Origin: Dicyema japonicum
Taxonomy: Eukaryota > Animalia > Dicyemida
Direction: 5' to 3'
Assembly (NCBI GenBank): GCA_011109175.1
Contig: RDEW01000032.1
Span: 216,404-280,403, forward strand
DNA length: 64,000 nucleotides
In this document: piece after piece, positions 1-64,000 of the stretch
Position numbering within the stretch: the first letter of the stretch is position 1
Layout of the letters: every line of letters starts with the position of its first letter
Program-made: the position numbers and the translations under genes
The notes under the pieces: generated by a model
Database searches by the model: none
What the model saw: the letters and a program-made list of their open reading frames with translations, nothing else
Told to the model about the DNA's origin: nothing

Positions 1-1369
1 GTGCTATTTTCTTTATCATTGTCAGGCTAGTATGTCCAGCGCAAACTGTCACGACTAATTAATCCAAGGAAGAAAGGAATTCAAAGTAAACAACGTCATC
101 GCCTGAAAATATATTAATTTGTCACCGTCAGAATAAACCCATCTCCCACTTTGGATGATAACGTCCTGTTTTAATAAGTTGTTGCTCAGCATAGCTTTTT
201 ATATAGGTTGAAACCCGCGAAACATGTTTTCGCCTTCAATCATATTTTTTACAACCAATATTGCATTATAGGAATGCATGAGTCCCGACTTAACTTATCA
301 ACAATTTGTCTTTCTTTTTCAGATAAATACCGCTTCTTGGTAAGTGGAGGTTTAGTACAGGAAACATTACTACGTCTCTACGAAAATAGCTATTACTAAT
401 AAATTCGAATCTAAAAGGACAATTATAGATTCCTTTAGTTGCTTTGGCTTTCAGGGTGACGTCATCAGTCATAATCACACTGCAGAACCGGATCAACTAT
501 AAAAGGACTCAGAACAAAAAGAAAAAAAAGTGAACCGCATACCTTTGATGTGTATAAGCCGGTTTAAGAAGATGAAAGTTTGGTGGATATAAATTTCGAG
601 TTTCGGAGACATGAATTGAAGAATCTGTATTTGAAGAAAAAAGTGCTCAAATTTAGAGCTCAGAGAAAAATATAACATTTGATGGTACAGAATTGTTTCA
701 CAAAGATTTATCCAGACTGGGAAGATGCGAGGATGACTAAGAAACGATGATTTTTAGTAAAACGATTGGATCTTGACGTTTTTTCACGTTGGACAAATTT
801 GGTACCCTGACTTCCTCACGAGGTCATCAAACGGGGTTGCCTTTGTCTTAACCTTGAAAGTCAATATGATCCTACAATTAATCTTCTTAACGTTTTATCT
901 GGGTATTTCAATTAAAAAATTCTGAAAAAATTAATTTATAAAAATTATTTTAAAAATGAAAATATTAAATACGTTCTGAGATTTAAACATTATTTTTTGT
1001 TGTTCCATTAACGATTTTAAAAATAAAAGCAACTTATCCGATCCGCAACCAGAAAAGGGCCTTCAAATAACCGAGAGTTAGTATACAGGAAAACATTAAA
1101 TCACCAACGCCCATGGAAAAACTAATCGAAAAAAACAAAAATGGACACCAATGGCAAAAAGAAAGTTCTCGACCGCAACGAACATGTGTAGCTCAAGGGA
1201 TCAACACCGAGCAAAGATGAGAGCCTTGATCCAATTCGTCTTGATCACTTAGTTTAGTTTTTCGGTTTAACAGTGGTCTTTGGATTTAATTTAATTAAAT
1301 TCCTCAGAAATTTAAAGTGATGTTTATCCAATTTTTTACAATATGTAATGTTATAGTTTCTATGTCGAA

Positions 1370-1590
1370 TAACAGTGCCATCATCAGTGATATCTCACTG
1401 AGGAACCGAATCGTCTACAAGAGGGCACACACCCAAAAAAGCAGTGAGGATCATTCTTTGGTTCTCCATTATCGATTAGTTATAATAATTGTTTTTACTT
1501 ACAAAAAGTGTGTCCTGTCTCGGAGGAGCTATAGCTTATATAGATCTTCGTAAAGTGCAGTATTCTTATGTCGAATGACATATTATTTTT
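1370..1590 (+). mobile_element. Degraded copy of SINE family B (central domain and 3' part)
   Basis: Matches the 13711-14070 copy (gtcatcagtg...ctgaggaac...gatcatt...aaagtgtgtcctg...ggagctata). Other decayed copies lie at about 445-560 (+), 6850-7000 (-), 7990-8280 (+), 9525-9730 (-), 17205-17280 (+), 59170-59340 (-) and 61690-61810 (-). Confidence 0.7.
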
Positions 1591-3499
1591 ACCGAGGTTG
1601 TAAACATTAAAAGCTCAGGAAACATATTTTGATTTAAAAGCAAGTAACATCTTTAGAAAAGTTAAAGAAGATATTTAAATTAAGAAGGTGAGTCATAAAT
1701 CAATATTTAATTATTGATTGATCCATGCTCTGTTCACAAATCCTGCCAAGAATAAAGTAAATTGAAGTATTATGCCAATTCCGGACCATTTCTTTGCCAA
1801 AGACCAAGGATTAATAGGGTTTTCAAGGCTCTTCTCGATAACAAGTTTGTTGATATTACTCAAAAATTCATTGATTCGCATATAAAGTTTTTCTAATATT
1901 AAATGGAGAAAGCTATTAGATAGATAGTTGGTAGCACGGCACTAGCGAAATCCTAAACACATATCCATACATGCTATAATTGCACGTTTTTATGTTTATA
2001 TTATATTTGCAGCTGAATTAGCTTCAAAATGATTGAGCTTATATTTTCTGTAAAAAATCTCTAACAACAGTTTTTGATCAAATACAGTTATTGACATAGA
2101 CAGATGCTATATTTCACGTTGGTAACAACTCGAAGATGTGACTTACAACAAATAATGGTGATAATTTTTGAGATCAAGTTTTTTAAGTCGAAAATCCAGT
2201 ATGTTCAAATCATTGAAAATTATTAAGAGAAGCAATCGAAAATAATAGCAGCTTAAATAAATATTATTAATTTTGTCGAATAATACTGTAAAAAATAAGA
2301 GTACTGGAAAGACCGTGATATGGAGTCGGCCATCCAATATAGGAAGGTTGATGCAAAGTTGGATCATAGAGTTATGTGGTTATTTGATAAATTACATTAC
2401 TACAACTCTGTAATTATATGTTTCTGTTATTCTATATTTGGGAGGTTGTACTGAACAAGAATCCTCATGTTATCACAAATGGTAATAAGTAAATATGACG
2501 ATGAAATTAGACAAGTATGGAGAATATGCCGACGAATTACATAGCAAATTAAATAATTTTAAAATTTAGAAATGGACGAATAATATAGTTGTGTTGGGAA
2601 TATTTCGTTTTTTGAAGTCGTTTAAAAATTTTGAACTACAGCCGAATTTCATGGACAATCGTTTGGACGCGTTTGATTCATTTTCTTATTAATATTCGAG
2701 TTTAGCTAAACTTGTAGTTAATACACAAAAACACAATCTGAACATCTTGTAATGCATCAGAGTTCTCACGACTTTTCCATAAGAGCTGATTTATTTCCAA
2801 TATATTTTAAGGATTCTATGAAATTCTGCATTTGAATAAAACTAATTGTAAAAATAAACAATTATAGTTTTCAGTTTTTATTACGTTTTAATTTACGTTT
2901 TACACACAAGAAAGTTTCGGATTGTCAAATAGAACTGTAATCGTGTCAATTCATTAAGAAACCCAATAATTAAAAAATGAAGAATCCAATGTTAACTTAG
3001 ATTAGAGTCATAGGATGTTTTGTAATTGACGTATTTAATTTAAAAAAATAATTATGTTATATTAAAATTCGTCTGAATAATTAAACACTAATGGAATGGG
3101 ATGATGAAAATGAATTATGCGTTGTGGCAGCTTGAAATGTTTTTTTCTGTTCTGAATCATGAGAATAAATTTTGAGAATATTAATGATCCCGGAAAATTG
3201 TTTTTGTCAATATTTAACCTCTATTGGATATTCGTTTATATATTAATAATTATTCAATTATTAAACAATATGTAATAAAATTTTACATAATTTAAAAATG
3301 TATATATTTAAGTTAAATTAGTGTTACAAAATATTTAAAAAAATACTGGCATCAGGTTAGAAAGCTGTCAGAGATAATCTTTAAAGACCGTTGGAATTTC
3401 TTTGTACATGTCTACGCTTAGACCTATTAAACACGCGCCAACTAAGCGATGGATATTACTTCAAACCACCAATTACTAGAAATTTCGAGGAAAACCAAG

Positions 3500-4731
3500 A
3501 ACAAATCTTAACTGTGCTTTACAATGTCTACATGTGATTTAGCACAGTACTCAGTTTCAATGCAATTCACCTTGGTGATAATGCCTACTTTTAGGACACC
3601 TTTCGACACCAAGGTAACAGCAGCATAAAAGCATATTCTTGCTATATTAGAGCACTGCACAATATCGTTGCTTCCAGTCAGATTCTAACTTAGAGGCGTT
3701 CAGTTATTATCTTTCAGACGATAGCTTCGCACTACTGACTTTTCAGTAAAGTGCATGAATCAAATGTCTGACTCTGCAGTTCCTCACGTAATTCGCAGAA
3801 TTACTGTTGCAAACGACACCGAATCAGTAGGGTAAAACTAACCTATCTCACGATGGTCTAAACTCAGCTCACGTTCCCTGTTAGTGGGTGAACAATCATA
3901 CACTTCGCGATTTATTGAAGAGCCAACATCGAAGAATTAAAAAGCGCCGTCGCTATGTACGCTTGGGCGGCACAAGCCAATTATCCCTGTGGTAACTTTT
4001 CTGTCACCTTTAGCTTAAAGCTTTTAAAAGCAATAGGATCGATAGGCCACGCTTTCGCGTTTTGCATACGTACTGAACATGCAAATAGAGCCAATCCTTC
4101 TACCGAAGGTACAGATCTATTTTGCCGACTTCCCTTATCAGCGTTTATCTATTCACCAGAGGCTGCTAACCTTGGAGACCTGCTGCGGTTATTGGTACGG
4201 CCCAAGTGACTGTTAAACTGTTACAGGCGTTTTATGAAACGACAGACATGCATCGGACACGGCAGAAACTGCCATGCTTTGCGGATAAGGTCTCTATGAC
4301 CAACAACTCTCTCGCTGGCTAAACCATTTCTAGAGAAATCGACCCTTTAAAAGAAAAGATAACTCTTCCCGAAATGCCTACCGTCTTAGACTGTAACAAA
4401 AGCGTCACCGCATAAACAGCCAGCTCAGGTTCGGGAATATTAACCCCATTCCCTTTCGCACTTTGGCTAAAACAGCCATTTCAAATGACTTTTCAACGTG
4501 CTTAGGACCGACTAACTCATGTCCAACTAATGTTCACATGAAACCCTTAGGCCCTCAAAGTTCCCATTTGAGTAATTGCTACTACCACCAAGATCTGCAC
4601 TAGAGAGCAGCTCATCTTTAGCAGGTTAAACTTACATTGCCACAACGGCCCTGTATAGGTCAGATGCTACAGCGTTATCCATTTTCAATGCCAGTTAATT
4701 CGACAGGTGAGTTATTACACACTCCATAGAG
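3500..4731 (-). rRNA. Degenerate 28S/LSU rRNA fragment (3' part), dispersed pseudogene
   Basis: Reverse-complement LSU core blocks, e.g. cagtagggtaaaactaacct..., ttatccctgtggtaacttttct and cttggagacctgctgcgg, with substitutions and an internal deletion near 4090. Confidence 0.9.
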
Positions 4732-5585
4732 CAGAGCTTTTCAAAAAATAATTCTCGCGGCACACTAATCGTAAAAAAAATAATCCACGGCACACATTAA
4801 AAAATAAAAAAATTAAATTTTTAAGATGTGTAAAACTAAGTACAAAAATTGGTAATTTAATGCCCAAATTTTATTAATAAAAAATGAATTCTTAATTATT
4901 ATTGTTTATCTTCATTATTTTTTGTTCATATTTATGACTAAACATAGTCCGAGCAATAATACGACAAGCAGGGATTATCTAGTTTTCGCCAATAATGTGA
5001 GGTTTTAGTTGTTTTGCTATCACTTCTGAGATCAGGTATGAACATTTCAATGATTCCTTTGTGTTTAAAAAAGTTTCACTGAACATCAGATCTACGATTC
5101 ATAGTAAAAACTAAATAATACTTAAGTGTTTTTTTCAAATGGATAAAATAATCCACAGATTTTTCGGAATAGTCGGATGCTTGGAAGTAAAATGTCTCTT
5201 TAGTTTGCTAGGAACCATAGCATCACTTGCCAAAACTTCCATGCAAATTAGACATTGAGGTAGTTTATTTTTATCTTTACATATAAATTCAAATGACAAA
5301 TAAGAATCTTTATAAGAACGACGAACTGATTTACCCATAAGCACGTTGATGCGCACGTTATTAAATAATTAATAAATAATGGTTAACCAATGTAAATGTC
5401 ATTTAATGTATAATAAAAAAATAATTATTTTAATTTTAGTAATTATTTTAATTCGTTTAACTTTTTAAATTAATTTAGGTCAAAAATGTATATAAATTTA
5501 TTCAAATTTGTATTTGGCAGCGGCACACTAGAAATTGTCTTGCGGCACACTTAGTGTGCCACGGCACACCGTTTGACAACCTCTG
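4732..5585 (-). mobile_element. Internally deleted hAT/Buster DNA transposon inserted in the LSU pseudogene
   Basis: Imperfect TIRs cagagcttttcaaa / tttgacaacctctg. 8-bp TSD ccatagag (4724-4731) / ccttagag (5586-5593) of the nnnTAnnn Buster type. Minus-strand BED finger (PQCLICMEVL...KLKRHFTSKHP) and SYLISEVIAK..KPHIIGE segment. Confidence 0.9.
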
Positions 5586-6010
5586 CCTTAGAGGCTTCCA
5601 ACTACTAAGGCCACCTTCCTGTTGTTATAATCAACTGACACTTTTTATGGTATTCTGTGTGCGTCTAGTCAAGCACCTTAACCAGGCGTTTGGTTCATCC
5701 CACAGCGCCAGTCATGATTACCATAATTGGCCCACTAGGCACCCTTATTTTACGTATGACTACACTCAAGTTAGTCACACTTTTCACACGTTTAAAGTTT
5801 GAGAATAGTTTGCACCCGTATAAGCACAAATCCTCTAATCATTCGCTTTAACATATGAAACTAGTCTCGAGCGCCAGCTATCCTGATGAAATGTCGGAGA
5901 GAACCAGCTACTAGATGGCTCGATAAGTATTTCGCCCCTATACCTAGCTTCAACAATCGATTTGCACGTCAGAACCGCGATAGACCTCCACCAGTGTTTC
6001 CACTGGCTTC
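5586..6010 (-). rRNA. Degenerate 28S/LSU rRNA fragment continuing beyond the transposon
   Basis: LSU reverse-complement motifs ggttcatcccacagcgccagt, tggcccactaggcac, gatttgcacgtcagaaccgc and ctccaccagtgtttccactggcttc, collinear with the sequence before the insertion. Confidence 0.88.
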
Positions 6011-7530
6011 TTATTTTTCGAAAAGTGCATTTAATACTGATAATTTGGCATGACCAGGATACTAAAAGCGGCTTGATGAAATTAAAATCTTACTATCTTC
6101 CGGGTGCTGAATGTATTTACTCTAATGTCCTACTAACATAGAAGAAATCTTAATCGACACACGTTTCGTACTATTGATCCATATCAACAACAGATCTCCT
6201 AATAGCGCCTAAGAAATGTGGTAAAAATTGCTCAGAAATGCTAGAAGTAAAAATATCATGATTCCATTAGTTCTTCACGTATTTTTGGGATTTATTTGAT
6301 ATAGTAGGAAGCCTTCGTCTTTTCTCACGTCAGGTCACACCCAAAAACCATAACGTCAGGAAAAATCTGTGACTTGTATAGCTATCTCGATAGCCATAAT
6401 GAGAGGAACGTTGATTTTACACTTTGATAAAAAACATGATTTATTACTTCGATTCCGCACAAATATTATCAGCCCAAATTATCAGACGGGATTCGATGCA
6501 CATATTGTTTTATTCGACGTTTCCCTATTTTTAATAGTAAATGTATCGATTTCTTACAATTCCGTTAAACAAGAGATACTAGGAGATACATCTACATAGA
6601 AGAGATGAAGACATTAATTAATCTAGAGACATGCCATACTAGACCAGAGATGCGTCACCAGTTTAATTTCGACAAATGATTATTAGGTTAACTACGACAT
6701 ATCATCTATTCCACAGTTCATTAATTTTAAGATTCACAGAATTTTTACAAGGATACTAGGCTTTTCTGAAAATGCTTTTGTCTAGCTTTCGTAAAAAATT
6801 TCATTTCTTTTGTGAAACTTTATACAAGTTAGGGAGGCTGAGGTTACTTACATAACTAACTAGGCTTCCCCTGGACACACACTTTATTTAAGTGAAGAAC
6901 GGTTATTATTGTAACTAATCGTAGAAGGAGAAGCAAAAAATGCTCTTCACTTCTTTTTTGATTTTTATTGTGTTTATGTACTTTATAGACTGCGTAACTG
7001 GGATAAAATGTGAAAATATCCTAGTTACCCAATAATCTAAGAAGGACTAATAGAATCAAACCGACAAGGAATGGCATCTTAAATTATTCCATAACGGGCT
7101 TGAGTCTTTAGATTGAAAAGACCTGTTTTGAGGTCATTCAATATTCTGAAATATCGAGTATTACGGTGATAGACTAATCTCCTCGTTTCCTTAAAACACG
7201 AAGCACGTGAGACCCATTGTCTCTCCAGTTAACTCTGTCGCAATCAGATACAATCGTTACCATAACAACCATCAAATAGCTATTAATTCGGGTGGAGTGA
7301 ATGAAAGGGTATCCTGAAACTTTCCTGAATAGACGAGTCTCTGAGTTTTCGACGATTGAAATTTACAGTTAATTTTAAATATTAATTGCATAAATTTTTA
7401 GTTTTTTAGTGAGAATGAGTCAATATATTTTATTCGAAAATTTATAACTCTGATTCACAAATTTGGCTAAAATACGTGAAATTTTATTCTTATAAATAAG
7501 AAATTCTTGAATAAAAATTAGAATACAAAA

Positions 7531-7887
7531 ATGAACATTGGATTAATCGATGATCAAAAAATTTTCTTAGCAAATTATCTAAAAATTAATTTTGAACTTT
7601 ATCAATCAAAACTGCAACAAATTTATAAGAATTATGTGAGTGGATGATTACACATTCTGACGTAAATCTGCAAACAGTTGATTCACTCAGGGGAGAGACC
7701 TTCCTTAGAGAATTGGGTTCATATTTTTATGTACTTTTTAGAAAGAATTGCAAAGGAAAATCCAAAGTTTTGTGCGCTCAAAACAGCATTTTTTGTTTTT
7801 TAGTTGTAGAAGCATAAGAATATTTCGTTAAACCTTGCTGAATTGAGAACAGTAGTCCACCTTCTCGACTGTACTGTAAATTATTAA
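7531..7887 (+). CDS. Orphan small helical protein, paralog 1 (3 exons; 1-nt frameshift in exon 1; GC donor at intron 2)
   Basis: Introns 7717-7741 (GT-AG) and 7786-7809 (GC-AG) sit at the same positions as in the other paralogs. Exon 2 is 44 nt. Exon 3 reads KHKNISLNLAELRTVVHLLDCTVNY*. Confidence 0.6.
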
Positions 7888-9999
7888 TAACTTTACAAAT
7901 TTGTTGATTTAATTTAATAAAATTAATAAAATAACTTAATTTATTTTACATTATAATAATTTTATTTTCAAATAGCTCAGTTTTAATTTCACTATGTTGG
8001 GATAACGCAGTTTCATAAGTGAAGACAAAATTCTGATACTTCCGCTTCGAATCTCGTCCCTATTCATTCAACCGAAGTGCCACTCATCTACAATACTTTC
8101 TGGTTTGATAAATAACGCCGTGATCAGTAATATATCATTACAGAACCAGATTGTCTAGGACGCAAAAAAAGTTAAGAACGTCTCCAGCCCATAACTACGA
8201 TGAATTGGCTTAACTGTTCTTAACTGTAAAAAGAAACTCTGTGTCCTGCACATTCGGACTCTCTTGAAAGTAATACTATGTCCTTTAGTTTTAATTTCAA
8301 TAATGGGAAGGTTGTGTGGTTTGGGTTAAATGATTTCTGAAGATATTGTAAGGTCCTTTTTTCAAGGAGATACCCCAACGAAAAAAATCATTGAGTTCCA
8401 GTGTAACTGATCAACTGAAGATGATTTTAAATTGACTGTTATAGCTCTTATTATTGCTTTAGCTTTTGTAGAAAAAGAGAGCTATAAGAATGGAGCCCAG
8501 CTGAAGAAACATATTTCAGCATCGTCCTGATAAAATGCTTACACAAGTGTGTTATATATATTTGTACCTTTGAGTCCCAGCTACAGCTCGAAGGACATTT
8601 GATATTTTCTTCGCCTTAGTGCAAAGTATTTTAACGTGTTTGTTGAAGCATGCCAAAGACGACTACAAGGATTTTAGGATGTTTTTCCACTGAAAGTAAT
8701 TTGGACTCTCATGCTTTCGATATGTTGTAGATATTTTATTGAAAATTTTTAGAATATTAAAAAAAAATTTTTTTTTTAATTTTATCAATTTCTGAAATTT
8801 TTATTATTCAGCGCTAATCCGTAGTAATCTATACTTTTTGAAAGTCTTAAAAATAGCATCTTCAAAGAATTACATAGTTTGTGGCAAAATGAGATCAAAA
8901 ATGACGTAAAATGACTTTTTATGTGAGATAATGACATTTTAGAAATTAATAAATTATTTTAGTTTTAAAAATCATGAAACTTTACCGACTTCCTGTGTAG
9001 ACTCTAGCGTAGATACTTCCGGGAAGCATTGGCGTGCCTCGATGAGCTCAGGATGAAAATGACGAGTGGTACAAGGGGAACTGGGATCACTCTATTAGTT
9101 TGGGTACTGCTATATCCCTTCTCTGTGTATAATTAAAGAAAGATGATTTTGGTCACATAGTTCACAATTTTTCTATAATTTCTGATAGATGACCAGAAAC
9201 AAATAAACTTACATTATTTTTACAAGAATAAAAATTATAGACGTTTTATAATCTGATATTCTAATATTCATATATTTGGAACGATAAATACGAGACCTGG
9301 AACGATAAATACGCTGCCTACTGGAAACGAAAAAAAAGGCAAACCAAAAAATTGGATATTACTGTTTGGTTCCCTGACAGCAACCTATTCTTATTATGGA
9401 CTTGGATTTGGGAGACAAAAGAAAAGGTGTTGAAGGATTATGGCACAAGGATAACTTGATTATTTTTTGATATACTAGGAGTGCATATTAATAATAATAT
9501 TCGCACTTTTGGAGGAGCCATATTAGTTATAGCTCCCCTCAGGCAGAACACACACTTTATTTTAAGCAAAGAACAATAATAATAGTTAATCGAGGGAAAA
9601 TCAAGGAATGCTCGTCACTTGTTTGTGTCTTTTATAGACAATCCAGGTTCCGCAGTGAAGTTCACTGATGCGTCAATCGTCAAGCCAAAGCATATTGATG
9701 CGTGGAACTTTCAACCAAAATGTGCAGTATCAGGATTCGTACTAGCGACCTTCAGGCCTCTCGCCTGGCAAACGTCACACTGCGCCACCTGGTCTAGTGG
9801 CTAGTTGGCTGGAACGGAAGGCTCAATGCTGGTGTAATCATTTGGTTACAGCCTATAATGAAGTGCTCATTAATAATAGTCAATTTCTATTTTTTCCAGG
9901 AAAATTTATAATATTAATTCAAAAATATGACTAAGATACGTGAAATTTTAGAATCTTGTTATAAATACGAATTTCTAAAAATATGATGGAAGCACAAAA

Positions 10000-10350
10000 A
10001 TGGCACAAAGAGAAATCGACGAATCAAACATATTTTCTTATATTCAGAATAAAATAGAATTCTATCAATTACAAAACCAACAAATTCGCAGAGAAATACG
10101 TCAGTGGACTATTTCATATTTTGACGGAAATCTGCCTACACCTGAAACTGCCAGGGGACAGGCTTTTCTTCGAGATATCGGTTCTTAAACTTTATGTGAT
10201 TTTTAGATGTCATATTAGAAGAATATCCAGCAATTCGTGAATGAGAATTGTATTTCTTTGTTATAATTGTAGAAACATAAATATATTTCTTTGACGATTA
10301 ATGATTTGAGAATAGTACTTGGGTTTCTAGACATTATGGTAAATTTATAA
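10000..10350 (+). CDS. Orphan small helical protein, paralog 2 (about 100 aa; 1-nt deletion in exon 2)
   Basis: Exon 1 10000-10180, introns 10181-10206 and 10250-10272. Exon 3 reads KHKYISLTINDLRIVLGFLDIMVNL*. Homologous to the 7531 and 13129 copies. Confidence 0.65.
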
Positions 10351-12798
10351 CTACAATATTTTTGAGTTAATTTAATTTATTTTTAATTTAATAAAATAAT
10401 AATTTATTTTAATATAACGATTTTATTTTTTTTGTTTCAACATTATGGTTTTTGCGGAAACGAATCCAGAACAACTAGGTGTCTATGTTAGGCTTGGAAG
10501 AGATCAAGCATGGACACAAGTTATGTCAAACCAGATACTTTACACTTAGAATCTAATATACTTCCCGTCCATTGTGCTATGCCAAAATGCTCCGCTATTT
10601 AGACTCTTCCACGATTTTTCTGAGGATGTCTAGAATCTGTTCATTATTGATGGCAAAGGAGTTTGTGAATCCTCTAAAAGTCAATGAGCAGAAAAAGTAT
10701 GATTCAATAAAATTGTAAGCAGAAATGGTAAGAATGGCCAGATTCATCCTTAAAATGTGGCCAAATATAATCCCCATCGGGTCTTAGTAATAATTGTAAC
10801 AAACTTTGTATAGGTCGGTTTCTCCAGGTTGTGTTTTAGAATACGTGCAATTAAGTGTCGTCACACCTCAGCCAAAACTCGGGAGTATCTAAATTAAATT
10901 TATTCCAAAACCAAGGGAAACCAAACTAACTCCTTGATCCTGAGCGTTCCACAACTTGTATCCAGGTAACGATATTTCCCAGGGAAAGAATAGTTGGACC
11001 CTCTTGATCCTGGCCAGGCATTTAGAGTCTCCTCAGAAAAATGGATCCACTGACGCCATCGGAGGAAAGAAAAAAAAGTTTGAAAACCTAATCACATAGC
11101 ACCACATGGAACCACTTGGTATTAGCAATTGATAAACTATAATTATAAAGTAAAAAAAATAATAAATGAAAAAATGCAAATTTTTAATAACTAACTAAAA
11201 TTTCTTCAAAAAATAACCACTACAAATATCCAAATTTATCATTATTTGTAGTAAGACATTGCCAATACGATTGTTTTCATTTCAAGAAAATAACTGTATT
11301 GAGGTCTTGAGAGTTCATTAAGACGATAACAAGATATGTTAGAACTGAAAATATTTTTATACTATTAGTAACATTCAGGATCATCTGCCTTCGCTCTTTA
11401 CGTTATAAAAAAGAAAATTAAATTCTCCTAAAGAAAAAATGCCTTCTCCGTTTCCACAAGTGTTCCAGACTGATCAAAAACATCTGAGAATTAGGTTCTA
11501 GCGCCATTTTATGCCCTAATAAGATAAATGGACTGACCTCTGGTATTCGAGAGATTTACTCTTTAAAGTTCTTTTGAGACAGTTGCTTAAGACAATTCCC
11601 TCCCACGTTATTATACATGGTATGACGGTGACCTTGAAATACCAAACTAACTATTTGATCCTGACACGTAACAGCGATTCAGAACATGTCTCCAGATAAC
11701 GTAATTGTCCCCAGGTTGAAAGAATAGTTGGATCCTTTTGAATGTCGGACAGGCATTGGGCTCTCCTTAGCAAGGTGGATCTAATGAAACCATCAGAGAC
11801 GGAAGATATTTTTAAACAAATTGACCACATAAGATAGTATGGTGCCACGTGGTATTTTCAATAAAGACATAAAATTCTTTGTTTGTTAGAAAGGACCCTC
11901 GAGACAAAATTTTCCAGTCAAACACGTCGAGTAAAAAATATTTAAGAATAATTCTTCACAAAATCTAATGCCTTGTGAGACATACGAAGAGTTTTATAAA
12001 AATGTAGAGGAGAGCTCTTGATAAAGTCAAGTAGAAATTATTCAGATGATTCTGAAGTCAGTCTTTAAAATACGATCATCGACATAGGCCTAGAATAAAA
12101 GTCCCCGAGGTTGAATTATCTTTTCTTAACAAAATTGTAAAACTAAGTACATTATATTATGATGACACCACAATGTATGTTGATAGAGGACTAATGGTTG
12201 ATCTGTGAGGAAAAAAAAATAAAGATCAGTTAGCAGTTAACTTTTCCAAGAAAATAATGCTTTCCAATGTTTAGGATATTTGGATATTATGTCCCCGGAT
12301 GCACTGAGAAAAAAGTTAACTAATTAAGTGTATCCAGTTTCCATTGTCACGGAAACAAAGTCCTTCAACGTCACAAAGTCCATCCATCTCCTGCATAAAA
12401 AGTAAGAGATGTTATTTCTTGCAGTTGCAGAAACACCTCCGATAGAGTAGGGAAAGCAAATGATCCTGTTTCGTCCCACACTGGCACTGGGCGCCACCTG
12501 AAACAAGGAGATCAATGATGCCTCTCTAGTAGAAAATGAGAGAGGAGCAACAGACGGATCAAACAGAAATCTTAAATTAAGTTCACCTGGAACCACAATA
12601 AAATTGGCACCACGTACAATTAATATATAAATAGGTAGATGCTTAATTTATATTTTAATTTACAATAAATTCATAATTAACAACAGTTTTAGTTTCTAAT
12701 ATTCAAGATGAGTCAATTTCTATTTTTTTTCTAGAAAAATGTATGGAAAAAATACGAAGCGCTACTGTGATCGATTCAGGTTCTACCATATTGTTGTT

Positions 12799-12965
12799 GA
12801 GATCAACTGGAGAACAAGTGGGAAATCGCTTCGTCTCCTAAAGAAACATGGACGCCTAGCTACACTAAAAAGCCACAAGCTCTGAGACTAAGTGGCTTCT
12901 CAGTTGATCTCCTTTCGATCGCAAGGCAAATCAACGTAAATTATGGTGGCGGGACCACTTTGATT
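12799..12965. repeat. Dispersed repeat family D with a 113-bp internal inverted repeat
   Basis: gagatcaactggagaa...ttctcagttgatctc (12799-12911). An inverted copy lies at 48455-48624 and an end fragment at 24878-24920. No TSD seen. Confidence 0.6.
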
Positions 12966-13128
12966 GATTTTTGTGTATTGTTTTTTAATAAACATAATTA
13001 TCTGAGTAAAAAAATGTATGACTAAAAAAATAAAATAAAAATTAAGCGGTATTTTACATATGACTAAAATAAGAGAAATTTTAGAATCTTATTATAAATA
13101 TGAAATTATAAATGAGAATTGAGGATAA

Positions 13129-13514
13129 ATGGCGGAAAGGAAAATAAATGAACATAAAATATTTTCTTATCTTCAAAATAAAATGGATCTTTATCAATCA
13201 GAACTGCAGAAAATTGAAAGAGAAATGATCGGATGGATTAATACAAATTATGACGGAGATCTCATGACAGGAGGTTCATCAAGTTGGCGGATATTTTTTA
13301 GAAGAATGAGTTTATAAAATTTATGTAATTTTTAGATGCAATTTTATCGAAAAATTCGACACTTTACGAACTCGGAATTGTATTTTCATTTTAATTTTAG
13401 AAACACAAATATATTTCTTCGATCCTAGTAGATTTGAAAGAAGCACTCGCCTATCGAACTTCTAGCAAATTACAAACAACTACTTTATTTTCAGCTAAAT
13501 TTAATAAAATATAA
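13129..13514 (+). CDS. Orphan small helical protein, paralog 3 (112 aa, open after splicing)
   Basis: Exons 13129-13309, 13336-13379 and 13401-13514, with 26- and 21-nt GT-AG introns, give an uninterrupted frame. Confidence 0.72.
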
Positions 13515-13710
13515 TTTATTCTTTGTTATAGCACTCATCACTAGTGGATAGCTCAGTTTTAATTTTCACTAAGATGGGATAATGTAAACTAATAAGTGCT
13601 AGACAAAATTCAGATGCTTGCCTGTTTAAGTCTCGTTGCTGTTCATTCGACATGAAAGTACGACACTAGAATCCTGTGCACTACATTCCACGTTTTATCA
13701 TCTCGTTGAG

Positions 13711-14070
13711 GCTAGTTGTGTGGCATAGTGGTTAGGTGTCGGGCTTAAGTGACTAAGGTTACGGGTTCGATTCTCGCTGCTGTTCACCTGGTGGAAGGTT
13801 CTACGCATCTACGATGCAGAAAGGGTTTGACGAGTGACGCCGTCATCAGTGGATACTACTGAGGAACATAATTTAGAAAATAAACTACTCGGAACTGGAT
13901 TGTCTAGAAAGGACCCACACACAAGAAAAAGAAAAAAAAGTGAAGATCATTCCTTGGTTCTACAATTAGTAAAAATTAACTGTTCTTTACTTAAATAAAG
14001 TGTGTGTCCTGCCATGCGGAGCTATAAATATATGGCTCTCGTGAAAAGGCTGTTATTATTTATTATTATT
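13711..14070 (+). mobile_element. tRNA-derived SINE, family B
   Basis: A-box tggcatagtgg, B-box ggttcgattc, conserved body and (TTA)n tail. A near-identical copy lies at 51415-51740. Confidence 0.85.
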
Positions 14071-16189
14071 GAGGCAAGCTGTCTGAGTTAACTCCAGAAC
14101 CTAATTTTGCTGGAATAAGGTTTAATCCCTCTTCAGTAAACCCTTTTCCCATATGAGGTTCGCAAACATAATAGTTGAGTGGTGGACTCAAATCCAACAT
14201 GATCAGAAGGTATGAAATGAAAAATGAGTTCATCAAGCACCTTTATTTTCATGACATAATAGCTAGTTGATTATAATTTAAACTGACTTTGGTATACTAT
14301 GGCATAGTTCTTGTAAACTTGACGTGTTTATTTTTTCTTGTGTATATACTTTCTCGTTGTCTTTCTAAAGTACTCAGAAGATATCGGAAAATCATGTTTT
14401 GAAATAAACAAGCACAGATGCACCTATCTATTTGCTTGAATCACCTGAATCGATGCACCGCAGTCAAACAAAATATTATCACTCCAGAAGCCTTTGGTAT
14501 TTACCGCTTTTAGCCTTCTCAGAGAAATTCTTTTTCCATCTCCTGTTAATGCTGGTAGGAGAAAGAATTCGATACAAACGGCATCGAAAAAAAGTTTAAA
14601 ATTATTTTTTATCAAGGCATTTTCTGCCATCTATATTCTTTTTAAGTATTTTTGTATTACTTTTAAAAAAATTTATTTTGAAATATGCAACACTTTTTTC
14701 TCAGTTGATCTCCAGAACTCGACGTCGGGGGCGAAATTTTCTTCCTATAGAATGATAGGTGGATCCTTATGAATGCCGGCCAGGCATCGGGCGTCTCTTG
14801 AGTGAGAAGATTCAATGATCCTGCAGAGAGAAGAAGAGAAATAAATAATCAAGTATCACATGGAACCACGTGGCATTGGCATTATTAAATGAAAAAAAAT
14901 AAAAATAGAATTACATATTGAAAATTATGCAGACTATTACTCTATATTATTCAATAATTAAATAATTATTAGTATATAAACAAATATTAAATAAATGCTA
15001 AATTTTGACAAAAAACATTTCTCGTGTTATAAGAATTTATTCTCACAGTTCTACAAAAACATTTCAATCTGCTACAACATATTGATATGTACTTCATTTA
15101 CATTTCCACATATCATTTAATTGAAATAAATCCTGATTCGTCAAATACATTAATGAATACATTTTTTCTTATAAACTTATCAAAAATATGAAGGACTATA
15201 AGTATTTGTCAAATTATTGCATTCTCTATATAAAACTTAATGTTCAATTCTGATATGATTATTATTATTACCCCCAGGATCACTGGGTCAAAGAGAAAGA
15301 AATAAAAGTTCTCATCTAACTAAGTGATCCCAGACCGACAAAGGTGAGGACGAGTCCGGCGGGGTCGAGAATCCTGAACGAGAATCCTGAATTATACATC
15401 TCGACAGTCACAATCTTTCTTAGCAAAATTAAAACATAATAAAACTGAAAGCCATAGTAGTTTATTTTCTGAATTACATATATTTTAAACACAGAATTTC
15501 ATAGAATTCTTTTGATGGCAATTATGAATATGTCGGCTAATAGAAGTCGTGTATGTTATAAATAATATGCTGCACACATTTCGGTAATTAATAAACTCTA
15601 ATATATAATCGGACGCTAAATTATGCTTTTTCCTGTAAACAAGTTTAATTAACAAACGAACACTGCTACTGAATTTTGTCGTATGACATCGTTCTCAAAG
15701 GTTGTTTATTCACATTTTACGAGTAATTTCAATTCCTTCATACGATTTTCAAAAAAACGGAATCATTTTTAATTTATGAGTTATTTGTTCATTCCATATT
15801 TCTAAAATTTATTGAACTGCCTGATTTAACAGTATCTTTTTAAACTTGAATTAGACTTTTCAGAATATTTCGAATTACAAGAAAGTCGTAGCCAATTTGA
15901 ATATTTATTAACGAATATTCGTAATATTTTATTTATAAATTTATCAACCGTTCAACTATCGATCGACTCAAAATATTTTTATTTTGCTGATTTTTTGTGA
16001 TCAATCAATTGAACAGTTAAGAGATGTTTTCTGAATAACTACATCTTCAGAAACTAACTTAATTTCAAAAATTCCCACAATGGACTACAAAATTAATTTA
16101 GTGATTGAACAGCCACTAAGGAAACTTATAATTCAATGGATTAATGATAAATCAGAATAGTCAATCAGAAATCAGAGACAAGTCAATAA

Positions 16190-16615
16190 TTACTCGTAAA
16201 TAAAGGAGTTAAGACCGGTATCCCATTGAACAGTCTCATTTGGAGTAAGCAAATATCAGTTAACTATAACTGCTCTTCACTCAGTCATTTCTGTAGATTG
16301 TGTTCCGATTCTTATCGACTCCGTAGCCTCCACTAATAGTTGGATAGCTGTTGGTCTCTAGCAAACTGTGAGACAGGAGCTTTAACCACGTTTTTCCAGT
16401 AAAGACCTGACGTGGGTATATATTAGCCTACATTGGAACAGCAGTGCATAAGAGACGTATTTCATCATACCAGGATAAAATCGAAGTTTATTAAGTATTT
16501 GTAATGTTCGGTAAGAAATATGCCACTCGTTTGTTTCTCATTTCCTCGAACCGGTAAATAACTTTCCCAAACAATCCTCTCTGAGCATAATCAGGTTCAT
16601 ACATAAAGTCACCTT
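16190..16615 (-). pseudogene. Nucleoside diphosphate kinase pseudogene
   Basis: Collinear with the 50810-51287 gene, including its intron and 3' flank, but with deletions and disrupted conserved motifs. Confidence 0.85.
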
Positions 16616-16840
16616 ATTTTTAATTATATCAATAAACGTGATAATTTTATTTAAATAAAAAATATTAATTAATTTTTTTTGTATTCGATGTACTTCATTT
16701 TACACTATCTCGTGTAATTTGATCGCAAAGCTTATTAACTTTACTTATTTCTCAAATAAGGTCGCAAAGCAGAGGGCGATGGAGACGCCTAGAGAAGCAG
16801 ATTTTGAAACGTGTGGCACAAACGGGACCTTAGTTTATTT

Positions 16841-17140
16841 TTAATAACTTCATTACACCGAGAAAGAAGTTAAAATAAACAACTAACTAAGTGTATCCAG
16901 TTTCCACTTCTACAGAAACAGCGTCCATCCTGAATCAGCATAAAAATAGGACGTCCATTACATGCAGTTGTGGAAACCCCTCCAGTGGAGTGGGGGAGAG
17001 CAAATTATCCTTTGTTGTGCCGGCCTGGCACTGGGCGCCACCTAGACAGGTGGATCACATGACGCCACTCTAATAGGAAGAGAGAGGAGGAACAGACAAG
17101 CAAGCATAAAACTTCAACAAATTAACCACGCAGCACCAGT
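16841..17140 (-). mobile_element. SINE-like family A copy
   Basis: Highly similar to 24548-24877 and 51803-52120. Older copies lie at about 10975-11125, 11640-11855, 12290-12615, 14690-14880 and 61100-61330 (all -), and 22866-23050 and 61520-61700 (+). Confidence 0.85.
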
Positions 17141-17329
17141 TAATATAATGTTCTTTAATTCTGTGAAAGTGCTTTTAAAAAAATAATAAAAAAGGCCCGA
17201 TGGTCCCTCGTTCGAATTTCGTTGCTGTACATTCTGGTTAAAGATTCTACGGATCTGCTACGAATGACAAGTGATTGAAAACAAAAAATCACCGACAAAT
17301 TAATAACTACATAGCCGTCAGGTGATTCC

Positions 17330-17720
17330 GGCCGCCTCGAGTAGCCATCTCATTTTTGCTTGGTGTTCTTCCCGGGTTCCACGTCATTTCCGGATTGGGC
17401 CGGAATTTCTAACTTTTTTGGAGGGTAGTAAGGCTCCGGTTTTCCTCACTAATTCCTCAAAAGGTGTAGGGTTTAGAGGTGTCCAAGAAAACCTTTGCAA
17501 AGCCTTACTGGCCAATTTTTGGAAGGTATTGATTCTTTCTATATTCTTGTTTGATAGGTTGGTACCCCATGCAGCACACCCGTAAGTTAGAGACGGTTGA
17601 ATATACTGCACGTAGAGCGAGTCCAAATTTGAGTTGAAACACCCATTATAATGTCCAAGGAGTGTTTTAACAAAATTTAGCTTTCGTTGTGCGAAGAGAT
17701 GACGTTGTCGATGTGTTAAA
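17330..17720 (-). mobile_element. LINE ORF2 C-terminal remnant (I/Jockey/CR1 group)
   Basis: YVQYIQPSLTYGCAAWG...IERINTFQK. Related 3' ends lie at about 1030-1285, 35480-35935 and 60600-61010. Confidence 0.7.
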
Positions 17721-18295
17721 ATTATTATTATTAAGGCACTTTCACGAAAGCCATAATGCATGTGCAACACTCAAAAAAACCATATTTATAATTAGTCTTT
17801 TCCATCTACCTCTGTCGAATGCGAGTGATCTCAATTCGCCCAGGTCGTCCCCCGTCTTTAGATTTTTTCTCACACGATTTAAATTTTTGTTTAAGGCAGT
17901 CGGAAGTGTCGATCTAGGTCGTCCGCGGAAGGGTTTTTCGCAACTGTCAAAGTAATCTTCCATCGCTTTGTTAGCGGGTGCGTCCGGGTTCATTCTTAGT
18001 ACATGCCCAAATAGCCTCCACCGGGCTTCTATCACATCCTTGCTGATGTAAGAACACATACACTTGTTGTAGATACCAGTGGTTGATATTCTACGTGACC
18101 ACTCCATTCCGAGTAAGCTTCTTAGTTGCTTTCATGGAACGAATCCAGTTTCGATAGTTCCTTGAAGGAACTTCCCCATTTCCCAGTGTTGTACAGTAGG
18201 ATCGATTTCACAAACGCGTTGTAAAGCCTGCATCTGATGTCAATTCCAAGTCGTTTGGCCCTTAGCCATCCTTTCTTCAGTTTAACCATTGCCGC
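17721..18295 (-). mobile_element. RTE-clade LINE 3' remnant with (TAA)n tail
   Basis: RLYNAFVKSILLYNTGKWG...LDSFH and RWRLFGHVLRM...RGRPRSTL...LAFDRGRW. Tail at 17721-17733. Confidence 0.8.
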
Positions 18296-18447
18296 ATTTG
18301 TGTTAAAATAAAATAGTTATTAGAATATTATTGTTTTAATTTAAAAATTGTTTAATTTTATTTTTATAATATAAAATTTATTTTTGCATATTTAAACTAA
18401 TAAATTATTTTTCGTTGGACGTGAGACATTTTTAATTAACCTAATTC

Positions 18448-21400
18448 ATGGATCTAATACAAGCTGGGAAATTTTACATTGACTTGATGCTTAACGATGC
18501 TGGAAGTGGAATGAAGGCCATGTTATTTGACAACCACACTGTATAACCTAATATTTATGTAGATAAAAATTATGAGTGTCCTGTATTCCCAGAGTCAAAT
18601 GTTCCAAAAGGAGGTCTTTCTATTTTCACAGCTGAAGACCTCATCCTCTGAGCTACTTCCTTTCATTCCTGCCATAGTATTCGTCCAGCCAACTGAAGAA
18701 AATTTGTCGGCCATAATAAAAGAACTCGAGCATCCAAGATTTTCCAGCTACTCTATATGTAAGCATTCAATCTTGATACCCACGTGTTAATCATTTACTC
18801 TTTCCTTGCCACGTAGTCTCTGTTGATGTTTTACTGGTTCCCCCAGTTTTTTTCTCTTTGTGTCCATTCATAGCTTTCCTTTGTTATTTTAGTGTGCTAG
18901 CTTGACCTTTTTATGATTTCTTTATGTGTGCTATAGTCACTAATAACGATTAATACTAGCTTTGCATAAATGAATTCCTAGCTACCCACGTGTCATTATT
19001 ACACCTCATTTGTTCGATTATTAGCATCTACTTTATTGTTCTTCCAATATCTACTTAGTTAATTATCAACCCCGACCTCACTGCCTTTTGGAGGTCGGCT
19101 CTCCGCAGGCGTCCTGCTGGACGCTTCATCAGACGTTCACTGGAAGTCCGGGGGAAATTTGCACTTATTATTTTATAGCTATTAAATTTATTTATTAAGG
19201 TTTGTAATTATTTAAATAAAGCCTAGCCACGTGTCATAATTTGATTCCTTACTCTCGTGTTTTTTTATGTAGCGTCGTTTACTTTTTATACTAAAATAGC
19301 GTACTTTACTTTAAAATATACTTTTCAGTAATTATTGACTTGTTTAGTTGGTGATTAGTGGTACTTTTACGTATTTATTTTTATAAGTAACCACGTGTTA
19401 TCCTATGAATCCTTTACTATCATTATTGTGATATTATGTGCGGTCTATTATTTTTGTGGTGCTGATTAACTATATAAGACTATTGCGATTCTTATGCGTC
19501 TATTTGGTATCTGTTACTCTCTGATTATTATTATTTAAGAGACATTTATATTTCCATTTTGTTAGTTGTCTGTGCTATTCATAGTTTATAGGTTATCTTT
19601 ATCACGTTTGATCATATTTACTGATTACACTTGGCTGCGGTATTATACGTTGATTTTGCGGTTTTACTTGCTTTTTACTATTTTATTTTTTTGTATGATC
19701 CTTGGTTTTATTTGTTCTGTTTTATTGGCTGGATAATTTGAGCTCTTCGGTTCTTTATTTTTCATTTCGTATTTGTCATTACTCCTTATTATGCCTGGTA
19801 TCCTATTTCACATCCACGTGGCCTTGACTCGGCTAGAATTTAGTAATTTATTCTACGTTCCTTATGGCAGATTTTAGACTATAATTCTATTGCTTGTATT
19901 TACTGCTACTTAATTGTTTATGTTACCTCATATCCATGTGTCTCATGATCGTTTCCACCTCTTGTAGCCTATCACCATAACCACGTGGTATATTTATACT
20001 GCTAATTCACTTACCGTATTTTATTAGTCATTGTTGTGTTTATGCACTTTAAATTATTTAGCAATCCAATTTGACCACTTCCATCCTTTAAAAGTCTCAT
20101 GGGGACTGGTCTGAAATTATTAGTTAAAGCTATTTACTCTCATTCTTGCCTCATTGGCGATTAACAGAGTGCTGTTTCATTGATTTAGTGACATACTATT
20201 CTCTCATTGTTCATAATTACTTGTTAATATTTTCTATCTCTATTATCTCTTGCAACTTTTTCCGCTGCAAGGTTCTACCCTTTATTTGATACTGAGACCC
20301 ACGTGGCTTATTTGAAAATTATGAAATTAGTTAGATATAATTTATGTTTTTTATTTCAATAAATTTTGATTTAAAAAAATTTATGTTTACTAATTTAAAT
20401 AGATTTTTCCTACTATTGTCCACGTGTGTACATTGAGCAAATCGCCAAGGCGGATGATGACGAACGAGTGAACTGTATTAAAGAAATATGCCTCGACTAT
20501 TATATTCTCGGAAATAAACTCTTCACTTTTGATGTTAAAAATGACCGGGTTTAATGCGAAAACTTATATTGTAGCCAAATTGGGGACTTGGTGATGAGAC
20601 TTGTACGCACCTGTGTAACAAATTATCTGCAGTAGTAAACTCTCTTGGTATCCACCCTGAAATCAAATACCAAGCTTCGTCACTCAGCTGTGAAAAACTT
20701 GGAGTCGAACTTAAGGTTGTGACTGTAGGAGTAAATTTTAGAATCTTCTAGAAATTCAAGGAGATTATCGCGGCCAAAATGACTCATTACTTCTTTTGGT
20801 AGACAGAACCATCGACCCCGTTGTCCCAGTGCTTAATTCGGTTGGTTCAATCCACGTGACTAAAATTAGTGGACATACGAGGCAATGATTCACGAAATAA
20901 TAGGAATCGACAACTGTAAGGTCAAGTTCAGTACAGAAGGCTATCCAGAAACTACAATGTTGCTCAACGCAGCGAATACGTTTTACCATGAGGTGACTAG
21001 TACTTTACACGTGCCAGAATAGACTGCACTACTACGATGAAATTGTTGAAAAAATCTCGGCGAATATAGGAAAAGTAAGGGAAATTAGAGAGGAGATATC
21101 TCAAGCTGGAACCATCTCCAATATGAAAGTTTTCTAAGCTCATTATGCAGGGATTGGTGGAGAAATACCCACAACAACGGAAATGGCTGTCGATGATCAC
21201 CCAACACTGTGACTTGGTGGGGGAACTTACGAAATTAGCAACTGAACGTAGTCTATTTGATGTCTCTTTACTGGAACAGGATATTGTGACCTATAATCTT
21301 GATTTTCACCAAACTATCCAAGTTTAATTCCATTTTAAGTTTTTTTAGAGAATTGCCACCCTTTTTCAGGAAAATCCAGAAATCACGGCCTTGGATGCGA

Positions 21401-21921
21401 TCGGATTGGCGGTTCTGTGTTTGATAAAATTCCCTGAATGTGCGAATTATAAACTTGAAATTTTTAACAAACATTTGCTCAAATTGAACGTCCCACGTCA
21501 CATTTACCAGATTCCGCAAGATTTTCAACGGATTGTGCAGAGCAAGCCAGCAAAGAATGCCTCAATTTCTAAGGGATTCGTCTCGTGGTGGCGGAATACT
21601 ATCAAAAATACAACTATGGGCGGAAGTACCAATATGTATAAGAGATATCGTCCCTATCTGGTCTCAATCTTGGAAGAAATAGCTCGGAATTCGCTCTCCA
21701 TTATTGATTTTCCCAGCACTATTGTGTTTAACCCCTTTTCTCTTGGGAATAACTGTAGTATGTCGCATGGGAGTAGGGGATACTCTAAGGTGGTCGTATT
21801 TGTGGTCGGAGGATTCACATATGCTGAGGCTGCTGCCGTGGAGATGATGGATTTGCCTTTTTCTGTTGTTCTCGGTGGGACGATGGTCCATAATTTCGAG
21901 ACGTTTGCTTTGCGTTGTTGA
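18448..21921 (+). CDS. VPS45: Sec1/Munc18-family vacuolar protein sorting 45, 9 exons, 550 aa, intact
   Basis: Exons 18448-18540, 18563-18758, 20403-20548, 20575-20715, 20742-20840, 20870-20992, 21018-21128, 21151-21321 and 21349-21921 splice in frame. Motifs YSQSQMFQKEVFLF, LLLVDRTIDPVVPVLNSWTYEAMIHE, VVVFVVGGFTYAE and LGGTMVHN match VPS45. Confidence 0.93.
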
Positions 21922-22046
21922 TTGTAGATATTCAGCTGAGATCTCCAGAATGGCTAAGAAGTAGTCAATAGTCTTCATAATAACTAGATGATTTATTTTA
22001 TTTATATTAACCTTATTATTAAAGCAAATGTAGTTGAAAAGAAAAG

Positions 22047-22305
22047 TTAGGCGGGGTTTAATGGCCTGAAGACATTGAACAAGCAATAGGAGCTACCTTG
22101 CGAGACCAATGTTCTGCAAGAGCCATTGCGTCATTGTAGGCTCACCCTTCCGCAGCCACCAAGACGTCTGACTAATATGATAAACTAGGACCAATAACGC
22201 CAAATATCTCAACAGATATCGGCTGGAAAGTGAACTGGTCTTCAATGCCTGGTACTTCCTCCCATTCAAATCTTCAGCAGTACTTGCAGTGTAACCCGCG
22301 GGCAT
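22047..22305 (-). CDS. Putative 75-aa single-TM protein convergent with VPS45
   Basis: ATG ORF with hydrophobic YLLRYLALLVLVYHI, a 31-nt GT-AG intron (22066-22096) and a short last exon. No homolog recognised. Confidence 0.35.
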
Positions 22306-23049
22306 CAGTGACTTGAGCAGTGGAATTAATTATTATTAATTAAAAAATAACTTGTATTAAATCGAATTAATGGAAAACAACGTTGTTTTCTCCTTAAGCA
22401 GATTTCAAAAAGTGGCTATTTTTGACATTCATATATGCTTCTAGTTTTGTGTTAAAAATTTGGCTGCAAAATGAAAACGACTGTAAAGTCTCTCGTGGTT
22501 ATGAAAGATTAGAATCTCAACAAACAGTTAGTTAGTTAAGAGCTCTTTCGCGTAGCCCTAAGGGGGTTTCGCTTGAACCATGCTTTGCAGCCATCTTCCT
22601 CGACATCATATTTCTGGCCCTCATTCGATAGATTAATCAGGCGGTTCACCTGTTGTTGTTGTGGCACCCGGTGCAAGTTTTTCATGAAAAAGAGCCGTTT
22701 GAACTTATCCACCCCTCTACGTCTTTTGGAAGGGTGGCCTACCAATTTGTTGTTCCCTCATTCGAACATCACCAAGATCAACAAAAAGAAAACTATTTTT
22801 ACTATTTGATATTATTATTATTTAATTTTTAAAATTATTTAATATCTATTTTATATATAATTGATTCCGTGGTGCTATTTGGCTAATTGGATAAAGTTTT
22901 CTGTTGTTTTGTCTGTTTTTTTCTCTCTCTTTTTATAAGAGTGGCGACATGTGATCCACCTGTCTAGGTGGTGCCCAGTCGCAGGCTGGCACGAAAAGGA
23001 TCATTTTCTCTCCCCCACTCCACTGGAGGGATTTCCACAACTGCATTAA

Positions 23050-24400
23050 ATTAAACAAAACTATTTTTACGCATGTGGCTCGTGGGGCCTATTCATTTTT
23101 TGGCAAATGTCATGAAAAGGTAATTCAAAGTTGTGGACTTCTTTAAAGGGCTCCCCTCCAACGCTTTAGAAATCACTAATAAATAGAAACCGACGTGCCT
23201 GCTCGTTTTAACAAGAGCACCCAGTTCTACGCTCTGCACTTTGCTTTTTGGGTTCGAATTAGGAACATCGGGCCAAGATTTGACTTTTGCTGAGTATCAC
23301 GTGAGTAGTTACTATGGTATTAAACCCAAGACCATCAAGAAAGAAATGTTAAACTCATTAATTAGCCCAGCCTTCAATATCTCCCAACCTCTCCTTGATT
23401 GTTCCGACAGCAACTCAAATGCTCTCCGGAAGTGCATTGTCTGCAGAAATATCCTATCGGGAGCACTTTTTATGGTCGATCGGAACTCATCTGCATGGGC
23501 TACCCTTTTTCTAAATGGGTTTCCTAGTGCCTTGCATGTGTCAACAGTAGTTTTACGGTTGAGAAAGTTTATAGGCTTGATCTTACAAGAGGAAAGGACA
23601 GATCTCCACGTAGAACAAGCTTATTCAATTGTCGGCACAGTAACTTGAACGTGGAGTTTACTGATACAAGCTGCAGGTAGGAGGTTCTTTACGATGGCCT
23701 TAAGAACGGTCCACTATCGAAGCCCCTTAGTTGACGCTTTCTCCGTGTGTCTGGAAAACGTCATTAGAGACTGGCGATTTGGTTAAATTTCATATTCATT
23801 CGGTCGTTGGATAGCAATTAATTTATTAACCATGATCGGGGGACATTTAGTGTTCTCCGTAGAACGACTTGGGCGTCTTTTTTGACGATCTCAAATATAT
23901 TCTGAGAGATCGGTTTGTAAACTTTCAGCTTGCTCTGTGCCGATAGTGAAAACGGGGCAATCCATGCAGCACAGGTGTTCTCGATACTCGGTAGAACGAA
24001 TTTTTGCTCTAACGAAGGGCGGGAAAATATTGGGGAGTTCTTAGGATCCATGCGGTTACCAGGTCCACTTGATAAATGAGAGGATCCAGGATAACTCCAA
24101 GGATTGAAAGGGTCTTATTAACTTTTCAGTTATTATTGACTTGTTCCGTGTCGCTCTCCAATGATTCACTGCACCATGAGATTATCCGCATACGATAAAA
24201 GAATTGAATTTTTTGTAGTTGGGGTTGGGTGGTCACTAGGGAACATGTCGAATAGCATCCTTGTGGGACTCCATTTGGAAGGTATCGCGGTTTTGATTTT
24301 TGGTTGTTTGCCACCACTTGTCATCACTTGAATTTAGGGTGGATCGACGTCATGACAATTTTTACCGTAAGGATCTTCCGGGATACTGCAATAAAAATTG
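23050..24400 (-). mobile_element. Decayed LINE reverse-transcriptase region
   Basis: GVPQG motif near 24260, LSILGVILD-like segment and PSIENTCAAW segment on the minus strand, with many stops. Confidence 0.6.
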
Positions 24401-24547
24401 CTTAATTAATTCTTCTGATTATTATTATTACGGTTAATTAATTCTTTAACTTAAAATAAAAAAATAAAATTTGATTTATTTAAAAGTAACAATTAATAAT
24501 AAATTAACATACCCATCCATACCCATCGAGATTCTTGGTAGCCGGTA

Positions 24548-24877
24548 GCCGCGTGGCGCCATGTGGTGTTGCGTGGTTAATTGGTTGAGGTTTTCTGCTT
24601 TCTTGTCTGTTCCTCCTGTCTCTTCCTATTAGAGTGGCGTCATGTGATCCACCTGTCTAGGTGACGCCCAGTGCCAGGCCGGCACGAAAAAGGATCATTT
24701 TCTCTTCCCCACTCCACTGGAGGGGTTTCCACAACTACATGTAATGGACGTCTTACCTTTTATGCTGATTCTGGATGGATTTCGTTTCTGTACAAGTGGA
24801 AACTGGATACACTTAATTAGTTGTTTACTTTAACTTCTTTCTCGGTGTATCCGGGGTTAATAAATAAATAAATAAAT
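24548..24877 (+). mobile_element. SINE-like family A, full-length young copy with (TAAA)n tail
   Basis: Head gccgcgtggcgccatgtgg (A-box-like; no clear B-box), structured centre, and end ccggggttaa(taaa)n. Confidence 0.85.
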
Positions 24878-25099
24878 CCAAAGTGATCCCCGCCGACATT
24901 ATCGACGTTACTGATAAGGATTTCTTATGTCGACGGTCAGCATGCTATTAATAATATCTCATGAACTCTCCTTGAGTGTTCCGGAAGGTTTGTTTTGCAT
25001 TCCTTCAATTATTATTACCTAGTTAAGTAATCCTGGCTTTGTTGATTTGTAAGAGACCAGCGGTTATTAAGCAGGCCGTAGTAAATACCGGTCGCTCCC

Positions 25100-26130
25100 A
25101 TAGATTGGTTACTTTGGCGTGGTAGAGGAAATGCGTACTAATTCAGGACATTCAAAAAGGTGATTCCTGTCAACTCGGAAAGGTTGCAAAAAGAACAGAG
25201 AACACTATCCATGAAGTTTAAGTGCATATTCGATGTCACCAGAGTTCGCCATTTATAAAAAAAGGGGGAACCAAATGTTTCCTAGGCAATAATGTCATTC
25301 CATAGGATACCACCTCAGTTATCCAATAAGTCAACTTTTCGGCAAACTAGTCATTAATCACTCAGTCGATGGCCATGTAGTATACAGAACTTGAATGATT
25401 TTGAAAACTGCTGAGCGAATCTTATGATATGTAGAGAATGTTGCTAGTATGATTTAGATATGAACAAATACTCTAGAACACGTGGATAAGTGGTACAGGA
25501 GGAAAGCAATGTCCTTAGAAGACTAGATGATCTCAAACCGACAGGGAGGCCGAACATTCTACACTGAGGATTTCTCATAGTATCTGAGAAGGATTTTGTG
25601 GTAAATGAAACTTGGAATGAATTAGAAAACTGCTAATTTCCGCCGAGATTATTGATGCGTTGATTGAGTGGTTGGCACCTCTCTACCAATGTCTATATCT
25701 TTATCGTACTCTCATTCTGTGTATTCTACCCAGATTAGAATTGCAACTTTCAACGTCAGAGGACTCTCTTCGAACACTAAACAGGAGATCTTATGCATGG
25801 AGGAGGAGGAAGGATACATGGAGTCTTCAGTTCTATGCTGCTAGCCTAGACATAATATCGACCCTTGAGATGTCCAGGACAAAGTCCATCGAGTCCTCCG
25901 CTGCTATCTGTAGCGACGGAAAGTATCTCCTTGTTACGTCAACCTCAGATACATGTAAACAATGCGTTTTTCCCGGGGAAGGAGGGATCCGTTGGTCGTT
26001 TGGGATGTTTGGATGTCGCTCGATGAGTGTCGTGCAAGTATCTTCTAATAGTTCCAGGATACGGTTCTGATCAGAGAGATTCCTCAACCGACAAGAGGGA
26101 GAACGATACCCACTTGACGGACATTTTATA
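25100..26130. mobile_element. Mixed LINE endonuclease remnants
   Basis: The + strand at about 25737 reads RIATFNVRGLSSNTKQEIL, an APE N-terminus. Flanking decayed coding-like sequence lies on the - strand. Confidence 0.5.
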
Positions 26131-26420
26131 AAGCTCCTCTCATTAGTAATTGAATCACATCATATTTTTGTGCGTGTAAAAAATATTTACAAGGATTTCT
26201 TTGAAAAAAACCGCTAAAATGTTTTTTCCTTAGGAATTTTCTTTGTTATTCGAATGGATGTGCTCCAAGATATTTTAAAGGAAAATCTTATCTTCTAGAT
26301 TGAAAATTTGACATTAATAAGCCTTAATTTTAATTCTAATAAATTAATATTTATTTTAATAATATTTTTTAAATTTATTTACAATTTCAGAATAAAATTA
26401 AAAATATTCAGCGAATTGTT

Positions 26421-27005
26421 ATGATCATCTTAATCGGAATGATTGGGTCTGGTAAATATAAAGTATCACTTTAGCTCTTTGCGCATGTCCAGAAAATTTC
26501 TCTGGCTATCGACAGGAAAATGAGTTCAATGGAGTTTGTTTTAGATATGAACTTGGAAATTTTTCTGATAATAAAGCAAATAGTGTATGCTCGCGTTTAG
26601 GTGGCCGAATGGTACGTTTAATGTAATTTTTAGGCAATAATTGATTCAATGGAAAAATCAGACTTTATTAGAACATTTTTAGGCGGCCTAGACAATGCTC
26701 CTGCAATAATTCAACTTCATATAGCTAGAGGCTATAAAACTAAAGAATTCCAGCTTCGTGGTAAATTACAAAAATTTTTGTATTTTAAAGGAAATAGAGT
26801 TGAATTTTCAGATCCGGATAATCGGTGCGTTTGTATATCAAATCAATTAAATTGGGGAGATCAGCATTGTCATTGTGAGATTGTCAGTTATGTGGGAGGG
26901 GTTTTGTGCCAATCAAGTAAAAATGATACGATATTCATAGATTCATTGGTAAATCAACCGACAGTTGGTCTCATAGAAGTAATCGACCACAACGTCGAAA
27001 AGTAA
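26421..27005 (+). CDS. Secreted C-type lectin-domain protein (5 exons, about 161 aa)
   Basis: Signal-like N-terminus. Introns 26452-26474, 26612-26633, 26761-26790 and 26917-26940. CTLD pattern CPENF...CF...C..LGGRMAII...CVCI...W.D..C...LCQ. Confidence 0.75.
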
Positions 27006-27269
27006 ATCTGTATCTAACTCAAAGCATCAACTGAGAGTATCCCACCACTAGTTATCTTAGAATCATTTTTTTTGGTAATTAATGGGGTTATGGAATTTGT
27101 TAAATTTCTGTGAAACATGGCTCATGATTTCTAAGGCTACAAAAGAATAAAATTTTAATTTTAAAATTATTCTAGTCTCCACCATGTTAGAGCTATCAAT
27201 GTTAACCAAAATGACCTGAATTATATAAAATGCTTAGACTAGGAAATTAACTGATTTTTTATATAGGGA

Positions 27270-30245
27270 GATATGTCAGATCAACCGATAAGAATCTTCT
27301 CTTCCACTTGACATGGAATACGAATTAATCCCTCCGGGAACTGCAATGGTTAAATCCCTAACGGAGGAAGACAAGAAGCCGTGCAAGACTGAAAATTCTA
27401 AATTCGCGAAAAAATTCCTATAACAATTTCCAACCAAGAACCAGACAGAACCCATACCAAGAGAGCTAAACCCGCTAGTAAAACCGCTACGAGAACGACC
27501 GCCGCCTTTAAGACATACTCAGACAACCTGACTATGAAGATCTCAGTCTACTCTGCTATGAGTGCGATTAAGATCGCTAAGTATTGTACCTTTTACAACA
27601 ATCAGGATATATGAGGATGAGCCACAGAGAATCGGGCACCTTCAGGCTCGGATTCTACAGCAACTCTGACAAGACGACTTTTATAGAAGCCTTGAATGAT
27701 GCTTGTTCCTTTGGACCGGACAGTCATCTGTTCAGAATGACATCCAAGAAGCTAATAGAGATTGTAATAAAGAACCTACTCTTCTGGGTTGAGGACAGCG
27801 ACTTCATGGACTACCTCCAAGAGATGGCTCCATCTTCTACTAAGGTCTCTCGAATGTTCAGACGAGGACTGACGCTGCCAATGGCGAAGGCGTCGATCGG
27901 AAACAAATCATAGGCCACATCGCTAGTTCGCTGGGACTTCTTCATTAAAAGAAAAGTAATCGCTTGCCATTGGATGTGAAGAGAACCTTTGTTATAGCTG
28001 CAGCAAGTAGGGCACTTTGCATACCAACGTAAGGAGATGAAGACGTGTTTCCGATGTGCAGGCTAACACAATATCTCGGAATGCAAGATGGATCCGGGAG
28101 CACAAGCAAACTGCGTGAACTGTGGATCTTCTAAACACGTGGCAAAGTCTGGAGGATTCCACGTGATATTAGAAGCTAAACATAAATTTGATGCTCCCAA
28201 CAGCAAAACGGAATCCAGACAGAAGGAAAAGACTAAAGTTGAATGCAACAAGTAAACTCCGCTGAGAATAATCACCGAATCAATGAAAACAGGAGAGAGA
28301 ATATGAATAATCGGCCCCTGCAATATTAGCAATGAATCGGTTCGACTTGGCAAATCAAAATGATATGCCTGAAAAAATTTCAAAAGAGTTAGGAGATATA
28401 ATCTCAAGGATAAAACAACTGAGCAAAGTCCATGATGTGGATATAAGAAAGATGCTGAACCTGACAACGGAGAGCCCAGGCCACCTAAAAAACAATTGAG
28501 AAGTCTGAAGATAGTGCTGGTGAATGCCCGATCCTTGAGGAAGAGGCATCATGATCTACCACTACTTTTAACAGCAAACCAGGATTGGCGTTCTGGTGGT
28601 CAATGAGACCAATATGGAAAAGACTAACACTACTAAACTGGAGGGATTCGACTTTATAGAAATACAGTGCGCGGATTAAGCCGCGGTTGACACTGAAACC
28701 ACCTTGTTCACCCAGATGACCTATAAACACGGAACCCGAATATTATCTCCGCCACACAATGCGAATTCGTGTCCATTGCTGTGGCTGTAGATAAACATTG
28801 GGGGCATCTACTCGAAGGACATCAGAATTGTTCTACACAGAATATATCTTTTTTTGAAAAAAACGATATGTCAATTCTGGTGGGCGACCTAATCGGCAAG
28901 AACATTAACTACGAATGCTACAGTACTAATGGGGACAGACGAAGACTAAAAATCCCTGGTGAGAGAGTCAGGTTGAGATCATGACGTCGGAGGACCCAAA
29001 CCATTTCTCTCACCACGGAGGAGAGATGCTTGGTGTGTCCCTTATATCATCACTTTACACTTACGTGGAGAGGCCGAGGACTATGTGGGACTGTCTGGAC
29101 TATGTGGACGGGGCCGATCAGCCTCATATGCTCTATCTCCAAGATTATTGAGCGAATTGTCTTCAAGAGGCTGAGTCGGCATATTGAAGCGAGCGATTTC
29201 CTCCTCGCGGAACAATGGGGCTTCAGTCCCGGAAAATCTACGGATTGCATACACCAAATGCATTCGGAAGTACAGAATGGATAGAGATTCAAGAGACAAG
29301 TAACCATGGTATGCCTGGACCTATCCAAGGCCTTCGATAGCGTGTTGCATGAAGCCTTCCTGTCAATGCTTGTGGCTGCAAATATTCAAAACAACTTCTC
29401 ATATGACTAAGAGATTTTCCAACAGGACGGACTTCTCAAGTGCCGATTGGAGGAAATGTATCCGAAGACGTTTTTCTTAAGAGGGGTGTTCCGCAGGGCT
29501 TTGTCCTGAGCCCCCTACTGTTCAACATCTTCTTATCAGCCCTCCCAACTCCGTCGGACTTTAACTCTAAACTATCAATATACACGGACGACATCTAAAT
29601 CATGGATATGTCTCGGAGGTTGACGCTCTCCGAGAGAAGACTCAGGATATTTATTGACTGGGTGAAAGACTAGTGTATCCGGAGAGGGATGAAACTTTCA
29701 ACAGAAAAGTCAAACTTTATGAGAATCAGCCGTTTACGAAGCCATCACGTACAGCCTTATACACTAAAAATTCCAAGAGTTCGTTCGCTTCGCTACCTGG
29801 GTGTAGTAGTTGACCAGGAAGGCTCATTTCTTAAGTGCAACAAGCTGTGGAAGAAAAAGGCGCTGCAGACGGTCCTCTGCACATGCAAGATGGACGTCAG
29901 TACGGAGACCTTCCCCTTCATTTTTATGAGGATAATCCTACCAAAGCTATTGTATGGGTCCGAAGCATGGTTTCTATCCACGAAAAAGGAAAGGATATTA
30001 TCAATACTGGAGAACTCTAGAAGATCTGCCTTTCAAGTTAGTCCTGAGGAAGAGGCTACGCGAAGTCTTTAGCTCTGAGAGAGACGGGATCTTTGCCCCA
30101 ATGAAGCAAATAGTGGAAAACAGGATTTGTGGATTCCTACGTAAGAACCAATATTAAATATTGAGATGGGGACGTCAGAAGTGTCCAAGCTGCAAAGGGG
30201 GACTAGTTAATACCACTATACCTAACTCCTAATCCGGTTTTGTAA
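27270..30245 (+). mobile_element. Decayed I/Jockey-group LINE (ORF1 zinc knuckles, APE, RT)
   Basis: CFRCAG.H....C and CVNCGSSKH near 28050-28150. LKIVLVNARSL near 28505. PISLICSISKIIERIV, DLSKAFD, GVPQG and YTDD at 29110-29600. Confidence 0.85.
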
Positions 30246-31034
30246 TAAAGTTTTTCGGTTCGGTGACATCTGAGCAAACCACCCCTTTTTACCGACATAC
30301 GTAGATAAAGTTGATGATGTAAAAAATGTCGTCTCTTTCTTCTGCACCCTCTCCGAATTGACAGCAAGGCTTATTGGAACGCATTAGATAACGGTGTTGA
30401 CATTTACATGAGCTTCTAGTTTTATGTCAAAATGTTGTTAGTTAGCCAGAAAAGTTCATTCAAAGTTTTGGATTTCTGCAAAGGAATCCTATCTAGAGCC
30501 TTTGAAATCCCTAATCAATAAGAACGAGATGTGTCTTTTAACCAAAAGGACCCCACTTCTTTGCTCAATACGTCACTTTATGAGCTTGAATGAGGAATTT
30601 CAGACAAAGATGTAGCCTTTGATAGAACAGCACGTGAGTTAGTATGGCAACACTATGGTCTTTATATTTTTTAGCATGACCGTCATGTAATTTTAGCTTT
30701 TCTTAGTCGTATCTTCGATTTTTAGTGGTGCTTTAGATCAAGTTAAATATTCTATTTATTCAATCGTTTGATAGCAATTATGCTTATTTTTTCTGATGAG
30801 TATATTTATTTTAATAAAAAAATTAAGTTCAAACCTACTTTAAATGAACTTGAAAGGTTTGACGAGTTACGACTAAAATAAACTTTTCAGAAATTTGTCG
30901 AATTTTCACGAATTTTGAATCCAAATGATCCAAAAACAGGATGGCTTTGTATTTTAACCAACATGATTCAATCGTTTAGATAGACAATTTATTTTGTTCG
31001 GTATGCAATGTTTATTTTGATGAGGCTTTATGGA

Positions 31035-31830
31035 AAACAGGGTACACTCTCAATGAGATTTGGTGGTCTTGGATTCGCTGCTCTCAGATGTTTCTCTTGC
31101 CTCGTATTTTTCTTATGAAGAGGCTTTGAATACGTCGGTCAGGAGAATTCTACACTCTTCTCCTGAATTCTCAATCGACCAGGATGTCAGTCAAGCTTGT
31201 AACCATTTTATTTGTTCTCATTCTATCCAAGATTCGTAGCGCAGACTGCACGATGTTGTTCAAAAACCTCAAACCAGCAACGTTGTTTCTGCATGTTGTA
31301 TGGAGATTCTACGAGAGTGGGGCCTGGCTCAACGCCATGTTCCACGTCCGGTGACAGATCGACGGCTTCTATCTACACCCACTATCCTGTATAAAGGAGT
31401 GCTGTAAGGTCTCCCAGACACAAAGCCCTAAACGAAGTCGTCAGGCGGTCTATAGATGCAGCTGGTTATCTTCTCTGCTAGAACCTATCTGTTTATGCAG
31501 TAATTATAGAAAACGACAAAACGGGATGTTCGACTTTCTGTTTGAAGCCAAGAGCCTCTGTCTAGGACGTCACTAGTCGGACACATATGTTGCGAGCGAT
31601 ATTTGCTAGAGTGCATCCAAACCTTGCTCGGTCGAGGCAAAAACCTAAATCTAGGAAAATAGAATTATGCTGATGGATTATGTTTACTCTTCTCGTTGTG
31701 GAAACATTCGGTACTCTCGACGCTGGAATTTCTAAATCAACTAGGGAGTCTGCGCTTGTGAACCCTACTGACTATTCGAGCGTGTTTCGCTTGCAATTTG
31801 AGAGTAAATAGCAATGCGTTTTAAGGTTCT
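31035..31830 (+). mobile_element. CRE-clade (RLE-type) non-LTR retrotransposon C-terminal remnant
   Basis: TLSMRFGGLG, ESGAWLNA, RHKALNEVVRRS..AAG and VVETFG motifs in order, across frameshifts. Confidence 0.75.
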
Positions 31831-31959
31831 TCATTTACTTAATTATATGGAATAATGCTTTTTAATTAAAAAAACTTTAAAAAAAAATTTAAAAATAATT
31901 TCTACTATTAAGCAGTTTATTGTGATTTACTGGCTTCTGTCTGAACGTACTTGATGTGT

Positions 31960-33290
31960 TACTTCAATTCAACATTTGTTGATGTGTTGCGATTTCAACG
32001 CGAAACATCCGAACTTGGAACAAAAGCCAAATGCAGGGCCAGAGGAAAATATCCTTCTCATAATTCTTAACGACTATCGAATGAACACAAGAACTCTTTA
32101 TAGCTTATGACAACACGACTTCACCTGATTTGACCCTCGCCACCCTAACATTGCTTTTTCTTGCCAACTGCTCTGTTATTTATGACTTACGGAGCCACCA
32201 CAATCCTATCTTAATCGGATGAAGGACACACTCATCTCTGATAGAAGATTACTTTCTTTAATTACAGAAACGTTAATTGGAGAGGTTCCGAGCAATACGT
32301 CGACAGGGTGGTGGATAAAGAAAATTTGTACAAAAAAGGAATGGAGAAAACTCACCTCCGTGTTTTACAATCATAGGTCCCTGTCGATTATGTGGAACAC
32401 CCTCTCGAAGATCTAAAACCCGGAGAAGAGAAACAGTTCTGATCTCAGCAAATAGGAATTCGATAGAATAATGAAGTTCTTAGCTCAGAGCAGATACTTA
32501 CCTCATCAAAAGTACGAGGGTTCTCCATGGCATTGATAAAACCAAGATGTCGTCATGATCATATATCATTCTCACAAATGGAGGTCGAAACAGATATACA
32601 ACATATTCATAAATAGAAACACAATTCCAACAATTTGGGGAGTTGCCCCACATCCACCCAGTACAGAAACCTGGACAACCAAAAAAGTCCCCTTCTCATC
32701 GACCAATGTCCCTATTATGCGAATTGTCAAAAATTCTTGAAAAATGGTCTTGTACCGATCTTCCCACATTTCCTAAAGAACCCTCCCACTGCGAATTCAA
32801 GAAAACCTTTTTACAAGTGCGCACCCCCAAAACTTACAAATTTTATTTTTAGCTTATTCTTGCACGATATTCCAATCGGTTAGGACGAAAATTCGATAAT
32901 CCTTGTGCATGCCGATGACATAATTTATGCTTGCAAAAGAAAAGTCCTCGACTTATCTTTTTACGTCGAAAAGAAGGCTATCAAGTTATACCACCAAACT
33001 ATAAGTTATGTATGTGCAGTTTGGGGGACAAAAGTGCCAGAACAAACATGGATAAGATCAACTCCACTCAATCCAGTATGACCAAAACAATTTCTCAAAT
33101 CACAGGACTATTAATAAAGTCACCCTATTTGAGGTTTTTGTGAGGTAATCCGGCGGCATATTCACCCAAAATGGAACGGTGTTATCGAAAATGTGTCGGT
33201 TTCCAAGAGCAATACTGGTAAAAGCTGAGAGAAGTCGGGATCACTTGATGGCGTTTTTCTTTTAATTAGTGTTTACTTGGTGATTTTTTG
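31960..33290 (+). mobile_element. Heavily deleted I-group LINE (EN end, RT pieces, 3' end)
   Basis: PDLTLA...SxHNPIL endonuclease end, RPMSLLCELSKILEK, HADD and a 3' end like family copies. Confidence 0.65.
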
Positions 33291-33544
33291 CTCATTAATA
33301 ATAATGGTTGTAGTGAAACAAACAATATGTTCAATTCCCATAACTAGCTATTTGTCGAATATTTCTTTGCTTCTACTAGAGCAGCACCGGTGATTCATCT
33401 CCCTCAAGTCACAGGAAAAGGATAACTCTCTCTTTTCGACTGAACTTTTTCTTCTCGTTCTGCTGGTTCTGGGTGGACTTTGTGATATCGAAAGATCTCG
33501 CTGCACTTGTGACCGTGGGAACTGAATACATTTAATTATTCTAA

Positions 33545-34165
33545 TGTTTAAGATGTGTCTCATTCTGATCAGAAAAAATTTCTTTGGCTATTCTCAGCCA
33601 AATTAGTTCAAAGGAGTTTGTTTAAGATATAAATTCAGAAATGTTTCTGACGATGAAGCAAGTATTACATGTTCGCTCTTTGGTGGTGAAATGGTAAATT
33701 CAAAGTAATTTTTATGCAATAATTGATTCTTAGGAGAAATCAGACTTTGTTGGAAAATTTTGAGGCTACCTAGATGTTTCTGCGACAATCCTATTTCATA
33801 TAGCTAGAGGCTATAATACTAAAGAATGGCAGTTCAGTGGTTGTATTTCAAATCAATTAAATTGGAAAGATCTACCTTGTGACTGTCAGACATGTTGGAG
33901 GGGTTTCGTGCCAGACAGGTAAAATGATACAATATTCATAGATTCACTGGCAAATAAGTCAGAAATTAGTCCCATAACAGGTCCATCGACCACAAGTTCG
34001 AATAGAGAATCTGTACCTAGGTCAACTGCATCAACTAGGAATTTCATACCACTAGACTATCTTGGAAAACAGTAACATACTAATCATTTAGTCCTTGCGG
34101 TAATAATTAATGGGGTTGTGGGATTCTTTATATTTTCTGTAACAGGCAAAGTACGCTGCCTACCA
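33545..34165 (+). pseudogene. C-type lectin paralog, decayed, retaining S/T stalk and TM segment
   Basis: Collinear with 26421-27110. It has stops, an internal deletion, a stalk SPITGPSTTSSNRES and a TM ILAVIINGVVGFFIFSV. Confidence 0.8.
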
Positions 34166-35329
34166 ATGCAAGAAAAGAGAAGATCTCTAGTCTTTGTAGT
34201 TGTGAAAACCCCTCAAGTGGAGTGGAAAGAGCAAACACTCTTTTTCCGACTACCCTATCCCTGGGTGTTCCTCAGACAAATGGATCCAATAAAGCCACTT
34301 ACTACTATAGCACTTTTGTCCCACTAAGCACTTATAGTATCCCTTAGGTAAGTATAGTATCCCATAAAAGAACGAGGAACAGAAGGAACGAAAAAACGTG
34401 AGAGGAATCTTTCTCATCCGGTATATTCACAATTTCATTGATTTTATAAGATTTCGTAATTTTTAAAAAACTATAAAGTGCGGATTTATCACTGCGAATC
34501 TGGACAAGTCTAGAAGTTTAGACAAGTCCTGCCTTTTAAGCTTTACAAGTCGCTGGGATAAGCAGTTTTTTAAGCATAGACATCACTTGTTGGACATGCA
34601 TACTCAGACTGTTAGATGAGCGTTATTACAGGAAAAAACATTTAAGAGTATAATCTTTTGGAGAGAAAATAGTGTAATGTCCACCGCGAAATAGTTGTGA
34701 GAATCTTCAAGGAATAATACACTAAGAAAGAAAGGCTGAATAGTCCGTTCGATGCCATTTCGGCATTGGATGGGACAGATGAAACACGTGGCGCCTGACT
34801 AATCAGAATCAGGAATAAAAGAAAAAGGAATAGAAGCTTTTGACTAAGTGCTCTGCAGAAGTCGACCCATGGTATCGCCTTAGTAAAGTAACTCAGCCGT
34901 CACTAGTCTGTAAAAGACCAGCGGCTATTATGTATGATTCAGATTCCACGAATGTGAAGCGTTTAGGTCTAAAACATAAAAATATAATTTAATTTTTTTT
35001 ATGTTTTTATTTTTTAAATAATTTTAAATATTTATTTTGCATGCTCTTGTTATCTCACACTTAGTAGTTATAACTTTAACATTTCTATTAATTCAATGAT
35101 GTCTGGAATTGCCGTATGATTTGGTGATTACATTTATAATCTCTGAGAATCATGTATTAATGTAAATGAATCAAATTATTCCATAGCCTCATGATTTATA
35201 GTTTTCTTATAATCATAGTGATAATAGCCCTTTACGTAGAGGCGTACTAATATTTCATTACTAAACCTTTATTTATTAACCCCTGCCTTACAATCCTTTT
35301 GGTAAGCCCAGCACAAGCAGTAATAACTA

Positions 35330-35935
35330 ATTTATCCAAGGGAGAACGTCTGCTCGTGTCGACCAAATCCATTCGCCAATAGTCCATTATACGTTTCTGA
35401 AAAGAGGTGTAGAAGTAGGTCTGCGGTCTTCCATTTTCATTGAATGTCCTACCGTCGCGGACATCACTTAATTCTACGACGGAAAGGTTTTGATAATTGT
35501 TATCTTAGAAAGATCCTTTGTTCTGAAGTGCGAAAAGAGGATCAATGTTTTAAAATGTTTATCTGGAATATGGAAGACAGGTAACCACCCAGTCTTGATG
35601 AACATTTACAAGCAATACATCGAACCATGCTTCTCGTACGCGTGTGTTTCGTGGGGACCTTCATTATCATGGAAGGCTTTCAGGACGTTCAAAAGAAGGC
35701 TTTCAGAATGACGGAGCGATGGTCTTGTGGGAGACACAGAACCGGACCGACTACTCTGGAGGCCCTCATTAAACAAAACTCCGGCATGCGGGAAGGTGGC
35801 CCTGCAAATACAGTCAGCCGCCCTGTACGAGCTTGTGTGGGTACGAGGGAGGAGCACCGGGAAAGAATGAGGATTTTGGCGGAGCGCATCGAGATCACGT
35901 GATAGTTAGTTTTGGTTTTACCGTGGTCTTAGGGG
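35330..35935 (+). mobile_element. LINE ORF2 C-terminus and 3' end
   Basis: KRINVLKCLSG...NIYKQYIEPCFSYACVSWG and the 3' motif tagttttggttttaccgtggt shared with about 60985-61000. Confidence 0.7.
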
Positions 35936-37298
35936 ACTCGTCGCCTTACAAATGGGATCTTTTTAACGAGTCTCCTTCGGATTAGAACCCACCGCTGCAA
36001 TCCGATGTCATCAGACTTTACGTTCACCAAAACCTTTATTTTGGCAGGACACATGTCTTATTCTAAGAGCAAATGGACAGTCGTTAATCAACAGTAAGAA
36101 AGGGACCAAGGCATCAGGATATTTTAAACTTTTTTATTTTAGGTTGAATGCGAATTCCTAGCAGGTTACGAATGACTCGTCAATACATAAGACTGTCGAT
36201 GCATGAAACCTTCAGCTCAGTACAGTTAAAGTCCTCATCTCTTTATTGTGATATAACCTCTCGTCCCAAAGGAAACATCAGACGCACCAATGTCTGGTTC
36301 GAATCTCATTCGCCCCAAAACGGAGTTGCTTTGAAAAGTCTGCTTTGAGGAGAAATAAGGGAATTATTAGTCACAAATATGAAGAAACAAACTTTCTACC
36401 AAACAATTATAATACGGTTTGCTTGTTAGTGCAAAAAAGGATCAACGACTTTAGGAAGACATGTTTGATTTCTTTATCGGTCAGCATCACAATACAACTT
36501 TAATCCGAAAGAGGTAGTTTGGCACTGTCATGTATCTACCACTAGGCAAACTATTTCGTAGTTGCTTGGTAGAGGAGAAAGGTTGTGTCTGCTCACTACG
36601 AATGCTGAGTTTACCTCGCAGAGACCAACATGAAAACCAACTTCCATTGCTACAAAATTGAAGATAAAGGCTTGTATCATAGTGAAGCTAAGAAGACATT
36701 CTGACAATAGAGGTACGTCACCGCCTCAACCATCCGACAAATTAACTGTCTACAAGATTCCGATAAGAAATGTCTATAAATTTATTTTTTAACAAAAAAA
36801 GTTGAGAAACTTATTTTCGATAAATTTAAATTTTTATTTTTCTAAAAAAATTTAAAAACCACACAAAAATCAATTTCTATTGTAGTGGTGCTGAAAGAAT
36901 TTTAGCGTGGAACATTTAATAAGAATTCCTCAAATGGAAACTCAGCTACAATTCAAATTTGTACCACACGAGATTCGAATCCAGACATTTGCTGAAACCC
37001 GATATTATGAACAATAGAAGCGTCGGATGCACATTGGACCCATCAGCGAATCTCGTGCATTTAAAAATTGGAAAAAATGAGAATTATCTATGATTAGTTG
37101 CATACGGGATGATGGTGGAAACGGACATTCATCCCCGGAGCATATCTCCCTTGCAGACATTAAAGGGAATTGTCATGAGTCAGGACCACAGGTTTTTTTA
37201 TTACTGACAATTACCACACAGACTGGTTAAAATGTCATGGATACTGCCACATAAATTTTCGGATATAAATACAGCGAATTAACTCGAATGGAAAAATA

Positions 37299-37550
37299 AT
37301 GCGATTTGTAGTATTTTTTGGTATATTAAATATTTCATGCTTAGTCCTCTTTGCTCTTCTTTTGACCTTCACAGCCCAGGCTGATTCTTCTGTATTAATG
37401 AAACTATAATATATTAGACTAATGCTACCACCAATGCTACTACGGTAGCTCCAAATGGACTGACTAGTGGAATTCTTGCAAAATGTAGTTTACTGTAAAC
37501 ATGTAGATGTGATCCCAAGTACTCTACTTGGATACTTGCTCTTTAACTAA
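37299..37550 (+). CDS. 59-aa signal peptide + Thr/Asn-rich micro-ectodomain + GPI-like tail (CD52/CD24-like architecture)
   Basis: Exons 37299-37320, 37345-37391, 37418-37484 and 37507-37550, with 24-, 26- and 22-nt GT-AG introns, splice in frame. TATAAA at about 37264. Confidence 0.75.
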
Positions 37551-39539
37551 CAAGCTTGTCACATTTGGGTTCGTTATAAACTAATATTTTGACTTGTTAT
37601 TTTTTTTACAATTCGAATATTTAAGTGAATTTTGTTTTTGGTTACTTTAAGTCTTTCGGTGTTTTCCCCTCCACCCCACTGAGCGGTTCCTACACGGTGG
37701 ACAGTGCCGCGGTTCATCTGTCTTGAAGATGCGAGTATAAAATTAGTTTAGAGCCCAGACAGTCAAAGTAGGTGACTTTTATGTGATATTTTGCGATTTT
37801 TAAATTACTAGTGACACTAATGAGCGTCCAATTGGGGACCCGCCATTTGCCGAAAACTACTAATTTCACTAATTTTCTGAAAAAACTACGTATTTTAATT
37901 CTAAGTCGACAGTAACTCGGTTTATTCAATTATTTTCAATATTTCTAACAATGTTGTAAATAATTGACAGTGAAACAAAAACAACAACAAAAACCTACTT
38001 CAAAAATCTGACACATTTTTAACTTCCATCATATTTTCAAACGGTGTTCTGTGAAACAATTTCGTGTGTGCAGACACCTCTAGAAAAATTACGATTACTG
38101 TGGCGCAAAAATAATTTTTTTGAAAACCTCTCCCCTAACCTTAAAAATAACCCGAAAGATTTATTCATGAACCCTTTCCTAAACCCTAATTTAAAATTCT
38201 ACGACATTTTCAGGCCGACAGAAACCTTAACCAAAACCTTAAACGTAATCACTGCCCCAACCTAACGCATCAACCTAATCTTAACCGTAACTGTCTCCTC
38301 GGGAAACGACAATTAAACTTTTCTTAGTGATTCTTCGTTTCACAACAAACATTTTTTTTAACGACAACTAAAATTTTCTTAGTGATTCTTCGTTCCGTTG
38401 CTATCTGAGAGACAACATGCTTCAATTATTTTTTATTTATAGTTCGCGGTTACTTAACAAAGGAAAAATTCCTTTTCTAGAAGCTATTGAATTTTCTTGT
38501 CTTTTCCTGTACCAGTTTGATCAATCTGTTGTTTGATTGACAATTTAAACTTGGGATGTCTCTTCAAAGACTGTTAATCATTTTACTTCAGTATTCATCA
38601 CTTGAAACCAATAAATCTCGAAATCCACTGAGTTGCAGATTTAAATGATGAACGTATATTGGTGGAGGAATTCGAGCAAAGATGGACAGTCCTTGTAGTT
38701 ATAGGAACAGATTTTTTATGTATCTTAAACTGGGAGTACGTGAGAAAGGTGAATGATAAAACGGTACTCTGGTAGAACAATGTAAGGAATGGAGGAAACG
38801 ACGGGAAACTTGCGACCAAGTAGTAAGTGGAGGGGATCACACCCAAGTTCACTGCTGTATGACCTCCTTGCCACTAAGCAGGCATGTTTCTTGGTATAGA
38901 ATTAGCCAGTACATCAAATGGGGGACATTCAGTTATTGGAGCAATTTGTTCAGTATATTTGGAATTTATTAGTTTTCTTAGAAAGCCATTTTCATTCCAA
39001 TTTGTAGCTTTCTGATAGAGTAGGCTCAACAACTTTATTTAAACAATCAATTCGAGGACCATACGGCTGCAACCCTAACGGTCTGGGTATACTCTCTTCA
39101 GGATTGGCAGTGAGATTCGCTCAAATAGTCACCATCGCTCGCAGAGATCGTCTCGAAATCTGATTCCTTAGTCGACCCAGGAAAGCGAGAGTCGAAGTCA
39201 CAAAGGTACCGGACGTTTGTATTTCCAGTGGAAAGAACAAAACATCGACGGTTTTGGTCTTTCGGTTTTCTCTCGACCGACAGGTTCTCGAGGCACTTCT
39301 AGCTGTTTTATTTATATCAGCTGATAAAGGATAATATATCTGATTTCCTACAATTTATTTAAAATTTCAACGTGTAAGAAATCTGGGGTTTCTGAGAGGA
39401 GGATATTACGGGTTTTTCTTCCAACCGATTTCTGTAGAAACAACTAAAGTGCTTAACCCAGCATATAGAATTCGTCGAATCAATGGGCTGATTTACAGCT
39501 AAAATGCATTGGCTTAGGATCATGAGGAGTAATCCATTC

Positions 39540-40302
39540 ACCATGGACGATGCATTACAAGACTGGGTGCGCCTACTCAGTTTTGCGCCTCATGCTTTTG
39601 AACTTGATCGAGATGATCACGGAAAGGTGTTTCTCGCTGACCAACATTCGTTTTTTTATGAGAGGTACCCAAATCTCCAGTTTCCCATATCTTTAAGCAT
39701 ACGCGGGAGACACATAGTAAAACATGAAGTAGAAGTTCTCCGTCATAAAAATATGTTTACTCTAAGTTAATCGAAGGTAGTACCCGGGCAGCCATCTGGG
39801 CACTTTTCTCAAGTGGAACACGAAAACCACAAGTCCATCCTAGCCCTAACGAATTACTTCAAAGGTATTCAGATAGTTTTGTCTAAACAGTGGTGATTTC
39901 CACATCACTATTTACTTGGTCGAAGGATTCCTTTCTGCTCTTTGTCAGTCCATACTAACCTTAGGAAGCAAATGGACCCCACAATATCCGTACAGGTAAC
40001 AGAGAAGATCCTGGTTATCTTATCATTTATTTCAGCTGATATAAAGGACCACATTCGAACTGGAAATTTTTACTACGATCCTACACACGTTCTTGGAAAG
40101 GGCTCTAATAGAACAGTGCGGCGGATGTGTTTTCCTGGGTTGTGTGTTCTACTATTCCCTGACAGGTGGAGAACATCTTTTCGGGGATTCCTTTAATAGA
40201 CAGGCTCATATTATGGAGGAAGTTGATATTTTGACAAACTCAGTGCTGAACGTGATTTTTGTTAGGTATTTAGATGATAATGCTGCAATCTCTAATTCGT
40301 AA
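39540..40302 (+). pseudogene. IRE1: IRE1-like kinase pseudogene with large internal deletion
   Basis: YDPTHVLGKGSNRTV is fused directly to [31 protein letters not shown], so the kinase core is absent. A hydrophobic segment lies upstream. Confidence 0.65.
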
Positions 40303-40355
40303 GATAGTTAACACAATCGTAGACTATACAACTAACCTTTGTGCCTGGACTAGAC

Positions 40356-42578
40356 CCGTGATTCTCAACCGTGGTGCATGTGCACCATTTTTGGTACATG
40401 AATAATACTCGAATGGTGCATGGAAAAAAATTGGTACATGGTATTATTTTTTAAATATTTTTTATTATCAGTAATTAGTTCATTACGATGGTTAACCATT
40501 ATCATTTGATACTTATAAATACTCGTGTCAATCACATGTCTGGTGGTAATTCTCGTACTCTTCGGATTTATCGTAAAGATTGTCTGAAATATGGATTTAT
40601 CCCTTCCAGTGGATACAATTCTAAGCCTTTTTGTATAATCTGCAAAAATTCTTTTGCCAATAGTTTCATGAAATTGTCAAGATTAACACACCATTTGAGG
40701 ACTAGACATCCAAATCTAATCGGATCTTCGCTTGAATATTTTCAAAATATAAAAAACAAGATTGATGAACCTACTACCCTTCAAAAGTTAATCGCTCATC
40801 ATGCTCTTGCACGAAAAAGTATTCATTTTAACCTATTTCATAGATGTGTTACTTGCATCCTACAAAATTGCCCACATTGTTGCTAAAAATAATGCTACCC
40901 ATGTTTCGGGTGAATCGTTAATAATACCTTTTATCGCAGTTGTTTTACAAGATATGTTGGGACATAATCTATCTGAAATTTTACAAGTAGTGCGACCATT
41001 TTGATGTTCCTAGAATTTACATTTGAGTAATGATACGATTCGTCGCCGAATTGACGAAATGGCTGAAAGCGTCGAGGATTCCTAAAAAATATACTTAGAA
41101 AAACTGTTTTTCCTTGCAGATTGACGAATGTCTGTTATGTGATAATAAATCTATATTAATGGCCTATGTTAGGTAGGTATTTTAAATAATATTTTGCTTA
41201 GATTTTTTGACAAACAAGTAGTTTTTTGTGAAGAGGTTTTGTTTATCAGACCTTTGATAACAGACTCTACCGGAGAGTCAATTTTTAATGTATTGAAAAC
41301 TTATTTTGAAGAAAAAAAATTCCATTTTCCAATTTAATCACATGTGCTACGGACGGTGCAATAGTCATGGTTGGCAAGTACAAAGGATTTGCGTCTTTTT
41401 TGAAACAAAAATGTCAGAATTTAATTCATATTCATTGCGTATTACACCGCCATCATCTGGTTTCAAAAAAAATCTTCGCTTTTTTAAATCAAGTGCTGAA
41501 TCTCGTCATAAAAACGATCAATCGAATTAAAACAAGTCCAAAATCTGATAGGATCTTTAGGAAATTTTGTATAGATAGGAATGAAGATTATTTAAGACTC
41601 TTGTATCATACTAAGTTTATTTTAGAGTTTTTTATATTCTTTAGGTTCGCTGGTTGTCCAAAGGCACTGCTTTACAAAGATTTGTAAACTTTTTACCAGC
41701 TATTTTGGACTTTCTTGAATCGGAAAAAGAAGAGGAATTAGCAAGATCGATTTCAGAAAATGAGAAATATATCTATTATTTAAATTGGATTTTTGATAAA
41801 TTGAATGAAATTTCCTTGAAATTGCAGAGAAATTTTGTAACTATGTTTGACGTCAGAGTTACAATAATTACATTTTGTGAAAAGTTAAAGGATTATAGAC
41901 ATAACATTCAGGAGAATACGATTTTCTATATCCAGTATGTGAAGCATTTAATCAATTTGATATAAAAATTTTTGTTGACCATCTAATTAATTTGGAAAAG
42001 GAAATGACAATCAGATTTGAAGACGTGATTAATATGGAAATACCAAGATGGATGATAAATCCTTTTTTGACTAGCACTGTAGAGGTGCAAATGGATTTGC
42101 AAGATGAATTTATTGGTATTTTTATCATTATTATTTTTATAGAAATTAAATATAATTATTCTTACAAGATTTTGTTTGAAAACCAAGATTTGTCTACCTT
42201 TTGAAGAAAAAAGGAATTTAAAGACAAATATCCAAAGATTTGGGAACAAATAATTAAAATTTTATTATGTTTTCCAACGACATATCTTGTGGAATCAGGA
42301 TTCAGCGTAGTAAACAGGATATTGAGCGATGAACGTAACAAGCTTGATATCTGCTCGCAAAAAGATGTCAGATTATTTTCAACACGCTTAGACCCTGATA
42401 TTCAGAAACTAGTTAAATGCATGAAAACCAAGGCTCTCATTAAATAGTTAAAAAAAGATTTTAAGTCCTAAATTTAATTAAAAGAATAAATAAGTCTTTG
42501 TTTCTTTGGTACACGAAATAACTTGGTTTGGTACACTGATTTTTTTTGGTACACCAAAAAAAAGGTTGAGAATCACTG
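40356..42578 (+). mobile_element. hAT/Buster transposon, 2,223 bp, decayed intron-containing transposase
   Basis: TIRs ccgtgattctcaacc / ggttgagaatcactg and a perfect TSD gactagac (40348-40355, 42579-42586). BED finger, LSNDTIRRRIDEMA, HCVLHRH, VRWLSKG and FPTTYLVESGFS motifs. Confidence 0.95.
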
Positions 42579-43199
42579 GACTAGACCATATACACATCCT
42601 TTTACTTCTTAATTTTGATGTTTTGAACCTTGTCGTATTAGAGCGACGGATATTCCTGTATCTCCATTCTAGGACACTCTTCTATTCTCGAACCAGTTGG
42701 TCCTCACAGGCTTGAAGGCTGGACAGGAAACGACTAGATGGGATGAGCATTTTACCCGTTGAAGCTTGGAAACTATGTCTGGGACGTCACCTGAACCGAC
42801 AACTTGCCACTTGCAATCTACTCCAGAGTTTTGTTACCCATTATTTTTTTCACTTGAAGTGACCGGGGTAAATAAATAATAAATTCAAGAGAATATATTC
42901 AACAATAAAGACTTATCAAATGGATAAGACGATTCCTGAGACGCTTGATAATAATAGAGGTATATCTTCCCATGATCCCTCTCCGTAGATCACAGCATCA
43001 AAATGTCAAAAACAGATAAAAATTAGACGAAGAGCATATATCAATAGGATATAAAATTAGCATGCAGCAGGAAAATGACGGTAATCAAAATACAAGGTTT
43101 TCATTGAATAATAAAATTTCTTCCAAAAATACAAAATATGAATTTAATTTTAAAAAATAGTTTAATTTGGCAACGAGTCCACGGTATGGACGGTGACAG

Positions 43200-43700
43200 T
43201 TAATATGAAAATAATACTGGATATCATAAAATGTGCCAGAAATCGATTAAAAAATTCATAATATTTGGAAAATCAATAATTCTACATGCGAATAATGGCA
43301 AAGAATTTGTGAATGATAAAACTTCCGAATTATGTTTGGACAAACGGATTAAACATGTCAGGGATCTGGCAAAGATACCTTGGGTACAAGGCCAAGTAGA
43401 AAATTTAGTAAAACAACATTCGATGATGACAAGTTCGTCAATTCAGGGTACATTCAACTACGTCTCATGCACCCTTTGAACTTATGTTTGGTGATAAAAC
43501 AGAGGAAATTTTGGACATGCCTTACTCAGAGAAAGAAATCGACGAATTATTCAAAAAAATGGATTCATGTTATGTGGAAGAACAAAATGACGCAAGTGTG
43601 TACATTTTTTGGTTTTGGACGGCAAATAGAGTTACAGGGACGTTTTATAAGTTGTCAAATTGAAGAAATACCACGTGGACAATCTCCCGTGAAAAAATGA
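43200..43700 (+). mobile_element. DDE integrase remnant (Ginger/KRBA2-like rve)
   Basis: FIIFGKSIILHANNGKEFVN...IKHV...PWVQGQVEN resembles FG.P.ILHSDNG.EF...PQSQG.VER. Confidence 0.65.
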
Positions 43701-46700
43701 GAGAATGTGCCAGGGGAGAAGAAATATGTCAGGAGAGTCGCTTGTAATATCCTGTTCCAACTACGACGAAAATCGTACGACGACTAAGGCTGTCGAGTTT
43801 TTCAATCTCGCGGAGTAAAGATGTTAAGAAAGAGGTTATGGAAAATTGACATAACGATTTTTGAATTAACGTTCTGTCCTTGGAGAGAACCCTGTATGGG
43901 CAGGCATGCCAGGGGGAGTAACAGTTAGCAATCACTGGCTCCTCTTGTAGTCGTGAACGCATTGTCTACCAAGACATACGTATTTATTTAACTTTAGGGT
44001 CTCAGCCTTCTCCGAAGCAAAGCCCGAGTTAGTTGCTGTCGTTGGAAGGTTGGAGGGAGAGAAGCTATCGACACAAGTAACGTCTAGGAAAGGTATTTAC
44101 CACTTTCCCATGGAAGAAAATGGTTCTGCCCAGATTTGGTTAGCTTGAGCAAGTCCAAGCCGCTCCAATTGGACAGGAAACGTATCTCTTAGTGGACAGT
44201 TCATTTTGAACCAGTTGCCGTGGAAACGGATCATAGGGAAAAAGTCACTGGTCCTGCTAAACAGAACCGGCTCATCGCCAGGAAAATAATGATAGGAGAG
44301 AAAGGAGCTGGCTCATTGAGTGCATTTCCTTGCAATTCGTCAGGGAAATTCCTCAATTATGAGAGCAGCCAGCATTTGTTAACTGTTAATTTTTGCGTTA
44401 TATAAAATTGGTTAATTCTCAAAAAAATTAAATTTTCGTACACGTGCCAGTTCTGTAAGGAGACGGAAACCCGCTTAGCCTGTCCTTTTCCAAGGCAAAA
44501 GAAAGTCGATTGGCTATGAAGGTCCCCTCCCCAATGGGATTCATCTGCAGGGGTAAAAGAAGGCTCTCTCGTACGGAGTGTGAACAATAAGAGACCACAA
44601 TGTTGGATAAATCGTTTGATTGCGGGAACTGTGATTACTTGACTGTTTGTTCAGATTTGTTTATTACAGTTGTAGTACCTATCGGGGTTGGTATGAGACA
44701 ATCTTCGGCGGACGACCTGGACTACTAAGAAAACTAGCGCGAAACAGAGGATCATGGTCGAGGCTGACGGAGAGGATGATTTGGAATACGGAAAGGAAAC
44801 TTAACAAATTTTATGTTTTCTCGGAGTGCTTTTTGATAATAAAATGTAGTAGTTTTGAAAAAGCATTAGATTCAGAAATGCTCTCTTTATTAAGTTTTCC
44901 TACTCCCTAGAGAAGTTCCATAATGACAGATATGGACGGAAGTGATGCTCGAACAAAATGTGTCTTTTTATGACCGTGGGAACCGGGATCATTTACTTAG
45001 TTGCCAACTCTCTTTCTTTTTAATCTGGCGATCCCAAAACAATAAATATTAAGTTGAAATATGTACTACAATAATATATATATTTTACAATTTTTTAGTA
45101 CTGAAATTAATAGTTTCCTTGGGATTCAAAAAACGTGTTATTGAGTGGTTTTTGGTGCATAGAATAGTATTGGTATGCATAATCCCAATCTCTGCATCTC
45201 CTAAGTATCATCCCTCTGTATCCCCTGAGTAGCATCTTCATCTGTTTTTCGAATATCCTGTTCCAACTACGAGGAAAATCGTACCGATATGGCACTGCTC
45301 GTCATACCTCTGCATATGAAGGGAGGTACCCATAAGCACGTGAATACTTCGGGTTTCTCTTGCGCAGTGCTCCTTGCTATCCTTTAACTAAGGAGGAATT
45401 TGCAAGGTTTGCGGAACTATCGAAAATCTTATTCGAGGTTTCAAAGACCGCACTAAAGTATCTGGGACTTATCTTCAAAAATAACCCTGTGTTTGTTAAT
45501 TTCTTGGGGAGACAGTCCGGTAGAAGTCAATTGATGAGCGCTACCGTTTCGTATTACTTTCCATCACTTAATTAGAACTGTTAATTTATAATAACTTACT
45601 TATCTTCTAACTAGTTTTTATATCCCATTTTTCTTTTTATAGGTTTCCGTATTTCATCAAAGTCATCCGTTTTTTTCAGTTGTTCCCAATTCAGGCATAA
45701 TCGTGATGCAGACAAGAAAAAGTGCAACAAAAGGCCTTCGTAGCACTTTTTTAAATCCAAAATTAATTCTTTTTTTAACTTTTTATTTATTTATTTAAAA
45801 ATTACAATTTATTTGATGTTGAGATCACACTATGTTTAGAGATAATTTAAACCAAAAGCATAGCTCTATTTTTACTCTGTGGCGTCAATCTGGTCATTTT
45901 CACGATTGCGTTAGAAGCCGCAGAAATCCGTAAATATCAATAGAAACCCACGCCTATTTGATTTCTGCACATAAAGAGCGTCGTGGATACAGTAAAGAGT
46001 GGTAACTATTGAGAGCCTTGCTGAATCCTCGCGTGTCTGTTGTGGAATACCGGGATAACTTGATCAGCGTTTCTCTTTGGGTTAAAGCCAATAAACTAAA
46101 GTTTTTCATTTTAACCAATAAATGGCTATTCAGACAGAGAACAAGCATCTTTTGGAGTGCCTAGAAGGATGCGAATTTCCACTTTATCTTTTGCAAGCTT
46201 CAATGCAAGTCCTCAATTACGGTAGTTGATCCACGTGGCTATTTCTTCAAACTGAAAATTTATAAAGCCGTCTGAAGTAAACAGGTTAGGTAGGAAAGGT
46301 TTTTTCATGTTAAATTGACACTGAGCACCGCCACAGCAGGTGAACCGCATGATGTAGAGGAACCTTCCAGAAAACGATAATCACTGGTGGATAGTTCGAG
46401 GAGAACTTTGAAATTGGTAAAGCTGAGTCACTCAATCAGTTGAATTTAACACTTTATTTCTGGGTTGTCTTCAAGATGGCGACGAGTTCTTCTGGCTGAA
46501 GGGGATCCTCCTACCTTTTCCATGACCAACTCCCTGGTAAAGATTCCCAATATGTAGACTCTTCCGCCTAAGAATGAAGTGATGTCTGGCCGATAGGGCG
46601 ATGCTGAAGATGGTAGAGGGGCGATCTACTTATCCACCTCTATTCGGAAACAGCTACACGTGGACACTTGGTTAGACGAAAATTTTTATTTTCTAGTTGT

Positions 46701-47439
46701 TGCCTGCTTACCTTCTATTATTGGAAACTTAAAAATTGAAATAATGGCACTACAAACGTTTCCGTGATAGAAACCTGAAAAGTAACTAAAATATAAGCTG
46801 ACTCCACCCCAATGAGAAGTGGAACTAGTATCCTCATCGGTATTGACCTCTTTCGTCGTTTTGGGTCACTTAGCTGATGGCATTCTGTTTTACACTATAA
46901 CTTTGGGTCAATGAATAAATACTAAAACGTAAGAACTTGTTTTGGGATACTTTCGTAGCGGGATAAGATAGTTCTGTAGGATGAGTTCAATTTATTATTG
47001 ATGATCGAATTAAACTCAACTGGGTTACCATTAAGCTTTAAATTTTAGATTTTTGTTAATATTTCAATATCGTTAAACCATTTGTACAAGTATTCTATAA
47101 AATTCAAATTATTTTTTAATTAAATTTAAATTATATAAAAAATAATTAAATTAATATTGGGAGGCTGAATCTCCAGGCTGTTTCCTCTGAAAATAGCCAT
47201 CACTTAATGTCACAAAAGTGATGGAACGTCTAGTGGACAAACAGCACAACTTCCTAAAAATGGCAAAGTCTTCAGGAAGCCCCCAAGAAGAGTTGATTCT
47301 TGCCTAAATGAGTGTACTCGTAAAATTGAACACAAACCTCCTCCCTTTTGAACTTCTTGAAAGATTCCAGACAAAGCTGGAACAGGGGAAGATCATTGAC
47401 ATCGGGATCATTTAATTAGACGATAAATCTTTCCTCTTC

Positions 47440-47900
47440 TTGTGTTCCCGAGGTTATAAAATAATCGCTAGTGAGATGCCATCCTGTCTCACATATATCC
47501 TTGTTGACTTTTTGGATCATATTCCTTTAAATTAAAAATTAATCCCATCATTGCTTCATAAAAGGTCAGCGATATCTTATAAATGGGGAGGGTCCCGATG
47601 ATTTATCCTTTAATAAAGGAGTGTTGAAGAGGTTGGTTAATAAAATAACTTGACGAGGTAAAAGTGAAATCCAGTCTGTTGAGCAGCACCGAGTTTGTTC
47701 CTATATTCTGTTCCTTCCTTCTTCGTTCAATTATCGTCTTCATGTGATCAATTTGTCTCAGTCCGCATCTATACCATGATGGCACAAAAAATGATCATTC
47801 GCTCTCATTTCACAGGTCATTGGAAGGAGTCCACAACTATAGTTTCGATGCACGTGTGTGCTAAGAAGACCCGTCATCTGCGTCCGTGACATAGAGAATT
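47440..47900 (-). mobile_element. RTE-like RT remnant
   Basis: The minus strand shows degraded QIDHMKTIIERR...LDF and VRQ..ISL (GVRQG-like) blocks. Confidence 0.45.
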
Positions 47901-50031
47901 GAATATACTTAATTATTTGTTTATTGATAACTTCAGTCTCGGTTTATTAAGGAGTCGATAAAATTTTAATTAGTAGACACATTATAAATATTAATAGTCT
48001 GTTATAAATAGAAAGTTATTTTATTTTTGGCAGGCTGGCTGATAGTTTCGACTACTGCGCTGGTGACTGTACTGTCGCTGGTGTGGTTATTGAGACAGTT
48101 GGCTGGCTAGCCCACCCGTAGGGCTTATGCCTGCTTCATAAAAGGAAAGCGAAGAGGGTGTCTTGCTTTATATTTTTCGTATCGTTCGTGTATATTTTAT
48201 AAAATCGCTAGTTCAAATCCCATTTGGCGATTTAAATATAACGACCAAAATTGTTTTAATGAAGTTTAAATCAGTGCTCAATCGATCACCTCTATGAAAT
48301 ATAACAGCTTTATCGAATAATTAATTGTTAGGTTACCCACATTGCATGTTCAGTGCCGGCAGGCTATAATGGAACTTATGACAAATTAATCATATTTTAA
48401 GTGAATATAATTTAAAAAACAATCAATAATTAAATTAAATTAACACAGCCAACCATCCAAAGTGGACCTCGCTGACATTATCGATGTTGCGTTACCTCGC
48501 ACGGTTGCAACAGAGATCAACTGGAGAAGCCACCGGGTCTCACTTGCATCGTGGCTTTTTAGTGTAGCTAGGCGTCCAAGTTTTTTAGGGAAAGCGATTT
48601 TCCACTTATTCCTCCAGTTGTCTCGACCATGAAAAAAACTGACGTATTCGTAATTTTTTTAATTTTTAAAAACTGCTGCAATTTCGCCTTCTACATTTAT
48701 ATAATTGGCCATATCTTAACCATACTAAGTCGTCAGCTCCAACTACCAGCAAGATACAGATGCACATTCATCTTGATAATTTTTGACTTTTTGCTCGACA
48801 ATCATCCTGTCAAGTGATATCCTAAGCGCAACAGATTGGATGTAACCCCCTTATCAGGTTATCAATTGATAAAGCCTCCATATAATTCTCATATTACTTA
48901 GAGATCTCATGATGAAACAATCAGGATGACTCTACTGGATCCTCATAAAGTGGAGTTTCCTCTTCATGTACACCGTTTTAGAAAACAGATCCATGAACAA
49001 ATTTAGCTTAAATCACATAAAAATTAATTTTCTTAAATCACATAAATATCAACACGTGGGATCACTGTATGCAATTGAAACAGAAAATTTACGAATATTG
49101 ATTAAGACAACGCAAAAACATCCCGATTACCGCAAACTTATTGTTCTGAGATTTATCGAACTTAATCGAGTGATCAACGAATCTCCCATCTATTTACCAG
49201 GAAGATTGCTTCTGTTCTCCCATTAAGCAACACAAAGTTATCCATCGTCTCTTTTTCTGTTTTTTCGTTCCAATCATCAGCAATAATATGAATTGAGACA
49301 AGAACTGGGCAGACATGTGAAAAGTCCTTATAAAACGTCTCTAACTCCTCTATATAATTTCAGGAGAGGCACAAACTATTGTGTCCATGGCTTCTTTCAA
49401 AATGACTTCCAATTATTTTTGTCAAGTTTTAGACAAATTCATTAAAAAACATCACGAGATTTAACCAAAACGACTTTTTTAAGTAAAAAAGTCATTTATA
49501 AATATTATAAAAAACAGACATCACTTCATTCATAGGCGGAAGAGTTTTCATAATGGTAATTTTAATCAGTAAAGTTGGCCAAGAGATTTCAGGTAGATCC
49601 GTAATTTTTTGATAAATAAACGGATTTATCTCAATGAACGATAATAAGGTGATAACAGTTACATTTATAAGAAGGATGTTTGGAGAGCAATTCACAAAAG
49701 AAAATATACACCGGCCTATTTTACCCCCAGTCTTTCAAGTGAAAGAAACTATAGCTGGCAAGAACGTAAAATACAAAAACAGACGCTCCCGTATAACCAA
49801 TAAGGTGGTGTTGTGGGGAGGAAATTGAAACTGAACTAAGACATAATGGGGACCTATCCGATCCTGGTAGAAGCGGGATTGATGGAGCAACGAATTCTAC
49901 ACAAAATTTAGAAATTTTTGACTAAAATTATAATTTAATAAATTAAGAATGCAGTTTTAGAAAGATAAAAAAATGCATAATCACTACATGATTTGTCGAC
50001 GACATCATTTACTTCTCAATGCAATAGAAGT

Positions 50032-50260
50032 CGGCGATTTTTTTGCACTTCAAATTACCGGTACCCATGTAGAGATGCATGACCTTAGAGAACGGCCTGG
50101 CATAGTTCCACGCTTCGGTGATTTCTTTGCATTTCAGATTACCGCTACTCGATGTAGAGATGCATGACCTTAGAGAACGGCCTGGAATAGTGCCACGCTT
50201 CCAACGTGTGTATTTATGACCTTTGGGAGCGACCTGACATAGTGCCACACTTCCAACGTG
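50032..50260 (+). repeat. Tandem repeat: two 84-bp units plus a 52-bp sub-duplication
   Basis: Units start at 50032 and 50116. atagtgccac(g/a)cttccaacgtg occurs at 50187 and 50239. Confidence 0.85.
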
Positions 50261-50809
50261 AACATGGGGATCCCCAGTTTCTAAAACTCTTTTAACACGT
50301 TTTTACACGACTTACTCAGCCATGGAAGTAGGATTCATTGCTTCTAACACACGCTGACGATTTTATCATCCGAGTAGGAATGGATGCGTAAATATGGCAA
50401 AATCAGTTGATTATCTTCTAAAGTTATGTGTTTTGACTGCAAATAGGCCATGACCCATAATCCAGTAAAAGTGCGGCATTATTATCATCAAAAATCCGAT
50501 ATTTTGAAGGGCCAATATTGTCCTATGACCTTTTTCCTTCCTTCCATATTCTATATTTCCTTAAATCGCAACATTTTATAACTTCCAGTCTTTTGCTTAT
50601 TCTTGTAGAAATCAAATTCTTATATCAATGTGTCTCATAATAAGATCCAGACAATGTTTCCATGGTGATAGGCCCACCTAATTTTTCGTTCAATGGAACA
50701 TTCCAGAACATGTGCGTTACGGAATTAATTAGCCACTAAAGAAAAACTTCAAATTAAAGGATTAATCATAAATAACAATAGTCAATCAAAAATAGAGGCA
50801 AATCAATAA

Positions 50810-51287
50810 TTACTCATAGATGAAGGGGTTAAGAATAGAATCCCATTGAACAATCTCGTTTTCAGTGAACCAAATAGCAATTTCCGCATTAGCGCTAGCC
50901 ACTGAGTCACTTCCGTGAATTATGTTCCTTCCCTTGTCGATTCCGTAGTCTCCTCTAATAGTTCCTGGTTTAGATTCCTGTGGGTCAGTCGCACCAATCA
51001 TGATACGAGCAGCTTTAATCACGTTTTTCCCTTCAAAAACCTGAATGTTTTATACATAAACCTACCATTGGCACAACAGGTCCCGAAGAAGACATGTACT
51101 CAATCATCCCAGGATAAAATGACAAATTTTTTAATTCTTTGTAATGTTCGCTAAGAATTTCACTGGTTGGCCAAACAAATTTCATTGCCACTAGCCTGTA
51201 GCCCCTTGTCTCGAACCGAGAAATAATTTTTCCAACCAATCCTCTTTGAACACCATCAGGCTTGATCATAAGGAATGTCCGCTCCAT
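50810..51287 (-). CDS. NME1/2: Nucleoside diphosphate kinase, group I, 150 aa, 2 exons
   Basis: [18 protein letters not shown]...GPVVPM|VFEG...GTIRGDYG...RNIIHGSDS, with a 25-nt intron at 51041-51065. Confidence 0.96.
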
Positions 51288-51414
51288 TTTTTAATAACAT
51301 CAATAAACGTGATAACTTTATTTAATCAGGTTAACCAACGTAGAAAAATTTAATTATTATTATTTCTATTAAATTCAAATATTAAATTAATTTATGTGTA
51401 CTTTATTGTTTTTT

Positions 51415-51740
51415 GGGTGGCATATTGGTTGTGGTTAGGTGTCAGGCAAAGTGACTTAGGTTACGGGTTCGATTTTCGCTGCTGTTCACCTGATGGAAGG
51501 TTCCACGCATCTACGATGCTAAAAAGGCTTGACGAATGACTCCGTCATCAGTGGATTCTCACTGCGGAACTGGATAGTCAAAAAAGACCACACACAAGAA
51601 AAAGAATATAGAACAGAAGATCATTCCTTGGTTCAACGATTAGTTAAAATTAACTGTTTTTTACTTAAATAAAGTGTGTGTCCTGCCTATGCGGAGCTAT
51701 AAATACCACGGCTCCGTGAAATAGGCTGTTATTATTATTT
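51415..51740 (+). mobile_element. tRNA-derived SINE, family B
   Basis: B-box ggttcgatt. Body and (TTA)n tail match 13711-14070. Confidence 0.85.
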
Positions 51741-51802
51741 TTTCGTATTTGATGATTTTTATTTCAAAAGTTCTGGTATTCGACGTTACTATTTTTTATT
51801 AA

Positions 51803-52120
51803 GCCGCGTGGCGCCATGTGGTGCTGCGTGGTTAATTGGTTGAAGTTTTCTGCTTGCTTGTCTGTTCCTCCTCTCTCTTCCTATTAGAGTGGCGTCATGT
51901 GATCCACCTGTCTAGGTGACGCCCAGTGCCAGGCCGACACGAAAAAGGATCATTTGCTCTTCCCCACTCCACTGGAGGGGTTTCCACAACGTCTTTCCTT
52001 TTGTGCTGATTCCGGATGGACTCTGTTTCTGTAGAAGTGGAAACTGGAACACTTAATTAGTTGTTTACTTTAACTTCTTTCTTGATGTATCCGGGGTTAT
52101 TAAATTAAATAAAATAAAAT
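51803..52120 (+). mobile_element. SINE-like family A copy
   Basis: Near-identical to 24548-24877 apart from a short internal deletion. Confidence 0.85.
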
Positions 52121-53234
52121 TAATTTAGCCTTATGTCATTTTTTCAAGAAAAATGCGTTTTCGATTCTTATTCCAAACTGTTAGTTTATGTCATCTTTTT
52201 GACAAGATAAACGTGCAACAGATCTTGGTCACCATTTTACTTATCAATAAGAGATCTGATACACATTAACTTAATCGTCTAGTCTTGAGGTTCTCATGGG
52301 CTGATTTTAGTAGGCTTGTGCTTCCATCTTCCTACAGTATCATCATAGCTAACAACATTGATTACTGATGGAACGACTTTTAGAAAATCCTATTCAAAAA
52401 AAATTAAAATTAGACTAATCAACACTGACGAACCTGTCTGGCTGCTGAGAGAGCCAAGGAGACTGGTTTATGGATCTATGCTCCTCCTCAGATCGAATTT
52501 ATTAAAAATCCCCATCAACGAAGATACTGTAGCTTCGGTATTTCTATCTGGGATTGATTGAAAATTTGTAAGACATATGTTACGGAACCATCGATACCTA
52601 TGAAACCCTGAATTTTTTCCGAATAAGGGTAGAGAGATTTCCGAGACATAATTCATTAAATTATGCCTTTAAACTGTCAATCAACACTTTACACAACCTC
52701 TCCTAGTTGACAACAAACCAGTTTTCGAATGTCCATCACTTATAAAATGTCCATTTACCACGTCGAAAACGACTGATATATCGGAGAAACAAGCTTCATA
52801 ACCGCTGTTCTCTTACAAGTAAGTCAGGCCAGAGTAACCTAGTTAACTTTACTTTAAGTCAATATGACAATTAAGCCACTTGGAGATACCAAGAGACCCA
52901 TCTAATTTTATGAACAGCACTGTTTTAACAAAATAAATTTAAGATTGTCGTTTTTATAAGTATTTGTAATTAAAAAATTCAAGCTATTTTTTGGGATTAC
53001 AGTTACATTTTCCTAAACACGTCGGTTCATCATGTAAATCCATAGCAGTATGGTACATCAAGCGATGATATGGTAGCCGTATAGTCCCTCATGTAAATCC
53101 ATATCTGCGCAAGTATCTCTATTTTAACTAATATTTGGGAAAAAACATTAACTAATTGGTAAAATGCCATCATTTAAGTTGGTTACGGTTGAATAATGAG
53201 ATATGGAATCGTACTTCAGCTCAGTGGCCTATAA

Positions 53235-53365
53235 GGAAAGCCACTAATAATGAACATGGATCTAAGACATGTTAAACTGGCATTAGAAGACGCAGGGATC
53301 TAGAAAGACTCAGAAAAATCTCAATCTCGAGAAGAGCGTGGAGGTGTCTAGCAGACCGGAGTGGT
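53235..53365 (+). repeat. LINE-like 3' fragment duplicated at 63450-63560
   Basis: Shared sequence tggcattagaagac...aatctcgagaagagcgtggaggtgtcta.cagaccgg. Confidence 0.7.
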
Positions 53366-54028
53366 ATTCCGTATCTTAAAGCTATAAATTAGTGACCTCA
53401 CATTTCGAAGTGTTCAGCATTAGACCGAGGGACTCTATTTGGAGTATTAAATTTCTCAGACAATCCAACTCATTCATTGGTTGGCTGTCCATAGTACAAT
53501 CACCCAAATGGCACATGTTCAAAGATGTAACAACCTCGTGTGACATATATCGAAGCTGAACAGAGCTTGTCTCAATGTGGTTTATAAAAGGAGCGATATC
53601 TTCACGCTGATTGAAATAAAATCACATTTTAACAGATATTAGGGTAAGTCTAAATAGAGGAGGTACATGAATACATTCTTTTGCCAGTGAAGTGGCAATA
53701 ATTTACAATGCTAAGTAAAGATAATACCGATAGTAGTAACATGAGAAGTATAAAGTTTTATAAACACATAAATATTGGTTGCCACATTAAAAGTGGAAAC
53801 TGATATCGATTTGGGATGATCAACCAAGGACATGCACTTGGACGGATGCCGTTTGTTCAAAAGTCTGAACGAGGAAAGGAAATTTCACCCCGCAATGGTC
53901 CTATTTACTGCGAATTGTCTGAAAGTGGGTTGGCATGGGTCAAAGAGAAAACAAATTATTTGAAAAGATATTAATTCATTTTAGTAATAATTTGAAATTA
54001 AAATAAAAGACTCATAAAATGTGATATT

Positions 54029-55306
54029 TAAGGCGATTTTTATTTTGACTTTATAAATCGGAAATTTTGACCTAAGAAATTGACTTTATTGACTTTAAAA
54101 TTCCAAAATTTTGACCTAAAAATTGACTTTATTGACTTTTAATTTTGACCTTTTTTGACTTTATGATAAATTTATATACAAAAAAATTTTTTAATATAAA
54201 AAACTAATCAAAATCTTTATTAAAATACAATGTAATTCGAAACGTTTTCGACAATAAAATTTCAATCTTTAGATAGTAATTTTTCCAAGAAAAACTTTTC
54301 TCAACTTATAATGTGGAAGACACTTTTTCAGATAGTTGTATACATATATTGAAATATGTTGTTCTTCCATGTTGTGATATAAAGCACTTGATTGACAATT
54401 AATCTTGATTCCATTACTACCTGATTCCACATAAATCGTCCCGAAATGCAATATCTGAATGTGTTCAACAGTGTCTTCACGATCTATCGCAATATTCCTT
54501 AGAAAATCGTCAATTATCTTAACGATAACCGAAGAGTTAGCCGCAGAAGACAATGACGACAAGATATTAAAAATATTTTCTAGAGATCAGAAATTCTTCC
54601 AATAAGTGATTGACATATTTCTGTCCTCGAATATCAGTTTCGTAAATCAAAACAAAAAATAACTCAATTCTTTCAAGCTGCTTCTGGCATAAATTTTCTA
54701 CATTATTTCGGCAGGCGTAAGTAGAAAGAAGATTATGTCCAACACTCTCAAACAAGTCTCGCAAGCTTTTACTGTTGACTTATGCAAGGGGATATCGGAT
54801 TCGACAAAAGCCTAGTGACTTTATCGACCCATGTGTCGGCAGATGGGACGAGAAAATCAATGGGTTAATAGACACCTTTAAAATTGTAATAAACATAATA
54901 AACCTGCTAATTTGATATGAATCTTAAAAGATCTACATGATTCTATAAAAATTGTTTTTTTGCAGTTACAAATGTCCCACATAAATTCAAAAAAGATTTC
55001 CATCAGGATATTTTTTAACAACAGACTTAATCTTTTAAATGTCATTCTTGATTGAACGCGGCAACACGGTGACTGATGATAATTGACCCCACGCTAGTAT
55101 TTTATTTAAAAACTCAAAAATTAAACAATAAAAAATAAAAATCAATAAATTTTTGACCTTTTTTGACATTACACAAAATTTTGAGTTTTTTGATTTTATA
55201 ACTTTTAATTAATATGATATTTTTTATTAAAAACTACATTTTTATAAGTTTTAAACAATTATAAAGAACATATCAATTTTTGACTTTATTGACAAAAATC
55301 GCCCTA
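54029..55306 (-). mobile_element. hAT-superfamily element, deleted; transposase resembles CGGBP1-related hATs
   Basis: TIR ta(a/g)ggcgattttt, 8-bp TSD gtgatatt / gtgatgtt, and subterminal tttgac(t/c)tt repeats. Peptide LIYETDIRGQKYVNHLL resembles the DETTD..GRYVAN motif. Confidence 0.75.
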
Positions 55307-56869
55307 GTGATGTTCTTCAAGAGAACGATATTCTGTACCCATCTCTTCTATTAGACGTTTTAGAAGCAGTATTCTAAATTGATAAATTCCATTGAAAGAG
55401 TGACAGTTGAAAATTGAAGAGTGACAGTTAATAAGTGACAGTTGAAACAACATGGGTCCTGTCCCAAAATGCCTGGGCTCCACGTTGGGACAATTTTCAA
55501 CCAGTCATTCCTAAGTAAGCTTTTCATACCTAGGCGGATCAGATACCTTCATACGGAAGGTCACATTCTTTCCTTCACAATTTGTCTTTAGATTTTAGCC
55601 TGGTCCTCATTAAACTTCCTTGTCGGACCTCAACAAGATAGTTATCTTTAGAGAATAACCTCGTATATAATAATAATGCACATTCGCAACAAGAGAGTTA
55701 GTCAATTGACGGCGCTTGCCGCACCCAGAAAATCTTTGCCGTCAGACACATCTACGGTCCTATTGATAGTGTATATGTTCTGGTTGCTGATCACTTTCGG
55801 CTAGTGTGTGTCCAAGAGGGATTTAAGTTGTTTTATGTGAAAAGCATTCAGGCTTTCAGTACAAGTTTAATTCAAACCAACGTTCCTGAATTGTACAACA
55901 AAATAAGCATAATAAATACATTTTATTTAAATTAAAAAATCGTTAAATTAATTAAATTATTTAAATTTAATATTTCTGCTTTATACGGCACTTTCCCATC
56001 AATAGACGATCGGATTCCTCTACAGAAATGAGAAAAGTCGTTTTAGTACAGTAGTGGGGAATGGAAGACCAAATACGTTTGATGGCGCAGTTGGCTCGGG
56101 AACTAAAATTACCTAACTGTTTGACGCTATTTCTGTCTTTCAATCCCTGTGATCTCGGGTTTTAAATAAATAATAGACGATTCTGGTATATGGAAGCAAG
56201 GCATCCCTACTATGGGAAGTTTGTATTCACCTAGCGCGCCACTGCTACGGTCACTATATCGTTGTACAAAACCATTCAATCAGAATCAGACGATCAGTTT
56301 CTTTGTTATCCTTTCTAGACGACTAGAAGACTGTCACCTCTTCTCTTTTCATGATCTTCCTTCTACTTATTAAGCATCACTTGACGAATCTCTTAAAAAT
56401 CAACTTATGGTTACTTTCCTGTTAGCCACTGGTTTCCTTCACTTGAAGGGATCGGGGTTAAATAAATAAGGCGACTCGGAAGCAACCCTTGATAACAATT
56501 CCAGAATAATCCTATCACATACCTGGTCAGGATTTTTTAGCTTCTAGGATGGATCTGAATCCTGGCATCCTTACTGACCTTCTTCTGACTGTAAATATAT
56601 GCTGTCGAGCCTATTAATTTCTCCTAGAGGTGGAGAAAGCTACCGTTCTTTAATAATTCTCTTAGACAATTTCTTAGTCCTTATTACAGATCTATCCTCT
56701 TGGCTCTTATGACGTCATTGACTAGAAAGCGCACAAAGAAAGCATAAAACTTGTCAATTCCAGCCTTAACAAGGATGATTCGTCTCGATGCAGCCATCGA
56801 AGATCACAGTGGTTACTTAGGCTAATAGTCCCCCAATTAGTAGAAATTGTTACCAAAAGACAAAATAGA

Positions 56870-57987
56870 TCATGTATTAATAGTATAGTTAATTCTCCTA
56901 GCGTTATGAATCCCCCTAAGGTCTTTCTTGACGATCTCCAATTGATTGATGTATGGGTTGGCTGTGGTTGACTTAATCGTCTCCAAATGTGAGTTCAGCT
57001 TCTTAATGATCTCCTCAACGTTTTCATATATGGTATCAAGGTTCGAGGGATCAAGTGATGACTGATTGAGTTTTGTCCGTAAAATACAAGTCAGGGAGTT
57101 GAAGGCGGCGAATCTTTGAATCACTTTCTTATTGGAGTTTTTGATCAATTTGCTCTTCAATTCGAAGATTTTGCAGATCTCGGAGGTCATGTCTTGGATC
57201 GTCTTCAATATGAGGATTTCGTCGAGATTCCTGGAAGTTTCTTTTTGCGGCTGTTTGACATTTTGAATATGTTTCTCAGATCGGTTCTCGAGTTTGATGA
57301 CATTTTCCTTAAACTCTTTGATCATCTTCTGAGTCCTCGTGTTCAGTGCTATCAGAACCTTGGGATTTTCCTCTTCAAAGATTGCCAGCTGTTCCACCTG
57401 TCTAATTACATCGGGGACCAATTTGAGATCACTGACGATCTTTTTGATGCATTGGACTTTTTTAATGCTGATCGTGAACAACGTCGATTCCTCGGTACCC
57501 CAATTCCTCATTTCAATGATGCTGGATGTCTTTGTTATTATACTTTTTGATTCTCTGAACTGTTCTTGAATATCCTCGAATAACCTGTCTTTGTGAGGCA
57601 AGTCCTGGTTTATCTCGTTAATGATGTTATCTGTATTGCTTAGCAATTCTATTAACTTGTCGTTCACATTGGAAAACTCTGACAGAAAATCATCCAATTC
57701 TATGTTTTTAGTGAGAAAGGTGGTCAGAGTTGAATTCAGAGTGTCAAATAAATCGAAAAATAAGCTAGTCTTGTATTTCAGCACTGTTTTGTGTTCATTT
57801 GAGATCAGACTAAGTGTATTCTCCTTCAAGTGTTGTACACATCATATTTAATTTTGTCGTACACATCTTCGGGCAAGCTGTCGTATAGGGTGTCGTATAC
57901 GTCTTTATTAGTTATGTTTTTTAATTGATCTCCAATGTTGGCTGAAGGCTGGATATTCCTATTTCGGGAGATTTGCTTTTTCTTCAT
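56870..57987 (-). CDS. Intronless helical/coiled-coil orphan ORF, about 372 aa if a 1-nt deletion at about 57830 is repaired
   Basis: 319-codon open frame. An upstream 53-codon ATG frame (ATG at 57987) joins it by adding one T to a TT run. Confidence 0.6.
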
Positions 57988-59649
57988 TGTAGGTGGTAGT
58001 GTAATCCAAAACGATCGTTAATGTTCTTATATTACAGATACGTCAATCTTAATCGCATCCGCAGATATCTACGGAATTAATCTTTAATTCCTTTACTTAA
58101 TTGTACGTGTCTCCCTGACGACTGGAAAAAAGACTCGGGAGATCTAATAGATACTCTGACGAAGGGCTAAAGAAAATGGACGAAGCAGTCAACTTATTGT
58201 AAGCAGAAACGGCCATCAGTGAATGTAAAGCCAACGCATCGGGCCATGACTTTTCGAACATGATCCTATTCAAAGAGAAACATGATTGTCTTAACCACGT
58301 GTCTGGAATACAATACTATCTCTATTATGAACTCTTATATTCAGTTCCTTAATAAATAGCTCTTAGTAAATGACTTTAAGATGACTTGATGACGAAAGGA
58401 AACCAATCGATGCATAGTGGAAGAAAGGATCGATATATTCAAAATGATCAAAGGTCTCATGTCAGATTCTGAGACTCATTAAGGGATGCAGGGTTCCGTG
58501 AAGTTTCGTTGTATGTGTGGAGGATAGATACCCTTCACATACCCTCCTAATTTATTGTTTATATTACACTTGCTTTGTCAGCAGGATCTACCTTTGCGGA
58601 GCGTCCAAATGTTGACTGACTAAAGGAACTAAAAATACTCAGCTCATAGATAATGATTTCGTTTCGTCCCAATCGCCTTCGTCGTTGCAGACATCTAAAG
58701 AACGATCACTGCACGGTTCTGAGACCCAAGGAGCGGTGATGTCTTCATACCTCATGAGATTAGTCAGGAAACTTTTCAACTGTTCGAAATCATGGTTACT
58801 TACTGCAAAGTATATTTAATTAACTAAAAGTAAAATAGACGACTTCCTACTGTCGGGAGAATATATCTTCACATTAAGTTAGTTTGGAGTGTCAGTCATG
58901 TCATGAAGATAATAAGTCTTATGAATGTCGGTTAACTAGAAATAAGCGACATTTTTTAAGAATGTTATGGTTTCGCTCAAAGTATTGTAATCGGAAATAG
59001 TTCTTGCATGCAGGCCTTTAACTAGCCTACCTATCTTAATTGCTGATAATAATAGTAGGACCTTCGTGAGAGCCATAATTCGAGACCCGCACGTGCAGGA
59101 CTTTTTTAAGAGTAAAGAACAATTATGCTAATTAATTATTGAAAAATGACAAAGAAGTGTTTTAACTTGTTTTTATTGTTGCATATAAGTCCCCGTAGAC
59201 AATTCGGCTTCCCATTGAGGCATCACTGATGACGGCGCCTATCGGAAATGCGTTGAACCTTTAGCCGGAATGTACAGCAGCGAAAAACGTCTGAATTTTG
59301 TCCAACACTTAAGACACTACGCCATCGTTTATTTGCTAAGTCGTCAATATATTTACTCTGCCACTTTTTTTACTTTTTAGTTTTTTATTTTATAAATATT
59401 ATTAAAAAAGTTTCATAACTAACTTTAAATGCGAATAAAATAAGCGGCGTGGTGGTATTTTAATGTTCGTTCATCCGCAAAGTGGAAAATAAGTGACTTT
59501 GGATGCTACTTACGTTTCTCTCTTCAAAACTTATACAGAAAGTCACTTGCCCTGTGTCAGTTACTACAAAGGCCGAAACGTTGGAACGAAAAAATTGTGA
59601 AATCTTAAGCTTTCAGTTCGTCCTTATGTCAGTCAGTGATCATTGGGAC

Positions 59650-61010
59650 ATAGTAGCCTTACCACACATCAGTGATTGTCAGAAAGAGGAGACACTGAGA
59701 TGGTTGATAAAGTCACTTGTATGCAAATTTAATATCTGAGGTTTAGAGAAGTAGCATACGTTGTCTTCAGGAGACTAAACTGGTTAATGGTGTACTGTGA
59801 ACATGAGAATTCCTCATTAATATTGATTGCTGGGGGTATTTGAATGCCACAGTAAATACTCGGAGCTGGGTGGAGGAAACCTTCAAAGGGAAAGAAACAC
59901 GTGAGAAATCTTTAGTCAAGTGAATAATTTATTCATCTGCAACACTGCCTTCATCCAAAAAATGGACTACATAAGCTCTCTCGACAGGAAGAAGTCGATA
60001 GGTCATTAAGATTCACCTGAGTTGATCCCTGAGTTAAAAGAGGTCTAAATTAAAGTTAAAAAATGAGCCTAAAATAACATTTTGGGGATCAAATCTTGGT
60101 TTAGGACTGATCTCCGAGTAAGAAGAAATAGCGCATGGCAAAGTAAGATTATGTTTTATTAACAAGAAACATTTTAACGTCTCCTTTTTGGAAGGTCTTG
60201 AGTCCTCACGTGTGATTTGATAACATTTCTAAAATATGCCTGAGCCTCTTCATGTGTGGAAGGAGAAATATTACTCCAAGGATCTTCGACCATTGAGGGA
60301 AGATAAAACGTACAATGTGGTAAGTTGTTATTATATTCAGTAGTATTCAATTCTCTATTTGACATCAACAAAAATAAAAGTTCTGACTTGTTTAAAAACT
60401 TATATTTAAAATCTTATAAATTAATTGATTAAATTAAAATAATCATTAATTAATTCAATATTAATTCCGTTTGTCGTTGTAGTTCACTCACATATGACGA
60501 TATTTTACTTGGTTTCACACTACCAACTAAAAAATCACAAATAGTTTCTAATAAACTAGTTCTTCAACTTTAGGGAAGTCTGACCGGTAAATGGTGGCTA
60601 CTGTTGGCACGCAAAACTTCCCCACATAAAGATTTGATTGACTACTTTTAATCCTCGCTCGGGACAGCGAACAGAACCCCATGCCACACAAAAAGGTAAA
60701 TTTATGAACATTCGAGTAATCCTCGTTTGTCTTCGCTGTGGAATTAATTCTTTTCTGCAAACATACAGATATAAACTGAATGATATGAAGATCGTAGCAA
60801 CTTTTGGAAAGAATTGCCATCCACCAACTCCCCTGGAATCTCTGGTTTGCAAAAACTGTGGGATCTACGATCACTACGATATCAATTTTGCTTTACCTCA
60901 GTACGGACATGTGTTGACTCGGGAGATGAACACCGGGTAAGATGAGGGCATTACTCGAACAGTTGAGATCATCAAATTAGCTAGTTTGGTTTTACCGTGG
61001 TACACAGAGA
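59650..61010 (+). mobile_element. Decayed LINE pieces (APE region and C-terminal Cys/His region, 3' end)
   Basis: LQETKL-type and GDxNAH-type remnants near 59770-59860. VILVCLRCGINSFLQTYRYKL...CKNCG...H at 60700-60900. Confidence 0.55.
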
Positions 61011-62028
61011 AGAAAGTTAATGGTAACAACTAGTTAAATTTACTACCTCCCGTGATCGCTAAAGCAGAGACCATCCGATGTTACATAAATCCATACGGAA
61101 CCAGTGGAAAATGAAGAAAGTTGTAGGTGCAGCTCCAATTAGTGGAGGAGAGCAAATGATTTTTATAAGTGGATAACATGACCACTATCTTGTGGAATAA
61201 GGGCAGATAAGGAACAGAGACAATGAAGTAAGATATTCGTTGGAGTAACCAGTATAGACAATCAGAAGCATTTTTATTTGGCATTCAAACCACTAAGCTT
61301 CCTGGTCGAGCAGCAGTAGAACTTATGTATTTATCAGCCTTTCCCTTTATTGGGATTACTTTTAAACTCCATGGGAGGAAGTGAGACATGGCATCAGGAT
61401 CGCTTAATTATACGATAAATATTATTCTCATGTTTTCTGAATAATTTAAGTGGCAACGATGTGAGTCACTCACAAAGTGTTCCTGGGTAACTTCGTAGTA
61501 CATCTGAATAAATATTTTTATCCTTTTGTTAGGCTAATTCCTAGGGGCTTCTTGGATCCATGAACTCAGAAGACGTCCCATGCCTGGCTGGCATCCAAAA
61601 AGATTATTCCTTCCATACGCCAATGGAGAAGTCCTCACAATGGCAGATTCTTGGAAAAGATACATTGAGTGTGAGTCCTTTTATAGACGATCCGGTTCTT
61701 TAGTGAGATGTTCACATGACGACGTCACTCGTAAAGCCAAGCATCGTAGATGGGTGTAACCTTCAGCTGTACAGCAGCGAGATTCTAACTATGGCCCATT
61801 ACGTTACACTGATCGTAATAATACGTGAGAATTTGCTCGAATTAAACCACTCGAAGTCACTCAAAGAATATTTTTGTAGAAGCCACGAGCGAGCTCTCAA
61901 AATTCGAAATTTAAATTTGTTAGTGGTTGATAACGCCAGAATGCAATGGTAAAAATTAGTTGTGGTTAGCGCACGTGATATAATTGTCTTAATGTCAAAA
62001 CTACGATATTGAGTGAATTACCCATTAC

Positions 62029-63163
62029 ATGATGAGGAAATATGTGGAAACTTTAATCACTTATTCTTAGCAATCAGGCACTGTCGTGGGAGTCGAAGAT
62101 TTGAATCCAGAACTGGATGCCTCAATTTTGCGGAAGGCAATGAAAGGAATAGGTATTGGAAGATCATACATACAGGAACCAACGAGGAGGCGCTAATAAA
62201 CATTTTATGCACAAGACGAATTTTCAAAGGCAGGTGATAGCTGAAGAGTACAAGTCAAACTACGGGCGGGTATTTCAATCAAATTGACCTTAAAGGACTT
62301 GAAAGACGACATTCACGGAGAAACCGGTGGAAATTTTAGAAATCTGCTACTCGGTCTTTTAGAAGAGGAAGTTGATTACGACACAAGAGAGCTTAATAAA
62401 GCCATCAAAGTCGATTCATTTCCTCACATGTAGGGTCTGGGAAGTGATGAAGAGGTTTTGATTGAAATTATTTGCACGAGGACTAGCCAACAGCTTGAAG
62501 CCATAAAAATGAATTACGAGAAAAGTATTCAGTCTGTTAACTTCCTCAGTGTTTGATCGAACACTGGAAGAAGACATCTGTGATGATATTAGCGGAGACT
62601 TAAAGAGAATAATTATATCACTTTTACAGAATAATCGAGAAACGGGGACACTTATGACCTGTAAATTTAATTTATTAGTATTTAGAGATGAAGTTATAGA
62701 GGATGTTGAATCCCTTCAAAATGCAGGGACTGAAACATGGGGGACTGATGAGTCAGTGTTCAACAGAATAATGGCAAATCGATCATTTCCACATCTCCAA
62801 GGACTTTTCCAGGAATACCTCGAACGAACGGGGAATCAATTTGAGGATGTACTTAAAGAAGAAATGACTGGTGATCTTCTCAAAGCATATTTGGCCATAG
62901 TCCAATGTGTTGTCGATAGGCCTGGATTCTTTGCTAGAAAATTATCAGATGCAATGAAAGGAATGGGAACAAACGAGGATACATTGTCGAGAATTATCAT
63001 ATCGAGAAGCGAGGTGGATTTGGTTCAAATCATGGAATGGTACGGCATATTAACCGATGAGAGTCTCGCTTTGAGAGTAGAGGTCTTTTTAGTGAAGATT
63101 TATCTATAGGCGGAAACAAGTGGGGACTATCAAAGAGCGCTACTCACACTAATAGGAAACTGA
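62029..63163 (+). CDS. Annexin, 8 exons, about 319 aa, with two apparent 1-nt deletions
   Basis: Four annexin repeats (LRKAMKGIGTNE, AIKGLGSDE, WGTDESVF, AMKGMGTNE; ETSGDYQRALL). Introns 62044-62070, 62153-62175, 62270-62295, 62410-62433, 62525-62549, 62661-62685 and 63083-63109. Confidence 0.92.
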
Positions 63164-63712
63164 TTCCTAACACATTTCGTTAAAATAATATTAATTGGTG
63201 AGACCCATTTGTACCCCTATTCCACTAAGGACTCTACTAGGGATACACTATCTAATGGTGATCAAGAACCAAGACCTATAAACAGCTTGAAAATTAGAGA
63301 ACCTGGATACAATTATTACCAAAACCCTATGGGGACTATTTGAGCACATATTACGGATGAACACTCTTCTTGCTTACAATAATATGGAATCATACTTCTT
63401 CTGCTCAGGGGTCTTTAGAGGAAGCCACTAACATTTTTGACATCAATAATGAATATTGATCTAAAAATGTTAAAGTGGCATTAGAAGACACAGGTTAACT
63501 AGATAGCTTTTAAAAAATCGAAATCTCGAGAAGAGCGTGGAGGTGTCTAACAGACCGGATCATATGGGTGGCCCAAGCGCTTGGGAGATTATAACTTTCT
63601 TATTGGAATGCGCATTATAATAATTCCACGAAATGACTATTTAGCTTCATAATGAAAAAAAGCTGTATTTTTTGTTAGCATAGATGACGTGATAACTCAG
63701 GAGTAAATATTG

Positions 63713-63860
63713 AAGATCATACATATAGGGTAAACGAAGAGGCGCTAATAAGCATTTTATGCACAAGGACGATTTTTCAAAGGCAGGTGATAGCTGAACA
63801 GTCCAAAGCAAGCTACGGACGGGTATTTCAATCACATTGATCTTAAAGACTTAAAAGTAG
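63713..63860 (+). pseudogene. Partial annexin duplicate (exon 3 with flanking introns)
   Basis: Aligns to 62160-62310 and keeps the G missing in the main copy (acaaggacg). Confidence 0.85.
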
Positions 63861-64000
63861 AGATTAAAATGTTATTTAAGAAAAATGACTGTAAAATGTT
63901 ATTTAAGAAAAATTCTCAAAATTTGATAACGCCCCGACAGGACAACAACCACTTCTTTTCATTGAAATAGAGACTTCCGAGGTCGTAGGAGAGAAGAGGC

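Follow-up and report, generated by a model that had tools for sequence, protein, structure and literature searches.

E-boxes of the Myc/Max type are found in the 5' introns of target genes, such as ODC1, prothymosin-alpha, and nucleolin intron 1. In cyanobacteria, the highly iterated palindrome HIP1 (GCGATCGC) occurs many-fold above expectation in both genes and spacers, and biased repair or short-patch conversion has been proposed as its source. Yeast introns of unusual length reportedly contain complementary "zipper" segments that shorten the distance between the 5' splice site and the branch point (Goguel and Rosbash 1993; Libri et al. 1995). Dicyemid introns are among the shortest in animals. 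Clusters of sites for a single transcription factor (homotypic clusters) are the subject of Gotea et al. 2010, as cited in PMC8431614.

The second intron of a Vps45-like gene from Dicyema japonicum, which lies in the 64,000-nt stretch of DNA analysed here (the window), can be compared with each of the first three systems. It shares with the Myc/Max intronic E-boxes a CACGTG core, C flanks, and the lack of a 5' T, as well as the presence, a few hundred nucleotides past the gene start, of several copies within the first intron of any size. It differs in having seven copies at gaps of 164 to 423 nt, rather than two to three close together, in the single orientation and 14-nt context of these copies, in the over-abundance of CACGTG that extends to exons, and in that the Dicyema sites are known from sequence alone. 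The likeness to HIP1 is that of a short palindrome above compositional expectation in coding DNA (an exon) and non-coding DNA (micro-introns and the long intron). Unlike HIP1, the Dicyema word belongs to an animal nuclear genome and has a 6-mer core, its intron 2 sites are over-dispersed (P = 0.0017) with directional flanks, and its one-off neighbours are undepleted. As in the yeast zipper introns, a long intron stands among short ones and has self-complementary elements towards each end (18781/18810 and 20300), but the helices would be just 6 to 8 bp, with no extension by the flanks, and CACGTG is also found in exons and micro-introns. The intronic placement of nine of the gene's 10 sites, the spacing that is evener than chance, and the shared directional 14-nt context are new here.

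The host gene (18448 to 21921, forward strand) comprises nine exons and is a Sec1/Munc18-family member nearest to Vps45, as judged from the spliced model, Pfam Sec1 matches, and solved structures. The spliced model has an unbroken ORF to the stop codon at 21919 to 21921, and the Pfam Sec1 matches fall in exon 2, exon 3, and the final exon. Among solved structures, the C-terminal exon matches the Vps45 entries 6xjl and 6xm1 alone; Sly1 and Vps45 are roughly equal matches to the N-terminal exon. No near-identical Vps45 turned up in a representative protein library (best hit, 48% identity; E value, 9e-9), and an exact-protein look-up with the predicted product returned no match. The introns measure, in order, 22, 1,644, 26, 26, 29, 25, 22, and 27 nt, with a 38-nt in-frame alternative also possible for the fourth (26 nt). 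This independent gene model re-derived the disparity from which the original prediction had started, namely, seven introns of 22 to 29 nt versus 1,644 nt for intron 2. The spacer upstream of the gene is just 148 nt because a LINE fragment adjoins. The only Pfam result for other host genes in the window is an annexin (62549 to 63106).

Intron 2 (18759 to 20402, forward strand) is a phase-1 GT-AG intron whose sense strand is rich in T (T, 44.5%; A, 23.4%). It opens with the GTAAGC donor at 18759 and carries TACTAAT 9 nt ahead of the terminal AG (20401 to 20402), both as originally claimed, and thus displays the GT, the AG, and the branch-point-like motif near the 3' end of a U2-type intron. Splicing it out brings exons 2 and 3 back into frame and rejoins the Sec1 domain: exon 2 covers Sec1 profile positions 11 to 72 and exon 3 covers 75 to 120, so no part of Sec1 is missing across the intron, and read-through from exon 2 meets a stop at 18788 to 18790. 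DNA contigs of three runs span both borders with flat depth equal to the exon level. Further, a cDNA-type contig of run X5 spans 18417 to 18758 in 320 nt, ending precisely at the predicted donor boundary (18758), and its shortfall of exactly 22 nt is the size of micro-intron 1. The 18758/20403 joint was not found in RNA contigs at 90% likeness, a setting that probably excludes multiply spliced contigs, and run X5 gave no cover downstream of 20405 at this setting. RNA from intron 2 was detected at approximately 12% of the level found for the exons. We regard the 1,644-nt segment as a real spliceosomal intron, present in a single copy. A germline-eliminated segment of the ciliate kind was rejected, as the host is an animal, the DNA runs show no joint skipping the segment, and the GT-AG splice instead yields a Tyr that fits the Sec1 alignment.

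The sequence between the motifs was originally described as no obvious repeat or transposable element, and this was borne out by TRF, by blastn comparison of intron 2 with its own sequence and with the remainder of the window, and by read depth. TRF, the repeat search, self-blastn, and shuffle-controlled spacer alignments found no tandem array in intron 2, and its matches elsewhere in the window were confined to AT-rich low complexity. A tandem repeat or satellite was rejected, since likeness among units is limited to positions -4 to +9 and column identity beyond these is at background. A transposon was rejected because intron and exons show the same read depth and the adjoining LINE is approximately 480-fold deeper; the intron has no terminal inverted repeat or long ORF. 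A nested coding gene was rejected as well (longest ORF, ≤56 amino acids), as was a known RNA (no Rfam match at E values up to 5 and no tRNA by ARAGORN), and these searches gave no sign in intron 2 of an intron-hosted small RNA (snoRNA, scaRNA, miRNA, or tRNA), for which a match to a described family or box motifs with a terminal stem would be expected. It contains a GC-rich island with two perfect hairpins (19072 to 19158), without an Rfam match. In a second sample, where comparison over 1,224 nt shows the inter-motif DNA to differ by 28 substitutions and 36 gap letters, this island has no substitutions, while the remaining intron varies. The four hexamers covered in that sample are untouched by all 26 changes listed, which does not amount to significant constraint (0 hits seen versus 0.5 expected).

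CACGTG was confirmed at 18781, 18987, 19228, 19392, 19815, 19982, and 20300, preceded each time by C on the forward strand, with gaps of 206, 241, 164, 423, 167, and 318 nt as originally reported. The first site, approximately 330 nt downstream of the start codon, reads TACC-CACGTG-TTAA (18777 to 18790), followed by TACC-CACGTG-TCAT (18983 to 18996), TAGC-CACGTG-TCAT (19224 to 19237), TAAC-CACGTG-TTAT (19388 to 19401), CATC-CACGTG-GCCT (19811 to 19824), TAAC-CACGTG-GTAT (19978 to 19991), and GACC-CACGTG-GCTT (20296 to 20309), all on the forward strand. Sites 5, 6, and 7 contain the 8-nt palindrome CCACGTGG, and the +1 base of site 5 is polymorphic (G/T) in run X3. Three one-off copies lie on the same strand: CACGTA with a C flank, 29 nt past site 1 (18810 to 18815); CACGTT, the near-match already noted at 19603 (19603 to 19608), whose downstream flank is like that of site 1; and CATGTG (CpG to TpG) with the left flank TATC, 47 nt ahead of site 6 (19935 to 19940). 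The additional sites of the gene are likewise real and on the forward strand: a CCACGTG in exon 3, within codons for Pro-Arg-Val (20421 to 20426), another within the 29-nt micro-intron 5 (20853 to 20858), and a CACGTG within the 25-nt micro-intron 6 (21008 to 21013).

The seven intron 2 copies compare with 0.12 expected for CACGTG (5,000 dinucleotide shuffles; maximum, 2) and 0.024 for sense-strand CCACGTG. No word in intron 2 other than CCACGTG is significantly enriched; TTTACT, considered as a second co-occurring motif (11 versus 3.3 expected), is non-significant after correction. Elsewhere in the window, any 1,644-nt stretch holds at most three sites. The original prediction treated the array as special to intron 2, and this part does not hold. 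Of all hexamers in the window, CACGTG exceeds expectation the most (32 versus 5.3 expected; 6-fold), followed by CCACGT (3.6-fold), so an explanation peculiar to intron 2 is not required for the motif itself. Within the gene, nine of the 10 sites are intronic, while introns make up 52% of its length (binomial P of ∼0.016). The intron 2 sites are spaced more evenly than random (P = 0.0017 for a minimum gap of at least 164 nt; P = 0.019 for a coefficient of variation of at most 0.40) in a post hoc test whose result weakens once the decayed copies at 18810, 19603, and 19935 (29 to 212 nt from live sites) are counted. Over the whole window, the spacing and orientation signal is weak.

The seven sites have a common directional 14-nt context, T-A-N-C-CACGTG-K-Y-A-T, with A at -3 in all seven. 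Ten of their 14 half-sites are C-flanked and none is T-flanked; among the other half-sites of the window, 15 of 44 carry a C flank, where C makes up 18% of the bases. A 5' T distinguishes binding by Max, USF, and Cbf1 from that by Myc and Pho4 (PMC8431614). According to the supplement of PMC6736024, D. japonicum has kept 14 genes with an HLH domain, the second largest of its transcription-factor families. Having no 5' T and a preference for C, the sites follow the C-flanked, Myc/Max-type E-box, and the putative reader most likely belongs to the Myc/Max network. Of the readers originally listed, the Myc/Max type fits, while USF, TFEB/MITF, and Cbf1/CDEI are argued against by the lack of T-flanked boxes (TCACGTGA or GTCACGTGAC; CLEAR/TFE-MITF, USF, Cbf1/CDEI) among the 14 half-sites. 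The absence of T flanks argues against boxes of the Cbf1/CDEI type and, hence, against a centromere-like element.

The intron 2 array is best read as a row of candidate DNA sites for a bHLH-ZIP protein of the Myc/Max type, about a nucleosome apart, forming the densest patch of a wider CACGTG over-representation; we hold this reading at about even confidence. Intron 2 would have stayed long in a genome otherwise shrunk to introns of approximately 25 nt. CACGTG, mostly as CCACGTG or CACGTGG, would be over-represented in the animal's own DNA, with the array as its densest local patch, and would accumulate more freely in unconstrained transcribed DNA than in codons. The sites would act at the DNA level, most likely through bHLH-ZIP binding by a dimer of the Myc/Max-network type, with roughly one site per nucleosome-sized interval, and the intron may serve as a homotypic binding cluster that organises the chromatin or transcription of VPS45. 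The argument for maintenance is that the DNA between motifs retains no residual similarity and carries substitutions in the second sample, in which the covered hexamers are intact. As to the retained, nucleosome-spaced binding array of the original prediction, the long intron and its roughly even, nucleosome-scale gaps are real and binding is the best available reading; specificity to the intron and the centromere-like part are not upheld. A stronger version, in which intron 2 was kept long as a dedicated chromatin-phasing or regulatory module whose oriented sites are each held by an asymmetric (heterodimeric) bHLH-ZIP, about one per nucleosome, seems to us improbable. Against the main reading, a homodimeric reader gives no reason for seven same-facing asymmetric flanks, and the CACGTG excess may stem from a mutational or repair drive lacking local function.

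The directional context is missing from the window's other sites, an absence that suggests either that the units share a common descent or that some local process was at work. Under common descent, a one-site unit of approximately 200 nt would have been multiplied head to tail by an old tandem duplication, its spacers would have diverged, and CACGTG pressure would have kept the 14-nt core. This would account for the same orientation throughout and for the shared context; neighbouring sites are alike, with a +1 base of T in sites 1 to 4 and G in sites 5 to 7, the decayed copies at 19603 and 19935 retain the flanks of live sites, and a weak upstream match is common to the first and last units. 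However, TRF detects no array, column identity is at background outside -4 to +9, local alignments between inter-motif segments score no better than shuffles (z = 1.5 and -0.5), and the unit length varies from 164 to 423 nt. We therefore regard such a relic as unlikely; as an account of origin, it could be compatible with a binding function. A genome-wide DNA-level drive, acting through biased repair or short-patch conversion and functionless here, would have let intron 2 reach an equilibrium density. The excess in the window indeed spans exons, micro-introns, and spacers, and the VPS45 micro-introns are denser still (2 sites per 177 nt). Under such a drive, sites should keep no minimum distance, but those of intron 2 are over-dispersed; one-off neighbours, including CATGTG, are undepleted (ratios of 1.1 to 1.7), unlike in VSP-type repair; and three decayed copies survive in the intron. 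A VSP-like repair signature is ruled out by the undepleted neighbours in the window, and the drive as a whole appears doubtful.

At the RNA level, CACGUG copies might pair in the pre-mRNA or bind a splicing factor, folding the intron for a spliceosome adapted to 25 nt. The single sense-strand orientation agrees with this, and in the minimum-free-energy fold 19392 is paired with 19982 (probability, 0.92), while 20300 pairs with 18810, a one-off copy, enclosing most of the intron; the intron RNA level, at about 12% of that of the exons, fits slow splicing. But pairing is predicted for just one of the 21 site pairs, the conserved A at -3 and the A at +3 yield A-A mismatches so that the helix is not extended, closure of the ends is expected of any long RNA, and CACGTG is also enriched in exons and in introns of 25 to 29 nt that need no folding. 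In addition, the sites read CAC|GTG, with AG before GT in none of the seven, and a motif without AG|GT cannot serve as a recursive splice site (ratchet point). The original suggestion that the motif aids long-intron splicing thus finds little support, and we consider such a signal highly improbable. The remaining alternative, that a nested gene or small RNA such as the GC-rich island keeps the intron long and that CCACGTG forms its promoter or promoters, could draw on the two perfect hairpins, on the invariance of the island amid a variable intron, and on the detection of intron RNA. It is opposed by the lack of an Rfam match even at an E value of 5 and of a tRNA, by ORFs that are all ≤56 amino acids, by fold z-scores of merely -1.8 and -2.1, and by an RNA depth that is flat throughout intron 2 and does not rise at the island, and we give it very little credence.

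With dicyemid introns so short, one that has stayed at 1.6 kb naturally draws attention to sequence that cannot be discarded. Intron 2 is single-copy, non-coding, and fast-evolving, yet it holds seven same-facing 7-mers at nucleosome-scale gaps, and it is compact enough to serve as a test case for the excess of CACGTG in D. japonicum, as the drive, selection, and RNA-level models differ here in the spacing, orientation, polymorphism, and occupancy that they predict. Should the sites be ordinary debris left at equilibrium by a mutational drive, this locus would be merely a striking example of that excess. If the intron is instead a dedicated module, it would be the cleanest natural read-out of the system that writes or reads CACGTG throughout the Dicyema genome and would provide a direct handle on the protein and the purpose of that system.

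The G+C content of the window (36%) and the 22- to 29-nt introns of its genes are consistent with the published D. japonicum genome, with its 36.7% G+C and mean intron length of 38 bp (PMC6736024), and with the report naming D. japonicum as the sole non-myxozoan animal with introns so short (PMC13644364). An ORF-preserving path searched from the ATG at 18448 gave a forward-strand model of the VPS45 gene with nine exons and a stop codon at 21919-21921. Its introns are intron 1 at 18541-18562 (22 nt), intron 2 at 18759-20402 (1,644 nt), intron 3 at 20549-20574 (26 nt), intron 4 at 20716-20741 (26 nt, with an in-frame 38-nt alternative), intron 5 at 20841-20869 (29 nt), intron 6 at 20993-21017 (25 nt), intron 7 at 21129-21150 (22 nt), and intron 8 at 21322-21348 (27 nt). 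The product can fairly be called a "Vps45-like SM protein" on sequence similarity, because the Pfam Sec1 profile is matched in exon 2 (positions 11 to 72), exon 3 (75 to 120), and the last exon (369 to 572), and the solved structures matched by the last exon are Vps45 only; for the N-terminal exon, Sly1 and Vps45 are about equally good matches. All three DNA runs have single-base gaps at 20562 and 20564, and micro-intron 3 is therefore 24 nt there versus 26 nt in the window. Full-depth mismatches to the window at several other positions (e.g., 18854, 19316, 19408, and 21267) are either consensus errors or a different haplotype.

The 1,644-nt segment is a real long intron, as originally predicted. 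The Sec1 profile continues unbroken over it (72 to 75, with one Tyr codon split), read-through from exon 2 meets a stop codon at 18788-18790, and the segment begins with a GTAAGC donor and ends with TACTAAT-N9-AG. Contigs from three DNA runs of one sample span both borders, the segment depth equals exon depth (about 800 to 1,800 in DNA run X1), and none of the contigs of these runs lacks the segment; it is therefore real single-copy genomic DNA, which rejects both an assembly artifact and an eliminated segment. Intron 2 is strongly T rich on its sense strand (T, 44.5%; A, 23.4%), with an AT skew reaching −0.54, in contrast to flanking exons that range from neutral to A rich; transcription-coupled mutation bias and a preference for U-rich introns are candidate causes.

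Transcript evidence comes from X5, a run from another sample dated 2017 and labeled "DNA?". X5 must be RNA, because the LINE fragment at 18200-18346 lies at only 3.7 times the intron depth in X5 versus about 480 times single-copy depth in X1, and because an X5 contig covers the 342-nt span 18417-18758 in 320 nt, a deficit of exactly 22 nt that matches micro-intron 1 in size. The same contig stops exactly at the predicted donor (18758). Intron sequence is carried by other X5 contigs, including one spanning the donor unspliced (18742-18996) and one of 1,224 nt within the intron (19052-20293); X5 depth is 10 to 14 in the intron versus 73 to 86 in exon 2, which puts intron-containing RNA at about 12% of the exon level. 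With reads placed at a threshold of 90% likeness, the X5 results show neither the 18758/20403 joint nor any cover past 20405. This setting is the likely cause, as a cDNA contig spliced at six micro-introns would differ from the genome by about 11% in gap letters.

Within the intron, renewed searching recovered the seven sense-strand CCACGTG sites exactly as originally reported (CACGTG at 18781, 18987, 19228, 19392, 19815, 19982, and 20300), with gaps of 206, 241, 164, 423, 167, and 318 nt. Dinucleotide shuffles of the intron gave 0.12 CACGTG expected (maximum of 2 in 5,000 shuffles) and 0.024 sense-strand CCACGTG, versus 7 seen of each; CCACGTG is the sole significantly enriched word of the intron. 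No 1,644-nt stretch elsewhere in the window, outside the VPS45 locus, holds more than three CACGTG. Seven random positions would have all gaps at 164 nt or more with a probability of 0.0017 and a coefficient of variation no greater than 0.40 with a probability of 0.019, in a spacing test that was post hoc and carries the caveat of three one-off copies that lie near live sites and share their flanks. These are CACGTA at 18810 (29 nt after site 1), CATGTG at 19935 (47 nt before site 6), and CACGTT at 19603 (midway in the 423-nt gap), all on the forward strand; speculatively, a copy too near another may be dispensable and so decay. The even spacing carries on, with gaps of 121, 432, and 155 nt, through exon 3 and the micro-introns and ends at 21013, about 900 nt short of the gene end. 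Density is 4.3 sites/kb in the intron, about 0.5/kb in the window, and 0.6/kb in the exons of the same gene, and is no higher in the long intron than in the micro-introns, where two of the gene's nine intronic sites fall (25 to 29 nt). Nine of the 10 sites of the gene are intronic, with intronic DNA making up 52% of its length (binomial P of about 0.016), and noncoding transcribed DNA is thus the word's preferred home in VPS45.

The sequence between motifs had been described as no obvious repeat or transposon, and each comparison agrees. TRF found no tandem array in the intron; the intron matches itself and the rest of the window only in AT-rich low complexity; local alignments of the inter-motif DNA score like shuffles (z = 1.5 and −0.5); and outside −4 to +9, column identity among the seven sites is at the compositional background (0.30). 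A tandem repeat is rejected on these grounds, and a transposon on the absence of window matches beyond low complexity and on single-copy depth. A nested coding gene is rejected by the lack of any intron ORF above 56 amino acids, and a known RNA by empty Rfam (E up to 5) and ARAGORN searches of the intron. The array is a real, nonrandom, nonrepeat feature. The intron (32% G+C) also holds an island of about 60% G+C at 19072-19158, with two perfect hairpins within an outer CCCC/GGGG stem; it has no counterpart in Rfam, and its fold z-scores reach only −1.8 and −2.1. Over 19052-19302, the second sample has no listed substitution, and an extra C after 19147 in all runs indicates a probable 1-nt assembly error there.

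The seven sites share the context T(−4) A(−3) N C(−1) CACGTG K(+1) Y(+2) A(+3) T(+4), counted outward from the core. C at −1 and A at −3 occur in 7/7 sites, the latter versus 23% A in the intron; A at −3 shows no enrichment at the window's other half-sites (16/44). With A at both −3 and +3, the 14-nt context is not palindromic, an asymmetry that could come from a heterodimer. The +1 base is T in sites 1 to 4 and G in sites 5 to 7, where it gives the 8-nt palindrome CCACGTGG; in place of G, one read set has T at 19821, so +1 switches between the two bases found among the sites. TFE/MITF CLEAR boxes are TCACGTGA. A 5′ T is the feature that distinguishes Max from Myc, and likewise Cbf1 from Pho4, and USF sites are recognizable by a 5′ GT (PMC8431614). 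Since T adjoins the core in 0 of the 14 half-sites and C in 10, the array agrees with the Myc/Max-network type; the USF, TFE, and Cbf1/CDEI types are rejected, and with the last of these goes the suggested centromere-like element. Among the transcription factor families of D. japonicum, HLH ranks second in size, with 14 HLH-domain genes retained (supplement of PMC6736024).

The uniform sense orientation of the sites and the sizeable pool of unspliced RNA would suit a pairing or splicing signal in the pre-mRNA, the originally proposed help for splicing a long intron. We rate this as improbable: the full-length fold predicts pairing for 1 of the 21 site pairs (19392 with 19982; probability, 0.92) and pairs site 7 with the one-off copy at 18810, the conserved flanks put A opposite A and do not lengthen the helix, and the word is also enriched in exons and in micro-introns, which have no need to fold. 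The motif lacks AG|GT, so a recursive splice site is impossible. VSP-type repair is disfavored by the one-off neighbors of CACGTG, which are not depleted in the window (ratios of 1.1 to 1.7; CATGTG, 1.3). The intron evolves fast, since X5 departs from the window by 28 substitutions plus 36 gap letters over 1,224 nt of it, compared with 2 over 320 nt of exon sequence; the four covered hexamers were hit by none of the 26 listed changes, an uninformative result against 0.5 expected.

CACGTG is the most overrepresented hexamer of the window (32 versus 5.3 expected; 6.0-fold), followed by CCACGT/ACGTGG (3.6-fold), and C flanks 15 of the 44 half-sites outside VPS45, versus 18% C in the composition. 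As measured within the window, the word and its C flank are thus common enough that neither needs an intron-specific explanation. The CRE-like palindrome GACGTC is also among the top ten hexamers (30 versus 11.7 expected on both strands; 2.6-fold). Near-equal pairs of consecutive CACGTG gaps occur at 44441/45337/46232 (896 and 895 nt), 46657/47851/49053 (1,194 and 1,202 nt), and 58296/59090/59898 (794 and 808 nt). Their flanks are unlike, so they are not repeats, and the pairs are probably coincidence, with a mean neighboring-gap ratio of 0.46 versus the 0.39 of a random process, a difference of about 1.3 SE. A host gene, a forward-strand annexin-repeat ORF at 62549-63106 (Pfam Annexin, E of 2e−35), lies close to the CACGTG sites at 58296-61972.

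Repeats at both sides box in the VPS45 gene. Upstream, a reverse-strand LINE-like fragment (about 17384-18300) has a translation resembling the C-terminal part of reverse transcriptase, about 480 times single-copy depth in the DNA runs, and no Pfam match; a 148-nt A/T-rich spacer with a 30-nt tandem repeat (18301-18383) separates its end at 18300 from the start codon. Downstream, a second repeat begins at 22526, about 600 nt past the stop codon, with depth up about 30-fold and plentiful loose-ended reads at 22526-22561. One X1 contig set (depth, 54.7 versus about 1,000) links 22355 back to 18296 via 10 A/T letters; this joint would mean that the entire VPS45 unit is circular or tandemly duplicated, but an assembly-graph artifact is at least as likely because both ends are A/T-rich low complexity. 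Elsewhere, three adjoining reverse-strand pieces of eukaryotic LSU rRNA at 3503-6148 (model positions 675-1449, 1456-1888, and 2390-3399) leave about 500 model positions uncovered between the second and the third, and the first piece, at 1,556 nt, is stretched. This arrangement suggests an rDNA copy that is partial, rearranged, or interrupted by insertions.

The array is best understood as the most pronounced local case of a broader CACGTG overrepresentation, the excess being measured in the window. The predicted protein-binding array stands as to its nonrandom, nucleosome-scale spacing and C-flanked E-box type; binding itself we infer, and a Myc/Max-type bHLH-ZIP protein that binds the DNA would be the most likely mechanism. 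Three new details constrain the mechanism: the preference for intronic DNA, a minimum spacing at nucleosome scale, and the orientation of the 14-nt context.
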